From: an uncultured Clostridia bacterium
GTDB taxonomy: Bacteria; Bacillota; Clostridia; TANB77; CAG-508
Assembly: GCA_934162205.1 (NCBI GenBank)
Contig: CAKPIA010000001.1
Coordinates: 128,058-192,057, forward strand
Direction of reading: 5' to 3'
DNA: 64,000 bases
In this document: in pieces, positions 1 to 64,000 of the stretch
Layout of the letters: every line of letters begins with the position of its first letter
How positions within the stretch are numbered: position 1 is the stretch's first letter
Position numbers and translations under genes: made by a program
The notes under the pieces: generated by a model
Seen by the model: the letters and a program-made list of their open reading frames with translations, nothing else
Database searches by the model: none
What the model was told of the DNA's origin: nothing

Positions 1-645
1 AGTTTGCATACCTGGATCTGTATATTTTACTGCTTCTAATTTTGAGCCATTAATTTTAAATGCATCATATATTGCATTTGACATTGATAATATTTCATCT
101 TCACTTAAATTCAATCTTATTGTATCTGTAGAAAGTGCTCCACCTAAATCTGGTATTTCAACTTTTTTCTTTGATACTACTATATAATTTTGTCCAGATG
201 GTAAAGATAATCTTATATCAACATAATCTCCATCCTCTAAATTTATAGGTAAAACTATTGTATTATATTCTTGTATTCTTGTATCATTATTTATTTTATT
301 ATCTGATTCTGTAATTAAATCTGATGTTAATATAGTGTTAGCCTTTAAATCTATCTTTGCTACTACATCCTCGTCGCCAGATAAACTTACAGCATTACTT
401 GGTACAACATCACTTGATACTGTTTTTGATTTTAATAAAGATATATCAACTGTTTCACCTGATTTAACATCTTGACTTAATATATATACTTTTTTACTTG
501 ATGCTACTTCTTTTTGTTGTTCTTTCTTTATATTTAATAATTGCATAGCTAAAAATGCTATTATTAATCCTGTTATAACTAATGTTATTAACATTCCTAA
601 TAAAAATGAATTTCTTGATTTTCTTTGCATTGGATTTGTTGCCAT
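1..645 (-). CDS. SAF-domain membrane protein, CpaB/RcpC/FlgA-like. The 5' part is present (start ATG at 643-645) and the 3' end runs off the window.
   Basis: Minus-strand translation gives MATNPMQRKSRNSFLLGMLITLVITGLIIAFLA, an N-terminal TM anchor, followed by a SAF-like beta-rich domain. There is a strong RBS (GGGAGGAA) upstream. It is absent from the ORF track because it is truncated by the window edge. Confidence 0.5.
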   Translation of the reverse strand, partial: MATNPMQRKSRNSFLLGMLITLVITGLIIAFLAMQLLNIKKEQQKEVASSKKVYILSQDVKSGETVDISLLKSKTVSSDVVPSNAVSLSGDEDVVAKIDLKANTILTSDLITESDNKINNDTRIQEYNTIVLPINLEDGDYVDIRLSLPSGQNYIVVSKKKVEIPDLGGALSTDTIRLNLSEDEILSMSNAIYDAFKINGSKLEAVKYTDPGMQT

Positions 646-905
646 GACAAATTCCTCCCTTAAAATATATTTTATTTGACTTTTTTACAAAATATTTATC
701 TATTTTATTTTAACTCAAACTATTCTTAAAATCAATAAATATGCTATCTGTAATAAAAAATTAATACCTTTGTAACATTATTGTAATATTGCTTTTTTTG
801 GAAAATTTTTCTAGTTTATTTTTTGTACATTTTGCAAATTATATTATTAGAAAAAGCAATAGTTTTTTCTAGAAAATGTTATATATAGCAGGAGGTGAAA
901 AAACA

Positions 906-1103
906 ATGGCAAACACAAGTAACAAAAAATTAGTTCCAGAAGCTATGTCTGCATTAGACAAATTCAAATATGAAGTTGCTTCAGAAGTTGGTGTTAATTT
1001 AAAAGACGGATACAATGGTGACATTTCAGCTAAAGATGCTGGTAAAATAGGTGGACAAATGGTTAAAAAGATGATTGAACAAGCTGAAAGAAACATGAAA
1101 TAG
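906..1103 (+). CDS. sspA: Small acid-soluble spore protein, alpha/beta type.
   Basis: MANTSNKKLVPEAMSALDKFKYEVASEVGVNLKDGYNGDISAKDAGKIGGQMVKKMIEQAE matches the conserved alpha/beta SASP core. RBS is AGGAGGTG. Start chosen at the internal ATG at 906. Confidence 0.9.
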   Translation: MANTSNKKLVPEAMSALDKFKYEVASEVGVNLKDGYNGDISAKDAGKIGGQMVKKMIEQAERNMK

Positions 1104-1210
1104 TTTTTACTATTATAGTTTTATAGTTAATTTCTATTTATATTTTATTTAGATTTTAATTATTGGCAGAAAGTTAAATTTTGTTTTTATATATTTTTGT
1201 AAATACATAA

Positions 1211-1242
1211 AGGCAGGATTTGATTTCCTGCCTTTTTATTTT
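1211..1242 (+). terminator. Rho-independent terminator downstream of the SASP gene.
   Basis: Stem AGGCAGGA/TCCTGCCT followed by a T-tract. Confidence 0.6.
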
Positions 1243-1291
1243 GATAAATTTAGAAGTTATTAATATTATCTTTTATTTTATAAAAAACAAC

Positions 1292-1330
1292 TAATAATAC
1301 AAAAAGTACGAAAAATTAAATTCTTCGTAC
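1292..1330. terminator. Bidirectional hairpin terminator between sspA and hpf.
   Basis: AAAAGTACGAA...TTCGTACTTTT perfect stem flanked by A- and T-runs. Confidence 0.6.
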
Positions 1331-1340
1331 TTTTTGTATT

Positions 1341-1868
1341 TTATGCTTCTGGTTCTACTAAACCGTAATTTTTTCCATCTTTTAATTTATGTATTGCATT
1401 AACTTTACCAGTTTCAACATTTATAAATACTAAAAAGTTGTGTGTAGGTTTTTCTTGTAATTTTAATTTAGCATCTTCTGGTAACATTGGTTTTATTTCA
1501 TAATATGATGTTTTTATAATTTCATTTTCAATTTCTTTATTTTCATCATAAATTGTTTCCATTAATTTTAAAGATGAATCTTTCATCATTTTTTCTTTTA
1601 TTGTTTTTGTTTTCCTTATTTGTCCCTCAAGTATATCAATATCTTTATCTATAGAAGCATATAAATCTTTATCTTCTGTAACAGCTCTATATCTTTCTCC
1701 ATTAGCTACAATTGAAATTTCTGCTATTTGTTCTGTTTTTTCTGTTCTTAAAGTTACTTCTGCATCAGCTTTTTCAAAATATTTATCTATTCTGTCTAAC
1801 TTTTTCTCTACATAATCATTTATTGCTTCTGTTATCTTTAGTTCCTTTCCTGTTATTTTTATTTTCAT
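1341..1868 (-). CDS. hpf: Ribosome hibernation promoting factor, long form.
   Basis: MKIKITGKELKITEAINDYVEKKLDRIDKYF is the canonical HPF/RaiA N-terminus, followed by a C-terminal dimerisation domain. The ORF-track start is probably an N-terminal over-extension. RBS GAAGGGAGCG lies before MKIKIT. Confidence 0.85.
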   Translation of the reverse strand: MKIKITGKELKITEAINDYVEKKLDRIDKYFEKADAEVTLRTEKTEQIAEISIVANGERYRAVTEDKDLYASIDKDIDILEGQIRKTKTIKEKMMKDSSLKLMETIYDENKEIENEIIKTSYYEIKPMLPEDAKLKLQEKPTHNFLVFINVETGKVNAIHKLKDGKNYGLVEPEA

Positions 1869-1965
1869 AAAAATCGCTCCCTTCATCTTTTTTGTTTTTA
1901 TTTTTATGTTATATCTTTTATTATATATATAATATTTTTAAATTTCAACACTATTTTTGACTTTT

Positions 1966-2695
1966 TTAAAACAATTCTTCTAATTTATACTCTTTTTCTA
2001 GTTTTTCATTAAAATATATTTTTGAAATCAACTCTAATTCTTTTAAACTTTCATCTTTCAAATTAAAAGAATATACTTTTTTAGCAGGAGCTGTTAATAT
2101 AAATTTAATAGCATTTTCAGTACTTTCATTAATTTCTATTGCACTTTTATCTATTATTCCGCACTCATTACATTTAACTCCGTTATCCTTTATACTAAAA
2201 TAATGAATATTTTCATTATTACCACAATTAACACATTTATTAATTCTTGGCAAAAATCCTAATATTGAAAGCAACCTTAATTTAAAAATACTTAATACTA
2301 AATCTAAATCTTTATCTGTTTCTGAAATAACGTATAAAGTATTTAAAAACAATTGTAAAATTTTATAGCAATTCTGATTTTCTTCTGTTACATCTTTAAT
2401 TATCTTAGTTATATGCACAGCATATTTAAGTTTGTCCAAATCTGTTCTTATATTATAAAAAACTTCTATTGTTTCACACGAATTTATATTATATGTACTT
2501 GTCCCTTTATACATTAAGTATTCTCCAAAACATAAAAATTGTGTGCCAGCTAAAAGAGCACTTTTGGTTCTTCTTGCTCCTTTAGCCACACATGAAATTT
2601 TACCGATACCCTGGAGTAAGCATTGTCAGCATTTTATCGGAATCACCAAAATTATTCTCCGATATTATTATTCCATTTGTTTTTATATTTCCCAT
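1966..2695 (-). pseudogene. recO: DNA repair protein RecO interrupted by an apparent +1 frameshift. A single extra base lies near plus-strand 2603-2607.
   Basis: The downstream frame contains AKGARRTKS and a C-terminal CxxC..CxxC zinc finger (KCVNCG...KCNECG) typical of RecO. The N-terminal 31 codons (MGNIKTNGIIISENNFGDSDKMLTMLTPGYR, then a stop) are in another frame with a good RBS (AAAGGTGGA). Removing one C from ..GGGTATCGGTAAAATT.. restores LTPGYGKISCVAKGARR. Confidence 0.75.
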
Positions 2696-2860
2696 CTTGT
2701 TCCACCTTTTGTATATTTTCTTCTATATCTTTTATTTGCTTAAATTCTAAAAACGCATCTATATCTCCTGTTTTTTTAAAGGTATCCCATGCAATTTTTT
2801 TAATCATATTAATCACTCCCTTTAAATTTATCTTTTGTATTTTTTGTTAAAATATACATA

Positions 2861-3760
2861 TTATATTTTAAACTTATTTACTATATTATCATTATCTTGC
2901 CAATCTTCTTTTACTTTTACCCAAGTTTTTAAATTTACTTTTTTGCCAAAGTTTTTTTCCATATCTATTCTTGCCATTCTTCCTATTCTTTTTAGCATTT
3001 CTCCATTTTTGCCTATAATAATTCCTTTGTGAGAATTTCTTAAACAATATATTGTAGCTTCTATATCATATATTTCTTCACCGTTTTTGTTTTTTCTTAA
3101 TTTCATTTTTTCTACTTCTATATATATTCCATGTGGTACTTCTTGATCTAATACTTTCAAAGCTTTTTCTCTTATTGTTTCTTCTGCTAATTGCCTTAAT
3201 GTTTGATCTGTATATTCTTCTATATCATAATATGCAGGACCAACATTTAAGTGTTTTTCTATTTCATCTAAAATTATATTTCTATATTTATTATCTAACG
3301 CTGTTATTGGTATAACTGCTTCAAAATCATATTCTTTGCTATATAAATCTATTAGTTTTAATAATTTTTCTCTTTTTACTAAATCTATTTTATTTATTAT
3401 TAATATTGTTTTTTTATTAGCTTCTTTAATTTTTTCTAATATTCTTCTATCTCCTCTTCCTATTTCTTCACTCGTAGCTTCTATCAAAAACAATATAACA
3501 TCAGCATCTAACATCATCCCAAAAGAAGTTTCTATCATCGTTTCATTCAATTTTGTTTTTGGTTTATGTATTCCTGGAGTATCTATAAATATAATTTGAG
3601 AGTTTTCTCTATTTACAATTCCCCTTATTGCTGTTCTTGTAGTTTGAACTTTATTTGCTATTGCAGCTACTTTTTCTCCTACTAATAAATTTATTAATGT
3701 TGACTTTCCAACATTTGTTCTTCCTATTAATGATACAAATCCTGATTTAAATTCTTCCAT
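2861..3760 (-). CDS. era: GTPase Era.
   Basis: G1 motif GRTNVGKST, DTPG, NKID, and a C-terminal KH domain. Length is 299 aa. Confidence 0.95.
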   Translation of the reverse strand: MEEFKSGFVSLIGRTNVGKSTLINLLVGEKVAAIANKVQTTRTAIRGIVNRENSQIIFIDTPGIHKPKTKLNETMIETSFGMMLDADVILFLIEATSEEIGRGDRRILEKIKEANKKTILIINKIDLVKREKLLKLIDLYSKEYDFEAVIPITALDNKYRNIILDEIEKHLNVGPAYYDIEEYTDQTLRQLAEETIREKALKVLDQEVPHGIYIEVEKMKLRKNKNGEEIYDIEATIYCLRNSHKGIIIGKNGEMLKRIGRMARIDMEKNFGKKVNLKTWVKVKEDWQDNDNIVNKFKI

Positions 3761-3920
3761 TTATCTTCTCCATTTTCTTTTTCGTTTTTTATATTATACA
3801 CTATTTTTTTGCTAAATTTGTAGAATTTAAGAATTTTTTTAAATTTTCTTATTTTTTTATTAATATATTTTTTGTAATATAAAAGAAGCTTCTAAAATTA
3901 TTTAGAAACTTCAATGGTTT

Positions 3921-4244
3921 TTAAGGTTTATATGTTATTTTTGCATTTATAACTCCGTTTATTCTACAATACTCTACTTCTAAGCCATTTTCCACCAAAA
4001 GTGGTATCATTTTTTCAAATGTTTCTATTCTATACTTTTCACTAAATGTTCTTGTAACATCTTTTTCCTTAATAGAACTTTTTTGATAAAATATATTTTT
4101 CGAAATATCAGAAAAAATTTTAATAGCCACTCCTTTAGCCAACTCTTCTGTATCAAATTCTAGAAAAATATCTTCTATTTCCTCATACATTTTTTCTATT
4201 TCTACTTTTTTTATTTTGTTGTCTAATTTTTCCCGTAAAGTCAT
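3921..4244 (-). CDS. Hypothetical protein of about 107 aa. The start is uncertain. The ORF-track N-terminal extension is probably not translated.
   Basis: The ORF lies between era and the DUF3048 gene. No recognisable motif. Internal M (MTLREK) is preceded by AAAGGA. Confidence 0.4.
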   Translation of the reverse strand: MTLREKLDNKIKKVEIEKMYEEIEDIFLEFDTEELAKGVAIKIFSDISKNIFYQKSSIKEKDVTRTFSEKYRIETFEKMIPLLVENGLEVEYCRINGVINAKITYKP

Positions 4245-4382
4245 AAACCCACATCCTTTCTTATAAGATATAAAAACCATTTTTACAACATTTTGCAATA
4301 GCTTTATTATTTCATATTTTAAACTATAAATCAATAAAAAAAGTAGAAGATAATTAAAAATCATCCTCTACTTTTCTACAAT

Positions 4383-5444
4383 TTATTCAAATGTTACATT
4401 TGCATCTTTTGGACATATATTTACCCAAGTATTTCCATCATTAACTTCAAGTTCTTTTCCATTTTCATCTTTATAAACTGTCTTTTTATTTCTATCTGAT
4501 TTTGTACATGTTATTTTTATTGCTTTTCCATTAGTTATATAATAGCCATTATATGTACCAATATTATTTAATCCTTGTCTTCCTTTTCCAGATCCATCAT
4601 TTAAATCATAATTTTCTATAAATTCAATTATTATATTTTTTGTTGTTACAGTCTCTCCTGTTTCCCAATCTGTTTGAACTCTATTTCTTGCATATCTTTT
4701 ATATCTTTGTGTTTGTTCATCATATTTATATTCTACAGTTTGTAAATTAGAATGTGGTATTGTAACAGATTTTGCACTTGTTCCATTTGTTAATTCTACT
4801 TCATTTGTTACATATTTTAATACACTTGCAGAATTTGATGTTGTTCTATATCCTTTATTTTCTGCAATTTTATAAATACTATTTATGTCTGTTGCTACAT
4901 TATGTGGTGCTTTTTTATCAGATACTCTCCTAAATGCACTAGCACTTTCTTGTATTCCATTTATATTATTAACACCTAATTTTGTAATATCTTTCTTTCC
5001 TTGTGGGCTCCATCCATAATGTGTATATATTGCATCATTTTCTAAAGCATAATCTAAGAAATAATGTCTACAACTTCTTACTGGACCTATTTTTTGTGCA
5101 TCTGCACCTTTAAATAGTGCCATTAATCTAGTTTCTCCACCTTCAACAATTATTTCGTATACCATATATGTTTTGTTAAGTCCACCTTGTGGCCATGCTC
5201 CACTATGGTTATCTATCATTACAGCAACTGGTCTTTCTGTTCCACTATATATTTTTATTCCTTCATTTCTTTCTTCTTTTTCTTCTTCTACAATTTGTGG
5301 TTCTGTGGTATTTTCTGGTTCTTGTCCATTCTTTTTATTGTTTGATATTTTTACTGCTAAAATAATTCCTGCTACCAAAATTATAATTGCTAAAACTGCT
5401 ATCAAAATTTTTGTTTTATTTTTTACAAAAAACTCCTTATTCAT
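4383..5444 (-). CDS. DUF3048 (YerB-like) membrane-anchored/lipoprotein.
   Basis: N-terminal TM helix, then MIDNHSGAWPQGGL...RLMALF...PVRSCRHYFLDYA, which is characteristic of the YerB/DUF3048 family. Confidence 0.7.
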   Translation of the reverse strand: MNKEFFVKNKTKILIAVLAIIILVAGIILAVKISNNKKNGQEPENTTEPQIVEEEKEERNEGIKIYSGTERPVAVMIDNHSGAWPQGGLNKTYMVYEIIVEGGETRLMALFKGADAQKIGPVRSCRHYFLDYALENDAIYTHYGWSPQGKKDITKLGVNNINGIQESASAFRRVSDKKAPHNVATDINSIYKIAENKGYRTTSNSASVLKYVTNEVELTNGTSAKSVTIPHSNLQTVEYKYDEQTQRYKRYARNRVQTDWETGETVTTKNIIIEFIENYDLNDGSGKGRQGLNNIGTYNGYYITNGKAIKITCTKSDRNKKTVYKDENGKELEVNDGNTWVNICPKDANVTFE

Positions 5445-5449
5445 AAATA

Positions 5450-5923
5450 TTACCCCCTTTTAATATTTAGTTTATTTAAAACATTCTCTTCTTTTGGTCT
5501 CATTACTTGCTTGTCCTCTTCCTTAATATGATCATATCCCATAAGATGATAGAAACCATGAACTAACATATATGAAAATTCTCTTTCAAAACTATGTCCA
5601 TATTCTTCCGCTTGTTCTTCAACTCTTTTTATTGAGATAACAATATCTCCCAAAACATCTTCATGTTTAAAATCTTTATTTTTTATCATTTCATCTAATT
5701 CTTTTTTTTCAAACATTGGAAAAGAAAGTACGTCTGTTTCTCTATCTATATTTCTAAATTCATTATTTATTTTTCTAATGTTTTCTGGATTTGTTAAAGT
5801 TATACTTATATATAATTTAGAGTCAAGTAATCCTTCTTCTTTAAAACATTGTTCTATTACTTTTTTTATTATTTTTTCATACTCTTTATTTTCTTCAATA
5901 TCTTTATATTCTAATTGGTACAT
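5450..5923 (-). CDS. ybeY: rRNA maturation RNase YbeY.
   Basis: HGFYHLMGYDH zinc-binding motif. Length is 157 aa. Confidence 0.9.
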   Translation of the reverse strand: MYQLEYKDIEENKEYEKIIKKVIEQCFKEEGLLDSKLYISITLTNPENIRKINNEFRNIDRETDVLSFPMFEKKELDEMIKNKDFKHEDVLGDIVISIKRVEEQAEEYGHSFEREFSYMLVHGFYHLMGYDHIKEEDKQVMRPKEENVLNKLNIKRG

Positions 5924-5925
5924 TT

Positions 5926-7137
5926 TTATTTCCTTACTAATTTTTTATTATTTATATATTTTCCTTCTGATTTAAAACCTTTTAATTCCTTCATTGCTTC
6001 ATAATCCACTAATTTTCTTTTGTAATATTTTATAATTCTTGTGTAATCTATTTTTTCATCATGTAATTTTTTCATATCATTTTTCATGAATAATATTTCT
6101 TTTTGTTTTACATATTCTATAAAATCTTCATCTTTTATTTTTTCATTATCTTTATATTGCTTCCAAAATTTTTTAAACTCTTCTTTTTCCTCTTCTTTTT
6201 CCCAATAAACTTTTGTTGATACTAACTTTAAATTATATTCTTCTATTAATTTTATAAGTGTTGCATAAGCCTTTTCTCTTTTAACTGCAATCTTTGTATC
6301 TTGCACTAAATTTCTTGCATCTCTAAGTAATTTTAAATAACATTGTTCTGTTACAACTAATGGTAAACTGTGTGTAAATAATTTTCTACTTAATGCTAAT
6401 AAAATCATGTTTTTTTCTATTGTGTCTTTTGTATCTAGTTTTCCTACTTCATAACTTTCATATTTTTCATATTCATTTAATACATCTTGTGAAAATTCTT
6501 GGGTATTTTCTTTTATTTTTAATGATAATATTTTTTCTATGTATTCTTCTAGTGTATAAAAGATTTTAGTATATATCCATTCCTTTGAAGAATCATACAC
6601 ATTAGTTGTATCTGCTAATTTTATTGAATAATTTTTTAATATTCCTTTATATAACATATCCATTTTTGAAACATAAAATTGAATATATTTTTCTACTGCT
6701 TTATCTTTATGAGATTCTTTTAATCCTTCAAAATCTAATTCTATTAAATATTTTTGTTTTCTATATTTGTATTCTACATATTCCGGTTCTTTTAATCTTG
6801 TTATTTCATAATATTGTGATAATGCTTTTTTTTCAAATTCTGAAGCACTATTATTTTTTACTTTTTTATATATTGAATCTAATACATATTTATCTAATGC
6901 TTCTAAATATGCTGTATATGTTTGATCGTATTTTTCTTCTAAGCTTTCTTTTTTGTTATTTTCTAATTCATGATTATTAAAGTTTTCAAATGATTTTAAT
7001 AACGCATTTCTTTTTACTGTAATTAACATTCCATTTATTCCAATTTTAGTAGGTATCAATATTTTAGTAATTGTATTTGATATCCTATTAAAAAACGTTT
7101 TATCTGCTCCAGTAATTTTTAAACTTCTTTCCTCCAT
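5926..7137 (-). CDS. Hypothetical Lys/Glu-rich protein of 403 aa.
   Basis: Long ORF with an RBS, and no recognisable catalytic motif. It occupies the position between yqfD and ybeY where phoH/yqfF usually sit. Confidence 0.5.
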   Translation of the reverse strand: MEERSLKITGADKTFFNRISNTITKILIPTKIGINGMLITVKRNALLKSFENFNNHELENNKKESLEEKYDQTYTAYLEALDKYVLDSIYKKVKNNSASEFEKKALSQYYEITRLKEPEYVEYKYRKQKYLIELDFEGLKESHKDKAVEKYIQFYVSKMDMLYKGILKNYSIKLADTTNVYDSSKEWIYTKIFYTLEEYIEKILSLKIKENTQEFSQDVLNEYEKYESYEVGKLDTKDTIEKNMILLALSRKLFTHSLPLVVTEQCYLKLLRDARNLVQDTKIAVKREKAYATLIKLIEEYNLKLVSTKVYWEKEEEKEEFKKFWKQYKDNEKIKDEDFIEYVKQKEILFMKNDMKKLHDEKIDYTRIIKYYKRKLVDYEAMKELKGFKSEGKYINNKKLVRK

Positions 7138-7234
7138 AAAATCATCCTCTCAAAATACTATTTTTTCATTAGTCCCTATATTTTCAAGCACTTCGTATGT
7201 AACATATACTTCTACATATTCTTCATTTTGATAT

Positions 7235-8335
7235 TTATTTACATTCTTTCCGAAGTATTTTGCTTTTGTCTTCTATTTCTTGTTCAATTTCCTTTTGTAA
7301 CTCTTCTATCCCTATGTTTGTAGCCTCATCAACATCATATACTATATTAGTCTTTTCTTTTTCTTTATATGTCAATTTTGTTACAGAAATAGGTAAATAT
7401 AAATTTGAAAATATTTTAAACTTTTTTTCTGCGTTTATTGTATCATAAAATTCAAATTTTGAAACCCTTTTATTAAAATTTATTTCAAAATTATTAATCT
7501 TAACTCCATACTTATTCTCTTCATTTCCTGTGTCCGTAAGCTTTTCTTGATTGTAATATATTTTTTCTGATTTTGTATGCCAAACTTTTGCCTCAATGTT
7601 TCCAATACTGTGTACATATCTTGTACCCGTGTACTTTCCTTCCATTGTACCAGATATTAATACATCACCTTCTTTTACTGTATCTCCAACATTTACCATA
7701 GCTGTTCCTTTTTGTGCATTTATTTTGGTTATAACGCCTGTTTTGTTTGATACAATGTTGCAATATTCATTTGAATCTATTATATCTGGTTTTTCTTCTG
7801 TTTTTACAACTTTAACAATTACATTTGTACCTTTTAGTTCTATCCCTATCCATGCAATATCTTGTCTTTTTAGTCTTATATTATTTATTATATCTTTAGA
7901 ATTTACTTTTGATTTTAATGTTCCTATTTTCAATCCCGCTTCTTGCAAATCCTGTTCTATATTTATAAGTTCTTTACCATCTTCTTCTTTAATTTCAACA
8001 TTCCATATATAATTAGAACTTAATACTATTAATAATGAAATTATTATTAAAAATAGTCCAAAAATTTTTCTTTTTTTGTATCTATTTAAGACAAATGGCA
8101 ATCCACTTTTCTTTTTTATTTTTATTTTACATTTTGTTTTTCTTGCCACATCTGATAACTGTTTAAAATCTTTTATTCCTATATTTAAATATAGTTTTAC
8201 ATTTTTATCTCTTTTTAAATTCCATATTAATAGTTTTTTATTTGTACATATATTTATAAATCTTTCTATATAATAACCTTCTACACTAATCCTTAAATAT
8301 CCAATTATATAACTAAAAATTATCTTTATAAACAT
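7235..8335 (-). CDS. yqfD: Sporulation protein YqfD.
   Basis: Length about 366 aa, a central TM segment, immediately downstream of yqfC. The conserved yqfC-yqfD pair. Confidence 0.75.
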   Translation of the reverse strand: MFIKIIFSYIIGYLRISVEGYYIERFINICTNKKLLIWNLKRDKNVKLYLNIGIKDFKQLSDVARKTKCKIKIKKKSGLPFVLNRYKKRKIFGLFLIIISLLIVLSSNYIWNVEIKEEDGKELINIEQDLQEAGLKIGTLKSKVNSKDIINNIRLKRQDIAWIGIELKGTNVIVKVVKTEEKPDIIDSNEYCNIVSNKTGVITKINAQKGTAMVNVGDTVKEGDVLISGTMEGKYTGTRYVHSIGNIEAKVWHTKSEKIYYNQEKLTDTGNEENKYGVKINNFEINFNKRVSKFEFYDTINAEKKFKIFSNLYLPISVTKLTYKEKEKTNIVYDVDEATNIGIEELQKEIEQEIEDKSKILRKECK

Positions 8336-8345
8336 TTATTCACCT

Positions 8346-8624
8346 TTATCCTTCTGTTTTTTCTATTTCCATACTATCTATATCTCCAATAATTTTTATA
8401 TCATCACCAGTCATTTGTTCTAACTTTAAATTAAATCCATTTATATTAACAATTCCTATATAAGTATTTACTTTTACATAGTATTCTTCATATTCCAAAA
8501 TTCCTTTATAATTTTCTATTAACATTTCATTAAAACCTACTATTGTTATTTTAGGTTCATTTGTATAGATTTCTTTGGGCATTTCTAAAATACTATCTAT
8601 TTTTCTAAAATTATTCTTCTTCAT
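8346..8624 (-). CDS. yqfC: Sporulation protein YqfC.
   Basis: 92-aa protein with a YqfC-like sequence (ITIVGFNEMLIENYKGILEYEEYYVKV) directly upstream of yqfD. Confidence 0.75.
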   Translation of the reverse strand: MKKNNFRKIDSILEMPKEIYTNEPKITIVGFNEMLIENYKGILEYEEYYVKVNTYIGIVNINGFNLKLEQMTGDDIKIIGDIDSMEIEKTEG

Positions 8625-8639
8625 TATTCCTCCTATGTT

Positions 8640-9461
8640 TTACTCAAACTCGTCTAAACTTTTAATTTCATATCCTTTATTTTTTATTTCTTTTATAATA
8701 CTATCTAATATATTTGTATTCGTTTTTGAATTTCCATGTAATAACATTATCTCGCCATTGTGTAAATTTGATATTACCATCTCTTTTGCTTTTGCTTCAT
8801 CTGGTTGATTTTTTTCATCCCAATCTTTATATGCAAAACTCCACATTACAGTTTTATATCCTAATGATTTTGTTATATTTAAAGTTCTTTCACTATATTC
8901 TCCCATAGGTGGTCTTATATATTTCATTTCATATGCAAATTTTTCATATATTGATTGATGTAATTTCATTACTTCTGTATTAACTTGTTCATCACTTAAT
9001 GATGGCATACTTTTGTGATTTACTGTATGATTTCCTACTATATGTCCTTCTTCTAACATTTGTTTTACCAATTGTTCTTGTGTGTTTAAATAATGTGCAG
9101 TTATAAAAAATGTAGCTTTTACATCATTTTGTTTTAATACTTCTAATATTTTGCTTGTATACCCTGCTTCATATCCTTCATCAAATGTTAAATATATAAC
9201 TTTTTTCTCTTTATTTCCTAAACATATACCATTATTTTGTTCTAATACACTTTGATTCTTTTTTCCAACATCAGGTTGTTCATTATTATTATTTCTTTTT
9301 ATTCCCCATCCTATCTTTTGATTACTTAATGCATTTGAATTTGTAACAGCTGTATTTTTTCCTTCTGTATTACTTAAATAAATAGTACAAATAGAAAACA
9401 TTGCTATTATTAAAATAGAAAATATAACTTTATATAATGAATTTTTTTTATTTTTATACAT
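8640..9461 (-). CDS. Polysaccharide deacetylase (NodB domain), probably sporulation-associated.
   Basis: TFDEGY...GNHTVNHKSM NodB motifs and an N-terminal signal/TM segment. Confidence 0.8.
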   Translation of the reverse strand: MYKNKKNSLYKVIFSILIIAMFSICTIYLSNTEGKNTAVTNSNALSNQKIGWGIKRNNNNEQPDVGKKNQSVLEQNNGICLGNKEKKVIYLTFDEGYEAGYTSKILEVLKQNDVKATFFITAHYLNTQEQLVKQMLEEGHIVGNHTVNHKSMPSLSDEQVNTEVMKLHQSIYEKFAYEMKYIRPPMGEYSERTLNITKSLGYKTVMWSFAYKDWDEKNQPDEAKAKEMVISNLHNGEIMLLHGNSKTNTNILDSIIKEIKNKGYEIKSLDEFE

Positions 9462-9529
9462 AACGTTCTCCTTATATCTTTTTTATAAATTTTATGTTTT
9501 ACTTTTTAGATTATTACTTTACCAAAAAA

Positions 9530-9562
9530 AATAAAGCCTAAATTTTTTTCTTAGGCTTTATC
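9530..9562 (-). terminator. Rho-independent terminator downstream of the nucleotidyltransferase gene.
   Basis: AAAGCCTAA..TTAGGCTTT stem with flanking A/T runs. Confidence 0.55.
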
Positions 9563-9570
9563 AAATTATT

Positions 9571-10038
9571 TTATAGTGTTTTTATATCACTATATACATC
9601 TTTATTTATAAACATTTTATATTTTTCTATATTTTTTCTAATATTTGTAGCAGAAATATTATATAATTTTCTCTCTGGATCTACCAATACATTTTCTATT
9701 TTAAGATAATCAGCAACACATTTTCCATATGGTTCACTGCTATAAAAATAATTAACATTTTTATCTTTTATTATTTCATATAAATATTCCATTTGAATTT
9801 TAACACTTTTTTCATCTAATCCATACTGCTTTGGACTATTATATGCTTCTAATATTTTTATATTAGGAAAATCATTCTTTATCCACTTTATTTTTTTATT
9901 TATATCAATATATTCTGGTGTGTCATATACAACCACATAAAAATCGTCCATGTCTTTTAATGCTGTGGCTATTAAATATTTGTGTCCTATATGATATGGT
10001 GAAAACTTTCCTATTGTAAATCCAATTTTTTTATTCAT
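9571..10038 (-). CDS. HxGH-motif nucleotidyltransferase (cytidylyl/adenylyl-transferase-like, NMNAT-like).
   Basis: GKFSPYHIGHKYLI is the (T/H)xGH signature of the nucleotidyltransferase superfamily. Length is 155 aa. Confidence 0.6.
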   Translation of the reverse strand: MNKKIGFTIGKFSPYHIGHKYLIATALKDMDDFYVVVYDTPEYIDINKKIKWIKNDFPNIKILEAYNSPKQYGLDEKSVKIQMEYLYEIIKDKNVNYFYSSEPYGKCVADYLKIENVLVDPERKLYNISATNIRKNIEKYKMFINKDVYSDIKTL

Positions 10039-10041
10039 ATT

Positions 10042-11820
10042 TTATATTGCTCCATATTTTATTAATAATTTTTCTATTTCGGTACCTTTAATCTTTTTTA
10101 GTCCCTCTTTTAGTGCTAATTTTTGTGGCAATGATAAATCCATTTCTGTAATTTTTTTGCCGTCATTTAATTTTACTGTTGCACTTATTAAATCTCTTAT
10201 ATCATATACACTTCCCCATACTTCTGGAACTCCTCTATCTATATTGCATAATGTATATACTGCTTCCATTGCTGTTCTAATTGAATATTCTGTTGTAAAT
10301 ACTGTGTCTCTTGGTGTTTCTGCATATTGTCCTATAAATGCTAAATTTACAGATCCATTTGGTACAACTAATGGTCTATCTCCATATCTTCTTGGTTCAA
10401 AAAATGATGTTACATATGGCATCATGCATGGTGTTGTATTACATGCATTTTGTGCTAAATCCATAATTCTATCTTTTGGTATTCCTATATGATATAGCCA
10501 TTCAGCTGCAAGTTCAATACCAGTACATTGATACATAGGCTTATCTATAAAGTCTCCTTTATCCTCCCAACAATTTAATCCATAAACCCAAATTAAGCAA
10601 TCATCTTTTGCTTGTTCTCTAAATTGTCCTTGACGATTTATTGTCCAACTTATTAACCAAGATGAATCTTTACATGTTACAATTCCTCCTGTTACAACTT
10701 TACCAGAAAGTGGGTTACGATGACATATTTTTTCTATTGCATCTAGAATTTCTTTATTTGATGTTTCAACAGTCCAAGATTCCCAACTTGTTTCTCTTAT
10801 ATCTTTAAAAAACTTATCTGGATTTCCAAATGCTTTATCTTGTTTAGCCATATTTTTCCACAATTCTATTGATGGACCTTCTCCATTTTTTATTTTCAAC
10901 TCTGGAGCATGTGTTTGGTCTCCATATGCAGAATTATCTCCTTGGCATCCATTTGTTACAAAAACCAAATCATTTTCTGTTAATTCAATTTTTTTGTCTT
11001 CATTATTTTGAGTATAATAAATAACTTTAGCAAGTTTCATTTCTTCATTACAAGTACATTCAACATTTTTTACTGTTGTATCATATTCAAATTTTACTCC
11101 TCTGTCTTTTAAATATTTAACCATTGGTAAAATCATTGATTCATATTGATTGTATCTTGTAAATCTTAATGCACTTAAGTCTGGTAATCCATCTATATGA
11201 TGTATATATCTTTGTAAATATAATTTCATTTCCAATGCACTATGCCATTTTTCAAACGCAAACATTGTCTGCCAATAAATCCAGAAATTAGTTTTATAAA
11301 ACTCTTCATCAAATAAATCATCAATTGTCTTATCTGCTAATTCCTCATCTGTTGCCATAAATAATTTTAATAATTCTTCTGTTGCTTTAGGATTCATTCC
11401 ATATTTTTTATCTGTATGAGCATCTTGTCCTTGTTTTTCTGTTACACGACATAATGAATAATTTGGATCTTCTTTATTTACTTTGTAATATTCGGAAAAT
11501 ATAGTTTCTCCTGGATTGTCTATTGATGGTATTGAACGAAATAAATCCCACATACATTCAAAGTGATTATCCATTTCACGTCCACCACGCATAATATATC
11601 CTTTGTTTTTATCAAATATCCCATCACATGAGCCTCCTGGCAATGGTAAGTGCTCAAATAATGTTATATTTTCTCCTTTCATTTGAGCATCTCTTACTAA
11701 AAAACAAGCTACTGATAATCCTCCTAATCCTGTTCCTACTATATAAGCTTTTTTATTTTCTATCCCCTCTGGTTTTTCTGCTTTTGCAAAAGCTTCATAA
11801 TTTCCATTTGAATAATACAT
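10042..11820 (-). CDS. ohyA: Oleate hydratase (fatty-acid double-bond hydratase, MCRA family).
   Basis: MYYSNGNYEAFA N-terminus, FAD-binding GTGLGGLSVA, RGGREM motif. Length is 592 aa. Confidence 0.9.
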   Translation of the reverse strand: MYYSNGNYEAFAKAEKPEGIENKKAYIVGTGLGGLSVACFLVRDAQMKGENITLFEHLPLPGGSCDGIFDKNKGYIMRGGREMDNHFECMWDLFRSIPSIDNPGETIFSEYYKVNKEDPNYSLCRVTEKQGQDAHTDKKYGMNPKATEELLKLFMATDEELADKTIDDLFDEEFYKTNFWIYWQTMFAFEKWHSALEMKLYLQRYIHHIDGLPDLSALRFTRYNQYESMILPMVKYLKDRGVKFEYDTTVKNVECTCNEEMKLAKVIYYTQNNEDKKIELTENDLVFVTNGCQGDNSAYGDQTHAPELKIKNGEGPSIELWKNMAKQDKAFGNPDKFFKDIRETSWESWTVETSNKEILDAIEKICHRNPLSGKVVTGGIVTCKDSSWLISWTINRQGQFREQAKDDCLIWVYGLNCWEDKGDFIDKPMYQCTGIELAAEWLYHIGIPKDRIMDLAQNACNTTPCMMPYVTSFFEPRRYGDRPLVVPNGSVNLAFIGQYAETPRDTVFTTEYSIRTAMEAVYTLCNIDRGVPEVWGSVYDIRDLISATVKLNDGKKITEMDLSLPQKLALKEGLKKIKGTEIEKLLIKYGAI

Positions 11821-11938
11821 AATAATTACCTCCTATATTTTTTTTCAATATAGTAATAACATTTTGTATTTTTGATTTCAATAAACAAATTTTAATCAAT
11901 GATAAATTTTTTATCATATATTATAAATTGATGTAAAA

Positions 11939-12517
11939 TTAATTATTATCTTTGTTAAACTGTTCTAATGCTTCAATTATATTTCCATGAACTAATATAT
12001 TTAATTTATCTATAATTATTTTAGGATCTTCCTTCATATCTTCTTCTATCCAATCTAGCATTATCCCTACAAAAGCATTTTTATAAAAATTTGCAATAAA
12101 TTTTTTATCTTCTTCTTCTACTTTTATATTTTTAGATTTTTCGTTAATAACATCCATTATTAATTTATATGTTAATTCTTTTACAAATTTTTCTATATGT
12201 TCCCTACTAATATTTTTATACACATTCATTATAAATGGCTTATTTCCTAAAACTGCTTCAAATATTTGATAATAGCCTTCTTGCCAAGTGTCATATGTTT
12301 TTTTACCTTTTATTGCTTCTTTGGCATCTTCTAAACACACCCATTCTATTAATTCATATATATCGTGGAAGTGATAATAAAATGTCATTCTATTAATTCC
12401 ACAATCGTTTGTTAAATCTTCTACTGTTATTTTATTTACTTTTTTCTTTAATAGCATCTTTTTTAGAGAATTTTCTAATGCTTTTTTTGTTAAATTTGAC
12501 AATTCTATCATCTCCAA
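11939..12517 (-). CDS. TetR/AcrR family transcriptional regulator.
   Basis: N-terminal HTH (ITVEDLTNDCGINRMTFYYHFHDIYEL). Length is 192 aa. It is adjacent to ohyA, as in other Firmicutes. Confidence 0.85.
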   Translation of the reverse strand: MEMIELSNLTKKALENSLKKMLLKKKVNKITVEDLTNDCGINRMTFYYHFHDIYELIEWVCLEDAKEAIKGKKTYDTWQEGYYQIFEAVLGNKPFIMNVYKNISREHIEKFVKELTYKLIMDVINEKSKNIKVEEEDKKFIANFYKNAFVGIMLDWIEEDMKEDPKIIIDKLNILVHGNIIEALEQFNKDNN

Positions 12518-12701
12518 TTTTTATTTAGTATATATTATTTTTTAGTTTTTTTCTAGCCAAAATTTAAAAATTTTATATTGTTTAATTTTAAATTAGAACT
12601 ACTTTTTTTATCTTTTAATTTTTTTCATATCAATTATTCCTTTTTATAAAAATAATAGTAATTTAGGCATTATATTTTTGTAAAATTATTCCAATTTTCT
12701 A

Positions 12702-12730
12702 TTGACAAGTTTAAGATTTTGAATTATATT
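12702..12730 (+). promoter_or_regulatory. Sigma-A-type promoter upstream of the LytTR regulator operon.
   Basis: TTGACA, then a 17-nt spacer, then TATATT, about 95 nt upstream of the start codon. Confidence 0.5.
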
Positions 12731-12823
12731 GTTACTGCTATTGGAAAAATAAGGTAATTTTGGGTTATATGTCGAAAACTATCAATACTTTAAAAAAAGC
12801 CCACTACAAGGAGAGAATTTTTA

Positions 12824-13534
12824 ATGATAAATTTTATAATTTGTGATGATAATCAAATAATTCTAGATAAATTAGAAAAAATTTTAAATGATATATTTTC
12901 TAGAAATGGATTTGAAGCTCAAGTAGCATTAAAATCTACTAATGTTGACGAAGTTCTTGACTTCGTTACTTTTAACAAAGTGGATGTTTTAATTTTAGAT
13001 ATAAATTTAAAATCTAGACTTACAGGATTAGAACTTGCTCAAAAAGTAAGAGAATTTAATAAAGACTGCTATTTAATATTTACAACAGGTCATCTAGAAT
13101 ATGCAATGCTTGCTTATAAATTCAAAACTTTTGATTATTTAGCAAAACCTATCACATCTGAAAGATTAGAAGATACTATTATAAGATTGTTTGATGATAT
13201 GTTTGGACAACCTAAAAAATATATGAAAATAGATAATAAAAATACACTTATTAATGAAGCAGATATTCAATATATTAAAAGAGAAGGGATGAGGCTTGTT
13301 TACCACACCAGAGATATGGATTATTTTACTTATGGCTCTTTTAATAAAATTCAACCTTCGCTACCAGAAAATTTTATAAGATGTCACAAATCTTATATAG
13401 TAAATATAAATAATGTAAAAAATTATGATGCGACCACTAATACTATTAGTTTTGGTAATAGTGTTTCTTGTGCTGTTGGTCCTAAATATAAAAAGATAAT
13501 TATGGAGGTGTTAAACAATTATGGAAATAAATAA
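12824..13534 (+). CDS. agrA: LytTR-family response regulator (AgrA-like).
   Basis: Receiver domain (DVLILDINL) plus a C-terminal LytTR DNA-binding domain. Length is 236 aa. Confidence 0.85.
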   Translation: MINFIICDDNQIILDKLEKILNDIFSRNGFEAQVALKSTNVDEVLDFVTFNKVDVLILDINLKSRLTGLELAQKVREFNKDCYLIFTTGHLEYAMLAYKFKTFDYLAKPITSERLEDTIIRLFDDMFGQPKKYMKIDNKNTLINEADIQYIKREGMRLVYHTRDMDYFTYGSFNKIQPSLPENFIRCHKSYIVNINNVKNYDATTNTISFGNSVSCAVGPKYKKIIMEVLNNYGNK

Positions 13535-14864
13535 TATTTGGAGTGCTCTATCAAGTGAGAATATTGCAATTATAAATCTTATGAAATACATTGGAATGTT
13601 TATAGAAAGTTATCTTCTTCTTAAACTTTCTTTATCAGCCTTAAACGTAAATTCTTCTAAGAAACAACGAATATTATATGTTTTACTTTTAGGACTAGAA
13701 GGAATTATAAGTTCTTATATAATACCATCACCCTTAAATTTAATTACAAATTATTTTATTAATTTCTTATTAGTTTTATTCATTTTTAAAATAAAACCTT
13801 TAAAAGTAATTTTATTTATAATATTACCAATTTGTATTTTTGCTTTGTTGGGAACACTAATAATAAATCCTTATTTAACATTATTAGATATTACATACGA
13901 ACAAACCGAATCTATTCCAATTTACAGATTAGGTTATTTAGCAATAATGTATACTATTGTTGGTTTAATAATTTGTATCATCAAATGTAAAAATTTTAAA
14001 ATCGCAGTATTAGAAGAACTTGATAAAAAAACAAAATTAATTATAATAAGTAATTTTATTTTAGGATTAATTGTTTTATGTATTCAATTATTTATTAATT
14101 TTTATTATATTAATGAATTTCCTTTAATAATAACTTTTTTAAATTTTATATCTTTATTAGCTTATTTCTTTATAAGTATATATAGTTTAACTAGAGTAAC
14201 AAAATTATATAAAACTCAAAAACAATTAGAAAATTCAGAAGCTTATAATAAATCTTTATCAATATTACATGATAATATTAGATGTTTTAAACATGATTTT
14301 GATAACATTGTTGCAACAATCGGTGGATATGTAAAAACAGATGATATGGAAGGTCTTAAAAAATATTATTATCAATTAGAAGATGATTGTCAAAGAGTTA
14401 ACAATATTGCAACACTAAGTCCAGAAATAATAAATAATCCAGGTGTATATGCAATACTTAGTTCTAAATATCATAAAGCTGATGAAAAAAATATTAAAAT
14501 TAATTTAGAATTTTTCTTAGATTTAAACACACTTAATATGAAAATTTATGAATTTACTAGAATCTTTGGTATACTTTTAGATAATGCAATAGAAGCAAGT
14601 TCAGAATGTGAAGAAAAACTTATAAATATAAAATTTAGAAATGAAGAAAGCAAACATAGGCAAATTGTTGTTATTGAAAATACATTTAAAGATTCAAAAT
14701 TAAATATTGATGATATTTTTCAAAAAGGTGTATCTGGAAAAGAAAATCATACTGGACTTGGATTATGGGAAGTAAGACAAATTTTAAAGAAAAATAATAA
14801 CTTAAATTTACATACACAAAAATCTGAAAATATGTTTATTCAGCAACTTGAAATTTATTATTAA
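13521..14864 (+). CDS. agrC: AgrC-like (HPK10) sensor histidine kinase.
   Basis: Six to seven N-terminal TM helices, H-box FKHDFDN, N-box LLDNAIEAS, G-box GLGLWEV. It overlaps the regulator gene by 14 nt, suggesting translational coupling. Confidence 0.85.
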   Translation: MEINNIWSALSSENIAIINLMKYIGMFIESYLLLKLSLSALNVNSSKKQRILYVLLLGLEGIISSYIIPSPLNLITNYFINFLLVLFIFKIKPLKVILFIILPICIFALLGTLIINPYLTLLDITYEQTESIPIYRLGYLAIMYTIVGLIICIIKCKNFKIAVLEELDKKTKLIIISNFILGLIVLCIQLFINFYYINEFPLIITFLNFISLLAYFFISIYSLTRVTKLYKTQKQLENSEAYNKSLSILHDNIRCFKHDFDNIVATIGGYVKTDDMEGLKKYYYQLEDDCQRVNNIATLSPEIINNPGVYAILSSKYHKADEKNIKINLEFFLDLNTLNMKIYEFTRIFGILLDNAIEASSECEEKLINIKFRNEESKHRQIVVIENTFKDSKLNIDDIFQKGVSGKENHTGLGLWEVRQILKKNNNLNLHTQKSENMFIQQLEIYY

Positions 14865-14877
14865 TAAATACATAAAA

Positions 14878-14910
14878 AAATAACAGCCTTTATTGGCTGT
14901 TATTTTTTTG
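14878..14910. terminator. Bidirectional terminator between the convergent agrC and agrD.
   Basis: AATAACAGCC..GGCTGTTATT stem plus a T7 tract. Confidence 0.6.
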
Positions 14911-14961
14911 TAAAATGGTTTATTTTATAATATTTGCTAAGTTAGCATTATAAAATACTTA

Positions 14962-15081
14962 TTAGTCTTTTTTTATCATAGAAACTGGCATTTTAGGTTG
15001 ATGTAACAACCAAACTAAGAAACATGCTGTATTTGTTGTCTTTGCATACTTTTCTGCAATTTTTGCTAAAATTTTTAACAT
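14962..15081 (-). CDS. agrD: AgrD-like autoinducing peptide precursor of 39 aa. Not in the ORF track.
   Basis: Minus-strand ORF MLKILAKIAEKYAKTTNTACFLVWLLHQPKMPVSMIKKD with RBS AAGGGGGAA 6 nt upstream. It has an amphipathic leader, a single Cys followed by hydrophobics, then a charged HQP...P tail, as in the C. perfringens AgrD sequence recalled from memory (..SACLWFTHQPEEPK..). It lies 57 nt downstream of agrB. Confidence 0.75.
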   Translation of the reverse strand: MLKILAKIAEKYAKTTNTACFLVWLLHQPKMPVSMIKKD

Positions 15082-15138
15082 AAAAATTCCCCCTTTATTT
15101 TTAATTTTTATATAAGAAAAAATTTGTAATGTTTAATC

Positions 15139-15741
15139 TTAGTATACTTCATAACCATATTTATTATTAGTTAGTCTGTACATTACTTTAGTTATTGATA
15201 AGGTCTGAAGTAATGTTCCTATAATTAATATGTTAGATATTACATTATCTCTTATGAAAATTGCAGCTATCAAAGAAATTGTAGCTATAATATAAGAAGC
15301 TAATTGTTTCTTTCGTCTTACTTTAGTTTCTAAGATAGGTACTTCTTCTGTGTCAGCCGGTGCATAAAGTTTTATCATTGCCATCGAAAATATCCATATT
15401 AATGATATAAGAATATATTTAACAATATCATTTAAAACTATATATTGACTTACAAATGCAGTACCACAATATGTTAATGTTGTTGCTATTATGCAACCAA
15501 TATGTGTATGTAGGTGAAATCCTCCCGAAACTGATCTGTATGGCATTATTAATATAAAAGTTATTAGTGTTAATTTAAATATACCTAATATCCATGATAT
15601 TAATAATATTATAAAAATTTTTGGTATCTCACCTATTAAAATTTGTAGGCCATAATTGATGACTTGCGTTCTCTCATCATCAATTTCTGGCATTTTCTTT
15701 CGTATTTTGTTGGTTAAAAATAAGCAGATTTTGTCTATCAT
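15139..15741 (-). CDS. agrB: AgrB-family AgrD-processing membrane endopeptidase.
   Basis: 200-aa polytopic membrane protein with the conserved RSVSGGFHLHTHIGCIIATTL block (catalytic His/Cys). RBS is GAGGTGAGGTG. Confidence 0.85.
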   Translation of the reverse strand: MIDKICLFLTNKIRKKMPEIDDERTQVINYGLQILIGEIPKIFIILLISWILGIFKLTLITFILIMPYRSVSGGFHLHTHIGCIIATTLTYCGTAFVSQYIVLNDIVKYILISLIWIFSMAMIKLYAPADTEEVPILETKVRRKKQLASYIIATISLIAAIFIRDNVISNILIIGTLLQTLSITKVMYRLTNNKYGYEVY

Positions 15742-15929
15742 ATTTTTTCACCTCACCTCTATTTGAGTTCAATTAGAGTTTATCATTAATATTCATTTTT
15801 GATTTTTTTCTTTTATAAAATGTATAAAATAATTCATAAAACTTTTTTCCATGTATTTTTTGTAAAAAAATCATTTTATAAAAAAAGAGGCTAGAAATTT
15901 TTTCTAGTCTCTTAAGAAAATTATTACTT

Positions 15930-17009
15930 TTATAAAGTTTCTTTATACATATTTGCATACATTTCCAATGCATCATCAAAAGAATCTGCAAGAATAATCT
16001 CACCATGTAATTTCATAATACCTTTCTGATATTTATCCATTACAGGTTTAATTTTATAGAGTTCTCCCCATTCTCCATACCGAAGATATTCACTACTATT
16101 GTACTTTAAAGTCTTATTACTATAAGTAATATCTTTACAATGACCATGTACAATAATACTCTTCTTTGGAAAAGTTTCAAATAATTCAAGTACCAAAGGT
16201 GTCTCAGAAGATGGATTAATTTTTCCAGCCCAAGAAACAATATGATCTTTACTGTCAAGAATAAGTGTAAGATTTTCTCGTTTCAATGCTCCTACAGAGG
16301 CTCCAGTAGACGTTATTAAAACTCCCTCTGGTATCTTTCTTGCAATAAAACCAGCCACACCATTAGTATATTGATTCTCTTGCAAAAATTTTCCTACTGT
16401 AAAAAATTCTGGAAAATATTTAGTAATAATATCTGTCATGTCATAATCAATCTTCTTGTGTGAATATCTTATCTTTGTATATCTGTGGCATATATTATCT
16501 AAAATCTTTTCCCATGGAGCCATTGTAATTCTATCCAAAGTTCCATCTTCATTATAAATGTACTCTGGATATACAATAGAAACATTACCAAAAGCATTAA
16601 TCTTAGCAAAGTTTTCCTTAGTTATAGGATGATTGAAATATCCCTGGTTCATAGATGGTGCAATTACAATGTACTTACCATATCCAATTGCTGAATGAAT
16701 AATCGATAATGGATAATTATCAGCAATTCCATTAGCAATTTTTGAAAATGTATTAAAAGTACATGGTGCTACAACAATTAAATCTTCTTCAGGAATTCTT
16801 TCATTGATAGAATTTGCTCTATTAAATGTATAGTCTCTCTTAATTTTATACCCTTCAACTGTTCTTAAGTCCATTATTGAACAACTAGCCGCAGTAGGCA
16901 TTAGGATACATGTTGCTCCTTCTGCTTTAAGGTAATCTAAGAGAATCTTTACATCTTTACTCTTGTTAGCTCCTGTTGTTACAACATAAACCACTTTACC
17001 TTTAAGCAT
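15930..17009 (-). CDS. Fusion protein with an N-terminal HFCD/CoaC-like flavoprotein domain and a C-terminal class II aldolase/adducin domain.
   Basis: N-terminal VVYVVTTGANKS...LIVVAPCTFNTFSKIANGIADN...YIVIAPSMN matches the flavoprotein (PF02441-like) signature. C-terminal NGVAGFIARK..VLITSTGASVGALKRENL...SSETPLVLELF...IIVHGHC matches the class II aldolase signature (GGN(I/V)S, ITPSG, HTHS-like). Confidence 0.6.
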   Translation of the reverse strand: MLKGKVVYVVTTGANKSKDVKILLDYLKAEGATCILMPTAASCSIMDLRTVEGYKIKRDYTFNRANSINERIPEEDLIVVAPCTFNTFSKIANGIADNYPLSIIHSAIGYGKYIVIAPSMNQGYFNHPITKENFAKINAFGNVSIVYPEYIYNEDGTLDRITMAPWEKILDNICHRYTKIRYSHKKIDYDMTDIITKYFPEFFTVGKFLQENQYTNGVAGFIARKIPEGVLITSTGASVGALKRENLTLILDSKDHIVSWAGKINPSSETPLVLELFETFPKKSIIVHGHCKDITYSNKTLKYNSSEYLRYGEWGELYKIKPVMDKYQKGIMKLHGEIILADSFDDALEMYANMYKETL

Positions 17010-17020
17010 ATTATTTCCTC

Positions 17021-17530
17021 CTATTCAAAATTATATTTTCGATATAGTTCATATGCAATCGCCGAAACAGCAACTGGTAATGTAAGAAAATCAACTTTTG
17101 ATTTATCCATTGGTAGCTTAATTATTTCATCTAACATTTTCTGTTTAGCAATAGTTAAGCCAGATGTTTCTGTTCCAAAAACTACAACAACATCTTTATC
17201 TTCAGGTAAATCTAAATCATAAAAAATTTTGTTGGTGTTTCCAGATGTACCAATAAGATATTTTCCCTTTGCTCTTAAGTCCGTAATAGCTTCTTCAAAG
17301 GTATTGTAATGAATCTCCTTTACCTCACCTGTAATATTCCATGATTTAACTTTACTTGTAATTTTTGGAATATCAAATGGTATTGAATTTTTTCCAGCCG
17401 TATAGATAACGCAATCAATTGCATTTGCAATCTGGATAACATGTGCAATATCATACGGTGACCGAATTGTGTCAAATAACAGTTCTACTTTTTTCATAAT
17501 GTTTACCTCACCTTTCACTTTTTTTTGCAA
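17021..17530 (-). CDS. SPOUT (SpoU/TrmH-family, TrmL-like) RNA 2'-O-methyltransferase.
   Basis: VVVFGTETSGL and IKLPM...TLPVAVSAIAYELYR motifs. Length is 169 aa, comparable to TrmL. Confidence 0.65.
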   Translation of the reverse strand: MQKKVKGEVNIMKKVELLFDTIRSPYDIAHVIQIANAIDCVIYTAGKNSIPFDIPKITSKVKSWNITGEVKEIHYNTFEEAITDLRAKGKYLIGTSGNTNKIFYDLDLPEDKDVVVVFGTETSGLTIAKQKMLDEIIKLPMDKSKVDFLTLPVAVSAIAYELYRKYNFE

Positions 17531-18218
17531 CCAAAATAAATGGATCTGATGTTATGTTACAATTACCATTTAAGTTTTCTATTATTTTTTCTTCATCTTT
17601 TTCAGAATAATTCTCAATAAAAGGAAAACTTTTAGTAATGTTAATAATTTCTTGAACACTTTGATACTTTCTTTGTATCTCATATTGTTCAACACTAATA
17701 ATATCAAACCCAGATTTCTCAAGTTTAGTAGAATAATATTCAATCTTTCTGCTTCTAATCAGTCTATTTCTAAACAGACTAGCTATTTCTACTAATCCCT
17801 TACTTGGTCCATATTCTCTAAAAACAAAATATCCCCCATTTTTAAGTACTCTGTATAATTCATCAGAATCATATATAGTTACATTTTTTGCAGTAATAAT
17901 ATCAAAAGAATTATTTGCAAAAGGAAGATTATTATTGTCTGCTTCAAGAATATTTGCACTTTCTCCCAAATTTTTTCTGGCTACTTTTACCATTTCACTT
18001 GAATTATCAACTCCTGTCAATGTGCTTTTGATACTTGAACATTCTTTAATTTGTTTTAATACAAATCCATTTCCTGTTCCAATATCAAGGATTTTAGATC
18101 CCTCTTCCATAAAAGAAATAATTTTCCGAACAAACAAACTATTAATATCCTGAGTTTGTTTGACGGGTGCTGCAATACTAGTGCTACGAATATTCACAAC
18201 TTTTTCATCGTAAAACAT
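17508..18218 (-). CDS. Class I SAM-dependent methyltransferase.
   Basis: ILDIGTGNGFV motif I, Methyltransf_11-like. Overlaps the downstream SPOUT gene by 23 nt. Confidence 0.75.
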   Translation of the reverse strand: MFYDEKVVNIRSTSIAAPVKQTQDINSLFVRKIISFMEEGSKILDIGTGNGFVLKQIKECSSIKSTLTGVDNSSEMVKVARKNLGESANILEADNNNLPFANNSFDIITAKNVTIYDSDELYRVLKNGGYFVFREYGPSKGLVEIASLFRNRLIRSRKIEYYSTKLEKSGFDIISVEQYEIQRKYQSVQEIINITKSFPFIENYSEKDEEKIIENLNGNCNITSDPFILVAKKSER

Positions 18219-18327
18219 CTTTTCACCCTTTCATAAATTATTTTTACTGGATCATTTTATCATTTTATGTATACTTTGTCAATAATTAAGCTTTTAAAAT
18301 ACAAAAAGTACAGCATTAACTGTACTC

Positions 18328-18771
18328 TTAAAATTTATCTATCTTTTCTTCTTTAAAAAATTTTTCCTTTTTAATTCCTAATTTTAAAACATCTTCTAGT
18401 ATTTTCTTATCTCCAAACCAATTTATTTGTTCTATAAATTCATCAAACTTGCACCATTTATAATCTATACTTTCTTCATTCAATACGATATTGGTTTTAT
18501 TTACAAAACTTATATACACATATTCTTTACAATGTACTTTTAATGATTCATATTCTAAAATCCAATTTAAATAAATATTATTATTAGTCAATAGTCCTGT
18601 TTCTTCTTTTACTTCTCTTTTAACAGTTTCTTCTCTATCTAAATCCTCTTCTTCACATCCTCCTGTTACTACATACCAAAATGATTTTTTAAATTGTGGA
18701 TCATCATCACTACCTTTTAATAATAATATTTCGTTATATTCATTTACAATAAATGTTAAAATTTTATTCAC
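18328..18771 (-). CDS. NUDIX hydrolase.
   Basis: Nudix box GGCEEEDLDREETVKREVKEETGL. Confidence 0.8.
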   Translation of the reverse strand: MNKILTFIVNEYNEILLLKGSDDDPQFKKSFWYVVTGGCEEEDLDREETVKREVKEETGLLTNNNIYLNWILEYESLKVHCKEYVYISFVNKTNIVLNEESIDYKWCKFDEFIEQINWFGDKKILEDVLKLGIKKEKFFKEEKIDKF

Positions 18772-18930
18772 TTATATCACCATATATAAGTATATCACTT
18801 AACCATATATTTAGCAATAAATTATCAAGTCATTTACTTTTATGTAAATTCATGCTATAATATTGACGTTCTCAATTATATTTAAACACAAACTATGTTT
18901 TAGTTTGTAAATCTACAAGGAGGTATTGAC

Positions 18931-19734
18931 ATGAGTAATTGGTACGAATCTAGCATCAAGTCATTGGTTGAAGAGTATTTTAAAGAACATGGTTTTCCCG
19001 TTGTCTTTGACTCTTCAGAGTTCTGGAATGTGTTTATTGAAAAATATCATAAACAACTTCCCAGCTCTCAAATAGCACATTTTGATAAAATTGCTACAGA
19101 AGCACGGTCATATGCATTTAATAAAAAATATGGTACCTATTCATATTTAACAGATTATCGTTCTGTATGTGAAAATTGGAATCATATTATCTTAAATGAA
19201 ATCCAAAAAATTCTTGGAAAAAATTTGGATTCAAAAAAAGTTCTTGCTTTAGGAGCTAATAACGGCTCTGAACTTGCTATCATCTTTGAGAATTTTTTTA
19301 ATACAATTGATTTTAATGTTGTAGAAATCTCAGAAACAGCTTGTTCTTCTGGCAAGACACTTTATCCAAATATTAATTTCATATGTGCGTCAATGGATGA
19401 AGTACCTCTTTCTGAAAATGAATTTGATATTTTCATCAGTTTACGTGCTGCATACTGTGCGGGTAATAACCTCGACTTTATAGTTAACAAGGCTATCCAT
19501 TCTGTTAAACCTGGCGGAGTTATCATCTTTTCCATATCAAATGGATACATTGATGTATCTGATGGTAAATATACACCTATTAAAGGAGTATATAACCCGG
19601 AAAATAAACATTGTGATGAAACAGAAACTGAAAGAAACATCAATTGGATGAAAAATGCTATGTTGACAAATGGTTGCTCAAAGGTTGATTTAGTTGATGC
19701 AGAAAGTGAGATTCTACTTATTTCTAAGCGTTAA
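18931..19734 (+). CDS. Putative SAM-dependent methyltransferase-like protein.
   Basis: KVLALGANNGSEL (motif I-like), FDIFISLRAAY, VKPGGVIIFSI. The assignment is tentative. Confidence 0.45.
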   Translation: MSNWYESSIKSLVEEYFKEHGFPVVFDSSEFWNVFIEKYHKQLPSSQIAHFDKIATEARSYAFNKKYGTYSYLTDYRSVCENWNHIILNEIQKILGKNLDSKKVLALGANNGSELAIIFENFFNTIDFNVVEISETACSSGKTLYPNINFICASMDEVPLSENEFDIFISLRAAYCAGNNLDFIVNKAIHSVKPGGVIIFSISNGYIDVSDGKYTPIKGVYNPENKHCDETETERNINWMKNAMLTNGCSKVDLVDAESEILLISKR

Positions 19735-19744
19735 CTCCAAAAAA

Positions 19745-19787
19745 CATACTAATAGAGTCCTTATGTATAAGGACTCTATTAGTATAT
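19745..19787. terminator. Strong bidirectional hairpin terminator.
   Basis: ATACTAATAGAGTCCTTA-TGTA-TAAGGACTCTATTAGTAT, an 18-bp perfect stem. Confidence 0.7.
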
Positions 19788-20475
19788 CTCAATTTTTACA
19801 TCTTTTAAAATACACCATGTTCCATTGCTTTCTGGAAAATCTTTAAATACCATTTCTTCTTTTGTTGTAGGATGACTAATTTTTAACTTATATGCCCATA
19901 ATGCTATTTGTTTTCCTTTACCTCTTGTTCCATATTTTTGATCACCAAATATACTATGTCCAAAATTAGATAATTGAACTCTTATTTGATGGTGTCTTCC
20001 TGTATGAAGATTTATTTTTAATAAAGATAAATTTTTTACTTCATTATATGCAAGAACTTCATAATCTAATTTAGCAAATTTACTATTTTTCTTATCTTTA
20101 TTTACAACTTTGCTTATATTATTTCTTTCATCTTTATATAAATAATCTTCTAATGTTCCGCTTCTTATTTTCTATTTTTCCATCAACAACAGCAAGATAC
20201 ATTTTGCTAAACTCTTTATTTCTTATTTGTTCACTAAGTCTTGATGCAGCTTTAGATGTTTTGGCAAATACCATAACTCCTCCAACTGGTCTATCTAATC
20301 TATGAACAAGTCCTAAATAAACATTTCCTGGTTTATTATATTTTTCTTTTATGTATTCTTTTATAATTGTAAGCATATCTATATCTTCTGTTTTATCTGA
20401 TTGTGATGGTATGTTAGGCTTTTTTTCTACAACTATTATGTGATTATCCTCATAAATAATTTTTAAATCTTGCAT
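19778..20475 (-). pseudogene. RluA-family pseudouridine synthase interrupted by a +1 frameshift. The extra base lies near plus-strand 20160.
   Basis: The N-terminal frame contains HRLDRPVGGVMVFAKT (catalytic Asp motif) and ends KIENKKRNIRRLFI*. The downstream frame continues GTLEDYLYKDERNNISK...HTGRHHQIRVQL..., the conserved RluA C-terminal core. Removing the C in AAGAAGCGGAACA restores KIENKKGTLEDY. Confidence 0.75.
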
Positions 20476-20486
20476 TTTTTCTCCTC

Positions 20487-21350
20487 TTATTTTTCCCATC
20501 TTCCATATATACCACATGGCAATATCAATTTTGACTCTTCCATTGGTAATCCAATTTCACCTGATGTTACTTTTCCTTTATATTTTTTTGATACTGTTAA
20601 TTTTAAAATATCTTGTAACACTACATTTGATATTCCTGTTGTATATGAATTTATTAAGAAAAATAAAGGATCATCTGATAATACTTTTGTACACAAATCT
20701 ACTAAATCATATATATTATTTTCAAATTGCCATACTTCTCCATTTGTTCCTCTACCATATGATGGTGGATCCATTATTATTGCATCATATTTATTTTCTC
20801 TTCTTATTTCTCTATTAACAAATTTTACAACATCATCAACTATATATCTTACTTTTCTATCTTCTAAACCTGATGAAACAACATTTTCTTTTGCCCATGT
20901 AACCATTCCTTTTGAACTATCAACATGACAACAAGATGCTCCCGCTGATAAACAGGCAACTGTTGCACCACCAGTATATGCAAATAAATTTAGCACTTTT
21001 ATTTCTCTTTTTTCTGATTTTATTTTATCTATCATCCAATCCCAATTAACTGCTTGTTCTGGGAATAAACCTGTATGTTTAAATCCCATTGGCTTTATAT
21101 TAAAAGTTAAATCTTTATATTTTATTTGCCATTGTTTTGGCATTTTTTTATTATATTCCCATGCTCCACCACCAGTTTTACTTCTATGATATGTAGCATT
21201 TATTTCATTCCATTTTTTTGGAAAACTTTTATCTTTCCAAATTATTTGTGGATCTGGTCTAGATAAAACAACATTTCCCCATCTTTCTAACTTTTGTCCA
21301 TCTGCCATATCTAATATTTTATAATCTTTCCAATCATTTGCTATATTCAT
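20487..21350 (-). CDS. Class I SAM-dependent RNA methyltransferase (RlmI/RlmK-like, COG1092).
   Basis: LNLFAYTGGATVA SAM-binding and DPPSY motifs. Length is 287 aa. Confidence 0.7.
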   Translation of the reverse strand: MNIANDWKDYKILDMADGQKLERWGNVVLSRPDPQIIWKDKSFPKKWNEINATYHRSKTGGGAWEYNKKMPKQWQIKYKDLTFNIKPMGFKHTGLFPEQAVNWDWMIDKIKSEKREIKVLNLFAYTGGATVACLSAGASCCHVDSSKGMVTWAKENVVSSGLEDRKVRYIVDDVVKFVNREIRRENKYDAIIMDPPSYGRGTNGEVWQFENNIYDLVDLCTKVLSDDPLFFLINSYTTGISNVVLQDILKLTVSKKYKGKVTSGEIGLPMEESKLILPCGIYGRWEK

Positions 21351-21429
21351 TTTTATCTCCTAAAAAAATAATACTATTTAATAATAGTATTATTTTAACA
21401 TATTTTTATTAATTCTCCAATATTGTTCT

Positions 21430-21810
21430 TTAAATATTTGCCAATTTTTTTCTTATCTCCAAAATTTTTTGTCTATAATATTCAATTTCTTCTTGTTCCT
21501 TTTTTATTCTTTCATCATATTTTAAAGAAATCTTTTCTTTTTCTTCATCAGATAATTCATATTCTTTTACAAGACCTTTTCTAAAATTTTGAAACATTAT
21601 TTCATTTTCATCTAATCTTGCAACATTATTTTTTATACTATTAGTTGTTTTTTTCTCTTCTTTAATAACATTGATATTTTCCGTATTATCTTTATTAAAA
21701 ATTCTTTTGATAAATCTAATTATTTTATTAAATATATTATCTTCTTTTATAACCATAATACTTTTATCATTTGATTTATTCATCATTTTTTTCTTCTGGA
21801 TCCTTTCCAC
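21430..21810 (-). CDS. Hypothetical coiled-coil protein.
   Basis: Charged, K/E-rich 126-aa ORF overlapping the upstream gene by 35 nt (operon). Confidence 0.4.
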   Translation of the reverse strand: MERIQKKKMMNKSNDKSIMVIKEDNIFNKIIRFIKRIFNKDNTENINVIKEEKKTTNSIKNNVARLDENEIMFQNFRKGLVKEYELSDEEKEKISLKYDERIKKEQEEIEYYRQKILEIRKKLANI

Positions 21811-23173
21811 TTTTATCTAATTGAGCATATTCTCTATAAAGTTCCTTTGCCTCTGCTTTTTCTTTTTCAAGTTTTCTTAATTTTTTCTCTTTTTCAGTTA
21901 ATTCTGTATCTTTACCTAACTCATTATATTTTTCTAATACAGATCCAAACTTTGAATATAAATAATCTTTTTCTACTTTTGCAACTTGATATAAATACCA
22001 ATTTTGCTCTGTTCTTTCTTCATCTTTATAATCTGTATTTTCTAGAAATTCTCTTAATTTAATACCATCATTTTTTCCAAACTGTCTTAAACTAGAAGCT
22101 CTACTCTTTAAGAATTCTAATATTTGATTTTTTTCTTCATCCTCTCCATCAAATTGTCTCAAATAACGCATCATTTCAAAATCTATATTTCTACCTTTAT
22201 TAAAATATTCTTCTCTTTCACCTATTTCTCTTTTTTCTGTTTCATTTATTATTGTTTCTATATCTTTTCCATTTAAATCATCAATTTTTTGTTCCTGTAA
22301 AACTTGAAGATATTTTTCAATTCTTCCATCTGGATTTTTTTCTTTAAATTTTAAACCTATTAAATATTGCTGTACTTTACTTATAACTCTTTTTTCTTGA
22401 ATTCTTAAATATATTGGATATAATTTATTTTCTTTACTCCCAGTTTCATTTTCCATTGCTTTTAAACATTCAAGAATTGTATCTTTATCTAATCTTTGTA
22501 TATTCTTTATATAATTAGAAAGAATTCTTTCTTTATTTGTAACATCAATTTCTTTATTAGCCATAAAATTAATTAAACTATCTTGATATAATTCGACATC
22601 TGTTTCGCTTATTCCATTTAATACTTCTAATCTTTCTGTAACTTCTTGTCCTATTTTCTTTATATCTTCTTCTGGCATACGATTTATATCAACAGTTGCC
22701 TGTGGCATTCTTTTTTCTAAATCTTCATAATTTAAAAGTTTTTCAATTTTAACTTTTCTTTCTATTTCTATTCCTTCTACTGGAATATTTCCATCTTTTA
22801 TTGAGTGAAAAATGCTTTTTCCTTCTTCTGTAAATTGAGTATCACTTATTTCTTTTAACCTTGTAATTAATGTATTTGTAAATCTTTTATCTATTTTATC
22901 ATCTGAAATAGATACTAAAATTCTTCTACATAATTGTTCAACATTTTTTAAATTACCCTGTTTAAATTCTGCAATTGCAATTCTATTATTGTGACTCTTT
23001 TTTCCTTCTTGTGAATCTAAAGAAACTATATAATAAATTTCCCCATTTTCAACCCTTGAAAAAATTTTCACATTAGGATTTTTCAGCATTTCTTTATTTA
23101 ATTTAACTATATTTTTCTTTTCCATATTCTTCACCAGTTTAATGATATTATTAAGTTTTATTTTTGTCAACAA
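21776..23173 (-). CDS. Hypothetical 465-aa charged protein.
   Basis: Long ORF in an AT-rich genome, where long spurious ORFs are improbable. No recognisable motifs. Confidence 0.5.
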   Translation of the reverse strand: MLTKIKLNNIIKLVKNMEKKNIVKLNKEMLKNPNVKIFSRVENGEIYYIVSLDSQEGKKSHNNRIAIAEFKQGNLKNVEQLCRRILVSISDDKIDKRFTNTLITRLKEISDTQFTEEGKSIFHSIKDGNIPVEGIEIERKVKIEKLLNYEDLEKRMPQATVDINRMPEEDIKKIGQEVTERLEVLNGISETDVELYQDSLINFMANKEIDVTNKERILSNYIKNIQRLDKDTILECLKAMENETGSKENKLYPIYLRIQEKRVISKVQQYLIGLKFKEKNPDGRIEKYLQVLQEQKIDDLNGKDIETIINETEKREIGEREEYFNKGRNIDFEMMRYLRQFDGEDEEKNQILEFLKSRASSLRQFGKNDGIKLREFLENTDYKDEERTEQNWYLYQVAKVEKDYLYSKFGSVLEKYNELGKDTELTEKEKKLRKLEKEKAEAKELYREYAQLDKSGKDPEEKNDE

Positions 23174-23179
23174 TTAAAA

Positions 23180-23389
23180 TTATATATTTTCTAAAATATT
23201 AATAATATTGTATATTAATAAAAAATCAATTATCGAAAAAATAATAAATGACATTATCGTTATAGAAAATATTATATGATTCTTTAAAAATTTATTAAAT
23301 CTACTGATTAAACTTTTTTGTTTTATCTCCAATCTATTTAGTTTTGTGTTATAAGTTATGTTAAAAATTTCATCTTTTGCAAATTCCAT
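23180..23389 (-). CDS. Small membrane protein of 69 aa.
   Basis: C-terminal TM helix. It is the first gene of a three-gene minus-strand unit downstream of uvrC. Confidence 0.35.
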   Translation of the reverse strand: MEFAKDEIFNITYNTKLNRLEIKQKSLISRFNKFLKNHIIFSITIMSFIIFSIIDFLLIYNIINILENI

Positions 23390-23478
23390 AAAATCTCCCC
23401 CTCTATTTTATTTCATAACTAATATATTCCTATTTTTATAAATTAGAACAAAAACTTATAGCAAAAAAGAGTCAACAA

Positions 23479-25263
23479 CTACAATTGTTTGACTCTTTTT
23501 GCTAATTTTTCTGTCATTCCTTTGACTTTCAACAAATCTTTTATATCTGCCTTTTTTATATTTTCTATACTTCCAAATTCTTTTAGTAATACTTTCTTTT
23601 TTACTTCACCAATTCCATTAATATTATCTAATTCAGATTTTGTAATAGATTTATCTCTTAACTTTCTATGATATGTTATTGCCGTATCGTGTACAGTATC
23701 TTGAAATCTAGTTATTAATTTCATTAATTCTTCTGATATTTCAAACTCTTTCCTATTTTTATCTATTAGTGCCCTAGTTTGATGTTTATCATTTTTTACC
23801 ATACCATATACCGGAATATTTACGTTTTTATATTTAGAAACAGCTCTTTTTACTGCTTTTATTTGTGTTATTCCTCCATCAACTAATATCAAATCTGGCA
23901 TTTTTCCAAAACCACCATTTTTATTTTCTAAAGAATGTTTTATTCTTCTTGTTACAACTTCTTCCATACACTTTGGATCATCTTGTCCATAAACTGTTTT
24001 TATTTTAAATCGTCTAGATAAATTTTTCTTTATTTGTCCATCTTGAATAACACACATAGCAGCCACCGTAAAATCTCCTGATATATTAGAAATATCATAT
24101 GTTTCTATTTTTCTTGGTAATTTGTCCAAATTTAATACTTCTTTTAATTCAAGTATTACTTCATTGTTATTTTTCTCTTTGTTCTCCAAAGTAACTTTAC
24201 TATTTAATTCTGCCATTTCAACGAATCTTAATTTTTCGCCTTTTTTAGGGCTTCTTAATTCCACTTTTCTTCCCGCTTCTGTGGATAACCATTGTTCTAT
24301 TGCATCTTTATCTTCTAATTCATCTCTTAACATTATTTTACTTGGAATATTAGGATTTTCAAAATAATATTGTTTTATAAATCCTGATATTATTTCTTTA
24401 TCTTCCATTTCTTTTACATCTTTTATAAAATAATGTTCTCTTCCTATCATTTTACTACCACGAACAAAAAATATTTCTATACAAACTTCTATATCTGATT
24501 TTGCCATTCCAATAACATCAATATTATTTTCTGAAATATTAGAAACTTTTTGTTTTGCAGAAGCTCTTTCTATTGCTAATTTTCTGTCTCTTATATATGC
24601 TGCTTGTTCAAAATCAAGTTTTTCTGATGCTAATTTCATTTTTTCGTCTAACTCTTTTAATATTTTTTCTGTTTTTCCTTCTAATAAATCAATTATTTCA
24701 TCTATTTGTTTTCTATATTCTTCTTTTGTAACATATCCCATACATGGAGCCATACATCTTTTTATATGATAATTTAGACAAGGTCTGGTTCTCTCTTTAA
24801 AATTTCTACATTGACGTATTTTATATTTTTGTTTTATAAAATCTACCATTTCTTTTGCTGCACCTGGATTAGCATATGGTCCAAAATATTTAGAACCATC
24901 ATTTATAACTCTTCTTGTTATATATACCCCAGGAAAATCTGATTTCACATCTATTTTTATATATGGATATGTTTTATCATCTTTTAGCAAAACATTAAAT
25001 TTAGGTCTATTCTTTTTTATTAAATTACATTCTAATATTAATGCCTCTGCTTCATTATCTACTACTATATATTCAAAATGGTCTATTAAACTTACCATTT
25101 TTTTTATTCTTTCTGTTTTATTAGTTTTTCTAAAATATGATCTAACACGATTTTTTAGTGAGATGGCTTTTCCAACATATATAATTGTATCATTTTTATC
25201 TCTCATTATATAAACTCCAGGCTTTCCTGGTAATTTTTTTAGTTCTTCTTCTATATTGAACAT
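23479..25263 (-). CDS. uvrC: Excinuclease ABC subunit C.
   Basis: GIY-YIG N-terminus (GVYIMRDKNDTIIYVGKAISLKNRVRSYF), UvrBC-interaction region, and a C-terminal HhH. Confidence 0.95.
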   Translation of the reverse strand: MFNIEEELKKLPGKPGVYIMRDKNDTIIYVGKAISLKNRVRSYFRKTNKTERIKKMVSLIDHFEYIVVDNEAEALILECNLIKKNRPKFNVLLKDDKTYPYIKIDVKSDFPGVYITRRVINDGSKYFGPYANPGAAKEMVDFIKQKYKIRQCRNFKERTRPCLNYHIKRCMAPCMGYVTKEEYRKQIDEIIDLLEGKTEKILKELDEKMKLASEKLDFEQAAYIRDRKLAIERASAKQKVSNISENNIDVIGMAKSDIEVCIEIFFVRGSKMIGREHYFIKDVKEMEDKEIISGFIKQYYFENPNIPSKIMLRDELEDKDAIEQWLSTEAGRKVELRSPKKGEKLRFVEMAELNSKVTLENKEKNNNEVILELKEVLNLDKLPRKIETYDISNISGDFTVAAMCVIQDGQIKKNLSRRFKIKTVYGQDDPKCMEEVVTRRIKHSLENKNGGFGKMPDLILVDGGITQIKAVKRAVSKYKNVNIPVYGMVKNDKHQTRALIDKNRKEFEISEELMKLITRFQDTVHDTAITYHRKLRDKSITKSELDNINGIGEVKKKVLLKEFGSIENIKKADIKDLLKVKGMTEKLAKRVKQL

Positions 25264-25461
25264 TTTTCCTCCATAACTTATAGTAATTATGTATTTCTCT
25301 ATAATTAATATATAATATTATTTAATAAAAGACAATATTATACTAACACTATTATTAGAAATTTTTAAAAAAACTTGCAACTTTTTTGGTATTATTGTAA
25401 TATAATAAAGTAAAATTGAAAGGCAAATAATAAAATTTAAAAGAAAGGAGTTTATTTATTA

Positions 25462-25640
25462 CATAGCGCCTGGACAGTTTATACTGTTGACGAGGACTAA
25501 AGTTATCGAAAAATTCGGCGGATGCTTTAGTGGCATAGCTACTGTCATAGATATTAATAAAAAACAATAGTGATATTGTAACAGAGTTAATATTAGTAGC
25601 TATTATTTGTATGCTTTCAATTCCAATAATATTTTTTAAG
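25462..25640 (+). ncRNA. glmS_ribozyme: glmS ribozyme (GlcN6P-responsive self-cleaving riboswitch).
   Basis: AGCGCCUGGACAGUU...GACGAGGA...GUUAUCGAAAAAUUCGGCGGAUGC core blocks immediately upstream of glmS. Confidence 0.8.
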
Positions 25641-25651
25641 GAGGATTCACT

Positions 25652-27475
25652 ATGTGTGGAATTGTAGGTTATATAGGAACAAAAAAAGCCAGTCCTATAC
25701 TTATTAATGGGCTTTTAAAATTAGAATATAGAGGTTATGATTCAGCAGGAATTTCAACAATTGAAAATGGCTCTATATCAGTTATGAAAGATAAAGGAAG
25801 AGTAAAAAATTTATACGATTTAGACGGAATTAATGATTTAGTTGGAACTGTTGGTATTGCTCATACAAGATGGGCAACTCATGGAAAACCATCTAAAGAA
25901 AACTCTCATCCTCATTTAGATAATACAAATACTTTTTGTGTTGTACATAATGGAATAATTGAGAATTATAATGAATTGCGTGAATTTTTAAAAGATAATG
26001 GATATACTTTCTATTCTGAAACAGATACAGAAGTTATTCCAAATTTAATATCTTATTATTATAAAAAAGGAAATGATTTCTTAAAATCTGTAAATCTTAC
26101 TTGTAATGATTTAAAAGGAAGTTATGCAATTGAAGTTATTTGTAAAGATTTTCCAGACAATATGATTGTTGCAAGAAAAGATAGTCCTTTAGTAATTGGA
26201 AAAGCAGAAAATGAAACATTCATTTCTTCCGATATTCCAGCACTAATATCATTTACAAACACATTCTACTTTTTAAACGATAATGAGATGGCATATATAT
26301 CTAAAGATGATATTAAATTTTATGATAATACCCTAAACGAATTATCTAAAGAATTAACAACTGTAGAATTATCTGCTGATAGTGCTGATAAAGATGGATT
26401 TGAAGATTATATGTTAAAAGAAATTTTTGAACAACCAAAAGCAATAAGAGAAACTATTGGAACATCACTTAATGGTTCAAAAATTCATTTTGAAGGATTA
26501 AATTTAGCAAAAGAATATTTATCTACAATAAATAAAATTTATATGATAGCATGTGGTACTGCAATGCATGCAGGACTTGGTGTAAAATCTAATTTTGAAA
26601 CATTATGCAACATCCCAGTTACAGTTGAAGTTGCTTCAGAATTTAGATATAGAAATCCATTAATTGATGACAAAACTTTATGTATTTATATAAGTCAATC
26701 TGGTGAAACAGCAGATACAATTGCAGCTCTTAAACTTGCAAAATCAAAAGGTGCAAAAACAATTGCAGTTACAAATGTTATAGAAAGTTCTATAACTAGA
26801 GAAGCAGATTATTTTGTATATACTCATGCTGGTCCAGAAATAGCTGTTGCATCAACAAAAGCTTATACATCACAATTAGTTTTACTTAATATTATGGCTC
26901 TTTATTTTGCAGAAACATTAGAAAGTTGTTCTCAAAATAGAATTGATAATATTAAAAAAGAAATTTTAAAACTTTCTGAAAAAGCAGAAGAAATTCTAGA
27001 AAATACAGAAAAAATAAAAGAAATTGCTAAAAAGATTTCTTCACAAAAATATATGTTCTATTTAGGTAGAGGTATTGATTATCCAGTAGCCATGGAAGGT
27101 GCTTTAAAATTAAAAGAAATTTCTTATATTTTCGCAGAAGCTTATCCTTCTGGAGAATTAAAACATGGACCTATTGCTTTAATAGAAAATGGAGTTTCAG
27201 TTATAAATATATTAACAAATTCTACTTTAGTTGAAAAATCTTTAAGTAATGTTCAAGAAGTTGTAACTCGTGGTGCAAATTGTATTATAATTACAAATCA
27301 AGACTTTGATACATCTAGTTTTGAAAATGTAATAAAAATACCAGAAATTTCTGCACTTGTATCACCTATTTTATCTGTTATTCCTCTTCAATTACTTGCT
27401 TACTATATAACTAAAGAAAAAGGATTAGATGTTGATAAACCTAGAAATTTAGCAAAATCTGTAACTGTTGAATAA
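25652..27475 (+). CDS. glmS: Glutamine--fructose-6-phosphate aminotransferase.
   Basis: N-terminal MCGIVGYIG (Cys2 nucleophile), two SIS domains. Length is 607 aa. Confidence 0.95.
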   Translation: MCGIVGYIGTKKASPILINGLLKLEYRGYDSAGISTIENGSISVMKDKGRVKNLYDLDGINDLVGTVGIAHTRWATHGKPSKENSHPHLDNTNTFCVVHNGIIENYNELREFLKDNGYTFYSETDTEVIPNLISYYYKKGNDFLKSVNLTCNDLKGSYAIEVICKDFPDNMIVARKDSPLVIGKAENETFISSDIPALISFTNTFYFLNDNEMAYISKDDIKFYDNTLNELSKELTTVELSADSADKDGFEDYMLKEIFEQPKAIRETIGTSLNGSKIHFEGLNLAKEYLSTINKIYMIACGTAMHAGLGVKSNFETLCNIPVTVEVASEFRYRNPLIDDKTLCIYISQSGETADTIAALKLAKSKGAKTIAVTNVIESSITREADYFVYTHAGPEIAVASTKAYTSQLVLLNIMALYFAETLESCSQNRIDNIKKEILKLSEKAEEILENTEKIKEIAKKISSQKYMFYLGRGIDYPVAMEGALKLKEISYIFAEAYPSGELKHGPIALIENGVSVINILTNSTLVEKSLSNVQEVVTRGANCIIITNQDFDTSSFENVIKIPEISALVSPILSVIPLQLLAYYITKEKGLDVDKPRNLAKSVTVE

Positions 27476-27484
27476 ATAAATTTA

Positions 27485-27520
27485 AAACTCTTAGAATTTT
27501 ATTCTAAGAGTTCTTTTTTA
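27485..27520 (+). terminator. glmS terminator.
   Basis: AAACTCTTAGAAT..ATTCTAAGAGTT stem plus a T-tract. Confidence 0.65.
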
Positions 27521-27534
27521 TTAAATAAACTATA

Positions 27535-27670
27535 ACTAACTATATATTGTTTTTCTATACCTTGCTGTCGCATCCTTCGGATTCCTTTCTAAGGAAGGAT
27601 GCTTCATTCGCCCTCCGCTACGCTCCGGTTGCTCGCTGCGCGGTATTTGAAAAACAATATATAGTTAGTC
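27535..27670 (-). repeat. MITE-like repeat, copy A (inverted relative to copies B and C).
   Basis: 21-bp perfect TIR ACTAACTATATATTGTTTTTC / GAAAAACAATATATAGTTAGT flanking a conserved GC-rich core with a nested hairpin (GCATCCTTC...GAAGGATGC). Confidence 0.8.
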
Positions 27671-27682
27671 TATTTTTAATTT

Positions 27683-27943
27683 TTATCCTATAAGTAATTT
27701 TATTAATATTAATGCAATTGCTCCTGGTATTCCTAAAATTCCAATAGCTATTGATGTAACTAAATTTAATCCTATATGAAACTCGAAACTACTTCCAATA
27801 ATATTAATCACATATATTAATCCTCCACCCAATATTGAATTAAAAACTAATTTTAAAACTTTTTTTACAGGTAAAGCAAACACTCTACCTATTAAGAACA
27901 AAAAACAAACACAAGCCAAAAAAGTTATTATATTTTGATTCAT
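27683..27943 (-). CDS. bofA: Pro-sigmaK processing inhibitor BofA.
   Basis: 86-aa two-TM protein. LNLVTSIAIGILGIPGAIALILIK matches the BofA consensus. Confidence 0.8.
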   Translation of the reverse strand: MNQNIITFLACVCFLFLIGRVFALPVKKVLKLVFNSILGGGLIYVINIIGSSFEFHIGLNLVTSIAIGILGIPGAIALILIKLLIG

Positions 27944-28012
27944 ACTTTCACCTCAAAAGATAGTAATAATTTCTTATTACTATCTTTATGATTTATTATG
28001 GACAAATATTAC

Positions 28013-28291
28013 TTATACTGCCTCATTTTCCATCCTTAATTTAAGTTCATTTATTCTATCCAATGCAATTCCTCTACTTTTAGCCATTCTTATTAAATAA
28101 TCCAGTTTTTCTTGGCTAGCTTTTATCTGATATGTGTAATAATCAATCATATCAAATTCTGCATGCTCAAAATTATTATTTGCATTTTGTAACTCTCTTT
28201 TTGCAGTCATTATACTTTTAATTAATTCCATTTTTTGTTCTTCTTCTGTCATTTCTAAAATCTTTTGTTCTCTTAGATATTCATTTTGCAT
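28013..28291 (-). CDS. YaaL-like protein (DUF2508).
   Basis: 92-aa charged protein in the conserved yaaL-bofA arrangement. Confidence 0.55.
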   Translation of the reverse strand: MQNEYLREQKILEMTEEEQKMELIKSIMTAKRELQNANNNFEHAEFDMIDYYTYQIKASQEKLDYLIRMAKSRGIALDRINELKLRMENEAV

Positions 28292-28352
28292 AATTATCTC
28301 CTATATATATTTTTTAGTATTATATGCCAACTATATAAATTTATTCAAAATT

Positions 28353-29180
28353 TTATACTAAACTATATATAACAATACCAATAGATTGAATAACAAAAAG
28401 ATTTAAAATATTTGATGTTAATAAATTATTTGTAGATTCTACAACTCCTAAAATTGCATCATTATTTTTTTTATGATGTTTTTGAGCTTCAAAAAAAGTA
28501 ATCAGTTCTGGAATGCTTGTTACAAATCCAAGTAAAATTCCTATAATTTTTTGTGGAATATTAAATATATTACACAAATTTTCTAAAGTATCTCCTAATC
28601 TATTTCCTATAAAAAATAGTATAATTCCGGTTACAAATAAATATATTATATATTTAATAACTTTCCCCTTTTCTTTAGAATTTTCTTTAATCTCTTCATC
28701 ATTTTCTTTTTCATTTAAATAAAATTTATGTGCATTATGATTTAATACTAAAAACAGGCTATATAGTAAAATAAATATTGGAACTAGTTGAATATTAACA
28801 TTAATTTTAAAAAGCATTATAATTATTGGAATTGCTATTGTTACTGCAACCATTATAATATCTATTTTTAATGCCCTATTTTTTAAAACCTTTTGATTTT
28901 TATTTAAAATAATTGCAAATACATATTGTATTAAATTTATAATGTTTGAACTTATTACATTATATATACTTGCACCTATCAATCCATTAAAACTTGATAT
29001 TCCAATTGTCAACAACTCTGGCATTGATGTTGCATAACCTGCAATATTTCCAACAATTCTTGGCTTTAAATTTAAACTTTCTGCTAATCTTCTTAAAACA
29101 CTTACTAATATATATTTAGATATTAATACAATTACCCCTAAATATATTATAAATTTTATAATTTCAAAAAATAAGCTCAT
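28353..29180 (-). CDS. Sodium/calcium exchanger family (CaCA) membrane protein.
   Basis: Two alpha-repeat motifs, GYATSMPELLT and GFVTSIPELIT. Confidence 0.8.
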   Translation of the reverse strand: MSLFFEIIKFIIYLGVIVLISKYILVSVLRRLAESLNLKPRIVGNIAGYATSMPELLTIGISSFNGLIGASIYNVISSNIINLIQYVFAIILNKNQKVLKNRALKIDIIMVAVTIAIPIIIMLFKINVNIQLVPIFILLYSLFLVLNHNAHKFYLNEKENDEEIKENSKEKGKVIKYIIYLFVTGIILFFIGNRLGDTLENLCNIFNIPQKIIGILLGFVTSIPELITFFEAQKHHKKNNDAILGVVESTNNLLTSNILNLFVIQSIGIVIYSLV

Positions 29181-29304
29181 TATTATTTTTCCTCTTTAAA
29201 TATTTTCTTTAAACTTTTTGTAATATTATTTCCAATTTATTGCTAATTATTATATTTTATTATATAATATGAACTATTAAAGTAATTTTATAGGGGGTAT
29301 TAAA

Positions 29305-30633
29305 ATGATTGATATAAAATTCTTAAGAGAAAATCCTGATATTGTTAAAGAAAATATTAAGAAAAAATTTCAAAATCATAAACTTTGTTTAGTAGATGAA
29401 GTTATTGATTTTGATAAAAAATATAGAGAAACAAAATTAAATGGTGATAATTTAAGAGCAGAAAGAAAATCATTAAGTTCTCAAATTGGAAATTTAATGA
29501 AAGCTGGTCAAAGAGATGAAGCTGAATCTGTAAAAAAACAAGTTGAAGAAATTAATGCAAAACTTTCTGAAAATGAAAAATTAGAGGAAGAATATTTTGA
29601 AGAAATAAAATCTAGAATGATGAAAATACCAAATATCATGCATGAATCTGTTCCTATAGGTGAAGATGATAGTAAAAATGTTGAATTACAAAGATATGGT
29701 GAACCTGTTGTTCCAGATTATGAAATTCCATATCATGGAGAAATAATGGAAAAACTTTGTGGATTAGATTTAGATAGTGCAAGAAGAGTTGCTGGACAAG
29801 GCTTCTATTATTTAATGGGTGATGTTGCTAGACTTCATTCTGCTGTATTAACATATGCTAGAGATTTCATGATTAATAAAGGTTTTACATATTGTATTCC
29901 ACCATATATGATTCGTAGTGAAGTTGTAACTGGTGTTATGAGTTTTGAAGAAATGGATGCAATGATGTATAAAATTGAAGGCGAAGATTTATACTTAATT
30001 GGTACTAGCGAACACTCTATGATTGGAAAATTTAAAGATCAAATTTTAAATAAAGCTGATATGCCTTATACTATGACATCTTATTCACCTTGTTTTAGGA
30101 AAGAAAAAGGTTCCCATGGATTAGAAGAACGTGGTGTTTATAGAATACATCAATTTGAAAAACAAGAAATGGTTGTTGTTTGTGAACCAGAAGATTCTTG
30201 GGAATGGTACAACAAAATGTGGTCATATACAGTAGAATTTTTTAGAAGTATGAATATTCCTGTTAGAACATTAGAATGTTGCTCTGGAGATTTAGCAGAT
30301 TTAAAAGCCAAAAGTGTTGATGTTGAGGCTTGGTCTCCTAGACAAAAAAAATATTTTGAAGTTGGAAGTTGTTCAAACTTAACAGATGCTCAAGCAAGAA
30401 GATTAGGAATAAGAATAAAAGGAGAAAATGGAAATTACTTTGCTCATACTCTTAATAACACAGTAGTTGCCCCACCTCGTATGTTAATTTCTATAATGGA
30501 AAATAATTACCAACCAGATGGAAGTGTTATTATTCCAGAAGTATTAAGACCATATATGGGTGGATTAGAAAAAATATCTCCAAAAGAACAAAAGCGGACA
30601 TTAATAACTTTTGTTCTTATTAAAACATTTTGA
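29305..30633 (+). CDS. serS: Seryl-tRNA synthetase. The C-terminus may be altered or extended.
   Basis: N-terminal coiled-coil arm and class II aaRS motifs. Length is 442 aa, about 15 aa longer than typical, with an atypical tail KRTLITFVLIKTF. Confidence 0.9.
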   Translation: MIDIKFLRENPDIVKENIKKKFQNHKLCLVDEVIDFDKKYRETKLNGDNLRAERKSLSSQIGNLMKAGQRDEAESVKKQVEEINAKLSENEKLEEEYFEEIKSRMMKIPNIMHESVPIGEDDSKNVELQRYGEPVVPDYEIPYHGEIMEKLCGLDLDSARRVAGQGFYYLMGDVARLHSAVLTYARDFMINKGFTYCIPPYMIRSEVVTGVMSFEEMDAMMYKIEGEDLYLIGTSEHSMIGKFKDQILNKADMPYTMTSYSPCFRKEKGSHGLEERGVYRIHQFEKQEMVVVCEPEDSWEWYNKMWSYTVEFFRSMNIPVRTLECCSGDLADLKAKSVDVEAWSPRQKKYFEVGSCSNLTDAQARRLGIRIKGENGNYFAHTLNNTVVAPPRMLISIMENNYQPDGSVIIPEVLRPYMGGLEKISPKEQKRTLITFVLIKTF

Positions 30634-30878
30634 AGTCCGCGTCTTTGTTCGTGCGTGAAATTTACAAAGCAAATTTCTGTGCAATATAATAATAATTTTT
30701 ATAAAATAGAAAATTACTTAATTTGTAATTTTCTATTTTTGTCTTTATAATAAGCAATAAATTAAGGTTTTTGTTGTATTTTACATAAAAACATGATATA
30801 ATTTTGCCATAGTAAGTTTTAGTAACCTTTAATATTTAAATTATTATTATTTTTTTAATTAAAAAGGAGGTACACATT

Positions 30879-32174
30879 ATGGGAAAAATTATTCCTTGTG
30901 TCACAGAAATCGTTGGAGCATACTGGGGCGACGAAGGTAAAGGCAGAGTTGCTGCTTTTGAAGCCCGGGATGCAAAATTGGTTTTAAGAACCACTGGTGG
31001 TAATAATGCTGGTCATACAGTGTATTACAATGGAGAAAAAATTCCACTTCATTTAATACCTGGAGGTATTATTTATGATCAAGCAACGGCAGTTATTTGC
31101 CAAGGAGTTGTTGTTGACCCCAAAGTTTTAAAGGACGAGATTGATTTACTTTCTAAGTATATCAATATTACTCCTGATAAACTTATTATTTCAGACTGTG
31201 CTCATCTCATTTTACCGCATCATATTGCCCTGGATAAGATTCAGGAAAATTTACGCGGTAATAATAAGATTGGCACTACAAAATCTGGAATCGGTCCATG
31301 TTATCATGACATGAGTGACCGGGTAGGCATTAGAATGATGGATTTATTCCGTTCTGAAGAAGGTCTTAAAGAACTTATTAAGACTGTATTACAGTTTAAT
31401 GCACCGGTTATGCAGTTAGAAGATATTTCGTATTCTGTTGAAGAGTACTATGATTTCTGTATGACTGCAAAGAAAAATATTGGTAAGTTCATAAAAAATG
31501 CTGAGCCTACAATTGATTTTGCCTTGAAAAATCATGACAAAATCGTCATTGAAGGTGCACAGGCAGATCATTTGGATATTCTTAACGGAGACTATCCAGA
31601 TTGTACAAGTTCACAGTGCAATCCATCTGGAACTCTTTCTGGTGCAGGAATTGGTCCTGTGTATGTTGAAAGAGTAATTGCAACTACAAAGGCATATTGT
31701 TCACGGGTAGGTAATGGTATTTTTCCTACAGAACTGGATGATGATGAAGGAGACATCATAAGAGAATTTGGCTACGAATATGGCACAACTACAGGTCGCC
31801 CACGAAGATGTGGCTGGTTAGACTTAGTTGCTCTAAGAACAGTAACTAGAGGCTATACCGATCTTTGTTTAAACCATTTGGATACAATCGGTTTAATAGG
31901 AAATAAACTTGGACATATAAAAATCTGTACAGGTTATACCTACAAAGGAGTTGTAACATACAACTTCCCTACTGACACAAAAATTAGCGGAAAATCGCCA
32001 AAACCACACTATAAAACATTTGATGGTGGTTGGGAAATTCCTGATAACTGTAGATCTTTTGATGAACTTCCAGAAAAAGCAAAGGAATTTGTTCTCTTTA
32101 TTGAAGAATACACTAAGATTCCTGTTAGCTATATTGGCATAGGTCCTAATAACGAAGATACAATCATTCGTTAA
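30879..32174 (+). CDS. purA: Adenylosuccinate synthetase with strongly atypical (higher) GC content.
   Basis: GDEGKGR P-loop, GGNNAGHT, and TTGRPRRCGW motifs. Length is 431 aa. Local GC is about 40-45% against about 22-25% in the flanks. It uses CGG/CCG/GGC codons that are rare elsewhere in the window. Confidence 0.9.
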   Translation: MGKIIPCVTEIVGAYWGDEGKGRVAAFEARDAKLVLRTTGGNNAGHTVYYNGEKIPLHLIPGGIIYDQATAVICQGVVVDPKVLKDEIDLLSKYINITPDKLIISDCAHLILPHHIALDKIQENLRGNNKIGTTKSGIGPCYHDMSDRVGIRMMDLFRSEEGLKELIKTVLQFNAPVMQLEDISYSVEEYYDFCMTAKKNIGKFIKNAEPTIDFALKNHDKIVIEGAQADHLDILNGDYPDCTSSQCNPSGTLSGAGIGPVYVERVIATTKAYCSRVGNGIFPTELDDDEGDIIREFGYEYGTTTGRPRRCGWLDLVALRTVTRGYTDLCLNHLDTIGLIGNKLGHIKICTGYTYKGVVTYNFPTDTKISGKSPKPHYKTFDGGWEIPDNCRSFDELPEKAKEFVLFIEEYTKIPVSYIGIGPNNEDTIIR

Positions 32175-32195
32175 AATTATCACCAAAACTTACTA

Positions 32196-32235
32196 AGCTA
32201 AGTCACTCTATATAGAGTGACTTAGTATTTTATAT
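32196..32235 (+). terminator. purA terminator.
   Basis: TAAGTCACTCTATATAGAGTGACTTAG palindrome plus a T-run. Confidence 0.6.
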
Positions 32236-32328
32236 ATAAGAATATCTTGTCAAACTATATTTGTTATTATCTTGAAAAAAGCTGTTAAATATGTTATTAT
32301 AAATATATTAATTTAAAGGAGAAAAAAT

Positions 32329-32913
32329 ATGATAGTTCAAAATCCTAAATTTGAAATTTCAGCAGTAAAACCAAGTCAATATCCTACAAATAATTTGCCA
32401 GAAATTGTTTTAGTTGGAAAATCTAATGTTGGAAAATCAAGTTTTATAAATACAATGATAAATAGAAAAAAATTAGCTAGAACAAGTAGTGAACCAGGAA
32501 AAACAAGACAAATTAATTTTTATAATATTGATGAAACCTTTTATTTTGTTGATTTACCTGGTTATGGCTATAGTAAAATGTCTAAACAAGAACAAGTAAA
32601 AGTTGGAAATTTTATTGAAGAATATTTATTTAAAAGACAACAAATTTCTTTAATTATATTTTTAATTGATATAAGGCACTCTCCTACTGCTAATGATAAA
32701 CTTATGTATAATTATGTTATTAGATCAAAATTACCTTTTATTATACTTGCAAATAAAGCTGATAAAATTGCTATAACAAAAGTTTCTGACCAAGTAAGTA
32801 ATTTATTAAAAGAAATAAATCCAATTGGTGATGCAACTTGTTTACCATTTTCTTCTGAAAGAAAAATTTATAAAGAAGATGTTTGGAATATTATTGATGA
32901 ATATATTAAATAA
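32329..32913 (+). CDS. engB: Ribosome biogenesis GTPase EngB/YihA/YsxC.
   Basis: VGKSNVGKSSFIN G1 motif, DLPGYG, NKADK. Confidence 0.9.
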   Translation: MIVQNPKFEISAVKPSQYPTNNLPEIVLVGKSNVGKSSFINTMINRKKLARTSSEPGKTRQINFYNIDETFYFVDLPGYGYSKMSKQEQVKVGNFIEEYLFKRQQISLIIFLIDIRHSPTANDKLMYNYVIRSKLPFIILANKADKIAITKVSDQVSNLLKEINPIGDATCLPFSSERKIYKEDVWNIIDEYIK

Positions 32914-32977
32914 AAGCAAATATATGAACCTAAATTTTTTAAGTTCATATATCTGTTTTTTTATTTATATATTTTTT

Positions 32978-33226
32978 CTAGCATCTTCTTATTTTACATG
33001 CACATAGTTTGTATATTACCAATAAAATAAAGAAAAATCCTAAAATTGATGCAGTTGCAATTAATACTCCTAAATTTCCTGTAAGTGTTGATACATAAAC
33101 TGTTCCTAATATTAATCCAATAACTCCTAATATAAATGCAAATACTATTCCTATAATGATATTTAAACAACAACATGCCCTTTTATCACATTTGTTATAG
33201 TTCTCTGGTTCCATCATATTATCCAC
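32978..33226 (-). CDS. Small Cys-rich membrane protein of 82 aa.
   Basis: Two TM helices flanked by CDKRACCC and CACKIRRC. Confidence 0.4.
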   Translation of the reverse strand: MDNMMEPENYNKCDKRACCCLNIIIGIVFAFILGVIGLILGTVYVSTLTGNLGVLIATASILGFFFILLVIYKLCACKIRRC

Positions 33227-33350
33227 CTCCTACCATAGCATTGATTTGCTATAGTATATATTATTCATTTTATTTTTAGTTGTTACACTTTTCGACATTA
33301 TTTTTAATTTAAGATGATTTATATAATTTTGTGCAATATCATACAAACAA

Positions 33351-33477
33351 TTTATATATATGTTTTGTAATGTCGCATAGCGAGCAACCGGAGCGTAGCG
33401 GAGGGAAAATGAAGCATCCTTCCTTAGAAAGGAATCCGAAGGATGCGACAACAAGACATAAAAAACATATATATAAA
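33351..33477 (+). repeat. MITE-like repeat, copy B.
   Basis: TIR CAATTTATATATATGTTTT / AAAACATATATATAAATTG flanking the same core as copies A and C. Confidence 0.8.
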
Positions 33478-33563
33478 TTGCTGCTTAATAAATATTGGTA
33501 TAAGATTTATAAATAAATTATAAAATAAAAGTAATTCACATTAGTGAATTACTTTTATTTTAT

Positions 33564-33749
33564 TTATTCTTTGCTCTCTATTTTTTTAGTAATTGCTTTC
33601 AATGCTTTTTGTCTTTCTAGAACAACAACATGTCCACAACCTTCGCACTTTAACTTAAAATCAACTCCAACTCTAGTTATTTCCCATAACTTGCTTCCAC
33701 ATGGATGAGGTTTTTTGGTTCTTACAATATCTCCTATATTATATTCCAA
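33564..33749 (-). CDS. DUF951-family small protein.
   Basis: MEYNIGDIVRTKKPHPCGSKLWEI...CEGCGHVV is the typical DUF951 sequence. Confidence 0.65.
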   Translation of the reverse strand: MEYNIGDIVRTKKPHPCGSKLWEITRVGVDFKLKCEGCGHVVVLERQKALKAITKKIESKE

Positions 33750-33766
33750 TACTTTTACCTCCTAAA

Positions 33767-35431
33767 TTATTTTAAATTTTTTATTGCTGTTTCAAATCTT
33801 TCTTTTATTCTATTTTTACCCAAAACATTCATAATCTCGTACATATCTGGAGTATTAGTTCTTGCTGTTAATGCAACTCTTAATACTGTACTTACATCTC
33901 CAACATGTGCTTTATATTTATCAGGATTTGCTTTAAATTCTTTTACTTCTTTAGCATATCCCATCTCTCCTGCTAATTCTTTAATTTTATCAAACCAAGT
34001 TTGTTTATCATCATTTTCATTAAAATATTTTTCTATATACAATTTTAAAATTTGTTCAATACTTTCTTTGTCATTAATTACTTGATATGGATATTCTTTA
34101 GTATTTTCATAAAATTTATTATCATACATATATTCAATATTTTCTTTTACTTCTGACCATTTTGCAATATCTTTTCTAGGCTTTTTATTTCCTCTTTCTA
34201 TTCCAAATACTTTAAGTGCATATTCTTTATCTTCTAGCATTTTTGCTAATTCAGAATCATATTCTTTAGCCCAAATTAATGATTTATTATATACTTCTTC
34301 TGCTGTCATTTTTGATATAACTGTTTTTCCTATATCTAGTAATTTTACAATATCTAAAAGAGCTCCACTAACACTCATTTTATTTAATTGAAAATCAAAA
34401 TCTTCTATTGATTTATCTGGGTTTGCTCTTTTCCAGTTTTCAAAACTTGAATTTGCAATATTTAATAAATATTCTTTAACTGCTTCTGCTGGTATTCCTT
34501 CTTCTTTGTAATATGATACTGCTGCTTCTGGGTCTTTTCTTTTACTTATTTTACGTTTATTTCCATTATCGTTTTTTAATATTGTTGGAGTATGTGCATA
34601 TTTAGGTGCTTTAAATCCCATTTCATAAAATAATTGTAAATGTAATGGAACTGAAGATAACCACTCATCTCCTCTAGTCACGTGTGTTGTATGCATTAAA
34701 TGATCATCAACAACATGTGCAAAATGATATGTTGGAAGTCCATCGGATTTTATTATTACAACATCTTGATCATTTTCTGGGAAATCAACATTTCCTTTTA
34801 TTACATCTTTATGTTTAATTTTTTTATCTTCTCTTCCTTGTGATTTAAATCTAATTATATATTCTTCACCATTTTTTATTTTCTCTGCAGCTTCATTAAG
34901 TGGTAATGTTCTATATTTTGCCCATATTCCATAATAACCTGTTCTTATTTTAGCAGCTTCCTGTTTTGCTCTTATTTCGTCTAATTCTTCTTTAGTTGCA
35001 AAGCATGGATAAGCTTTTCCTTGTTGTAACATGTATTTAGCATAAGATTGATAAATTTCTTTTCTAAATGATTGTCTATATGGTCCATAATTTCCTTTCC
35101 ATTCTGTTTCTGAAATCATTCCTTCATCTGGTTCTAAATCAAAGTCTCTTAATGCATCTATTATTTGTTTTATTCCATTTTCTATTTCTCTTTTTTGGTC
35201 TGTATCTTCTATTCTTAGAAAAAATACTCCACCTGTTTGTTTTGCTAACTTCTTAGCAATTAATGCTTGATATATTGTTCCTATGTGAACATTTCCTGTT
35301 GGACTAGGTCCTATTCTTAATACCATTGCACCTTCTGGTAAGTTTCTTTCTGGATATTTTTCTTCATAATATGATATATCTTTCGCATCTGGAAATATTA
35401 AATCTGCTAACTCTTTATAATCCATTTTCAT
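33767..35431 (-). CDS. gltX: Glutamyl-tRNA synthetase.
   Basis: HIGH-type motif PSPTGNVHIGT and KMSKS-type KISKRK. Length is 554 aa. Confidence 0.85.
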   Translation of the reverse strand: MKMDYKELADLIFPDAKDISYYEEKYPERNLPEGAMVLRIGPSPTGNVHIGTIYQALIAKKLAKQTGGVFFLRIEDTDQKREIENGIKQIIDALRDFDLEPDEGMISETEWKGNYGPYRQSFRKEIYQSYAKYMLQQGKAYPCFATKEELDEIRAKQEAAKIRTGYYGIWAKYRTLPLNEAAEKIKNGEEYIIRFKSQGREDKKIKHKDVIKGNVDFPENDQDVVIIKSDGLPTYHFAHVVDDHLMHTTHVTRGDEWLSSVPLHLQLFYEMGFKAPKYAHTPTILKNDNGNKRKISKRKDPEAAVSYYKEEGIPAEAVKEYLLNIANSSFENWKRANPDKSIEDFDFQLNKMSVSGALLDIVKLLDIGKTVISKMTAEEVYNKSLIWAKEYDSELAKMLEDKEYALKVFGIERGNKKPRKDIAKWSEVKENIEYMYDNKFYENTKEYPYQVINDKESIEQILKLYIEKYFNENDDKQTWFDKIKELAGEMGYAKEVKEFKANPDKYKAHVGDVSTVLRVALTARTNTPDMYEIMNVLGKNRIKERFETAIKNLK

Positions 35432-35565
35432 CTCTCCTTAAGTTTTAATCTTACTTATTATATCATAATAACTTTATTGTATCAATAAATTATATAATAA
35501 AAAGAATAAGTGGGTAACAAATCAAAATACCAAGGTTGCAAAAACCTTGGTATTACTGTATTTAA

Positions 35566-37491
35566 TTATACTTCCATAATAATTGGTATAATCATTGGAT
35601 TTCTTTTTGTTTTAGCAAAAATATAATCTTTCAAGTTCTCTTTTACAGTTCCTTTTATTGTTGACCAATCAGTTATTCCCTTTTCCTCACATTTTTTTAT
35701 CTCATGTCTTACAACTGATTTCACATCATCCATTAAATTTTCAGATTCTCTTACATACACAAATCCTCTAGAGATAACATCTGGTCCTGCTACAACCTCT
35801 CCTGTTGTAGAATCCATTGTTAAAACTATTATTATTAAGCCATCTTGTGATAAATGTTGTCTATCTCTTAAAACTATATTTCCAACATCTCCAACACCTA
35901 ATCCATCTACAAGTACTCTTCCATTTGGTACTGAAGTTGTTAATTTTGCTTCATTTTCGTTTATTTCCAATACTCTACCATTTGTCATCATAAATATATG
36001 ATCTTTATCTATTCCCATTAATTGAGCAGTTTCACTATGTGCTATAAGTTGTCTATATTCACCATGAACAGGTATAAAGAATTTTGGTTTTGTTAATGCC
36101 ATCATTAATTTTTGTTCCTCTTGACATGCATGCCCTGATACGTGAACATCTTCTAATGCACTATATACAACATCTGCCCCAATTTGCATTAAGTCATCAA
36201 TTACTTTTGATACATATTTTTCATTTCCTGGTATTGGTGTTGCAGAAATTATTACTAAATCATTTGGAGTTATTTTTACTTTTCTATGTTCTCCTGCTGC
36301 CATTCTTGTTAATGCTGACATAGTTTCTCCTTGACTTCCTGTTGTAATTATAACCAATTGTTCATCTGTATAATTTCCTATCATGTCTATATCTATAAAT
36401 ATATCTTTTGGACATGTTATATATCCTAATTCTCTTGCAGTATCTATCATATTTATCATACTTCTTCCACATACTGCAATTTTTCTATTATTTGCAACTG
36501 CCGCATTTACTATTTGTTGAACTCTATGAACATTTGATGCAAATGTTGCAACTACTATTCTTTTTGTACAATTTAAAAATAATTTATCAAATACTTCTCC
36601 AACTGTTCTTTCAGACATTGTAAATCCTTTTCTTTCGGAATTTGTACTGTCTGACATAAGTGCTAATACTCCCTTTTTTCCAAGTTCTGCAATTCTTCCA
36701 AAATCCATTAATTGACCATCTATAGGTGTGTAATCAATTTTAAAATCTCCTGTATGTAGTATAACTCCAACAGGTGTATTTATTGCTAAAGCTACTGAAT
36801 CTGGAATACTGTGAGAACTTCTTATAAATTCAACTTTAAAGTTTTTTCCTAATTTTATTGTTTCTCCTTGATTAACTACTTTTAATTTAGTTCCTCTTAA
36901 TAATTTATGTTCTTCTAATTTATTACTTATTAATCCAGCTGTTAATTTAGTTGCATATATTGGTACATTAATTTGTTTTAAAATATATGGTATTGCTCCT
37001 ATATGATCTTCATGACCATGTGTTATAACTAAGCCTTTAATTTTGTCTTTATTTCTTATTAAATAAGTTATATCTGGTATTACTAAATCAATACCTAACA
37101 TATCATCTTCTGGAAAAGATAATCCACAATCTACTACTATTATTTCATCTTCATATTCAAATACTGTAATATTTTTTCCAACTTCGTGTAAACCTCCAAG
37201 TGGTATTATTTTTAAATTACTTTTTTTAAATATACTATCTCTTTTTGTATTTCTTGTTTCTTTTCTTTTCTCTGTTTTATTTTTTTTATCAACTATTTCT
37301 GCATTTTCTGTTTTTTCATTTTTTAAATTTGCATTAGTTTTTGTATTTTTCTTATTAAAATTACTTCTTCTTGTTGTCTTTTTTTCCTTATTTATATTAA
37401 CCGCTTTTTCTTTTATATTTCTAATCGTACTTGTTTTTTTACTAGTATTTTTCTTTGTATCTTTTATAATCTTAAAATCTTCTTCTGTCAT
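35566..37491 (-). CDS. rnj: Ribonuclease J with an approximately 90-aa Lys-rich N-terminal extension.
   Basis: Metallo-beta-lactamase HGHEDHIG and beta-CASP domains. Length is 641 aa. Confidence 0.9.
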   Translation of the reverse strand: MTEEDFKIIKDTKKNTSKKTSTIRNIKEKAVNINKEKKTTRRSNFNKKNTKTNANLKNEKTENAEIVDKKNKTEKRKETRNTKRDSIFKKSNLKIIPLGGLHEVGKNITVFEYEDEIIVVDCGLSFPEDDMLGIDLVIPDITYLIRNKDKIKGLVITHGHEDHIGAIPYILKQINVPIYATKLTAGLISNKLEEHKLLRGTKLKVVNQGETIKLGKNFKVEFIRSSHSIPDSVALAINTPVGVILHTGDFKIDYTPIDGQLMDFGRIAELGKKGVLALMSDSTNSERKGFTMSERTVGEVFDKLFLNCTKRIVVATFASNVHRVQQIVNAAVANNRKIAVCGRSMINMIDTARELGYITCPKDIFIDIDMIGNYTDEQLVIITTGSQGETMSALTRMAAGEHRKVKITPNDLVIISATPIPGNEKYVSKVIDDLMQIGADVVYSALEDVHVSGHACQEEQKLMMALTKPKFFIPVHGEYRQLIAHSETAQLMGIDKDHIFMMTNGRVLEINENEAKLTTSVPNGRVLVDGLGVGDVGNIVLRDRQHLSQDGLIIIVLTMDSTTGEVVAGPDVISRGFVYVRESENLMDDVKSVVRHEIKKCEEKGITDWSTIKGTVKENLKDYIFAKTKRNPMIIPIIMEV

Positions 37492-37858
37492 ATAATCTCC
37501 TTTCTTTTTCTTACATAAAAATTAAAATTAGTTTAATAATAAACTAATCGTCAACATATTTATTTCTTATTAATACATAAATTTACACCCTAAAAAAACG
37601 TCTATTTATATAATGCTCTCACATTTATTATATAATAAACTTACATGTATTCAATTTTAATATTTCCCGATCAATTTTATTATTCACTTTTCTCATTATT
37701 TAATACATAAAAACAAAATCTCATTTTTGCCATAGGCAACTCACTATTTAATATTCTATCATTAATTTATAAAAAAGTCAAATTGCCCATTTTGACTTTT
37801 GCGAAATATAGTTGTATAATTAATTATGTAACCTGTTGTTTTAATCAAAGGAGGTATT

Positions 37859-38089
37859 ATGAAAGAAAAATTCCTTCAAAAAGTTTTCGATTATATTGAA
37901 GATATTATTATTCTAGAAATGTTAATACCATCAATATATGGTATTTCCTTAGCTTTGCGGGAACAATCGAAAATAACCATTTTTTTTGTTTACTTCTTTT
38001 TAGGTTTTGTACTTGCAGGAGCAACAATGCTCTTGTGTGCATTAATTATTATACACTATGAAAAAAAAGACAAAAAACAAAAAAAATAA
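37859..38089 (+). CDS. Small membrane protein of 76 aa.
   Basis: RBS GGAGG, two TM segments, KKDKKQKK tail. Confidence 0.4.
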   Translation: MKEKFLQKVFDYIEDIIILEMLIPSIYGISLALREQSKITIFFVYFFLGFVLAGATMLLCALIIIHYEKKDKKQKK

Positions 38090-38117
38090 TCCTTTAAAAG
38101 AGTAAGTAAAATTTTAC

Positions 38118-39005
38118 TTACTCTTTTATTGTTGCCCCTATTATTCCAGCATCATTTCCTAATATTGCAATTTTTATATCTATATTTCTTTTTATTTTTT
38201 CTTCTAATCTATTTTTTATCTTTTCTAGTAATATATGTATATAATAAATAAATCCCCCACCTATGTCTATTACATTAACATTATATTTGTTTAATATTAT
38301 TGTTAATCCATCTGTTAAATCTTCTACATATTCATCTATTACTTTTTTTATTATTTCATTATCCGGATTATTATTAATTATTTTTACAATTTCTTTTCCA
38401 CTAGTTTGTTCATCTAATTGCATTTTTTTTCTTATATTATCTTTAAGAGCTTTCATTCCAGCATATTTTTCAAAACAACCATTTTGACCACAATTACATT
38501 TTATTCCATTTTCCTTTAAAATTATATGTCCAAATTCAAATTCTGCTTTATTTTTACTTTTTATTAATTTATCATCAACAAAAACAGCTCCTCCTATTCC
38601 TGTTCCAATTGTTAAAAATACTGCATTTTTAACATTTCTTAAACTTCCATATTTTTTTTCTGCAATACCTGCACATTGTGAATCATTTTTTATTAAATAT
38701 TCTATATCTTTTAAATTAGTTTTATTTTTTAAATGTTCTATTATATTATAATTTCTAAATCCCAAATTTGGTGATTCTTCTATTATATTATTTTCTATTT
38801 TCCCTGCTGAAGATACTCCTATTGTTTCTATTTTATATTTTTGATTAAATTCTAATATTTTTCTTACTAAATATTCTTCTATAAATTCTTCTATTTTTTC
38901 TTTATCTTCTTTTAATATTCTTATTTCTTCTTGTTCTATAATTTTCCCATTATCAACTATTCCAATTCCTACATGACTTCCACCAATGTCTATTCCAATT
39001 TTCAT
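38118..39005 (-). CDS. ROK-family sugar kinase (glucokinase-like).
   Basis: N-terminal IGIDIGGSHVGIG and the ROK zinc motif CNCGQNGCFEKY. Confidence 0.85.
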   Translation of the reverse strand: MKIGIDIGGSHVGIGIVDNGKIIEQEEIRILKEDKEKIEEFIEEYLVRKILEFNQKYKIETIGVSSAGKIENNIIEESPNLGFRNYNIIEHLKNKTNLKDIEYLIKNDSQCAGIAEKKYGSLRNVKNAVFLTIGTGIGGAVFVDDKLIKSKNKAEFEFGHIILKENGIKCNCGQNGCFEKYAGMKALKDNIRKKMQLDEQTSGKEIVKIINNNPDNEIIKKVIDEYVEDLTDGLTIILNKYNVNVIDIGGGFIYYIHILLEKIKNRLEEKIKRNIDIKIAILGNDAGIIGATIKE

Positions 39006-39132
39006 AAATTTCTCCTTTAAACAATTTATAATTTAATTTTGCTATATTTATCTTCTTCAGAAAATTATCATAGTATGATAATTTTCTGAAATACTAAAAA
39101 CTTCTAATGATAATTCATTAGAAGTTCTATTT

Positions 39133-40479
39133 TTAAAATCCATATGCTGAAAATAAGAAGTTACCCATATAAACTTGAACACATGGTACTAATACTACTA
39201 TAACAAAGAATATTAATACAACTCCTACTATTGAATAAACAACCTCCGGTAAAACTTTCATTATTTTTTCTAAAGTATTATCTATATCAATATCCATATA
39301 TTCTACAAGTTTTTCAACCATTTCTGTTAAATCTGTTTGCATACCAATTTTTAGCATTTCTGTTTCCATTGATGATGATAAATTTGATTTTTCAAAAGGT
39401 TCGATCCAAGAATCTCCTACTAATACATTGTTTATTGCTGTTTCTATCATAGATAACATTACATAGTTTTGTACTACGTTTTTACTTACTTCTAATGCAT
39501 CCTGAACCCTCATTCCATTTTTTAAGTTTAAAAGCATTGCCTTCATAAATCTTGAAAAATCCAATGAATAAATTAGTTTTCCAAAAATCGGCATTGTATA
39601 TTTAAAATAGTGAAAATTATATTTTCCTTTTGGTGTATTTATATAAAATAATATTGCTACTATAACTCCAGTAATAAGCATAAGAGGAATATACCAAAAC
39701 TCTATAAGTAAATTTACTACCTTTTGGAACCATAAAGTTATAGCTGGAAGTGTATCTTTTGTACCTAATTCTTCAAAAACATGTTGTATAGCTGGTATTG
39801 CAAATAATGTTCCAACAAAAAGCATTATTATTAATAAAACAAATTGTACCAAATTAGGAATTAAAATACCTCTTAATTTTTTTGTTACTCTTTCAGAATC
39901 ATCTAAATATTTTACAGCTTGTTTTAATGAGTTCTCAAGTGATCCTGATAATTCTCCAACTTTTATCATATTTATATAAATATATGGAAATACATTAGAA
40001 TAATATTCCATAGTTGTATACATATTTTCTCCTGCTTCAACCCCTGCTAATATATCTTCTAATATTCCCCTTAACGTATAATTTTCTGTACTATTAATTA
40101 TTGTAGTTAATGCATGTATATTATTAAAGTTAGCTTTTTTCAATAAGTAAAAGTTTTGAGTAAATACAACTAGATCTCTTGATGTTATACGTTCAGATTT
40201 TGCTAAATAAAGCATAGCTTTTTCTTTTGTTGACAATGATCTTTGTTTAGTTCTACTTACATTAGTTGTTGTTACATTTTTCATTATTTCTTGAATATCT
40301 GTAACATTTCTTTTTTGCTGTCTCTTTTGCTTAGATCTATATGCAACTTGATCAACCGATATTGGAATTATATTATTATTTTTTAATTTTTTAATTAAAA
40401 TTTGTTTACTTACTTCTTCTACTCTATTCCTTATTATTTGACCACTTTCAGTTACTGCTTTATAAATATATATTGGCAC
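39133..40479 (-). CDS. pilC: Type IV pilus platform protein PilC (GspF family).
   Basis: Two GspF repeats and three TM segments. Length is 448 aa. Confidence 0.85.
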   Translation of the reverse strand: MPIYIYKAVTESGQIIRNRVEEVSKQILIKKLKNNNIIPISVDQVAYRSKQKRQQKRNVTDIQEIMKNVTTTNVSRTKQRSLSTKEKAMLYLAKSERITSRDLVVFTQNFYLLKKANFNNIHALTTIINSTENYTLRGILEDILAGVEAGENMYTTMEYYSNVFPYIYINMIKVGELSGSLENSLKQAVKYLDDSERVTKKLRGILIPNLVQFVLLIIMLFVGTLFAIPAIQHVFEELGTKDTLPAITLWFQKVVNLLIEFWYIPLMLITGVIVAILFYINTPKGKYNFHYFKYTMPIFGKLIYSLDFSRFMKAMLLNLKNGMRVQDALEVSKNVVQNYVMLSMIETAINNVLVGDSWIEPFEKSNLSSSMETEMLKIGMQTDLTEMVEKLVEYMDIDIDNTLEKIMKVLPEVVYSIVGVVLIFFVIVVLVPCVQVYMGNFLFSAYGF

Positions 40480-40500
40480 AAATTACACCTCCTTATACTT

Positions 40501-41598
40501 TTATCCTTTTTTTATCTTTAATTGCATTATTGTTCTATTTAATGTCTCAATATTTTTTTCTTCTATTTGTGACTTAGCTTGTTCTAAAGTTATTTTATCA
40601 TCAACAAACAATTCTGCAATTGAATTAATTAATCCTATACTTCCTTTATCTAAATTACTTTGTATAGCATCTTCTATTTCTGAAACACTTATTTTTTCTT
40701 TTCTAATTATTCCCGCAACAATATTGTCAACAACCATTACTTCAGGAACTAATACTAATTTTCCATCAATTCCTTGTAGTAATCTTTGAGATAATACTAA
40801 TTTTAGTACTGAAGATAATAAATATTTTATACTTGCTTGATCTCTAACTTCATAGAAATTTATCATTCTATCTATTGTTTCTGCACAAGATTTTGTGTGC
40901 AATGTTCCTATTACTAAATGCCCTGACTCTGCCATTTCTATTGCTGCTTCCATAGTTACTTTATCTCTAATCTCTCCTATTACTAAAATATCACAGTCTT
41001 CTCTTAAAGAGTTTTTAACACCATCACTAAATGTTAATACATCTTTTCCTTTTCCTACTTCTTTTTGAACTATTAAAGATTTTTTTGAATGATGCTTATA
41101 TTCTATCGGATTTTCTAGTGTTAGTATTTTTTTGTTTTGGTTTTCATTTATTTCATTTATTAATGCATTTAATGTTGTTGTTTTTCCAGAGTTTGTTTTT
41201 CCAGTTACTAATATTAGTCCTTGTGGTTGATATGTCATTCTCCTTATTATATCTGGAACTCCTAATGATTCATATGTTGGCAATTCATTTTTTATTAATC
41301 TTAATGTACATATAGTCATATTATCTGCCAATGAAATATTTACTCTTAAACGTATTCCTTTATATTCATAAGATGTGTCAAGTTTTCTAGTAGTTCTATA
41401 AACCTCATCAGCGTCAACACTACCCTTTATTAGAAAATCATATATTTCTGTCATATCTTCTTCTGTCAACACATCCATTTCTTCAATTTCTTCTAATCTT
41501 CTCATTATTCTAAGTATTGGTTTATTATTACTTACTAAATGCACATCTGAAGCATCTCTTGCAATTGCTTCATCTAATATCTTATTCATGTCAACCAT
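40501..41598 (-). CDS. pilT: Type IV pilus retraction ATPase PilT.
   Basis: 365 aa. Walker A VTGKTNSGKTTT, Asp box, His box. No N-terminal GspE_N domain. Confidence 0.85.
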   Translation of the reverse strand: MVDMNKILDEAIARDASDVHLVSNNKPILRIMRRLEEIEEMDVLTEEDMTEIYDFLIKGSVDADEVYRTTRKLDTSYEYKGIRLRVNISLADNMTICTLRLIKNELPTYESLGVPDIIRRMTYQPQGLILVTGKTNSGKTTTLNALINEINENQNKKILTLENPIEYKHHSKKSLIVQKEVGKGKDVLTFSDGVKNSLREDCDILVIGEIRDKVTMEAAIEMAESGHLVIGTLHTKSCAETIDRMINFYEVRDQASIKYLLSSVLKLVLSQRLLQGIDGKLVLVPEVMVVDNIVAGIIRKEKISVSEIEDAIQSNLDKGSIGLINSIAELFVDDKITLEQAKSQIEEKNIETLNRTIMQLKIKKG

Positions 41599-41623
41599 GT
41601 TTTTTCCTCCGTTTAATTATATT

Positions 41624-43297
41624 TTAATATATTAGTAATTTTCTGTTTAACTCTTCCAAGTTAGTTTTTCCCTCAATTACTTTTTCAATACCATCTACTA
41701 TAAATGGTTTATAATCTTCTTCTAGTGCTTTTCTCATTATTTCTATACTAGATGCACCTTTCATTATTAATTCCTTAATATTATCTGTTATATCTAGTAT
41801 TTCAAATATTCCCATTCTATCTAAATATCCTGTATTATTACATTCCTTACAACCTACAGCATCATATGTTACCTTATTTTTCAAGTCAAATTCACAATTA
41901 TATTGTTTTCCTATTTTTTCAATTATATTTATTTCATCATCTGTAAATTTTCTTTCTTTCATACAATGTGGGCATAATTTTCTTACTAATCTTTGAGAAA
42001 TTGTTGTAGCTAAAGTACTAGCTATATCATAATCAGATAATCCCATTTTTCTTAATCTAGTTATTACTTCTACACTATTTATTGTGTGAATTGTTGATAA
42101 TACATAGTGTCCAGTTTGTCCAGCTTGTATTGCAATTTCTGCTGTTTCTCTATCTCTTATTTCTCCAACTAAGATTATATCTGGGTCTTGTCTTAATACT
42201 GTTCTTAATGATTCAGAAAATGTAATATTTTTGTCAATTTCTATTTGATTTAATCCATCTATTCTTATCTCTACTGGATCTTCTATTGTTGTTATATTTA
42301 TTTCTGGACTATTTAAATAATCAATTATACTATATAATGTTGTTGTTTTTCCTTCACCTGTAGGTGCAGCCATTATTGTCATACTATTTCTTTTATTTAT
42401 ACTTTTCTTCAATTTATCCTCTTCTGCTGGGAATCCTAATTCTAATATATTTTTAATATCAGAATCTTTTTTTAATAATCTTAAAACAAATTTTTCTCCA
42501 TAAACATTTTTTTGAGAAGATACACGAATATTATAGTCATCATATAATAATATTCTACCATCTTGTGATTCTTGTTTTTCTTGGTGCATATTTGATATAG
42601 CTTTTAATCTTCCAATCATTTGTGTTTGTTTATCTTTAGATATATTAGCAGCAGTATAAAGTTCACCATCAATTCTATATCTTACACGTACAGAATCTTC
42701 CATTGGCTCTATATGAATATCACTTGCTCTTTTTTCCATACCAGTTTTTATTATATTATCTATTAATTCTGTAATTGTATTCCCTTGTTCTGTAATATTT
42801 AAACTTTCAGATGCACTTCCTTCAGATGCTTTTAAATATTTTAATATATCACTCTCAAATGTTATATAAGAATCCATTATTAGACCTTTATTTAACATTA
42901 ATAATCTAATTGTTTCTATTGCTTTACTATTTGATGTTTCTGCAAAACACACTTTTATTCTACTATTTTCAATATCAAATGGTATAACTTTGTTTTTCTT
43001 TGCAACTTCCATTGAAATATAATCTGTAAGGTTTAATTTTATATCATAAGGTTTTAAAACAATTCCTTTTTCTCCTAATATTTCCCCTATTGCTTTTATT
43101 AATATATCAGAATCACATACTTGTAAAGTATATAATATATCACCTAATCTCATATTAGGATGTTTTCTTTGATATTGTAACGCCTCATCTATATTAGCTT
43201 CTGTTACAATTCCTCTTTTTACTAATTCTACTCCAATAGGTTGTCTTCTTCTTACTTCCATAATACTTCTTCCTTTCTTAGAATCTCTTACTTCCAT
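41624..43297 (-). CDS. pilB: Type IV pilus assembly ATPase PilB (GspE family).
   Basis: GspE_N domain, Walker A APTGEGKTTTL, tetracysteine CPHC...CKEC. The true start may be at the internal Met at about 43261. Confidence 0.85.
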   Translation of the reverse strand: MEVRDSKKGRSIMEVRRRQPIGVELVKRGIVTEANIDEALQYQRKHPNMRLGDILYTLQVCDSDILIKAIGEILGEKGIVLKPYDIKLNLTDYISMEVAKKNKVIPFDIENSRIKVCFAETSNSKAIETIRLLMLNKGLIMDSYITFESDILKYLKASEGSASESLNITEQGNTITELIDNIIKTGMEKRASDIHIEPMEDSVRVRYRIDGELYTAANISKDKQTQMIGRLKAISNMHQEKQESQDGRILLYDDYNIRVSSQKNVYGEKFVLRLLKKDSDIKNILELGFPAEEDKLKKSINKRNSMTIMAAPTGEGKTTTLYSIIDYLNSPEINITTIEDPVEIRIDGLNQIEIDKNITFSESLRTVLRQDPDIILVGEIRDRETAEIAIQAGQTGHYVLSTIHTINSVEVITRLRKMGLSDYDIASTLATTISQRLVRKLCPHCMKERKFTDDEINIIEKIGKQYNCEFDLKNKVTYDAVGCKECNNTGYLDRMGIFEILDITDNIKELIMKGASSIEIMRKALEEDYKPFIVDGIEKVIEGKTNLEELNRKLLIY

Positions 43298-43362
43298 TAT
43301 ACTTTATTTGTTTATAAATTTGTTGTTTTTTCGAAAATTACATATATTTACTAGTTTTTACA

Positions 43363-43839
43363 TTATTTTGAAGTTTTTAGTGTATATGTTGTATCTCTGG
43401 TATTTCCATTTACTGTTATTGTTACTTTTAATTTGTAATTTTTTTCATCACTAACATCCTCAAATTTACAATTATCGATATTGCTACATATTTTTATTTT
43501 ATTCAAATATATTGATTGATTTTTAAATGTATATTGTGTATATCCTAAATTTCCAATCTTTTCATCTTTATCATTTGGATTATAAAAAATAATGTAATTA
43601 TCATTTTTTCCGATATTTTGAGTATTACAATCATAAATAATATTTCCAGATTGATTAACTTCTTCTGTAAGAAATGTATTTAATTTTGTTATTTCTTCCA
43701 TTGAAGTTGTGTTATTTGATAATTTATTAACATTTCCGTAGTAATATCTTGTTATTACAGCTATTATGCCAACAATAATTATCATTGCTACAATATATAT
43801 AATTATTGAAGTAATTGTAATTCCCTTTTCAGATTTCAT
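43363..43839 (-). CDS. Pilin-like / minor pseudopilin (class III signal peptide lacking Glu5).
   Basis: MKSEKG|ITITSIIIYIVAMIIIVG. It sits in the pilus operon. Confidence 0.55.
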   Translation of the reverse strand: MKSEKGITITSIIIYIVAMIIIVGIIAVITRYYYGNVNKLSNNTTSMEEITKLNTFLTEEVNQSGNIIYDCNTQNIGKNDNYIIFYNPNDKDEKIGNLGYTQYTFKNQSIYLNKIKICSNIDNCKFEDVSDEKNYKLKVTITVNGNTRDTTYTLKTSK

Positions 43840-43850
43840 TTTTTCTCCTT

Positions 43851-44270
43851 TTAATTATTTAATATCCATGTATATATATTTAGGTTTTGTTCATTTTTTC
43901 CTACTAAGTATTTAACATTAACTGTAACTTTTTTTGCAACATGAGTACCATCTGTGTTAATTTCATTAAATTGTAATACATCTGTCTCATTTTCACATTT
44001 GGTATCTATTGTGTAACCATTTAAACTTGCATATTTTGAATCAATATATGATTTTAAATAATCTTCTGTAAGATTTTCAAAACTTGTTCCTTTAGCATAT
44101 TCTAGTATATCAATCATTATAGATGTTGCTTTTTCTTTTCTTTCTACTTTCTTTGACTCTATTGCAAAATTATATAAAACTGTTGTTATTATTCCTGCAA
44201 ATATTATAACAATTATTATTGCAATTGATATATCTATTCCTGTAAATCCATTACTTTTTCTTAAATTCAT
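43851..44270 (-). CDS. Pilin-like / minor pseudopilin.
   Basis: MNLRKSNG|FTGIDISIAIIIVIIF has a prepilin-like leader with Asp at +5. Confidence 0.55.
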   Translation of the reverse strand: MNLRKSNGFTGIDISIAIIIVIIFAGIITTVLYNFAIESKKVERKEKATSIMIDILEYAKGTSFENLTEDYLKSYIDSKYASLNGYTIDTKCENETDVLQFNEINTDGTHVAKKVTVNVKYLVGKNEQNLNIYTWILNN

Positions 44271-44288
44271 ATATCTTCTCCTTTTAAC

Positions 44289-45077
44289 TTAAGAAACTAA
44301 AAATGTAATAATTAAAAATACTATTATATTTGAAATGCTTAAAAAATATCCAATTGGTAATTTATATGTTGCCTTTGTTTTTATTGATTTGTTTTTTATT
44401 TTATATATTAATAAATAAATTGCAATTGCAAATAAGGCAATTATTATTGTATTTATTGTTACATATTCAGCAGTAAATATAATCATTATTGTTAATAATG
44501 TTAAAATTCCAATTGTATAATTTTCTTTTTTCTTCTTTTTTGTTATTATAAACTGAACTATTGTAAGTAACACATATATTGCCAAATATATAATATATCT
44601 ATATATACTAACTTTTTCTATTATATATAGATATACTATATATAAAACTGAAATTACTCCACCAAATATTAGTACAGATTTGTCTATTTTTATATTTTCT
44701 TTATCTATTCCTGCTATTAAAAATATAAATGTTAAATATAGAATTACAAAAATAAAATAAATATATAAATTTATACTTGTTTGCATATTTATATTTAATG
44801 ATAAAGCAAATAATAAAAATGTTAATCCAGACATAATTTCAAAAATTATATATCTAGGGCTTATTTTTTTACCACAATGTTTGCATTTTCCTTTTAAAAA
44901 TATATAACTTAAAACTGGAATCAACTCAAAAAAACCTAATTTTGAATTACAATTAGGGCAATAAGAGTGTGTATGTGTTATATCTTGTTTTATTGGTATT
45001 CTATATGTTGCAAGTGTAAAAAAGCTTCCAAATAATGTTCCAATTATAAATATTGTTATATATATTATTGTATTCAT
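44289..45077 (-). CDS. pilD: Prepilin peptidase PilD (A24 family).
   Basis: N-terminal CxxC...CxxC zinc motif and polytopic membrane topology. Length is 262 aa. Confidence 0.8.
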   Translation of the reverse strand: MNTIIYITIFIIGTLFGSFFTLATYRIPIKQDITHTHSYCPNCNSKLGFFELIPVLSYIFLKGKCKHCGKKISPRYIIFEIMSGLTFLLFALSLNINMQTSINLYIYFIFVILYLTFIFLIAGIDKENIKIDKSVLIFGGVISVLYIVYLYIIEKVSIYRYIIYLAIYVLLTIVQFIITKKKKKENYTIGILTLLTIMIIFTAEYVTINTIIIALFAIAIYLLIYKIKNKSIKTKATYKLPIGYFLSISNIIVFLIITFLVS

Positions 45078-45154
45078 TTATTTTCCTACCCTTTATAGAA
45101 ATTTAGGCATATACATATAATGCATATGCCTTTTATTAAATTTCAATTGATTAA

Positions 45155-45577
45155 TTATTCAGCTGTAGCTGTCCAACCAGCAGCTGTAAATCCACCATCT
45201 TTATCAACTGTAGCTTCTTCAGTTTTTCCATCTGAGTTTTTGTTTACTGTTGTTATTTTTCCAGAAGCAAATGAATAATGTTTGTCATTTTTCATATATT
45301 TTGTACTGTTAGCAGTTAACCAATCAGAAAATGTATCAGTTGTTGGTGTTGTAGCTACGTATTTAGCTTCCATATATGCTGTATATGCAGCATTTAAATC
45401 TAAAGCAGCAGCTTCTTTATCTTCAGCTATTTTGCTTGTATCAACAGCTTTTGTAGCTCTACCTAATAATCCATTATCACCTGTTAACATAGCGATTGAT
45501 ACACCTGCTAATATTAATAATACGATTATTGTGATTACTAAAGCAACTAAAGTAATACCTTTTTGATTTTTCATCAT
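45155..45577 (-). CDS. Candidate major pilin with a prepilin leader lacking Glu5.
   Basis: MMKNQKG|ITLVALVITIIVLLILAGV is parallel to clostridial PilA KG|FTLVEL but has Ala at +5. Length is 140 aa. Confidence 0.6.
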   Translation of the reverse strand: MMKNQKGITLVALVITIIVLLILAGVSIAMLTGDNGLLGRATKAVDTSKIAEDKEAAALDLNAAYTAYMEAKYVATTPTTDTFSDWLTANSTKYMKNDKHYSFASGKITTVNKNSDGKTEEATVDKDGGFTAAGWTATAE

Positions 45578-45673
45578 TTGAAATCCTCCTTCTTTATAAA
45601 ATTTTCTTTTGTATATATTTATTTAAATAAATATAACCTAACTCTAATAAATTTTTACATCCTTTTTGTTTTA

Positions 45674-46132
45674 TTATTTTGTTCCTGTATCTGGAAATAA
45701 TGTTTTATTTGCTGTTGTATTTGTCTTTGTTGTGTTATTTTCTGTTACACTATTTCCATTTGTATTTGAACTTGTACTTGAATTTGTTGTTGTTTGATTA
45801 CCAGCTGTTTGATTATTATCTTCTGTTGTATTTACATTTTCTTGTTGATAAGAAGAAAATGGATTTGCTTTTCCTGAATTATAATCTCCTTGTTTCTCAT
45901 AGTTGTCCAAATCTGTTTCGTCTATTTTATATGTTAATATTACTTGACTATTTTCTGCATCAACTGACTCTTGAATGGCTTTCTTTACTTCTTCGGTTTG
46001 TGTATACGAAACTTCTTGAGGTACAATTTTATTTGAAGGAACATAGTTATATAAAACTACACCTAATACCAATATAATTGCCAAACATAATAATAATATA
46101 ATTATTGTTTCTCTAATAATTGTTTTAGCCAT
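45674..46132 (-). CDS. Membrane-anchored Ser/Thr/Asn-rich protein in the pilus operon.
   Basis: N-terminal TM segment and a low-complexity T/N/S-rich C-terminus. Confidence 0.5.
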   Translation of the reverse strand: MAKTIIRETIIILLLCLAIILVLGVVLYNYVPSNKIVPQEVSYTQTEEVKKAIQESVDAENSQVILTYKIDETDLDNYEKQGDYNSGKANPFSSYQQENVNTTEDNNQTAGNQTTTNSSTSSNTNGNSVTENNTTKTNTTANKTLFPDTGTK

Positions 46133-46148
46133 TTTTAATTCCTTTCTT

Positions 46149-46895
46149 TTATTGATTTGTTGTTCCTGTTGTATTTACTGCTGAACCAGTAGTACTTGCT
46201 GGTTGTGTGCTTGTACTATTTTTCATTGTTGTATTACTTCCTGTTGCAGATGCAGAGTTTGTATTTGTATCAGTTGTACTTGGTGTTGATGAATATGTTA
46301 CATTTGAAGATTCAATGTTTATACTAATATCTTTGCATACGAAACTTCCTGTTAATATATTCGTATCACTACCTGGTTGTAAACTAAACTCTTCTATTTT
46401 AAATCCTAATGATGTATCATTTTCTATGTCATATATAAAATCTGCAATTCCTACATATTGTCCATTTACTGTAAATTGTAAGTTATATAATCCTTGAGTT
46501 CCTGTTGAGCTATTTTTTAAGTCTATTTTCATTGTTACTCCTTCTTTTTTAGCCCAATTTCCTATTTTAGTCCACAAATATTCTATCTCGTATTTTTCTA
46601 TTTTGGCTGCACTTTGTACTTGTTCATCTGTACTAATTGTAACCATGTTATCATATTTTTCTTTTTCGCTTTTTAAGTCTTTCATACTTTTAGTTATATT
46701 TGATATTTGTGTTGGATAATCAGTGCTAATTAATTTTGAAGCAACTGAAATTTTTTCATCTAAATTTTCATTTAATTCTTTTATTTCTTTTAAACCTGAA
46801 ATTCTATAATTTATTATTGTTATTCCGTTATAACACATATATCCTGCTACTGCTAATAATATAACAATTAAAACAGATATTAATAATTTTCTCAT
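46149..46895 (-). CDS. pilO: PilO-like pilus assembly protein.
   Basis: Bitopic: N-terminal TM segment, coiled coil, C-terminal domain. The T/S-rich tail suggests glycosylation. Confidence 0.55.
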   Translation of the reverse strand: MRKLLISVLIVILLAVAGYMCYNGITIINYRISGLKEIKELNENLDEKISVASKLISTDYPTQISNITKSMKDLKSEKEKYDNMVTISTDEQVQSAAKIEKYEIEYLWTKIGNWAKKEGVTMKIDLKNSSTGTQGLYNLQFTVNGQYVGIADFIYDIENDTSLGFKIEEFSLQPGSDTNILTGSFVCKDISINIESSNVTYSSTPSTTDTNTNSASATGSNTTMKNSTSTQPASTTGSAVNTTGTTNQ

Positions 46896-48529
46896 GGCAA
46901 GTCTCCTTCTATTGTAACTTTTACAACATCATTTTCTTTAACACCACTATTTGATATTACATCTGTTAAAACATTTGCAGATTTTATCTTTGCCTTAAAA
47001 TATCCTATTTGTTCATATTTATCCGCTTGTACTTTTATAACAATATGTTTATTAGTTGTGTTTTCTATAGATGTAATTTGTACATTTTCTGGAATGTCTG
47101 TCATAACTTTATATAATAAATTTGGTATAGAATTTCTAGTTTGGTTTATTTCATTTATTCTATCAGATAATTCTTGTAAATTTTGTATTAATTGTGTATA
47201 TTCATTTTTTCTAGTTTTTATTCTATTTTCATCTTGTCTTGCTAATGATATCTGTGAATTGGTATTATTTATTACTTTTGCTACTTCATCTTGTTTTTTA
47301 TTAATTTGTTTTGTAAGTAACGCCGAAAATCCACTAAATATTATTATAAATATCAAAATGCCTACTGCTGTTCTTAGCAAATTATATTCTACCCCATCTA
47401 GTTTTGCACTAAAATCAAAATTAATGTTTATATTGCTTTTTTTCTTATTTGTAGTATTTTTATTTTTTTCCTTATTCTTTGTTTTATCTAACTCAGGCAT
47501 TGTTATTGAAAGTTTATCCATTAATGTTGTTTTTTTAAAGTTCATTCCTTCGATGCCTTCATTAAGTCCTTGTAAAGCTAAAGATATTGCTGAATTAACT
47601 TCTATATAATCTTTTATATTTGTTTCTTTTATAAGTTTTTTTATAAAATATGGTTTTAATATTTCACATTTAACTCCTGTTAAATACTCTTGAAAATATA
47701 AATCAATATTATTTATTGCAGAAGCTGTTCCAGTTATATAAACTACCTCTATTCTATTTAAACTTTCATTTATTATTTTTTGTACTCTTCCTACTATATT
47801 AAATAATGTAGGCATAATATCTTCTAAATGTCCTTGTGTATCTTCTCCTAATTCTCTTCCTTCAGCTGTATATATTGTTGTATTTTTACATATTTCGTAA
47901 GATTTAGAAAAAGAATTTTCTTTCATGTTTATTTTTTGTAAAATTTCTTCACTGCCTTGATCTAATGTTTCAACATTATAAATTTTTTCATCAATAATTG
48001 TTGTTATTCTTGTTTTATTTTCTATATTAACTATAATTGAATTTTGCTTAGGTTGTAAATCTGCAATATTTGGAATAGTCATAGAAATTGGAGATATATT
48101 TGTTAATCTATATTTAGTAAAATCTTGTAGTTTTTTATTTATTTCTATCTTATTTGCAGCTACATGTATTACTTTGATTTTTTCTTTGTCTTCGGTATTG
48201 TCTACTAAAGCATATCTTTTTTCAAAAACATTTGGATTATACCCTTTATCTGAGCAATATGATTCAAATTCAACTTCTATAGCTTTTTGCAAATCTTTTT
48301 TTGATAATAGTGAAAACATATTAAAATAAGTATACATTTCTTCTGATAAATTTACACTTATTGGTGTTTTGTAGCTATAAGTTTCCTCTATTATTTGATT
48401 TATAGCATTTGTCAAATTTTCATAGAACTTAATTCCAAACGACTCAATTTTTATATTATCATGGTCTTTGGAAACTTTTGCATATTTAATTATGTTTTCT
48501 TCAATATATAAACCTAAACATTGAGCCAT
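46892..48529 (-). CDS. pilMN: PilM-PilN fusion protein.
   Basis: N-terminal actin-like PilM fold (about 330 aa), then a TM segment and a coiled-coil PilN-like region. Length is 545 aa. Confidence 0.6.
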   Translation of the reverse strand: MAQCLGLYIEENIIKYAKVSKDHDNIKIESFGIKFYENLTNAINQIIEETYSYKTPISVNLSEEMYTYFNMFSLLSKKDLQKAIEVEFESYCSDKGYNPNVFEKRYALVDNTEDKEKIKVIHVAANKIEINKKLQDFTKYRLTNISPISMTIPNIADLQPKQNSIIVNIENKTRITTIIDEKIYNVETLDQGSEEILQKINMKENSFSKSYEICKNTTIYTAEGRELGEDTQGHLEDIMPTLFNIVGRVQKIINESLNRIEVVYITGTASAINNIDLYFQEYLTGVKCEILKPYFIKKLIKETNIKDYIEVNSAISLALQGLNEGIEGMNFKKTTLMDKLSITMPELDKTKNKEKNKNTTNKKKSNININFDFSAKLDGVEYNLLRTAVGILIFIIIFSGFSALLTKQINKKQDEVAKVINNTNSQISLARQDENRIKTRKNEYTQLIQNLQELSDRINEINQTRNSIPNLLYKVMTDIPENVQITSIENTTNKHIVIKVQADKYEQIGYFKAKIKSANVLTDVISNSGVKENDVVKVTIEGDLP

Positions 48530-48730
48530 TTTATTCTCCTTCTAAATTTACTATTAATATAATTTACAAATTATTGATAAACAATACTTGTATTTAATTT
48601 AAAATTTGTATTTTTTTTCATTTATTTGTAATATTTACACAAATTTTGTATGATATTATTTTATATTTTTTAATGTAAAAGTCAATAACTTTAATTAAAC
48701 TGTAAAGAAAATGTAATAGTTTTGTAATAT

Positions 48731-50077
48731 TTAGTCTTTTTTATATATTTTGCATATAAAAAAGCCATCATTTGTATTATTAGGATATATTTTTATATAC
48801 TTATTTTCTACTAAATATTTGCTTATTTCTACATTATTTGTAATATTTTCATATCTAGATATTTTATATTCAGGATTTTTATTTAAAAAACTATCTATTA
48901 TATTTTGGTTTTCTTCTTCAAAAATACTACATGTAGAATATACCAATTCTCCACCTTTTTTTAAATATTTTGAACAAGTTTCTAAAATTTGCATTTGAAT
49001 TTTTGTTATTTCATTAATATTTTCTTTTTTTCTCTGCCACTTTATATCTGGTTTTCTTCTTATTACTCCAGTTCCTAAGCACAATACATCTAATAAAATT
49101 TTATCAAATTTTTCAAAATATTCTTCCTTATATATTGTTGCATCATTTAAATAAGTCTCAATTATATTTATTCCTAACCTTTTATAATTTTGTTTTATTA
49201 AATTAAGTCTATGATCATATATATCCCATGCAATAATTTTCCCTTTATTATTCATAATTTCTGCTAAATGAGTTGTTTTTCCTCCTGGTGCACTACAAGC
49301 ATCTAAAACTATTTCATTTTCTAAAGGATTTAAAACAATAGAAGCCATACCTGCAGATTCATCTTGTACTGTAAAATAGCCCTCTTTAAACAAATCTAAA
49401 TTTTCTATATCCTTTAGTCCATCTATTGTTATAAAATTACTTAACTTCCCATCTTGACAATTTATATTTCTTTCTTTTAATTTTTCTTTTAATTCATTTT
49501 TTGTTATTTTTAATCTGTTTACTCTTATACTTGTTTTTGGCTTTATATTAAAACTTTTGCATATTTTTTCCACTTCTTTTTCATTTTTTTCTTTTAGCAA
49601 TTCCCCTACAATCCACTCTGGAGTTGATGTGATTTTTGAAATTCTTTCTATGTTATTTTCTATTTTATTAAATTCTTTCATATCTTCTTTACCAACTTTT
49701 CTTAGTATTGCATTAACAAAATTACTACTCCCTTTATGTCCATATCTTTTAGCTAAATTAACACTTTCATTTACTGCAGCTGATTTTGGAATTTTATCTA
49801 AAAATATTATTTGGTATATTCCCATTCTTAAAATATTTAAAATCCATGGTGATATTTTTTTCATTTTTATACTTGAATATTTCTTTATTATTTCATCAAT
49901 TGTTAATTTCCAAGAAACAGTTCCATAAACTATTTCCGATATTAAACCTATATCTCTTGAATCTAAATTATTTTTATTTTGTTTTATCATTTCATCTAAA
50001 GCTAAATTAGAATATGTTTCTTCTTTATCTATTTTATACAGAGTTTTTAATGCAACTTCTCTTGTTTTATCTATCAT
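48731..50077 (-). CDS. rsmB: 16S rRNA (cytosine967-C5)-methyltransferase RsmB.
   Basis: NusB-like N-terminal domain plus a Fmu/RsmB methyltransferase core. Length is 448 aa. Confidence 0.85.
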   Translation of the reverse strand: MIDKTREVALKTLYKIDKEETYSNLALDEMIKQNKNNLDSRDIGLISEIVYGTVSWKLTIDEIIKKYSSIKMKKISPWILNILRMGIYQIIFLDKIPKSAAVNESVNLAKRYGHKGSSNFVNAILRKVGKEDMKEFNKIENNIERISKITSTPEWIVGELLKEKNEKEVEKICKSFNIKPKTSIRVNRLKITKNELKEKLKERNINCQDGKLSNFITIDGLKDIENLDLFKEGYFTVQDESAGMASIVLNPLENEIVLDACSAPGGKTTHLAEIMNNKGKIIAWDIYDHRLNLIKQNYKRLGINIIETYLNDATIYKEEYFEKFDKILLDVLCLGTGVIRRKPDIKWQRKKENINEITKIQMQILETCSKYLKKGGELVYSTCSIFEEENQNIIDSFLNKNPEYKISRYENITNNVEISKYLVENKYIKIYPNNTNDGFFICKIYKKD

Positions 50078-50228
50078 TTATTTTCTCCTTTATAATTTTG
50101 TCCAATTTTATAATATACAAATTATATTTTGAATAATTATATTATTAAAAGAAAATATTTTCCATATATTTTGTATATTTTTTCAATTTTAGGAAAATAT
50201 ATTTTTAAAAGATTTTAGGAGGTATTTT

Positions 50229-50447
50229 ATGGATATAGAAAAACATTTAATTGTTACAGGTTCTTCAAACGTTTCATGGAAGGATGCTATTGTAAAAACA
50301 ATACATGAAGCATCAAAAACAATCGATTATATATCATCTGTCAAAATTTTAGAACAAAGAGCAAATATAGATGGTGACAGAATTTCTGAATATTTTGTTG
50401 ATATAGATTTAGGATTTATTTTAGATTTAAATAGAAAAAATAGTTAG
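50229..50447 (+). CDS. Dodecin-family protein.
   Basis: HLIVTGSSNVSWKDAIVKTIHEASKTIDYISSVKILEQRANIDGDRISEYFVDIDLGF aligns with the dodecin fold consensus. Confidence 0.7.
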   Translation: MDIEKHLIVTGSSNVSWKDAIVKTIHEASKTIDYISSVKILEQRANIDGDRISEYFVDIDLGFILDLNRKNS

Positions 50448-50455
50448 GAGGATTT

Positions 50456-50920
50456 ATGAAACCATTAGATACAAAAAAAGGTTATCAAGAATATGTTGAT
50501 AAAAAATCGCCTAATTCCCCTATATTAAAAAACTGCTTTAACGCATTCTGGGTTGGTGGTTTAATTTGTTCTATTGGACAAGTTATTTTATCAATTTGTA
50601 AGCAAAGAGGTTTAAGTGTTGAAACCTCTGGCACAATTGTTTCTATTATATTAATAGGAATTAGTGCTTTTTTAACAGGATTAAATATATTTAATAAAAT
50701 AGGAAAATTTGCAGGTGCAGGTTCTTTAGTTCCTATAACTGGATTTGCTAATTCTATTGTAGCACCTGCTATGGAATACAAATCCGAAGGATATATTATG
50801 GGAGTTGGTGGAAAAATGTTTACTGTTGCAGGTCCTGTTTTAGTATTCGGGATATCTGCTTCTATAATAGTTGGACTAATCTACTTAATATTTAATACCC
50901 AAGCAATAACTTTAGTTTAA
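50456..50920 (+). CDS. spoVAC: Stage V sporulation protein AC.
   Basis: 154-aa membrane protein with conserved blocks FWVGGLICSIGQ and PITGFANSIVAPA. Confidence 0.9.
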   Translation: MKPLDTKKGYQEYVDKKSPNSPILKNCFNAFWVGGLICSIGQVILSICKQRGLSVETSGTIVSIILIGISAFLTGLNIFNKIGKFAGAGSLVPITGFANSIVAPAMEYKSEGYIMGVGGKMFTVAGPVLVFGISASIIVGLIYLIFNTQAITLV

Positions 50921-50932
50921 GGAGATGGTTTT

Positions 50933-51934
50933 ATGCAAAAAATAGGAAAACAAACAATAAAATTTGATAATCCCCCAACAATAACTCAAACAGCAAGCAT
51001 TGTTGGTCCAAAAGAAACTGACGGACCTCTTGCAAAATATTTTGATCAATGTTTAGAAGATGAATTTTGGGGTGAAAATAGCTGGGAAAAAGCTGAAAGT
51101 AAAATAATTAAAGAAACAGTCAACACATTAATTGCCAAATCTGGTATTCCATCAGAAAAAATAGATTATTGTTTTGCAGGAGATCTATTAAATCAATGTA
51201 TTTCCTCAAGTTTTGGTTTAAGAGATTTAAATATTCCCTTCTTTGGAATATTTGGTGCATGTTCTACATTTGTAGAAGGTATGAGTTTATCTGCAATTTT
51301 TGCAGAAGCAGGTATGGAAAATGTTATGTGTGCAGCATCCAGTCACTTCTGTAGTGCAGAAAAGCAATTTAGATTTCCTCTTGAATTAGGAAATCAGAGA
51401 ACTCCTACCTCTCAATGGACAGTCACAGGAGCTGGTGCAGCATTAATTTCTAAAAATGGTTCAGGTCCTTATATAACGCATATAACTCCTGGTAAAATAG
51501 TCGACATGGGAATTAAAGATGCAAATAATATGGGAGCAGCTATGGCTCCTGCTGCTTGTGATACTTTAATTACTCATTTAAAAGATACAGAAAGAAAACC
51601 AAGTTACTATGATGCTATAATAACTGGAGATTTAGGACATGTTGGTAAATCAATTTTAATAGACTTAGCAGAATCAAAAGGTTATAATATAAAATCAAAT
51701 TATAATGATTGTGGTGTATTGATATTTGACCAACAAAAACAGGATACTCATGCTGGTGGAAGTGGATGTGGATGCTGTGGAAGCGTATTTTCTGGATATT
51801 TTTTTAAACAATTACAAGATAAAAAATTAAAAAGAATTTTACTTATTGCAACAGGTGCTTTGACTAATTCTACTAGTAGTCAACAAGGTGAATCAATTCC
51901 TGGTATCGCTCATGCAATAAGTATAGAATTATAG
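50933..51934 (+). CDS. spoVAD: Stage V sporulation protein AD.
   Basis: 333 aa with a thiolase/KAS-like fold, conserved in the spoVA operon. Confidence 0.9.
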   Translation: MQKIGKQTIKFDNPPTITQTASIVGPKETDGPLAKYFDQCLEDEFWGENSWEKAESKIIKETVNTLIAKSGIPSEKIDYCFAGDLLNQCISSSFGLRDLNIPFFGIFGACSTFVEGMSLSAIFAEAGMENVMCAASSHFCSAEKQFRFPLELGNQRTPTSQWTVTGAGAALISKNGSGPYITHITPGKIVDMGIKDANNMGAAMAPAACDTLITHLKDTERKPSYYDAIITGDLGHVGKSILIDLAESKGYNIKSNYNDCGVLIFDQQKQDTHAGGSGCGCCGSVFSGYFFKQLQDKKLKRILLIATGALTNSTSSQQGESIPGIAHAISIEL

Positions 51935-51946
51935 TGAGGTGTTATT

Positions 51947-52333
51947 ATGGAATTTTTACAAAGTTTTGATTGGATGCAACTTTTAAGATGTTTTGTAGTT
52001 GGTGGTCTAATTTGTGTTATAGGTCAAATTCTTATTGATAAAACAAAACTAACACCTGCAAGAATTTTGGTTTTATTTGTAACTACAGGAACTATTTTAG
52101 GTGGATTAGGAATTTATAAATATTTAGTAGATTTCGCTGGTGCTGGCGCTACTGTACCTTTAACAGGATTTGGATATAATTTAGCCAAAGGTGCAATTGA
52201 AGGTGTTAAAGAATCAGGAATTGTTGGTGCATTTACAGGTGGAGTTAAAGCTTCTGCTGGTGGAATTGCTGCTGCTGTATTCTTCGGTTACATTGCTTCA
52301 CTTATCTCAAAACCAAAAATGAAAAAACAATAA
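51947..52333 (+). CDS. spoVAEb: Stage V sporulation protein AE (SpoVAEb).
   Basis: 128-aa membrane protein with FVVGGLICVIGQ and PLTGFGYNLAKGA blocks. Confidence 0.85.
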   Translation: MEFLQSFDWMQLLRCFVVGGLICVIGQILIDKTKLTPARILVLFVTTGTILGGLGIYKYLVDFAGAGATVPLTGFGYNLAKGAIEGVKESGIVGAFTGGVKASAGGIAAAVFFGYIASLISKPKMKKQ

Positions 52334-52377
52334 ATTAAAACTAAATATTTTATTTTTACAAGTTATCAATTATAAAA

Positions 52378-52508
52378 AAATCTATATACTGTTTTGCAAT
52401 GCCGCGTAGCGAGCAACCGGAGCGTTAGCGGAGGGCGAATGAAGCATCCTTCCTTAGAAAGGGATCCGAAGGATGCGACAACAAGGCATAAAAAACATTA
52501 TATAGATT
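52378..52508 (+). repeat. MITE-like repeat, copy C.
   Basis: TIR AAATCTATATACTGTTTT / AAAACATTATATAGATTT with the same GC-rich core. Confidence 0.8.
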
Positions 52509-52554
52509 TTATATAAATATTATTAAGACTAACCAAAATATTTAGTTTTAATTT

Positions 52555-52596
52555 TAAAAAAATAGTATAGCTACAAACTATACTATTTTTTTGTTT
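52555..52596. terminator. Bidirectional terminator between spoVAEb and rplT.
   Basis: AAAAAAATAGTATAG..CTATACTATTTTTTT. Confidence 0.65.
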
Positions 52597-52607
52597 TTAT
52601 TAAATTT

Positions 52608-52958
52608 CTATGCTTTTTTTGCAATTTCAGCAATTTCTGTGAAAGCTTTTGGATCACTAACTGCTATTTCAGCTAACATTTTTCTATTTATTGTTACATT
52701 AGCTTTCTTTAATCCAGCTATTAATTTACTGTATGTTAATCCATTCATTCTTGCAGCAGCATTAATTCTTGTTATCCATAATTTTCTAAAATCACTCTTT
52801 TTATCTTTTCTTCCAACATAAGCATATGATAAAGATTTCATAACAGCTTGGTTAGCCATTCTAAATCTATAATGTTTTGCTCCATAATATCCTTTTGCTT
52901 GTTTTAAAACTTTTTTATGTCTTGCTCTTGTTGTTCTTGCTGTTTTTACTCTTGCCAT
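52608..52958 (-). CDS. rplT: 50S ribosomal protein L20.
   Basis: [29 protein letters not shown]. Confidence 0.95.
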
Positions 52959-52992
52959 TTATTTCACCTTCCTTATTATTTTTAATTAAATT

Positions 52993-53193
52993 CTAATTTC
53001 CATATGGTAATAATTTTTTTATTGTATTTTCGCAGCTCTTATCTGCATATTCAGATGCTCTGCTTGATAATTTTTGTCTTTTTGTTTTATTTGCTAATAA
53101 ATGTCTTCTATTAGCTGATGTTCTTTTTACTTTTCCTGTTGCTGTTATTGAATATCTTTTTTTAGCAGCTTTGTTTGTTTTTAGTTTTGGCAT
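52993..53193 (-). CDS. rpmI: 50S ribosomal protein L35.
   Basis: MPKLKTNKAAKKRYSITATGKVKR. Length is 66 aa. Confidence 0.9.
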   Translation of the reverse strand: MPKLKTNKAAKKRYSITATGKVKRTSANRRHLLANKTKRQKLSSRASEYADKSCENTIKKLLPYGN

Positions 53194-53227
53194 AAGCCAC
53201 CGCTCCTTTCATTTTATTGTATATATA

Positions 53228-53737
53228 TTAAGCTTTTTTAGATAGCATAATAAACATATTTCTACCTTCTAATTTTGGTTTTTTCTCAACTACAGATACA
53301 TCTTCAAGTTCTTGAATAAATTTTTCTAATACATTTTCTCCTAATTTAACATTATTTACTTCTCTACCTTTAAATCTAACTGTAATCTTAACTTTATTTC
53401 CATCTTCTAAAAATTTTCTTGCATTTTTAGATTTAAAACCAAAATCGTGTTCTTCTATATTAGGTGTAATTCTTATTTCTTTAATTTCTAAAACTTTTTG
53501 TTTTTTCTTAGCTTCTTTTTCTTTCTTTGCTTGCTCAAATTTATATTTTCCATAATTCATTATTTTGCAAACAGGTGGATTAACATTTGGTGCAACTAAT
53601 ACTAAATCTAACTTTTTATCTTCAGCTTTTTCTAAAGCTTCTTGTAAAGAAATAACTCCTAATTTTTCTCCTTCATCACTAATAAGTTGTACTTCTTTAG
53701 CTTTAATTTGACCATTAATTGGTAATTCTTGTTTTAT
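53228..53737 (-). CDS. infC: Translation initiation factor IF-3, with an inferred non-canonical AUA start codon.
   Basis: IF3 N- and C-domains (IKQELPINGQIKAKEVQLISDEGE...). In-frame upstream Met codons give an implausible 50-aa extension. GGAGGTG RBS lies 6 nt before ATA. Confidence 0.85.
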   Translation of the reverse strand: MKQELPINGQIKAKEVQLISDEGEKLGVISLQEALEKAEDKKLDLVLVAPNVNPPVCKIMNYGKYKFEQAKKEKEAKKKQKVLEIKEIRITPNIEEHDFGFKSKNARKFLEDGNKVKITVRFKGREVNNVKLGENVLEKFIQELEDVSVVEKKPKLEGRNMFIMLSKKA

Positions 53738-53754
53738 ATAAAACACCTCCATTA

Positions 53755-53800
53755 AAATAAAATAAAGATTGATTTTTTTGTTACAAATCAATCTTACCCA
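53755..53800 (-). promoter_or_regulatory. Putative L20-responsive leader attenuator of the infC-rpmI-rplT operon.
   Basis: On the minus strand, AAGATTGATTTGTAAC-AAAAAAATCAATCTT hairpin followed by a U-rich run, immediately 5' of the infC RBS. Confidence 0.35.
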
Positions 53801-54031
53801 CTTTATTATAAAACAATATTTTATATTGAATTTAAAATCTAACCTTTTTCCTAATAGATAAGGTGAGAAGTGGATAACTTCTTCTTGCAACATATAAAAT
53901 TATATATTCATTTTTATATTTTGTCAATACTTTATAATTAATTTTAACAAATTTCAGTAAAATACTTGTTTTTTTACTGTTTTTATAAGATAATATATAT
54001 GTAATATTTTGTTTTGAAAGGATAATCAAAT

Positions 54032-56341
54032 ATGAAATACATAGACAAATTTTTGAAAAAATTAAATACAGATAGAAATACATTTGCAACATTTATTTTA
54101 ACATTAATTACAGTATATATAGCAATAGATAGAATAGTAGAAATATTATTTATGATATTTACAGGAGTTTCTGTTTCATATTGGGGACCACTTAAATATA
54201 CTTTAGCATTAGCATGTCCTATTTTTGCATTCTTATTTTCAGGAAGTTCTTCATTTGCAAAAATAAAAAATGTTAAAGTTACATTATTTTATACATTTAT
54301 AATTGGTTTGTACATAATTGCTCTTTCTATGTTTATACAATGGTTTAATCAAGGTTGTTGGTTATTTTTAATGTCTATACCAAATTATGTTGAAATAGTA
54401 ACTAATTTTTCTGAATTAATTAGACCTGCATTTACATCACTTGCATTATATTTACCATTAGTTACATTTTTCCCATTAATAAAATGGATTGTATTTGGCG
54501 TAAATGATAGTAAAGATATGATTCGTTCAGTTTGGGATTATGCAGGTATAAGTTTGGCAGATAAAAAACAAGGTCATGGTCCATATACTTGTGAAGTATT
54601 TCTATTTAAAGATAAAGAAAGAAATATAAATGTTAAAATATCAGAAAATAACAGATTTTTATCATTATTAGTTTGTGGTGGATCCGGATCTGGAAAAACA
54701 GCTTTAATTGTTGAACCTATGATTGCAAGAGATATTGAAAGAAAACAATTTTTTAAAAATGTTTCTAAAGAATTAGGTTTTACAGCATTAAAAACAAATA
54801 TTGCAACATTAGATTGTCCTTATTCTAACGAATATATAAATGAAAACTTTAATTTAAATATGTTAAAACCTGCTTTTGGAAAAGAAACTGTATATAAAGC
54901 TTTTATGAAAAAAATGATTTTAACAGATTCTTCTGAAATAGTATATAGAAATTTAGGTTTTACATATTTTACTCCTGATATTGAAACAATATCACATATG
55001 ACTGAAATTTGTGATAATTATCATATAAAATATAATATAATAGATCCTTCAAGTACATCATCAATTGGTTTAAATCCATTTGTTTATGATGATCCATCAA
55101 AAATTGCTGTAACTATATCTTCTGTAATAAAAGGAATGTATAACGATGCACACGAAGAATTAGAAGAAGCTTATAGAGAAGATATTACAATTCAAGCAAT
55201 TGAAAATATATCCATTTTATTAAAAGAAATGTATCCTAGATTAAATGATGGCGCACTACCAAATTTAGAAGATTTATTAAAAATGCTTACAAATTTTGAT
55301 TTAGTAGAAAAAATGTGTGAAATATTAAAAACAGATGAAGAATTAGCAGAAAAATATAGTATTCAATTATCTTATTTTAAAAATAATTTTTATAAAAATG
55401 GTAAAGGTAGGGATGAAACACAAAATTTTGTTTATTCAGCAATTACACAACTTGATACCTTATTAAGAATACCAGGGATTAAAAGTATATTATGTAACAG
55501 ACATAATAACTTAAATTTTGATGAAGCTTTGAAAAATGGTGAAATAACCTTTGTATGTACAAGAAGAGGAGATTTAGGAAATACTGGTCATAAAGCATTT
55601 GGATTATTCTTCCTTTTAACTATGCAAAACGCTGTATTAAGAAGACCTGGAAATGAAAAATCAAGAATACCTCATTTTCTTTATATAGATGAATTTTCTG
55701 ATTTCATATCAAGATCAACAGAACCAATATTTACAATGTATCGTAAATATCGTGTGGGTACTGTTATAACAATACAAAGTTTAACTCAATTAGAAAGTGC
55801 AACCTCAAAATATAATTATAAATCAACAATTCTTTCTAACTGTGCAAATAAAATTTTAACAGGGGGATCTACTCCAGAAGAATTAGATTGGTGGTCTACA
55901 GAACTTGGAGATAAAAGAGAGTGGACTTATAAAAATAATATAGATGTTTCTAAACTAGAATATGATTCTAAATATTCAGATATAAAATGGGCTTGGGTTA
56001 AAAATTTCGCACCTGCAAAATTAGCAAATATTAGATTTAAAATGTGCGTTTATAAAGTTAAAGATGATTCTGGAAAGAATATCGTTGGTGAAGGAATATT
56101 AAATTATTTAGACTCAAAATATAAAGAAGAACAAAAAGATAAATTTTATGATTTTTCTAAATTTAACAGTAATATTATAGATGATTCAAATGATGATAAA
56201 AAAAATAAATTTGATCCAAAACATATTAACTTTAAAGATGAAAGAGATGAAATAAATCCAGTTCAAACTGATGACACTGATGCAAGTTTCATATTTGATA
56301 ATGAAGATGCAATATCAATTAATTTAAAGAAAAAGAAATAA
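54032..56341 (+). CDS. Membrane-anchored P-loop ATPase, type IV coupling protein-like (TraG/TraD/VirD4 family).
   Basis: About five N-terminal TM helices, Walker A VCGGSGSGKTA, Walker B FLYIDEF, and a C-terminal TVITIQSLTQLESATSKY...SNCANKILTGGSTPEELDWWSTELG block resembling the TraG-D_C domain. Confidence 0.55.
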   Translation: MKYIDKFLKKLNTDRNTFATFILTLITVYIAIDRIVEILFMIFTGVSVSYWGPLKYTLALACPIFAFLFSGSSSFAKIKNVKVTLFYTFIIGLYIIALSMFIQWFNQGCWLFLMSIPNYVEIVTNFSELIRPAFTSLALYLPLVTFFPLIKWIVFGVNDSKDMIRSVWDYAGISLADKKQGHGPYTCEVFLFKDKERNINVKISENNRFLSLLVCGGSGSGKTALIVEPMIARDIERKQFFKNVSKELGFTALKTNIATLDCPYSNEYINENFNLNMLKPAFGKETVYKAFMKKMILTDSSEIVYRNLGFTYFTPDIETISHMTEICDNYHIKYNIIDPSSTSSIGLNPFVYDDPSKIAVTISSVIKGMYNDAHEELEEAYREDITIQAIENISILLKEMYPRLNDGALPNLEDLLKMLTNFDLVEKMCEILKTDEELAEKYSIQLSYFKNNFYKNGKGRDETQNFVYSAITQLDTLLRIPGIKSILCNRHNNLNFDEALKNGEITFVCTRRGDLGNTGHKAFGLFFLLTMQNAVLRRPGNEKSRIPHFLYIDEFSDFISRSTEPIFTMYRKYRVGTVITIQSLTQLESATSKYNYKSTILSNCANKILTGGSTPEELDWWSTELGDKREWTYKNNIDVSKLEYDSKYSDIKWAWVKNFAPAKLANIRFKMCVYKVKDDSGKNIVGEGILNYLDSKYKEEQKDKFYDFSKFNSNIIDDSNDDKKNKFDPKHINFKDERDEINPVQTDDTDASFIFDNEDAISINLKKKK

Positions 56342-56353
56342 AATAATTTCATA

Positions 56354-56388
56354 AAAAAAATCGATACTTTGGTATCGATTTTTTATAT
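56354..56388. terminator. Bidirectional terminator.
   Basis: AAAATCGATAC-TTTG-GTATCGATTTT. Confidence 0.65.
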
Positions 56389-57243
56389 TTTAAATCCTAT
56401 TAATTGCAATATTATTCCTGCCATTACACCTACACAATATAATAATATAACGATTTTTATATTTTCTTTAATATTCTTATTAGTTTTAAATAATACAGCA
56501 AGTCCAACTCCTGCTCCAACAAATAATCCAGAAAGCATTGCAGAAACAGAAATAACATTTTGTAAATATAATTGTGTTAATATTACAGATGATGCACAGT
56601 TTGGAATTAATCCAATTATACCTGCAAGAATTGGTGCTATAATTGGATTATTAGATACAAATAATGCTAAATTATCTTCACCTATAAAGAATATAACTGT
56701 ATTTATTATAAATGTTATTATAATTATAAATGCAAAAATACTTAATGTATGTTTTAATGATGATCTTAGAATTCCTTCTTCACAATGGCAATGTTCATGT
56801 TTGCATATATCTTCTATTTTATCTTCTTCATTTTCTTCTTTTTTATTACTTATTAATCTTATTACTAAGTCAATTATAAATCCTGCAATTATTCCTACAA
56901 CTAATTTTATTCCTAATATTTTAAATATAACATCAACCGAAACTGCTTCGGATAACAATATTGGTATCATTTCGTCAGAAGTTGTTAAATATATTGATAT
57001 TAAAGTTCCTAATGTAATAACTCTTGCTGAATAAAAATTTGTTGCCGCAACAGAAAATCCACATTGTGGTAGTATTCCTAATAAACTTCCTATTAATGGC
57101 CCAAATTTACCAGATTTCTCTATTGTTTCTTTTGTTTTGTGACTTATTTTATGTTCTATATATTCCATTATTAAATATGTAATAAATAAAAATGGCAATA
57201 GTTTTATTGAATCTATTAATGTTTCTTTTATAACCTCTAACAT
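56383..57243 (-). CDS. Predicted permease of the DUF318/YraQ/ArsP-like family.
   Basis: Two repeats carrying GILPQCGFS and GLIPNCASS motifs and a His/Cys-rich cytoplasmic loop DICKHEHCHCEEG. Confidence 0.5.
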   Translation of the reverse strand: MLEVIKETLIDSIKLLPFLFITYLIMEYIEHKISHKTKETIEKSGKFGPLIGSLLGILPQCGFSVAATNFYSARVITLGTLISIYLTTSDEMIPILLSEAVSVDVIFKILGIKLVVGIIAGFIIDLVIRLISNKKEENEEDKIEDICKHEHCHCEEGILRSSLKHTLSIFAFIIIITFIINTVIFFIGEDNLALFVSNNPIIAPILAGIIGLIPNCASSVILTQLYLQNVISVSAMLSGLFVGAGVGLAVLFKTNKNIKENIKIVILLYCVGVMAGIILQLIGFKI

Positions 57244-57355
57244 TCTTTTCTCCTATTTTTAATTTTTGTACAAATATTATATTAACATATTTTTTTTTAC
57301 TTTTCAAGTTAATGTTTAGTAAATGTATAATTCTCAAAATTTTTCTATAATATAA

Positions 57356-57392
57356 TAAAGCAGAAAATTTCAATAATTTTCTGCTTTATTAT
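57356..57392. terminator. Hairpin terminator.
   Basis: AAAGCAGAAAATT..AATTTTCTGCTTT. Confidence 0.6.
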
Positions 57393-57405
57393 ATTATTAT
57401 TTTAT

Positions 57406-57948
57406 TTAAAATCTTCTTCTGTAACATCCTCTAAAACTACCTGTTCTTCCACTATTTGAAGTATTTGGAGTTACACTAGCATTTAATACTACATTTTCTG
57501 TATTTGAAGAATTACAATAGCATTCATCATCTGTATCTTCATCTGCTTCATTAGCATTTTTTGAACAATTACTACTAATTGTCAATAAATCATTTGTATT
57601 ACTATTTCCATAGTTACTACTTATAGTTAATAAATTTGTTCCATTATCATTATTATCTTGATTATTGTATCTACATTTACAGCAATCTCTGTCTTCAAAT
57701 AAATTTCTCAATCTACAAGACAATTTAACTAATAATGCTGTTATATATGCAATTATTGAATACACAATAGTTGCTATAATTGCATATACTAACTGTGCTG
57801 TTGTTGCAACTGCAAATGAAACAATTAAGTATATTGCGAAAAATGTAACAGCTACTAATAATGGATTTTTTAAGATTTTCTGTAATACTATAGCTAATAT
57901 TATTGTAGCTAATGGTAAAGCAAAAAATATAAGTAAATTAATATTCAT
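57406..57948 (-). CDS. Hypothetical membrane protein with a Cys/Asn-rich repetitive C-terminus.
   Basis: Three N-terminal TM helices, then internal repeats (NLLTISSNYGNSNTN / DLLTISSNCSKNAN) and several Cys pairs. Confidence 0.45.
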   Translation of the reverse strand: MNINLLIFFALPLATIILAIVLQKILKNPLLVAVTFFAIYLIVSFAVATTAQLVYAIIATIVYSIIAYITALLVKLSCRLRNLFEDRDCCKCRYNNQDNNDNGTNLLTISSNYGNSNTNDLLTISSNCSKNANEADEDTDDECYCNSSNTENVVLNASVTPNTSNSGRTGSFRGCYRRRF

Positions 57949-58016
57949 ACTCTTTTTCTCCTTTTTAGTTTAATTTACTATATTTTATGCTTTTTACATT
58001 TTTATGTTACTATATG

Positions 58017-58757
58017 TTATTCATACTCTACATTTACTAAAAAAAGACCTTGTGGAGGAAGTGTTTTCCCAGCATTTTCTCTTTTCTGTTCTTTTATTAT
58101 ATTTAAAATTTCTTCTGGTTGTATTTTTCCTATTCCAACATCAACTAATGTTCCAGCAATAATTCGTACCATGTTATATAAAAAACCATTACCTGTAAGT
58201 TCTATATAAATTCTTTCGTTTTCATCATATACTTTTGCTTTGTATATTGTTCTAACACTACTTTTACTACTTGTCCCACTTGCTTTAAATGCTTTAAAAT
58301 CATGTTCTCCTTCAAAATATTTTACCGCTTCTTTCATTTTATCAACATTTAATTTTTGATTTATATGACATTCTAAATTTCTATATATTGCTGATGGAAA
58401 CTTAGAATTATTAATTACATATCTATATGTTTTCTTTTTACAAGTTAATCTACTGTGAAATCTTTCATCTACTTCTTCTGCCTCTTTTATAACAATAGAC
58501 TTTTTTAATCTTGAATTTATTGCAATTGCCATTTTTTCTATTGGGATATTTGAATTTGTTTTAAAATTTGCTACTTGTCCCAATGCATGAACTCCTGCAT
58601 CAGTTCTTCCAGAAGCATTTAATTCAATATTCTCCTCCCCTGTTATTTCACTTATTGCTCTTTCTATTGTTCCCTGAATATTTAATTTATTAGGTTGTTT
58701 TTGCCATCCATTAAAATCTTTCCCATCATATTCTATTGTTAATTTTATATTTCTCAT
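58017..58757 (-). CDS. truA: tRNA pseudouridine(38-40) synthase.
   Basis: MRNIKLTIEYDGKDFNGWQKQ and the catalytic RTDAGVHA motif. Confidence 0.95.
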   Translation of the reverse strand: MRNIKLTIEYDGKDFNGWQKQPNKLNIQGTIERAISEITGEENIELNASGRTDAGVHALGQVANFKTNSNIPIEKMAIAINSRLKKSIVIKEAEEVDERFHSRLTCKKKTYRYVINNSKFPSAIYRNLECHINQKLNVDKMKEAVKYFEGEHDFKAFKASGTSSKSSVRTIYKAKVYDENERIYIELTGNGFLYNMVRIIAGTLVDVGIGKIQPEEILNIIKEQKRENAGKTLPPQGLFLVNVEYE

Positions 58758-58826
58758 TTTTTCTCCTTGTAAAAATATAACTGTACTAAATTAAATTACT
58801 TTAATCTAGAACAGTTGATATTTTTA

Positions 58827-59783
58827 TTATTTATTTTCATCTTTTTTATCTTCTTCAGTAGCTTCATTATTACTATTTTTGTTTTTAAATTTATCTTTTA
58901 TTCTTTTTAATCTTTCTTTGCTTTTACTTTTATCTTGTACTAATCTTTTTGTTACAATATTATTAATTAATATTTTCTTTAATGCATCCTCTCTAACATC
59001 TGCAATTAATGTTCCATCTTTTGCAACAGAAATTTTTCCTGTTTCTTCTGATACAACAACTGCAATACTATCAGATTCTTTAGATATTCCTATTGCTGCT
59101 CTATGTCTTGTACCTAATTCTTTTGCAATGTCTTTATCCCCTGCAAGTGGAAGCATACATGCAGCTGCTGCAATTTTATTTTTACTTATTATAACTGCTC
59201 CATCGTGTAATGGTGTTTTAGGCACAAATATATTTACTAATAATTGAGGAGATATTTGTGAATCCATTATAACTCCTGTTGAAATAATATCTTTTATTTC
59301 TATATCTCTTTCTATAACAATTAAAGCACCTGTTTTCTCTTTAGCAAGTTCTGTAACAGCAATTACTATTTTATATATATCTTCTTTTGTCTTTGTTGCA
59401 ATATCTTTATCAAATCCAAAAAATTTGGTAAATTTATTTGTTCCTAATTGTTCTAATGCTCTTCTTAACTCTGGTTGGAAAATTATAAATATAAGTATTA
59501 TTCCCCAATTCATTACAGTTGATAATATGTAATTTAATATATGTAAATTTAAAAGAGCACTTAATGCTGTTGCAATTATTAAAAGTGCAATACCCTTAAC
59601 TAATTGCCACGCTCTTGAATCTTTGACAATTTTTAATAAGTGATATCCTAAAAATATAACAATTGATATATCTAATATTAATGTAACTAATTTTATTGGA
59701 TATTCTTGTAATGTTTGAATATATGTTAGTACTCTTTGTTCATAAAAAGTAGAAATTATATCATTTATATCTATCATATTTTT
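58827..59783 (-). CDS. cdaA: Diadenylate cyclase CdaA with a low-complexity C-terminal extension.
   Basis: Three N-terminal TM helices and a DAC domain (GALIVIERD, DGAVII, TRHRAAIGIS). Start chosen at the internal Met with RBS AGAGGT. Confidence 0.85.
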   Translation of the reverse strand, partial: KNMIDINDIISTFYEQRVLTYIQTLQEYPIKLVTLILDISIVIFLGYHLLKIVKDSRAWQLVKGIALLIIATALSALLNLHILNYILSTVMNWGIILIFIIFQPELRRALEQLGTNKFTKFFGFDKDIATKTKEDIYKIVIAVTELAKEKTGALIVIERDIEIKDIISTGVIMDSQISPQLLVNIFVPKTPLHDGAVIISKNKIAAAACMLPLAGDKDIAKELGTRHRAAIGISKESDSIAVVVSEETGKISVAKDGTLIADVREDALKKILINNIVTKRLVQDKSKSKERLKRIKDKFKNKNSNNEATEEDKKDENK

Positions 59784-59802
59784 TACCTCTTTTTTCTTAT
59801 GT

Positions 59803-59955
59803 TTATCCAAATATAATTGCAAATATTAATGTTGAGCATGTTGCAACTAACATTAATATAGCTAAAAATAACGCCATTCCTTTAACAAAAATTTGTCCTT
59901 TATCTACATGTTTATTTGTTTTTACTTTTTCTTGTTTTTCTTTATCTTTTTTCAT
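59803..59955 (-). CDS. Small membrane protein of 50 aa. Not in the ORF track.
   Basis: RBS AGGAGGTAAATTA, then ATG. MKKDKEKQEKVKTNKHVDKGQIFVKGMALFLAILMLVATCSTLIFAIIFG. Confidence 0.4.
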   Translation of the reverse strand: MKKDKEKQEKVKTNKHVDKGQIFVKGMALFLAILMLVATCSTLIFAIIFG

Positions 59956-60051
59956 TAATTTACCTCCTAAATGTTTTACCTTTTATATTATATCATACTA
60001 ATATTTCTTTTCAATAATTTTTGTAAATTATTATTTTGTAAATTTATCCAT

Positions 60052-61356
60052 TTATTTTATTATATCTATTATAGTCTTTGGCTTTTCTTGTTCTTGATTT
60101 GATATTTTAAATATATTTAATATTTCATTATATTTATTTGTTTTTTCGATTTTCTTATTTGAATATACTGTTGCTAATATATCCCCCACTTTTACTTTGC
60201 TAGCTATTTTTTTATTTAATATAATTCCTACAGTATTATCAATATTATCTTCTTTTCTTATTCTTCCAGCACCTAAACTACACGCAAATTTTCCAATTTG
60301 TTCTGCATTTATTTCTTTAATATATCCATTTTCTTTAGCTATTATTGGAGTTATATATTTAGCTTTTTCAAATTTTTCAGTATTTTCTACATAAGATATA
60401 TCTCCATTTTGATTTTTTACCAATTCTAAAAATTTATTATATGCTTTTCCATTTTTTATATTTTCTAGCATTTTTTCTTTATTTTGCCTAATATCTTCAC
60501 CTTTTCCAGCTAGTTTAATCATATAACTTCCTAGTTCTAAGACAACTTGTTTTAAATCTTCTGGCATATTTCCTTTTAAGAAATTTATTGCTTCTATAAC
60601 TTCCAAAGAATTTCCAACTGCATGTCCAATAGGTTCATCCATATTTGTAAGTACACAAATTGTTTCTCTATTTGTTAATTCTCCTATTTTTATCATTTCT
60701 TTCGATAATGCAATTGCATCTTCTTTTGTCTTCATAAATGCACCTTTTCCAACTGTTACATCTAAAGCAATTTTATTTGCACCTGCTGCTATTTTTTTGC
60801 TCATTATACTTGAAGCTATAAGTGGCATACTTTCTACACAAGATATTGTATCACGAAGTGCATATATTTTTTTATCTGCTGGTGCTAAATTAGCAGTCTG
60901 TCCAATCATACTTATTCCTATGTTTTCCACATTTTGTATAAAATTGTGTATATCTATATTGGTTTTATATCCTGGTATGGATTCTAATTTATCTACTGTT
61001 CCTCCTGTAAATCCTAATCCTCTTCCTGACATTTTTGCAACAGGTATTCCTAGCGAAGCTATTATTGGCAATAGTATTATTGATACTTTATCACCAACTC
61101 CACCTGTACTATGTTTATCTACTACATTTTCTCCAAATTTTGATAAATCTAAAACATCTCCCGAATTCGCCATTGCAAATGTTAAATTTACAATTTCCTC
61201 ATCAGTCATTCCATTTATATATATAGCCATTACTAATGCAGCTGCTTGATAATCTGTTATTTCATTATTTGTATATGCATTTACAAAATAATCTATTTCT
61301 TCTTTGCTCAATATTTTCTTATCTCTTTTTTTAGCTATTATTTCTAATATATTCAT
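60052..61356 (-). CDS. pdp: Pyrimidine-nucleoside phosphorylase.
   Basis: VDKHSTGGVGDK phosphate-binding loop. Length is 434 aa. Confidence 0.9.
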   Translation of the reverse strand: MNILEIIAKKRDKKILSKEEIDYFVNAYTNNEITDYQAAALVMAIYINGMTDEEIVNLTFAMANSGDVLDLSKFGENVVDKHSTGGVGDKVSIILLPIIASLGIPVAKMSGRGLGFTGGTVDKLESIPGYKTNIDIHNFIQNVENIGISMIGQTANLAPADKKIYALRDTISCVESMPLIASSIMSKKIAAGANKIALDVTVGKGAFMKTKEDAIALSKEMIKIGELTNRETICVLTNMDEPIGHAVGNSLEVIEAINFLKGNMPEDLKQVVLELGSYMIKLAGKGEDIRQNKEKMLENIKNGKAYNKFLELVKNQNGDISYVENTEKFEKAKYITPIIAKENGYIKEINAEQIGKFACSLGAGRIRKEDNIDNTVGIILNKKIASKVKVGDILATVYSNKKIEKTNKYNEILNIFKISNQEQEKPKTIIDIIK

Positions 61357-61420
61357 TTTTTCTCCTTCTATTGATTTTTAAGCTAATCTATGATATAATT
61401 TTTTCATTAAATCCTAAAGG

Positions 61421-61537
61421 AGGAATTATGTATGAAAAAATTGTTAGTAGCAATTGCTGTAGCAATCACAAGTATCATCGGAGCTTTTATTGGTCTTTCA
61501 ATACTTAGCTACCTTATGATACCACCAGAGGATGACT
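61421..61537 (+). CDS. Small membrane peptide of 38 aa. Not in the ORF track.
   Basis: RBS AGGAGG. MKKLLVAIAVAITSIIGAFIGLSILSYLMIPPEDDYFL. Followed by a terminator. Confidence 0.4.
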
Positions 61538-61543
61538 ATTTTT

Positions 61544-61575
61544 TATAATCCTCTCAAGCACTGGTCTAACCAGTG
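61544..61575. terminator. Hairpin terminator.
   Basis: CAAGCACTGG-TCTAA-CCAGTGCTTG plus T-rich tail. Confidence 0.65.
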
Positions 61576-61580
61576 CTTGT

Positions 61581-62213
61581 TTATATAAAATGTGTTGTAA
61601 AACTTTTTCTATGTAATGGACATAAACCATATTCTTTTATTGCAGAAATATGTGCTGATGTTCCATATCCTTTATGTTTTCCAAATCCATATTGCGGATA
61701 TATTTTATCCCATTCTCTCATAATCCTATCCCTTGTAACTTTTGCAATTATAGATGCAGCTGCTATACTATATGACTTTGCATCTCCTTTTATAATTGAT
61801 TCATAAGGAATTCCATTTGTATCAATATGTGTTAATGCATCAACTAATATCAAATCTGGTTTTACTTTTAATTCCTTAATTGATTTGGTTAATCCTTTTT
61901 TAGTTGCATTTAATATATTTATTTCATCTATTTCATTTTGATCTATAATTCCAATTCCATAACTAATTGCTTCATCTAAAATTAAATCATATAATTTTTC
62001 TCTCTTCTTTTCTGAAACTTTTTTTGAGTCATTTACTCCTTCTATCATAGAATCTCTTGGCATTATAACACTTGCTACAACCACCGGTCCAGCCAACGGA
62101 CCTCTTCCAGCTTCATCAATTCCACATATATATTTAAAATTTTCACTTTTATTATATATATCTTCTTCTATTTTTTTTAAGTTAGTTAGTCTTTCAATTT
62201 CTTTTTCTTTCAT
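61581..62213 (-). CDS. rnhB: Ribonuclease HII.
   Basis: ICGIDEAGRGPLAGPVV catalytic motif. Length is 210 aa. Confidence 0.9.
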   Translation of the reverse strand: MKEKEIERLTNLKKIEEDIYNKSENFKYICGIDEAGRGPLAGPVVVASVIMPRDSMIEGVNDSKKVSEKKREKLYDLILDEAISYGIGIIDQNEIDEINILNATKKGLTKSIKELKVKPDLILVDALTHIDTNGIPYESIIKGDAKSYSIAAASIIAKVTRDRIMREWDKIYPQYGFGKHKGYGTSAHISAIKEYGLCPLHRKSFTTHFI

Positions 62214-62216
62214 TTT

Positions 62217-62684
62217 TTACTCCATATTTTGTAATTGTGTTAATGTATATTTAATTTTATTATTTTCTTCAAAACCTTTTGTATATAAGATTTCTACTGT
62301 TAAATTTTCTTTATTATATTTAACAAAATAATACTCGTTTTCTGGCAATTTTATATCTGATAAATTCATATTATTTAATTTTTCTTGGTTTAAATAATAC
62401 CAGTCACTTGAATAATTTTCTCCAGCCTTTTTCAATTTTGAAACTTTTTCTGTATCTGTTTCTTGTATTTGAACTCCTATTAATTTTGATTCATCTTTAC
62501 TGAAATTATATTCTTCTAGTGCTGTCTTTGTTTTAGCTTCTACTAATAACATATTTGTTTTTAAACTTTCTAATTGTGCTTTTTTTATTAAAGAATATCC
62601 TCCTGTAATTGTAACACCAGCTAATATTAGCATTATAACTATTGTTATTACAAGTGTTACCATAGTTATACCTTTATTATTCAT
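62217..62684 (-). CDS. Pilin-like protein. Paralog of the 45155-45577 pilin with the same Glu5-less leader.
   Basis: MNNKG|ITMVTLVITIVIMLILAGV. Its stop lies 3 nt upstream of the rnhB start. Confidence 0.55.
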   Translation of the reverse strand: MNNKGITMVTLVITIVIMLILAGVTITGGYSLIKKAQLESLKTNMLLVEAKTKTALEEYNFSKDESKLIGVQIQETDTEKVSKLKKAGENYSSDWYYLNQEKLNNMNLSDIKLPENEYYFVKYNKENLTVEILYTKGFEENNKIKYTLTQLQNME

Positions 62685-62926
62685 TTTATTTCCACCCTTT
62701 ATATTTTTTCTATATTATATATTTATAATTATTAGTTTTCAACAAATTTTTACAATTTTATAATTAATTTAATAAGCATTGTTAATTTGTATTCTTATAA
62801 AATAATTTATTATTTTTGTGTTCCATTAAAATTTATATTTTTTTCACAAAAAATTCACAAATGTATTGTATCATAATAATAATTTAGGTTATTATATAAA
62901 AAATAACTAATTAGGAGGTTATATTA

Positions 62927-64000
62927 TGAGTGAAAATGAAAACAAAAATAATGCATTTCAAAGCATAAAAGATTCTAGTAAATATAATGATTTTTATTCA
63001 AAAGATGAAAAATCTCACTCTAGTTTCGGTAAAACTGTTGTAATTCCATTTTTTAGTGGAATTGTTGGTTGTAGTTTAGTTATAGGTACTTGTTTTGGAG
63101 TTCCTAGCATAAAAGAAAAAATTGTAGGTGTTTCAAATTCATCTGTTCAAACATCTAGTTCTTCTACTTCTTCTAATTCGTCAACATCAACACTTACAAA
63201 CGTATCTTTATCAAATTATTCAGATACTTCTATATATGCAGCAAACAAGATTTTACCATCAATTGTAGGTATTACAATTGAATATAATGTAAGTAGTTCC
63301 TTAGGTTCTTTCTTTGGAAACAAACAACAGACTTCTACTGCTACAGCAAGTGGTTCTGGAATTATTATAAAATCTGATGGATATATTTTAACGAATAACC
63401 ACGTTGTTTCTACATCATCATCTAGCAATTCTTTTTATGATATATCTGAAGCAACAAAAATAACAGTCAAATTATATAATGATGATACAGAATATGAAGC
63501 AAAAATAATTGGTCAAGATGAACAAACAGATTTAGCTATAATAAAAATTGATAAATCAGACTTAACAGCTGCAGAACTTGCAGATTCTAGCAAAGTAAAA
63601 GTTGGAGAATTTGCTATGGCAGTTGGAAGTCCTTTAGGTATGGAAAGTTCTATAACTTGTGGTGTAGTTAGTGCAACTAATAGACAAGTAACAGATTCTG
63701 ACGGAAAAACATTTACACTTATTCAAACAGATGCTGCAATAAATTCTGGGAACAGTGGTGGTGCTCTTGTTAATAGTGAAGGAAAAGTAATTGGTGTAAA
63801 TACAATGAAAGTTTCTTCTACAGGTGTTGAAGGTATGGGATTTGCAATTCCTATAAATTCTACTTTAGATGTTACTAATCAATTAATTCAATATAATAAA
63901 GTAAAAAGACCATATATTGGAATTGGTGGTTTAGATTTAGATGAAAAAACTGCTAAAGCTAATAATTTAGTAAAAGGTGTATATGTAAAAACAATAGAAA
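62927..64000 (+). CDS. htrA: HtrA/DegP-family serine protease. The 3' end is truncated by the window.
   Basis: RBS AGGAGG. N-terminal TM segment and a trypsin-like domain with GNSGGAL. The catalytic His is in TNNHVV. Confidence 0.85.

Follow-up and report, generated by a model that had tools for sequence, protein, structure and literature searches.

The window analysed here, a stretch of DNA of 64,000 nucleotides, comes from a lineage of uncultured gut Clostridia of low GC content (about 25%) and carries a chromosomal ten-gene type IV pilus operon that is read on the minus strand from 48529 to 39133. The ORF list agrees with the coordinates and gene order given in an earlier note on this DNA, all ten ORFs are intact, and 22 species-level MAGs show exactly this order of genes. 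The region has three terminator-like sites, where shuffled sequence would lead one to expect 0.9. In the leader sequences below the bar follows Gly-1. The features are as follows.

46892..48529, minus strand: PilM-PilN fusion, 545 aa, from a PilM fold match and a weak PilN match
46149..46895, minus strand: PilO-like bitopic membrane protein, 248 aa, named from its position in the operon, with a Thr/Ser/Asn-rich C-terminal tail (196-248)
45674..46132, minus strand: 152-aa protein with an N-terminal membrane anchor and a Thr/Asn/Ser-rich tail, taken from the ORF list
45155..45577, minus strand: candidate major pilin, 140 aa, MMKNQKG|ITLVALVITIIVLLILAGVSIAMLTGDNG..., which reads G|ITLVA with Ala at +5
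45105..45131, minus strand: terminator-like hairpin between the pilin gene and the pilD-like gene, a 12-bp stem and then a T-rich tail
44289..45077, minus strand: PilD-like protein, 262 aa, with A24_N_bact matched at 3e-29 and Peptidase_A24 unmatched
43851..44270, minus strand: minor pilin, 139 aa, MNLRKSNG|FTGID, Asp at +5
43363..43839, minus strand: minor pilin, 158 aa, MKSEKG|ITITS, Ser at +5
41624..43297, minus strand: PilB extension ATPase, 557 aa, T2SSE 9.8e-104 and MshEN 6.2e-7 (Pfam)
40501..41598, minus strand: PilT-family retraction ATPase, 365 aa, TIGR01420 pilT_fam 6.8e-92 (308 bits, cut-off 319)
39133..40479, minus strand: PilC platform protein, 448 aa, in which two stretches match T2SSF (1e-25)
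39097..39128, minus strand: terminator-like hairpin at the operon end
62217..62684, minus strand: orphan pilin-like gene, 155 aa, MNNKG|ITMVTLVITIVIMLILAGV, Thr at +5, beyond the operon coordinates

Motor and accessory genes

The reading of the locus as type IV pilus machinery is upheld by Pfam and NCBIfam matches of PilB, PilT and PilC, and judging from their scores these are divergent members of their families, all three falling under the NCBIfam equivalog cut-offs. PilB reaches 420 bits (1.8e-125) with TIGR02538 of NCBIfam, for which the cut-off is 676, and PilC scores 7.8e-52 with GspF and about 1e-37 with the PilC models of the same collection. The N-terminal domain of PilB is MshEN-like and may bind c-di-GMP, with the c-di-GMP motif model NF053729 giving 35.9 bits (cut-off 38).

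Two other classes of machine were rejected because of the ATPase family scores. The 420 bits of the ATPase with the PilB model compare with 220 for ComGA (cut-off 300), which sets aside a Com (competence) pilus, a system that has no PilT and no PilMNO, whereas the operon here has PilT and a probable PilM-N. An archaeal type IV pilus or archaellum is set aside in the same manner, as the FlaI model scores 62-65 bits against a cut-off of 550.

The first gene product had been taken for a fusion of PilM and PilN, and structural comparison makes this probable. The 545-aa protein is predicted to be laid out as a cytoplasmic actin-like domain, one transmembrane helix, a coiled coil and a ferredoxin-like outer domain, a modelled architecture that is GspL-like. 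Pfam has no match for the window protein itself; 15 of its 17 orthologues match Pfam PilN weakly, and one homologue carries the JGI name 'Tfp pilus assembly protein PilN'. With an AF2 model of pLDDT 46, the top 11 Foldseek hits in the PDB are all PilM (3jc8_Ma, 2ych_A, 5eq6; E 5e-6 to 3e-4), and the C-terminus resembles the XcpY/GspL periplasmic domain 5n7l (TM 0.79). That pLDDT came from a 28-sequence alignment, prediction from the single sequence giving 36, and it is low because the homologues are too alike (72-99% identical). The fold search provides moderate evidence for the PilM assignment; by sequence, PilM was recovered neither with hhalign against E. coli HofM nor when PDB sequences were searched with a profile.

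The earlier naming of the second gene as pilO stands as to position and topology and found no support in Pfam, where PilO matched 0 of 18 orthologues. The assignment is only positional, made from location and topology, and the gene is kept at the same position in 21 related loci. Its tail is 68% Ser, Thr and Asn against a window background of 19%, and a T/N-rich tail is also present in the consensus of the orthologue alignment. The 152-aa protein, whose gene keeps its place after the PilO-like gene and before the pilin in 23 loci, has a tail of 61% against the same background, so that both of the S/T/N-rich tails remarked upon earlier are real features of composition, and it has no family match in Pfam or NCBIfam. 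The O-glycosylation suggested for these tails in the earlier note is speculative.

Pilins and the residue at +5

The leaders given previously for the three pilin-like genes of the operon (G|ITLVA, G|ITITS and G|FTGID) are those of the ORF list, and none of the three has Glu5. A broader reading, that an acidic +5 is missing from all, does not survive, as the 139-aa minor pilin has Asp5 and is the only operon pilin with an acid at this position. Of its 19 orthologues 18 have Asp here and one (L006) has Glu, in the aligned family the residue is Asp or Glu in 15/15 members, and either residue lies inside the published definition of type IV pilins (PMC3244431). Within sister lineages that have a canonical PilD the acidic minor pilin reads G|YSLIE, with Glu+5 in L083 and L081. 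The 18 orthologues of the 158-aa minor pilin read G|[IV]T[LIT]x[S/T/A], mostly with Ser or Thr at +5, and its homologue in L083 reads G|VTLTT. Pfam N_methyl has no match for either minor pilin.

The candidate major pilin scores 21.0 bits with Pfam PF07963 (N_methyl), just under the gathering cut-off of 21.2, and the NCBIfam pilin-signature models, including TIGR02532, have no match among the operon pilins. It has more than 7,700 database homologues, all unnamed and from uncultured gut Clostridia; the pilins searched have no precomputed Pfam domain, and their only source name is 'hypothetical protein'. Among 229 distinct family members Gly-1 and Thr+2 are each found in 229/229, Lys or Arg at -2 in 202 and Ala at +5 in 227, with Gly-1 invariant in two family alignments too. 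These 229 members are without any Asp or Glu from +1 to +26, the stretch from +1 to +25 is uncharged and almost invariant, in keeping with the run of about 21 hydrophobic residues that defines type IV pilins, and the first charge, at +27 at the earliest, is that of a conserved G-[ED]-N-G turn at +26 to +29. The segment [KR]G|ITL[IV]ALVITIIVLLILAGV, with its Ala at +5 in place of the Glu of nearly all bacterial pilins, is nearly invariant. The absence of Glu5 in this family is far beyond chance, and the invariant Gly-1 with Lys/Arg at -2 points to a site on which selection for cleavage still acts.

In orthologous operons one to five tandem copies of a 130-160-aa pilin are found at this position, and a terminator-like hairpin lies directly 3' of the major pilin gene. 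The 155-aa orphan belongs to the same N-terminal family (phmmer), and orphan family members account for 59 of 80 related loci, their mature length having a median of about 310 aa and a maximum of 882 aa. Phage and plasmid collections contain no homologue of the major pilin, and a search of IMG/VR with the pilin gave 5 loci only, all weak.

Signature-based detection of pilins (N_methyl, GFxxxE) does not flag the Ala5 family, so type IV pili in these gut Clostridia may be under-counted. The earlier note had allowed that such pilins might form a known subfamily, which is only half borne out: homologues without Glu5 abound in related Clostridia, yet for none is assembly verified, and no paper describing them or their N-terminal motif was found in the searchable literature.

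The PilD-like protein and a stand-alone A24 peptidase

PilD enzymes have two catalytic Asp, universally conserved and required for cleavage, and their methylase is the zinc-finger domain (PMC10191384). The gene previously called pilD does not fit this name, as its 262-aa product has no match to Pfam Peptidase_A24 (PF01478) and the second catalytic Asp is missing. The four-Cys zinc-finger methylase domain (PF06750) is intact (CPNC...CKHC), eight hydrophobic segments are retained and the first Asp is kept (GIDKE, D125), but the position of the GxGDxK motif reads YTIGILT, with Ile in the second catalytic column. Across 41 clade members this column is typically Ile or Val and acidic in 2%, against Asp in 26/26 close canonical relatives, and some members are without even the first Asp. 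Clade-wide identity is 57% in the N-domain, which is the best conserved part, versus 33% in the C-domain. On these residues the PilD-like protein is predicted to be a pseudo-peptidase and not a normal prepilin peptidase. One PilD alignment used a P. aeruginosa PilD sequence, and the conclusion is independent of it because the 26 database sequences with GxGDxK were used. The exact protein recurs in 32 blocks of a contig collection, the four occurrences displayed being in ENA metagenome assemblies, one of which is a Hadza gut sample.

A further 13 protein clusters have lost the peptidase half and join the PilD methylase domain to the acidic(+5) minor pilin in one protein; these fusions keep [KR]xG|xxxxE, so that release of the pilin would need cleavage. 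In a sister cluster a canonical PilD accompanies major pilins without Glu5 and a minor pilin that has it, which argues that Glu5 was lost independently of the peptidase. No description of a catalytically dead or methylase-only PilD was found in the searchable literature, in which both this type of PilD and the Ala5 pilin family are uncharacterised.

The cluster had also been described as complete, yet a motif scan finds no active prepilin peptidase in the operon or the 64-kb window, and phmmer finds no second A24 gene in the window or the other fetched loci. A peptidase-only A24 family (Pfam PF01478 alone) is common in related MAGs, such as L011 and L091, and 6,192 of 8,000 scored candidates match it at E <= 1e-10. 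Among the matches listed, identities are 73-99% and two proteins are named 'prepilin peptidase [Clostridia bacterium]'. The gene has a conserved housekeeping context at every locus examined, and one contig that carries it has a TraG-like gene 60% identical to that of the window. Synteny, contig look-ups and nucleotide overlap of loci found no single genome with both the degenerate PilD and the stand-alone A24. With its peptidase domain alone the stand-alone A24 is like the TadV/CpaA-type peptidases, which have no methylase domain, and it shows that the two PilD activities are separable onto different proteins. The operon protein is the reciprocal of TadV/CpaA, keeping the methylase with the peptidase dead, deleted or swapped for a fused pilin.

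A possible route of pilus assembly

Among the hallmarks of bacterial type IV pilins are Glu5 and a methylated N-terminus. The role of the methylation has been called 'a mystery' and 'enigmatic' in reviews (PMC10191384, PMC4471445). Here the features separate, with abundant pilins that are Glu5-less, one minor pilin that is acidic, and a methylase that was kept as the protease decayed or was swapped. The system is like the type IVa pili of monoderm Firmicutes (C. difficile, C. perfringens, Streptococcus sanguinis) in its chromosomal operon, PilB/PilT/PilC, putative PilM/N/O-type accessories, a gene in the pilD position, one small abundant pilin, minor pilins, an MshEN-type PilB and no secretin. 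It is unlike them in having Ala at +5, so that the Pfam and TIGR pilin signatures fail, in a pilD-position gene without the protease active site, and in a PilM and PilO that are unrecognisable by sequence. A cleavable class III leader without Glu5 is also a property of tip minor pilins of the GspK and PilK/PilX class, but in known systems one low-abundance capping subunit alone is without Glu5 (PMC10191384), and the arrangement here is inverted, with the major pilin and most of the family without Glu5 and one minor pilin acidic. Archaeal type IV pilins and archaellins often have no Glu5 (PMC4471445), which implies that a filament core can do without the salt bridge from Glu5 to the N-terminus. 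Unlike archaeal systems, the operon has bacterial PilB/PilT-type ATPases (420 and 308 bits, against 62-65 for FlaI), an invariant Gly-1 in its pilins, PilM/N-like accessories and a bacterial host.

It is proposed that this is a monoderm type IVa-like pilus operon with non-canonical pilins, cleavage in trans and a methylase-only PilD, an explanation which taken whole is placed just on the probable side of even. Leader cleavage would persist at the invariant Gly-1 and fall to a separate A24 enzyme of the peptidase-only kind, working in trans, with the cluster-encoded PilD-like protein acting solely as the N-methylase, or handler, of the acidic(+5) minor pilin. That pilin probably serves to prime or anchor the filament. 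Polymerisation of the Ala5 major subunits would rely on purely hydrophobic packing of their N-terminal helices, without the salt bridge from Glu5 to the N-terminus, with assembly driven by PilB and PilC and retraction by PilT, and the numerous orphan members of the pilin family, 300-880 aa in length, may be modular adhesins that are displayed or incorporated. Processing depends critically on Gly-1, and Glu5 is important to methylation and not to cleavage; against the explanation, Glu5 mutants of canonical pilins form no homopolymers (PMC4471445). The wider claim, of a widespread bacterial T4P lineage with Glu5-less major pilins in which PilD is split reciprocally into peptidase-only and methylase-only proteins, the methylase being dedicated, and in some lineages fused, to the acidic minor pilin, is a tentative one that falls somewhat short of an even chance. 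If true, leader cleavage, N-methylation and Glu5 would have come uncoupled in nature, and the lineage makes the purpose of Glu5 and methylation directly testable, for example in priming versus bulk assembly.

The apparatus may be mainly a short pseudopilus for secretion or display, in the manner of a T2SS, with the large orphan proteins of the family as its cargo or passengers. A T2SS-like role has reportedly been proposed for the second T4P system of C. perfringens. Published T4P-dependent secretion in Clostridium (bioRxiv 10.1101/2024.11.04.621531) and the orphans at 59 of 80 related loci, with mature lengths of about 310 aa in the median and up to 882 aa, are in keeping with such a role, but it is judged improbable given that the operon conserves an ATPase of the PilT family and that a 130-160-aa pilin with 1-5 copies in tandem and a hairpin downstream is what one typically sees for an abundant major subunit. 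A pseudopilus is compatible with the main explanation and not exclusive of it.

Were the operon self-sufficient, its PilD would be an active peptidase and methylase that cuts all three pilins at Gly-1, and the pilins alone would be unusual. The PilD-like gene does occupy the pilD position of clostridial operons, its product retains the A24 N-domain (3e-29), eight hydrophobic segments and the first Asp of GIDKE, and the sister cluster pairs a canonical PilD with Glu5-less pilins. An active PilD is nonetheless very doubtful, as cleavage depends critically on two Asp that are conserved universally (PMC10191384) and the second is absent here and in the 41 clade members but present in 26/26 canonical relatives, whilst the first is also lost in some members, Pfam Peptidase_A24 has no match, and in related lineages the entire peptidase domain is deleted.

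Equally doubtful is that the pilins are left uncleaved, with the pseudo-peptidase as a chaperone or scaffold and the subunits assembled or membrane-anchored with their leaders, in which case there would be no free N-terminal amine and Glu5 would be unnecessary. It would account for the loss of the +5 acid in major pilins and of the peptidase active site within one operon, and no peptidase gene was found in the 64 kb. However, Gly-1 in 229/229 and Lys/Arg at -2 in 202/229 family members speak against it, as do the Glu5-less pilins beside a canonical PilD in the sister lineage and the [KR]xG|xxxxE of the methylase-pilin fusions, which would need cleavage.

That the operon is a decaying remnant, its odd residues being drift in an AT-rich, reduced genome, could be read from the scores of PilB (420 vs 676 bits) and PilT (308 vs 319) and from a PilM and PilO without matches, but is highly improbable with ten intact ORFs syntenic in 22 species-level MAGs, a pilin N-terminus nearly invariant over hundreds of sequences, and the exact PilD protein found in 32 blocks of the contig collection.

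The pilus operon and its major pilin family

The window has a G+C content of approximately 25% and carries ten tightly packed minus-strand ORFs, a pilus cluster with the coordinates and gene order that the earlier note gave. The last three genes encode PilB, a PilT-family ATPase and PilC according to profile searches, and the ATPase family profile scores rule out both an archaeal-type pilus and a Com pilus. In the following list and throughout, a slash marks the predicted cleavage site.

48529-39133, minus strand: type IV pilus operon of ten genes
41624-43297, minus strand: PilB (T2SSE 9.8e-104 plus a MshEN domain; TIGR02538 1.8e-125)
second last gene of the operon: PilT-family ATPase (6.8e-92)
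last gene of the operon: PilC (T2SSF match in two stretches)
62217-62684, minus strand: orphan fourth pilin-like gene of the same kind as those in the operon, 155 aa, MNNKG/ITMVTLVITIVIMLILAGV, beginning G/ITMVT (+5 is Thr); an rnhB-like gene follows directly downstream, and the operon is 14 kb away

The three small proteins of the operon, a 140-aa major pilin candidate and minor pilins of 139 and 158 aa, begin MMKNQKG/ITLVA, MNLRKSNG/FTGID and MKSEKG/ITITS. Terminator-like hairpins lie directly 3' of the 140-aa pilin gene and of pilC, and a promoter-like site lies 5' of the first gene, such matches being no commoner than in shuffled sequence.

The 140-aa pilin has more than 7,700 relatives in the databases, none of which carries a Pfam domain and for which the sole name in any source is 'hypothetical protein [Clostridia bacterium]'. 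It falls 0.2 bits short of Pfam N_methyl (21.0 bits, threshold 21.2) and the NCBIfam pilin-signature models do not match the operon's pilins, which fits the unannotated state of the family. Across 229 distinct members the N-terminus is nearly frozen, with Gly-1 and Thr+2 in all 229, Lys/Arg-2 in 202, Ala+5 in 227 and Ile/Val at +1, no Asp or Glu anywhere from +1 to +26, and a G-[ED]-N-G turn at +26 to +29, while beyond about residue 60 the sequences vary freely. The earlier claim that all the operon's pilins lack Glu5 stands, with the correction that the 139-aa minor pilin keeps an acidic residue, Asp, at +5. The missing Glu5 is a character of the family and no accident. A frozen N-terminus with a free body would be expected if the helix packs with others in a common filament core and a single machine handles them all, a pattern that a simple membrane anchor would not be expected to show.

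When one genome per species was scanned, 80 loci came back, every one of them in a metagenome bin labelled uncultured Clostridia or 'Clostridium sp.'; the hosts suggested by the isolate names include humans (Hadza), rabbit, chicken and mouse, with gut as the source. The operon is present in identical order in 22 of these, as PilMN, PilO-like, 152-aa protein, one to five pilin copies, PilD-like, 139-aa, 158-aa, PilB, PilT and PilC, and at the rest a member of this pilin family stands alone, with many of these orphans 300-880 aa long; they are modular pilin-like proteins. The contig collection has the exact PilD-like protein of the window in 32 blocks, and the ones displayed are ENA metagenome assemblies that include a Hadza gut sample. 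The finding of Glu5-less pilins is real, widespread and uncharacterised; the searchable literature outside subscription journals yielded neither a paper on the pilin N-terminal motif nor a description of a methylase-only or pilin-fused PilD.

The first gene of the operon encodes a 545-aa protein without a match in a Pfam scan, and sequence-profile tests did not detect PilM in it. PilN is matched weakly by 15 of its 17 orthologues in Pfam. Structure predictions are poor (pLDDT 36 and 46); a Foldseek search with this low-confidence model nevertheless places PilM structures at all of ranks 1-11 (E 5e-6 to 3e-4), with further actin-like ATPases ranking next, and the C-terminal domain resembles the periplasmic domain of XcpY/GspL. 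Together the orthologues' PilN matches and these fold matches support, with moderate confidence, the PilM-PilN fusion that had been proposed. The 'PilO' label is a positional one, taken from the place of the gene. The Ser/Thr/Asn-rich tails remarked on in the PilO-like protein and its 152-aa neighbour are real (68% and 61% respectively), and a T/N-rich tail is also present in the orthologue consensus.

The PilD-like protein and the acidic minor pilin

The PilD-like protein matches only A24_N_bact (3e-29), a domain to which reviews assign zinc-dependent methylase activity (PMC10191384), and has no Peptidase_A24 match in Pfam. When it is aligned with 26 close database relatives that have GxGDxK, its YTIG-ILT falls on their GxG-D[IV]K, the catalytic column being Asp in 26/26 of these canonical proteins. 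The 41 members examined from the window protein's clade have Ile, Val, Thr or a like residue in that column, and the first Asp (GIDKE) is usually, not always, retained. Identity across the clade is 57% for the N-domain versus 33% for the C-domain. With the second catalytic Asp gone and Peptidase_A24 unmatched, 'pilD' in the sense of a normal peptidase has to be given up.

The closest canonical PilD relatives are 42% identical and lie in operons of like design. One such locus, L083, has the order PilMN, PilO-like, small membrane protein, PilD, Glu5 minor pilin, Thr5 minor pilin, PilB, PilC and then three G/VSLIT pilins, a gene set in which major pilins without Glu5 already stand beside an intact PilD, so that decay of the peptidase came later. 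At this sister-lineage locus (L083:15138-17997) the cluster has no pilT, and the tandem pilins 3' of pilC are of 243-265 aa and begin G/VSLITLVITIV, with Thr at +5.

Of the 19 orthologues of the 139-aa minor pilin, 18 have Asp at +5 and the remaining one has Glu, the homologous gene of sister lineages has G/YSLIE, and either acid falls inside the published definition (PMC3244431). Known systems have one capping minor pilin without Glu5 (PMC10191384), whereas here the arrangement is inverted, with one minor pilin keeping the acid.

Fusions represent a third stage and account for 13 independent clusters, defined at 50% identity, of the PilD-like matches (P0188, P0192, P0197, P0202, P0204, P0207, P0210, P0211, P0212, P0217, P0218, P0226 and P0261), in which the four-Cys N-domain with the first three membrane helices is followed by a linker rich in Lys and Glu and then by a whole class III pilin; none of the 13 has a peptidase domain. 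The fused pilin has the motif [KR]xG/V[FY]xxE, with Glu5 in 12 clusters and Asp5 in one, and its body is like that of the 139-aa minor pilin.

L112:519-1334 (related database locus): fusion gene, in the operon pilin / fusion / minor pilin / PilB / PilT / PilC

The gene fusion links the methylase domain in function with the single pilin that is acidic at +5, which fits the finding that Glu5 is important for methylation yet dispensable for cleavage (PMC4471445). The fusion also implies that leader cleavage has to come from another enzyme.

A candidate peptidase and the proposed assembly

L011:7529-8287 (related database locus): stand-alone A24 peptidase, 252 aa, motifs IIDYKLQIIPN and GLGDVKL
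L091-L101 (related contigs), around position 10001: A24 gene, ~250 aa, between yqeG-like phosphatase and M24 Xaa-Pro peptidase genes
54032-56341, plus strand: TraG/VirD4-like coupling-protein homologue, 769 aa (Pfam T4SS-DNA_transf weak, TraG-D_C)

The L011 enzyme has both catalytic motifs without the zinc finger, and its gene lies 2 kb from an orphan pilin of the family. Related uncultured Clostridia very commonly have this peptidase-only type (PF01478 only), with 6,192 matches among 8,000 scored candidates; among the matches listed the relatives are 73-99% identical to the L011 enzyme, and the name 'prepilin peptidase [Clostridia bacterium]' is attached to two. The neighbourhood is the same at all loci examined, namely ylbF, a 232-aa gene, a yqeG-like gene, the A24 gene and an M24 peptidase. 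One A24 contig carries a TraG-like gene with 60% identity to that of the window, so the two organisms are related. The stand-alone enzyme is thus a candidate for a prepilin peptidase acting in trans. The argument has its chief gap here, as no genome among the fetched loci was found to hold both this enzyme and a degenerate PilD.

The window's TraG/VirD4-like gene sits among housekeeping genes (infC-rpmI-rplT) with no further conjugation genes noted nearby. The 60%-identical copy adjoins plsY-gpsA in related contigs (L091), so the clade appears to have this gene as a conserved part of its chromosome.

The sequences show the anatomy of the operon, its conservation and the loss of the active site; for trans-cleavage, methylation, priming and assembly we infer what is most likely. 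Prepilins would enter the membrane, where an A24 enzyme of the peptidase-only type, encoded elsewhere, would cut them after the invariant Gly-1. The cluster's PilD-like protein would methylate, or otherwise handle, the Asp5 minor pilin, and this pilin may prime or anchor the fibre. The Ala5 major subunits could then polymerise as their helices pack by hydrophobic contacts, with PilB and PilC driving assembly and PilT retraction, and the large orphan family members would be displayed as modular pilins. Such a machine would work as type IVa pili do in the monoderms C. difficile, C. perfringens and S. sanguinis, but two defining sequence features, the Glu5 of the pilins and the GxGD Asp of PilD, are missing here, as is the curated pilin signature. 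Glu5 mutants of canonical pilins are unable to form homopolymers (PMC4471445), and therefore assembly here must differ in some respect.

Further observations

Very large proteins with the invariant pilin N-terminus, up to 882 aa, are encoded at L039:6613-9291, L020:4742-6784, L070:5088-7067 and other orphan loci, often several in one genome, and are probably modular pilins or adhesins. Five viral-collection contigs (L107-L111, IMG/VR) encode short pilin-N-terminus matches. At the end of a 117-kb metagenome contig (L087:16072-20789) ROK-PilC-PilT-PilB occurs again, inverted relative to the genes just before it, and this repeat is most likely an artefact of assembly and not biology. Residues 21-71 of the window's PilB score 35.9 bits with the MshE-type c-di-GMP-binding motif model, against a cut-off of 38, and this near-cut-off N-terminus hints at c-di-GMP control of piliation.
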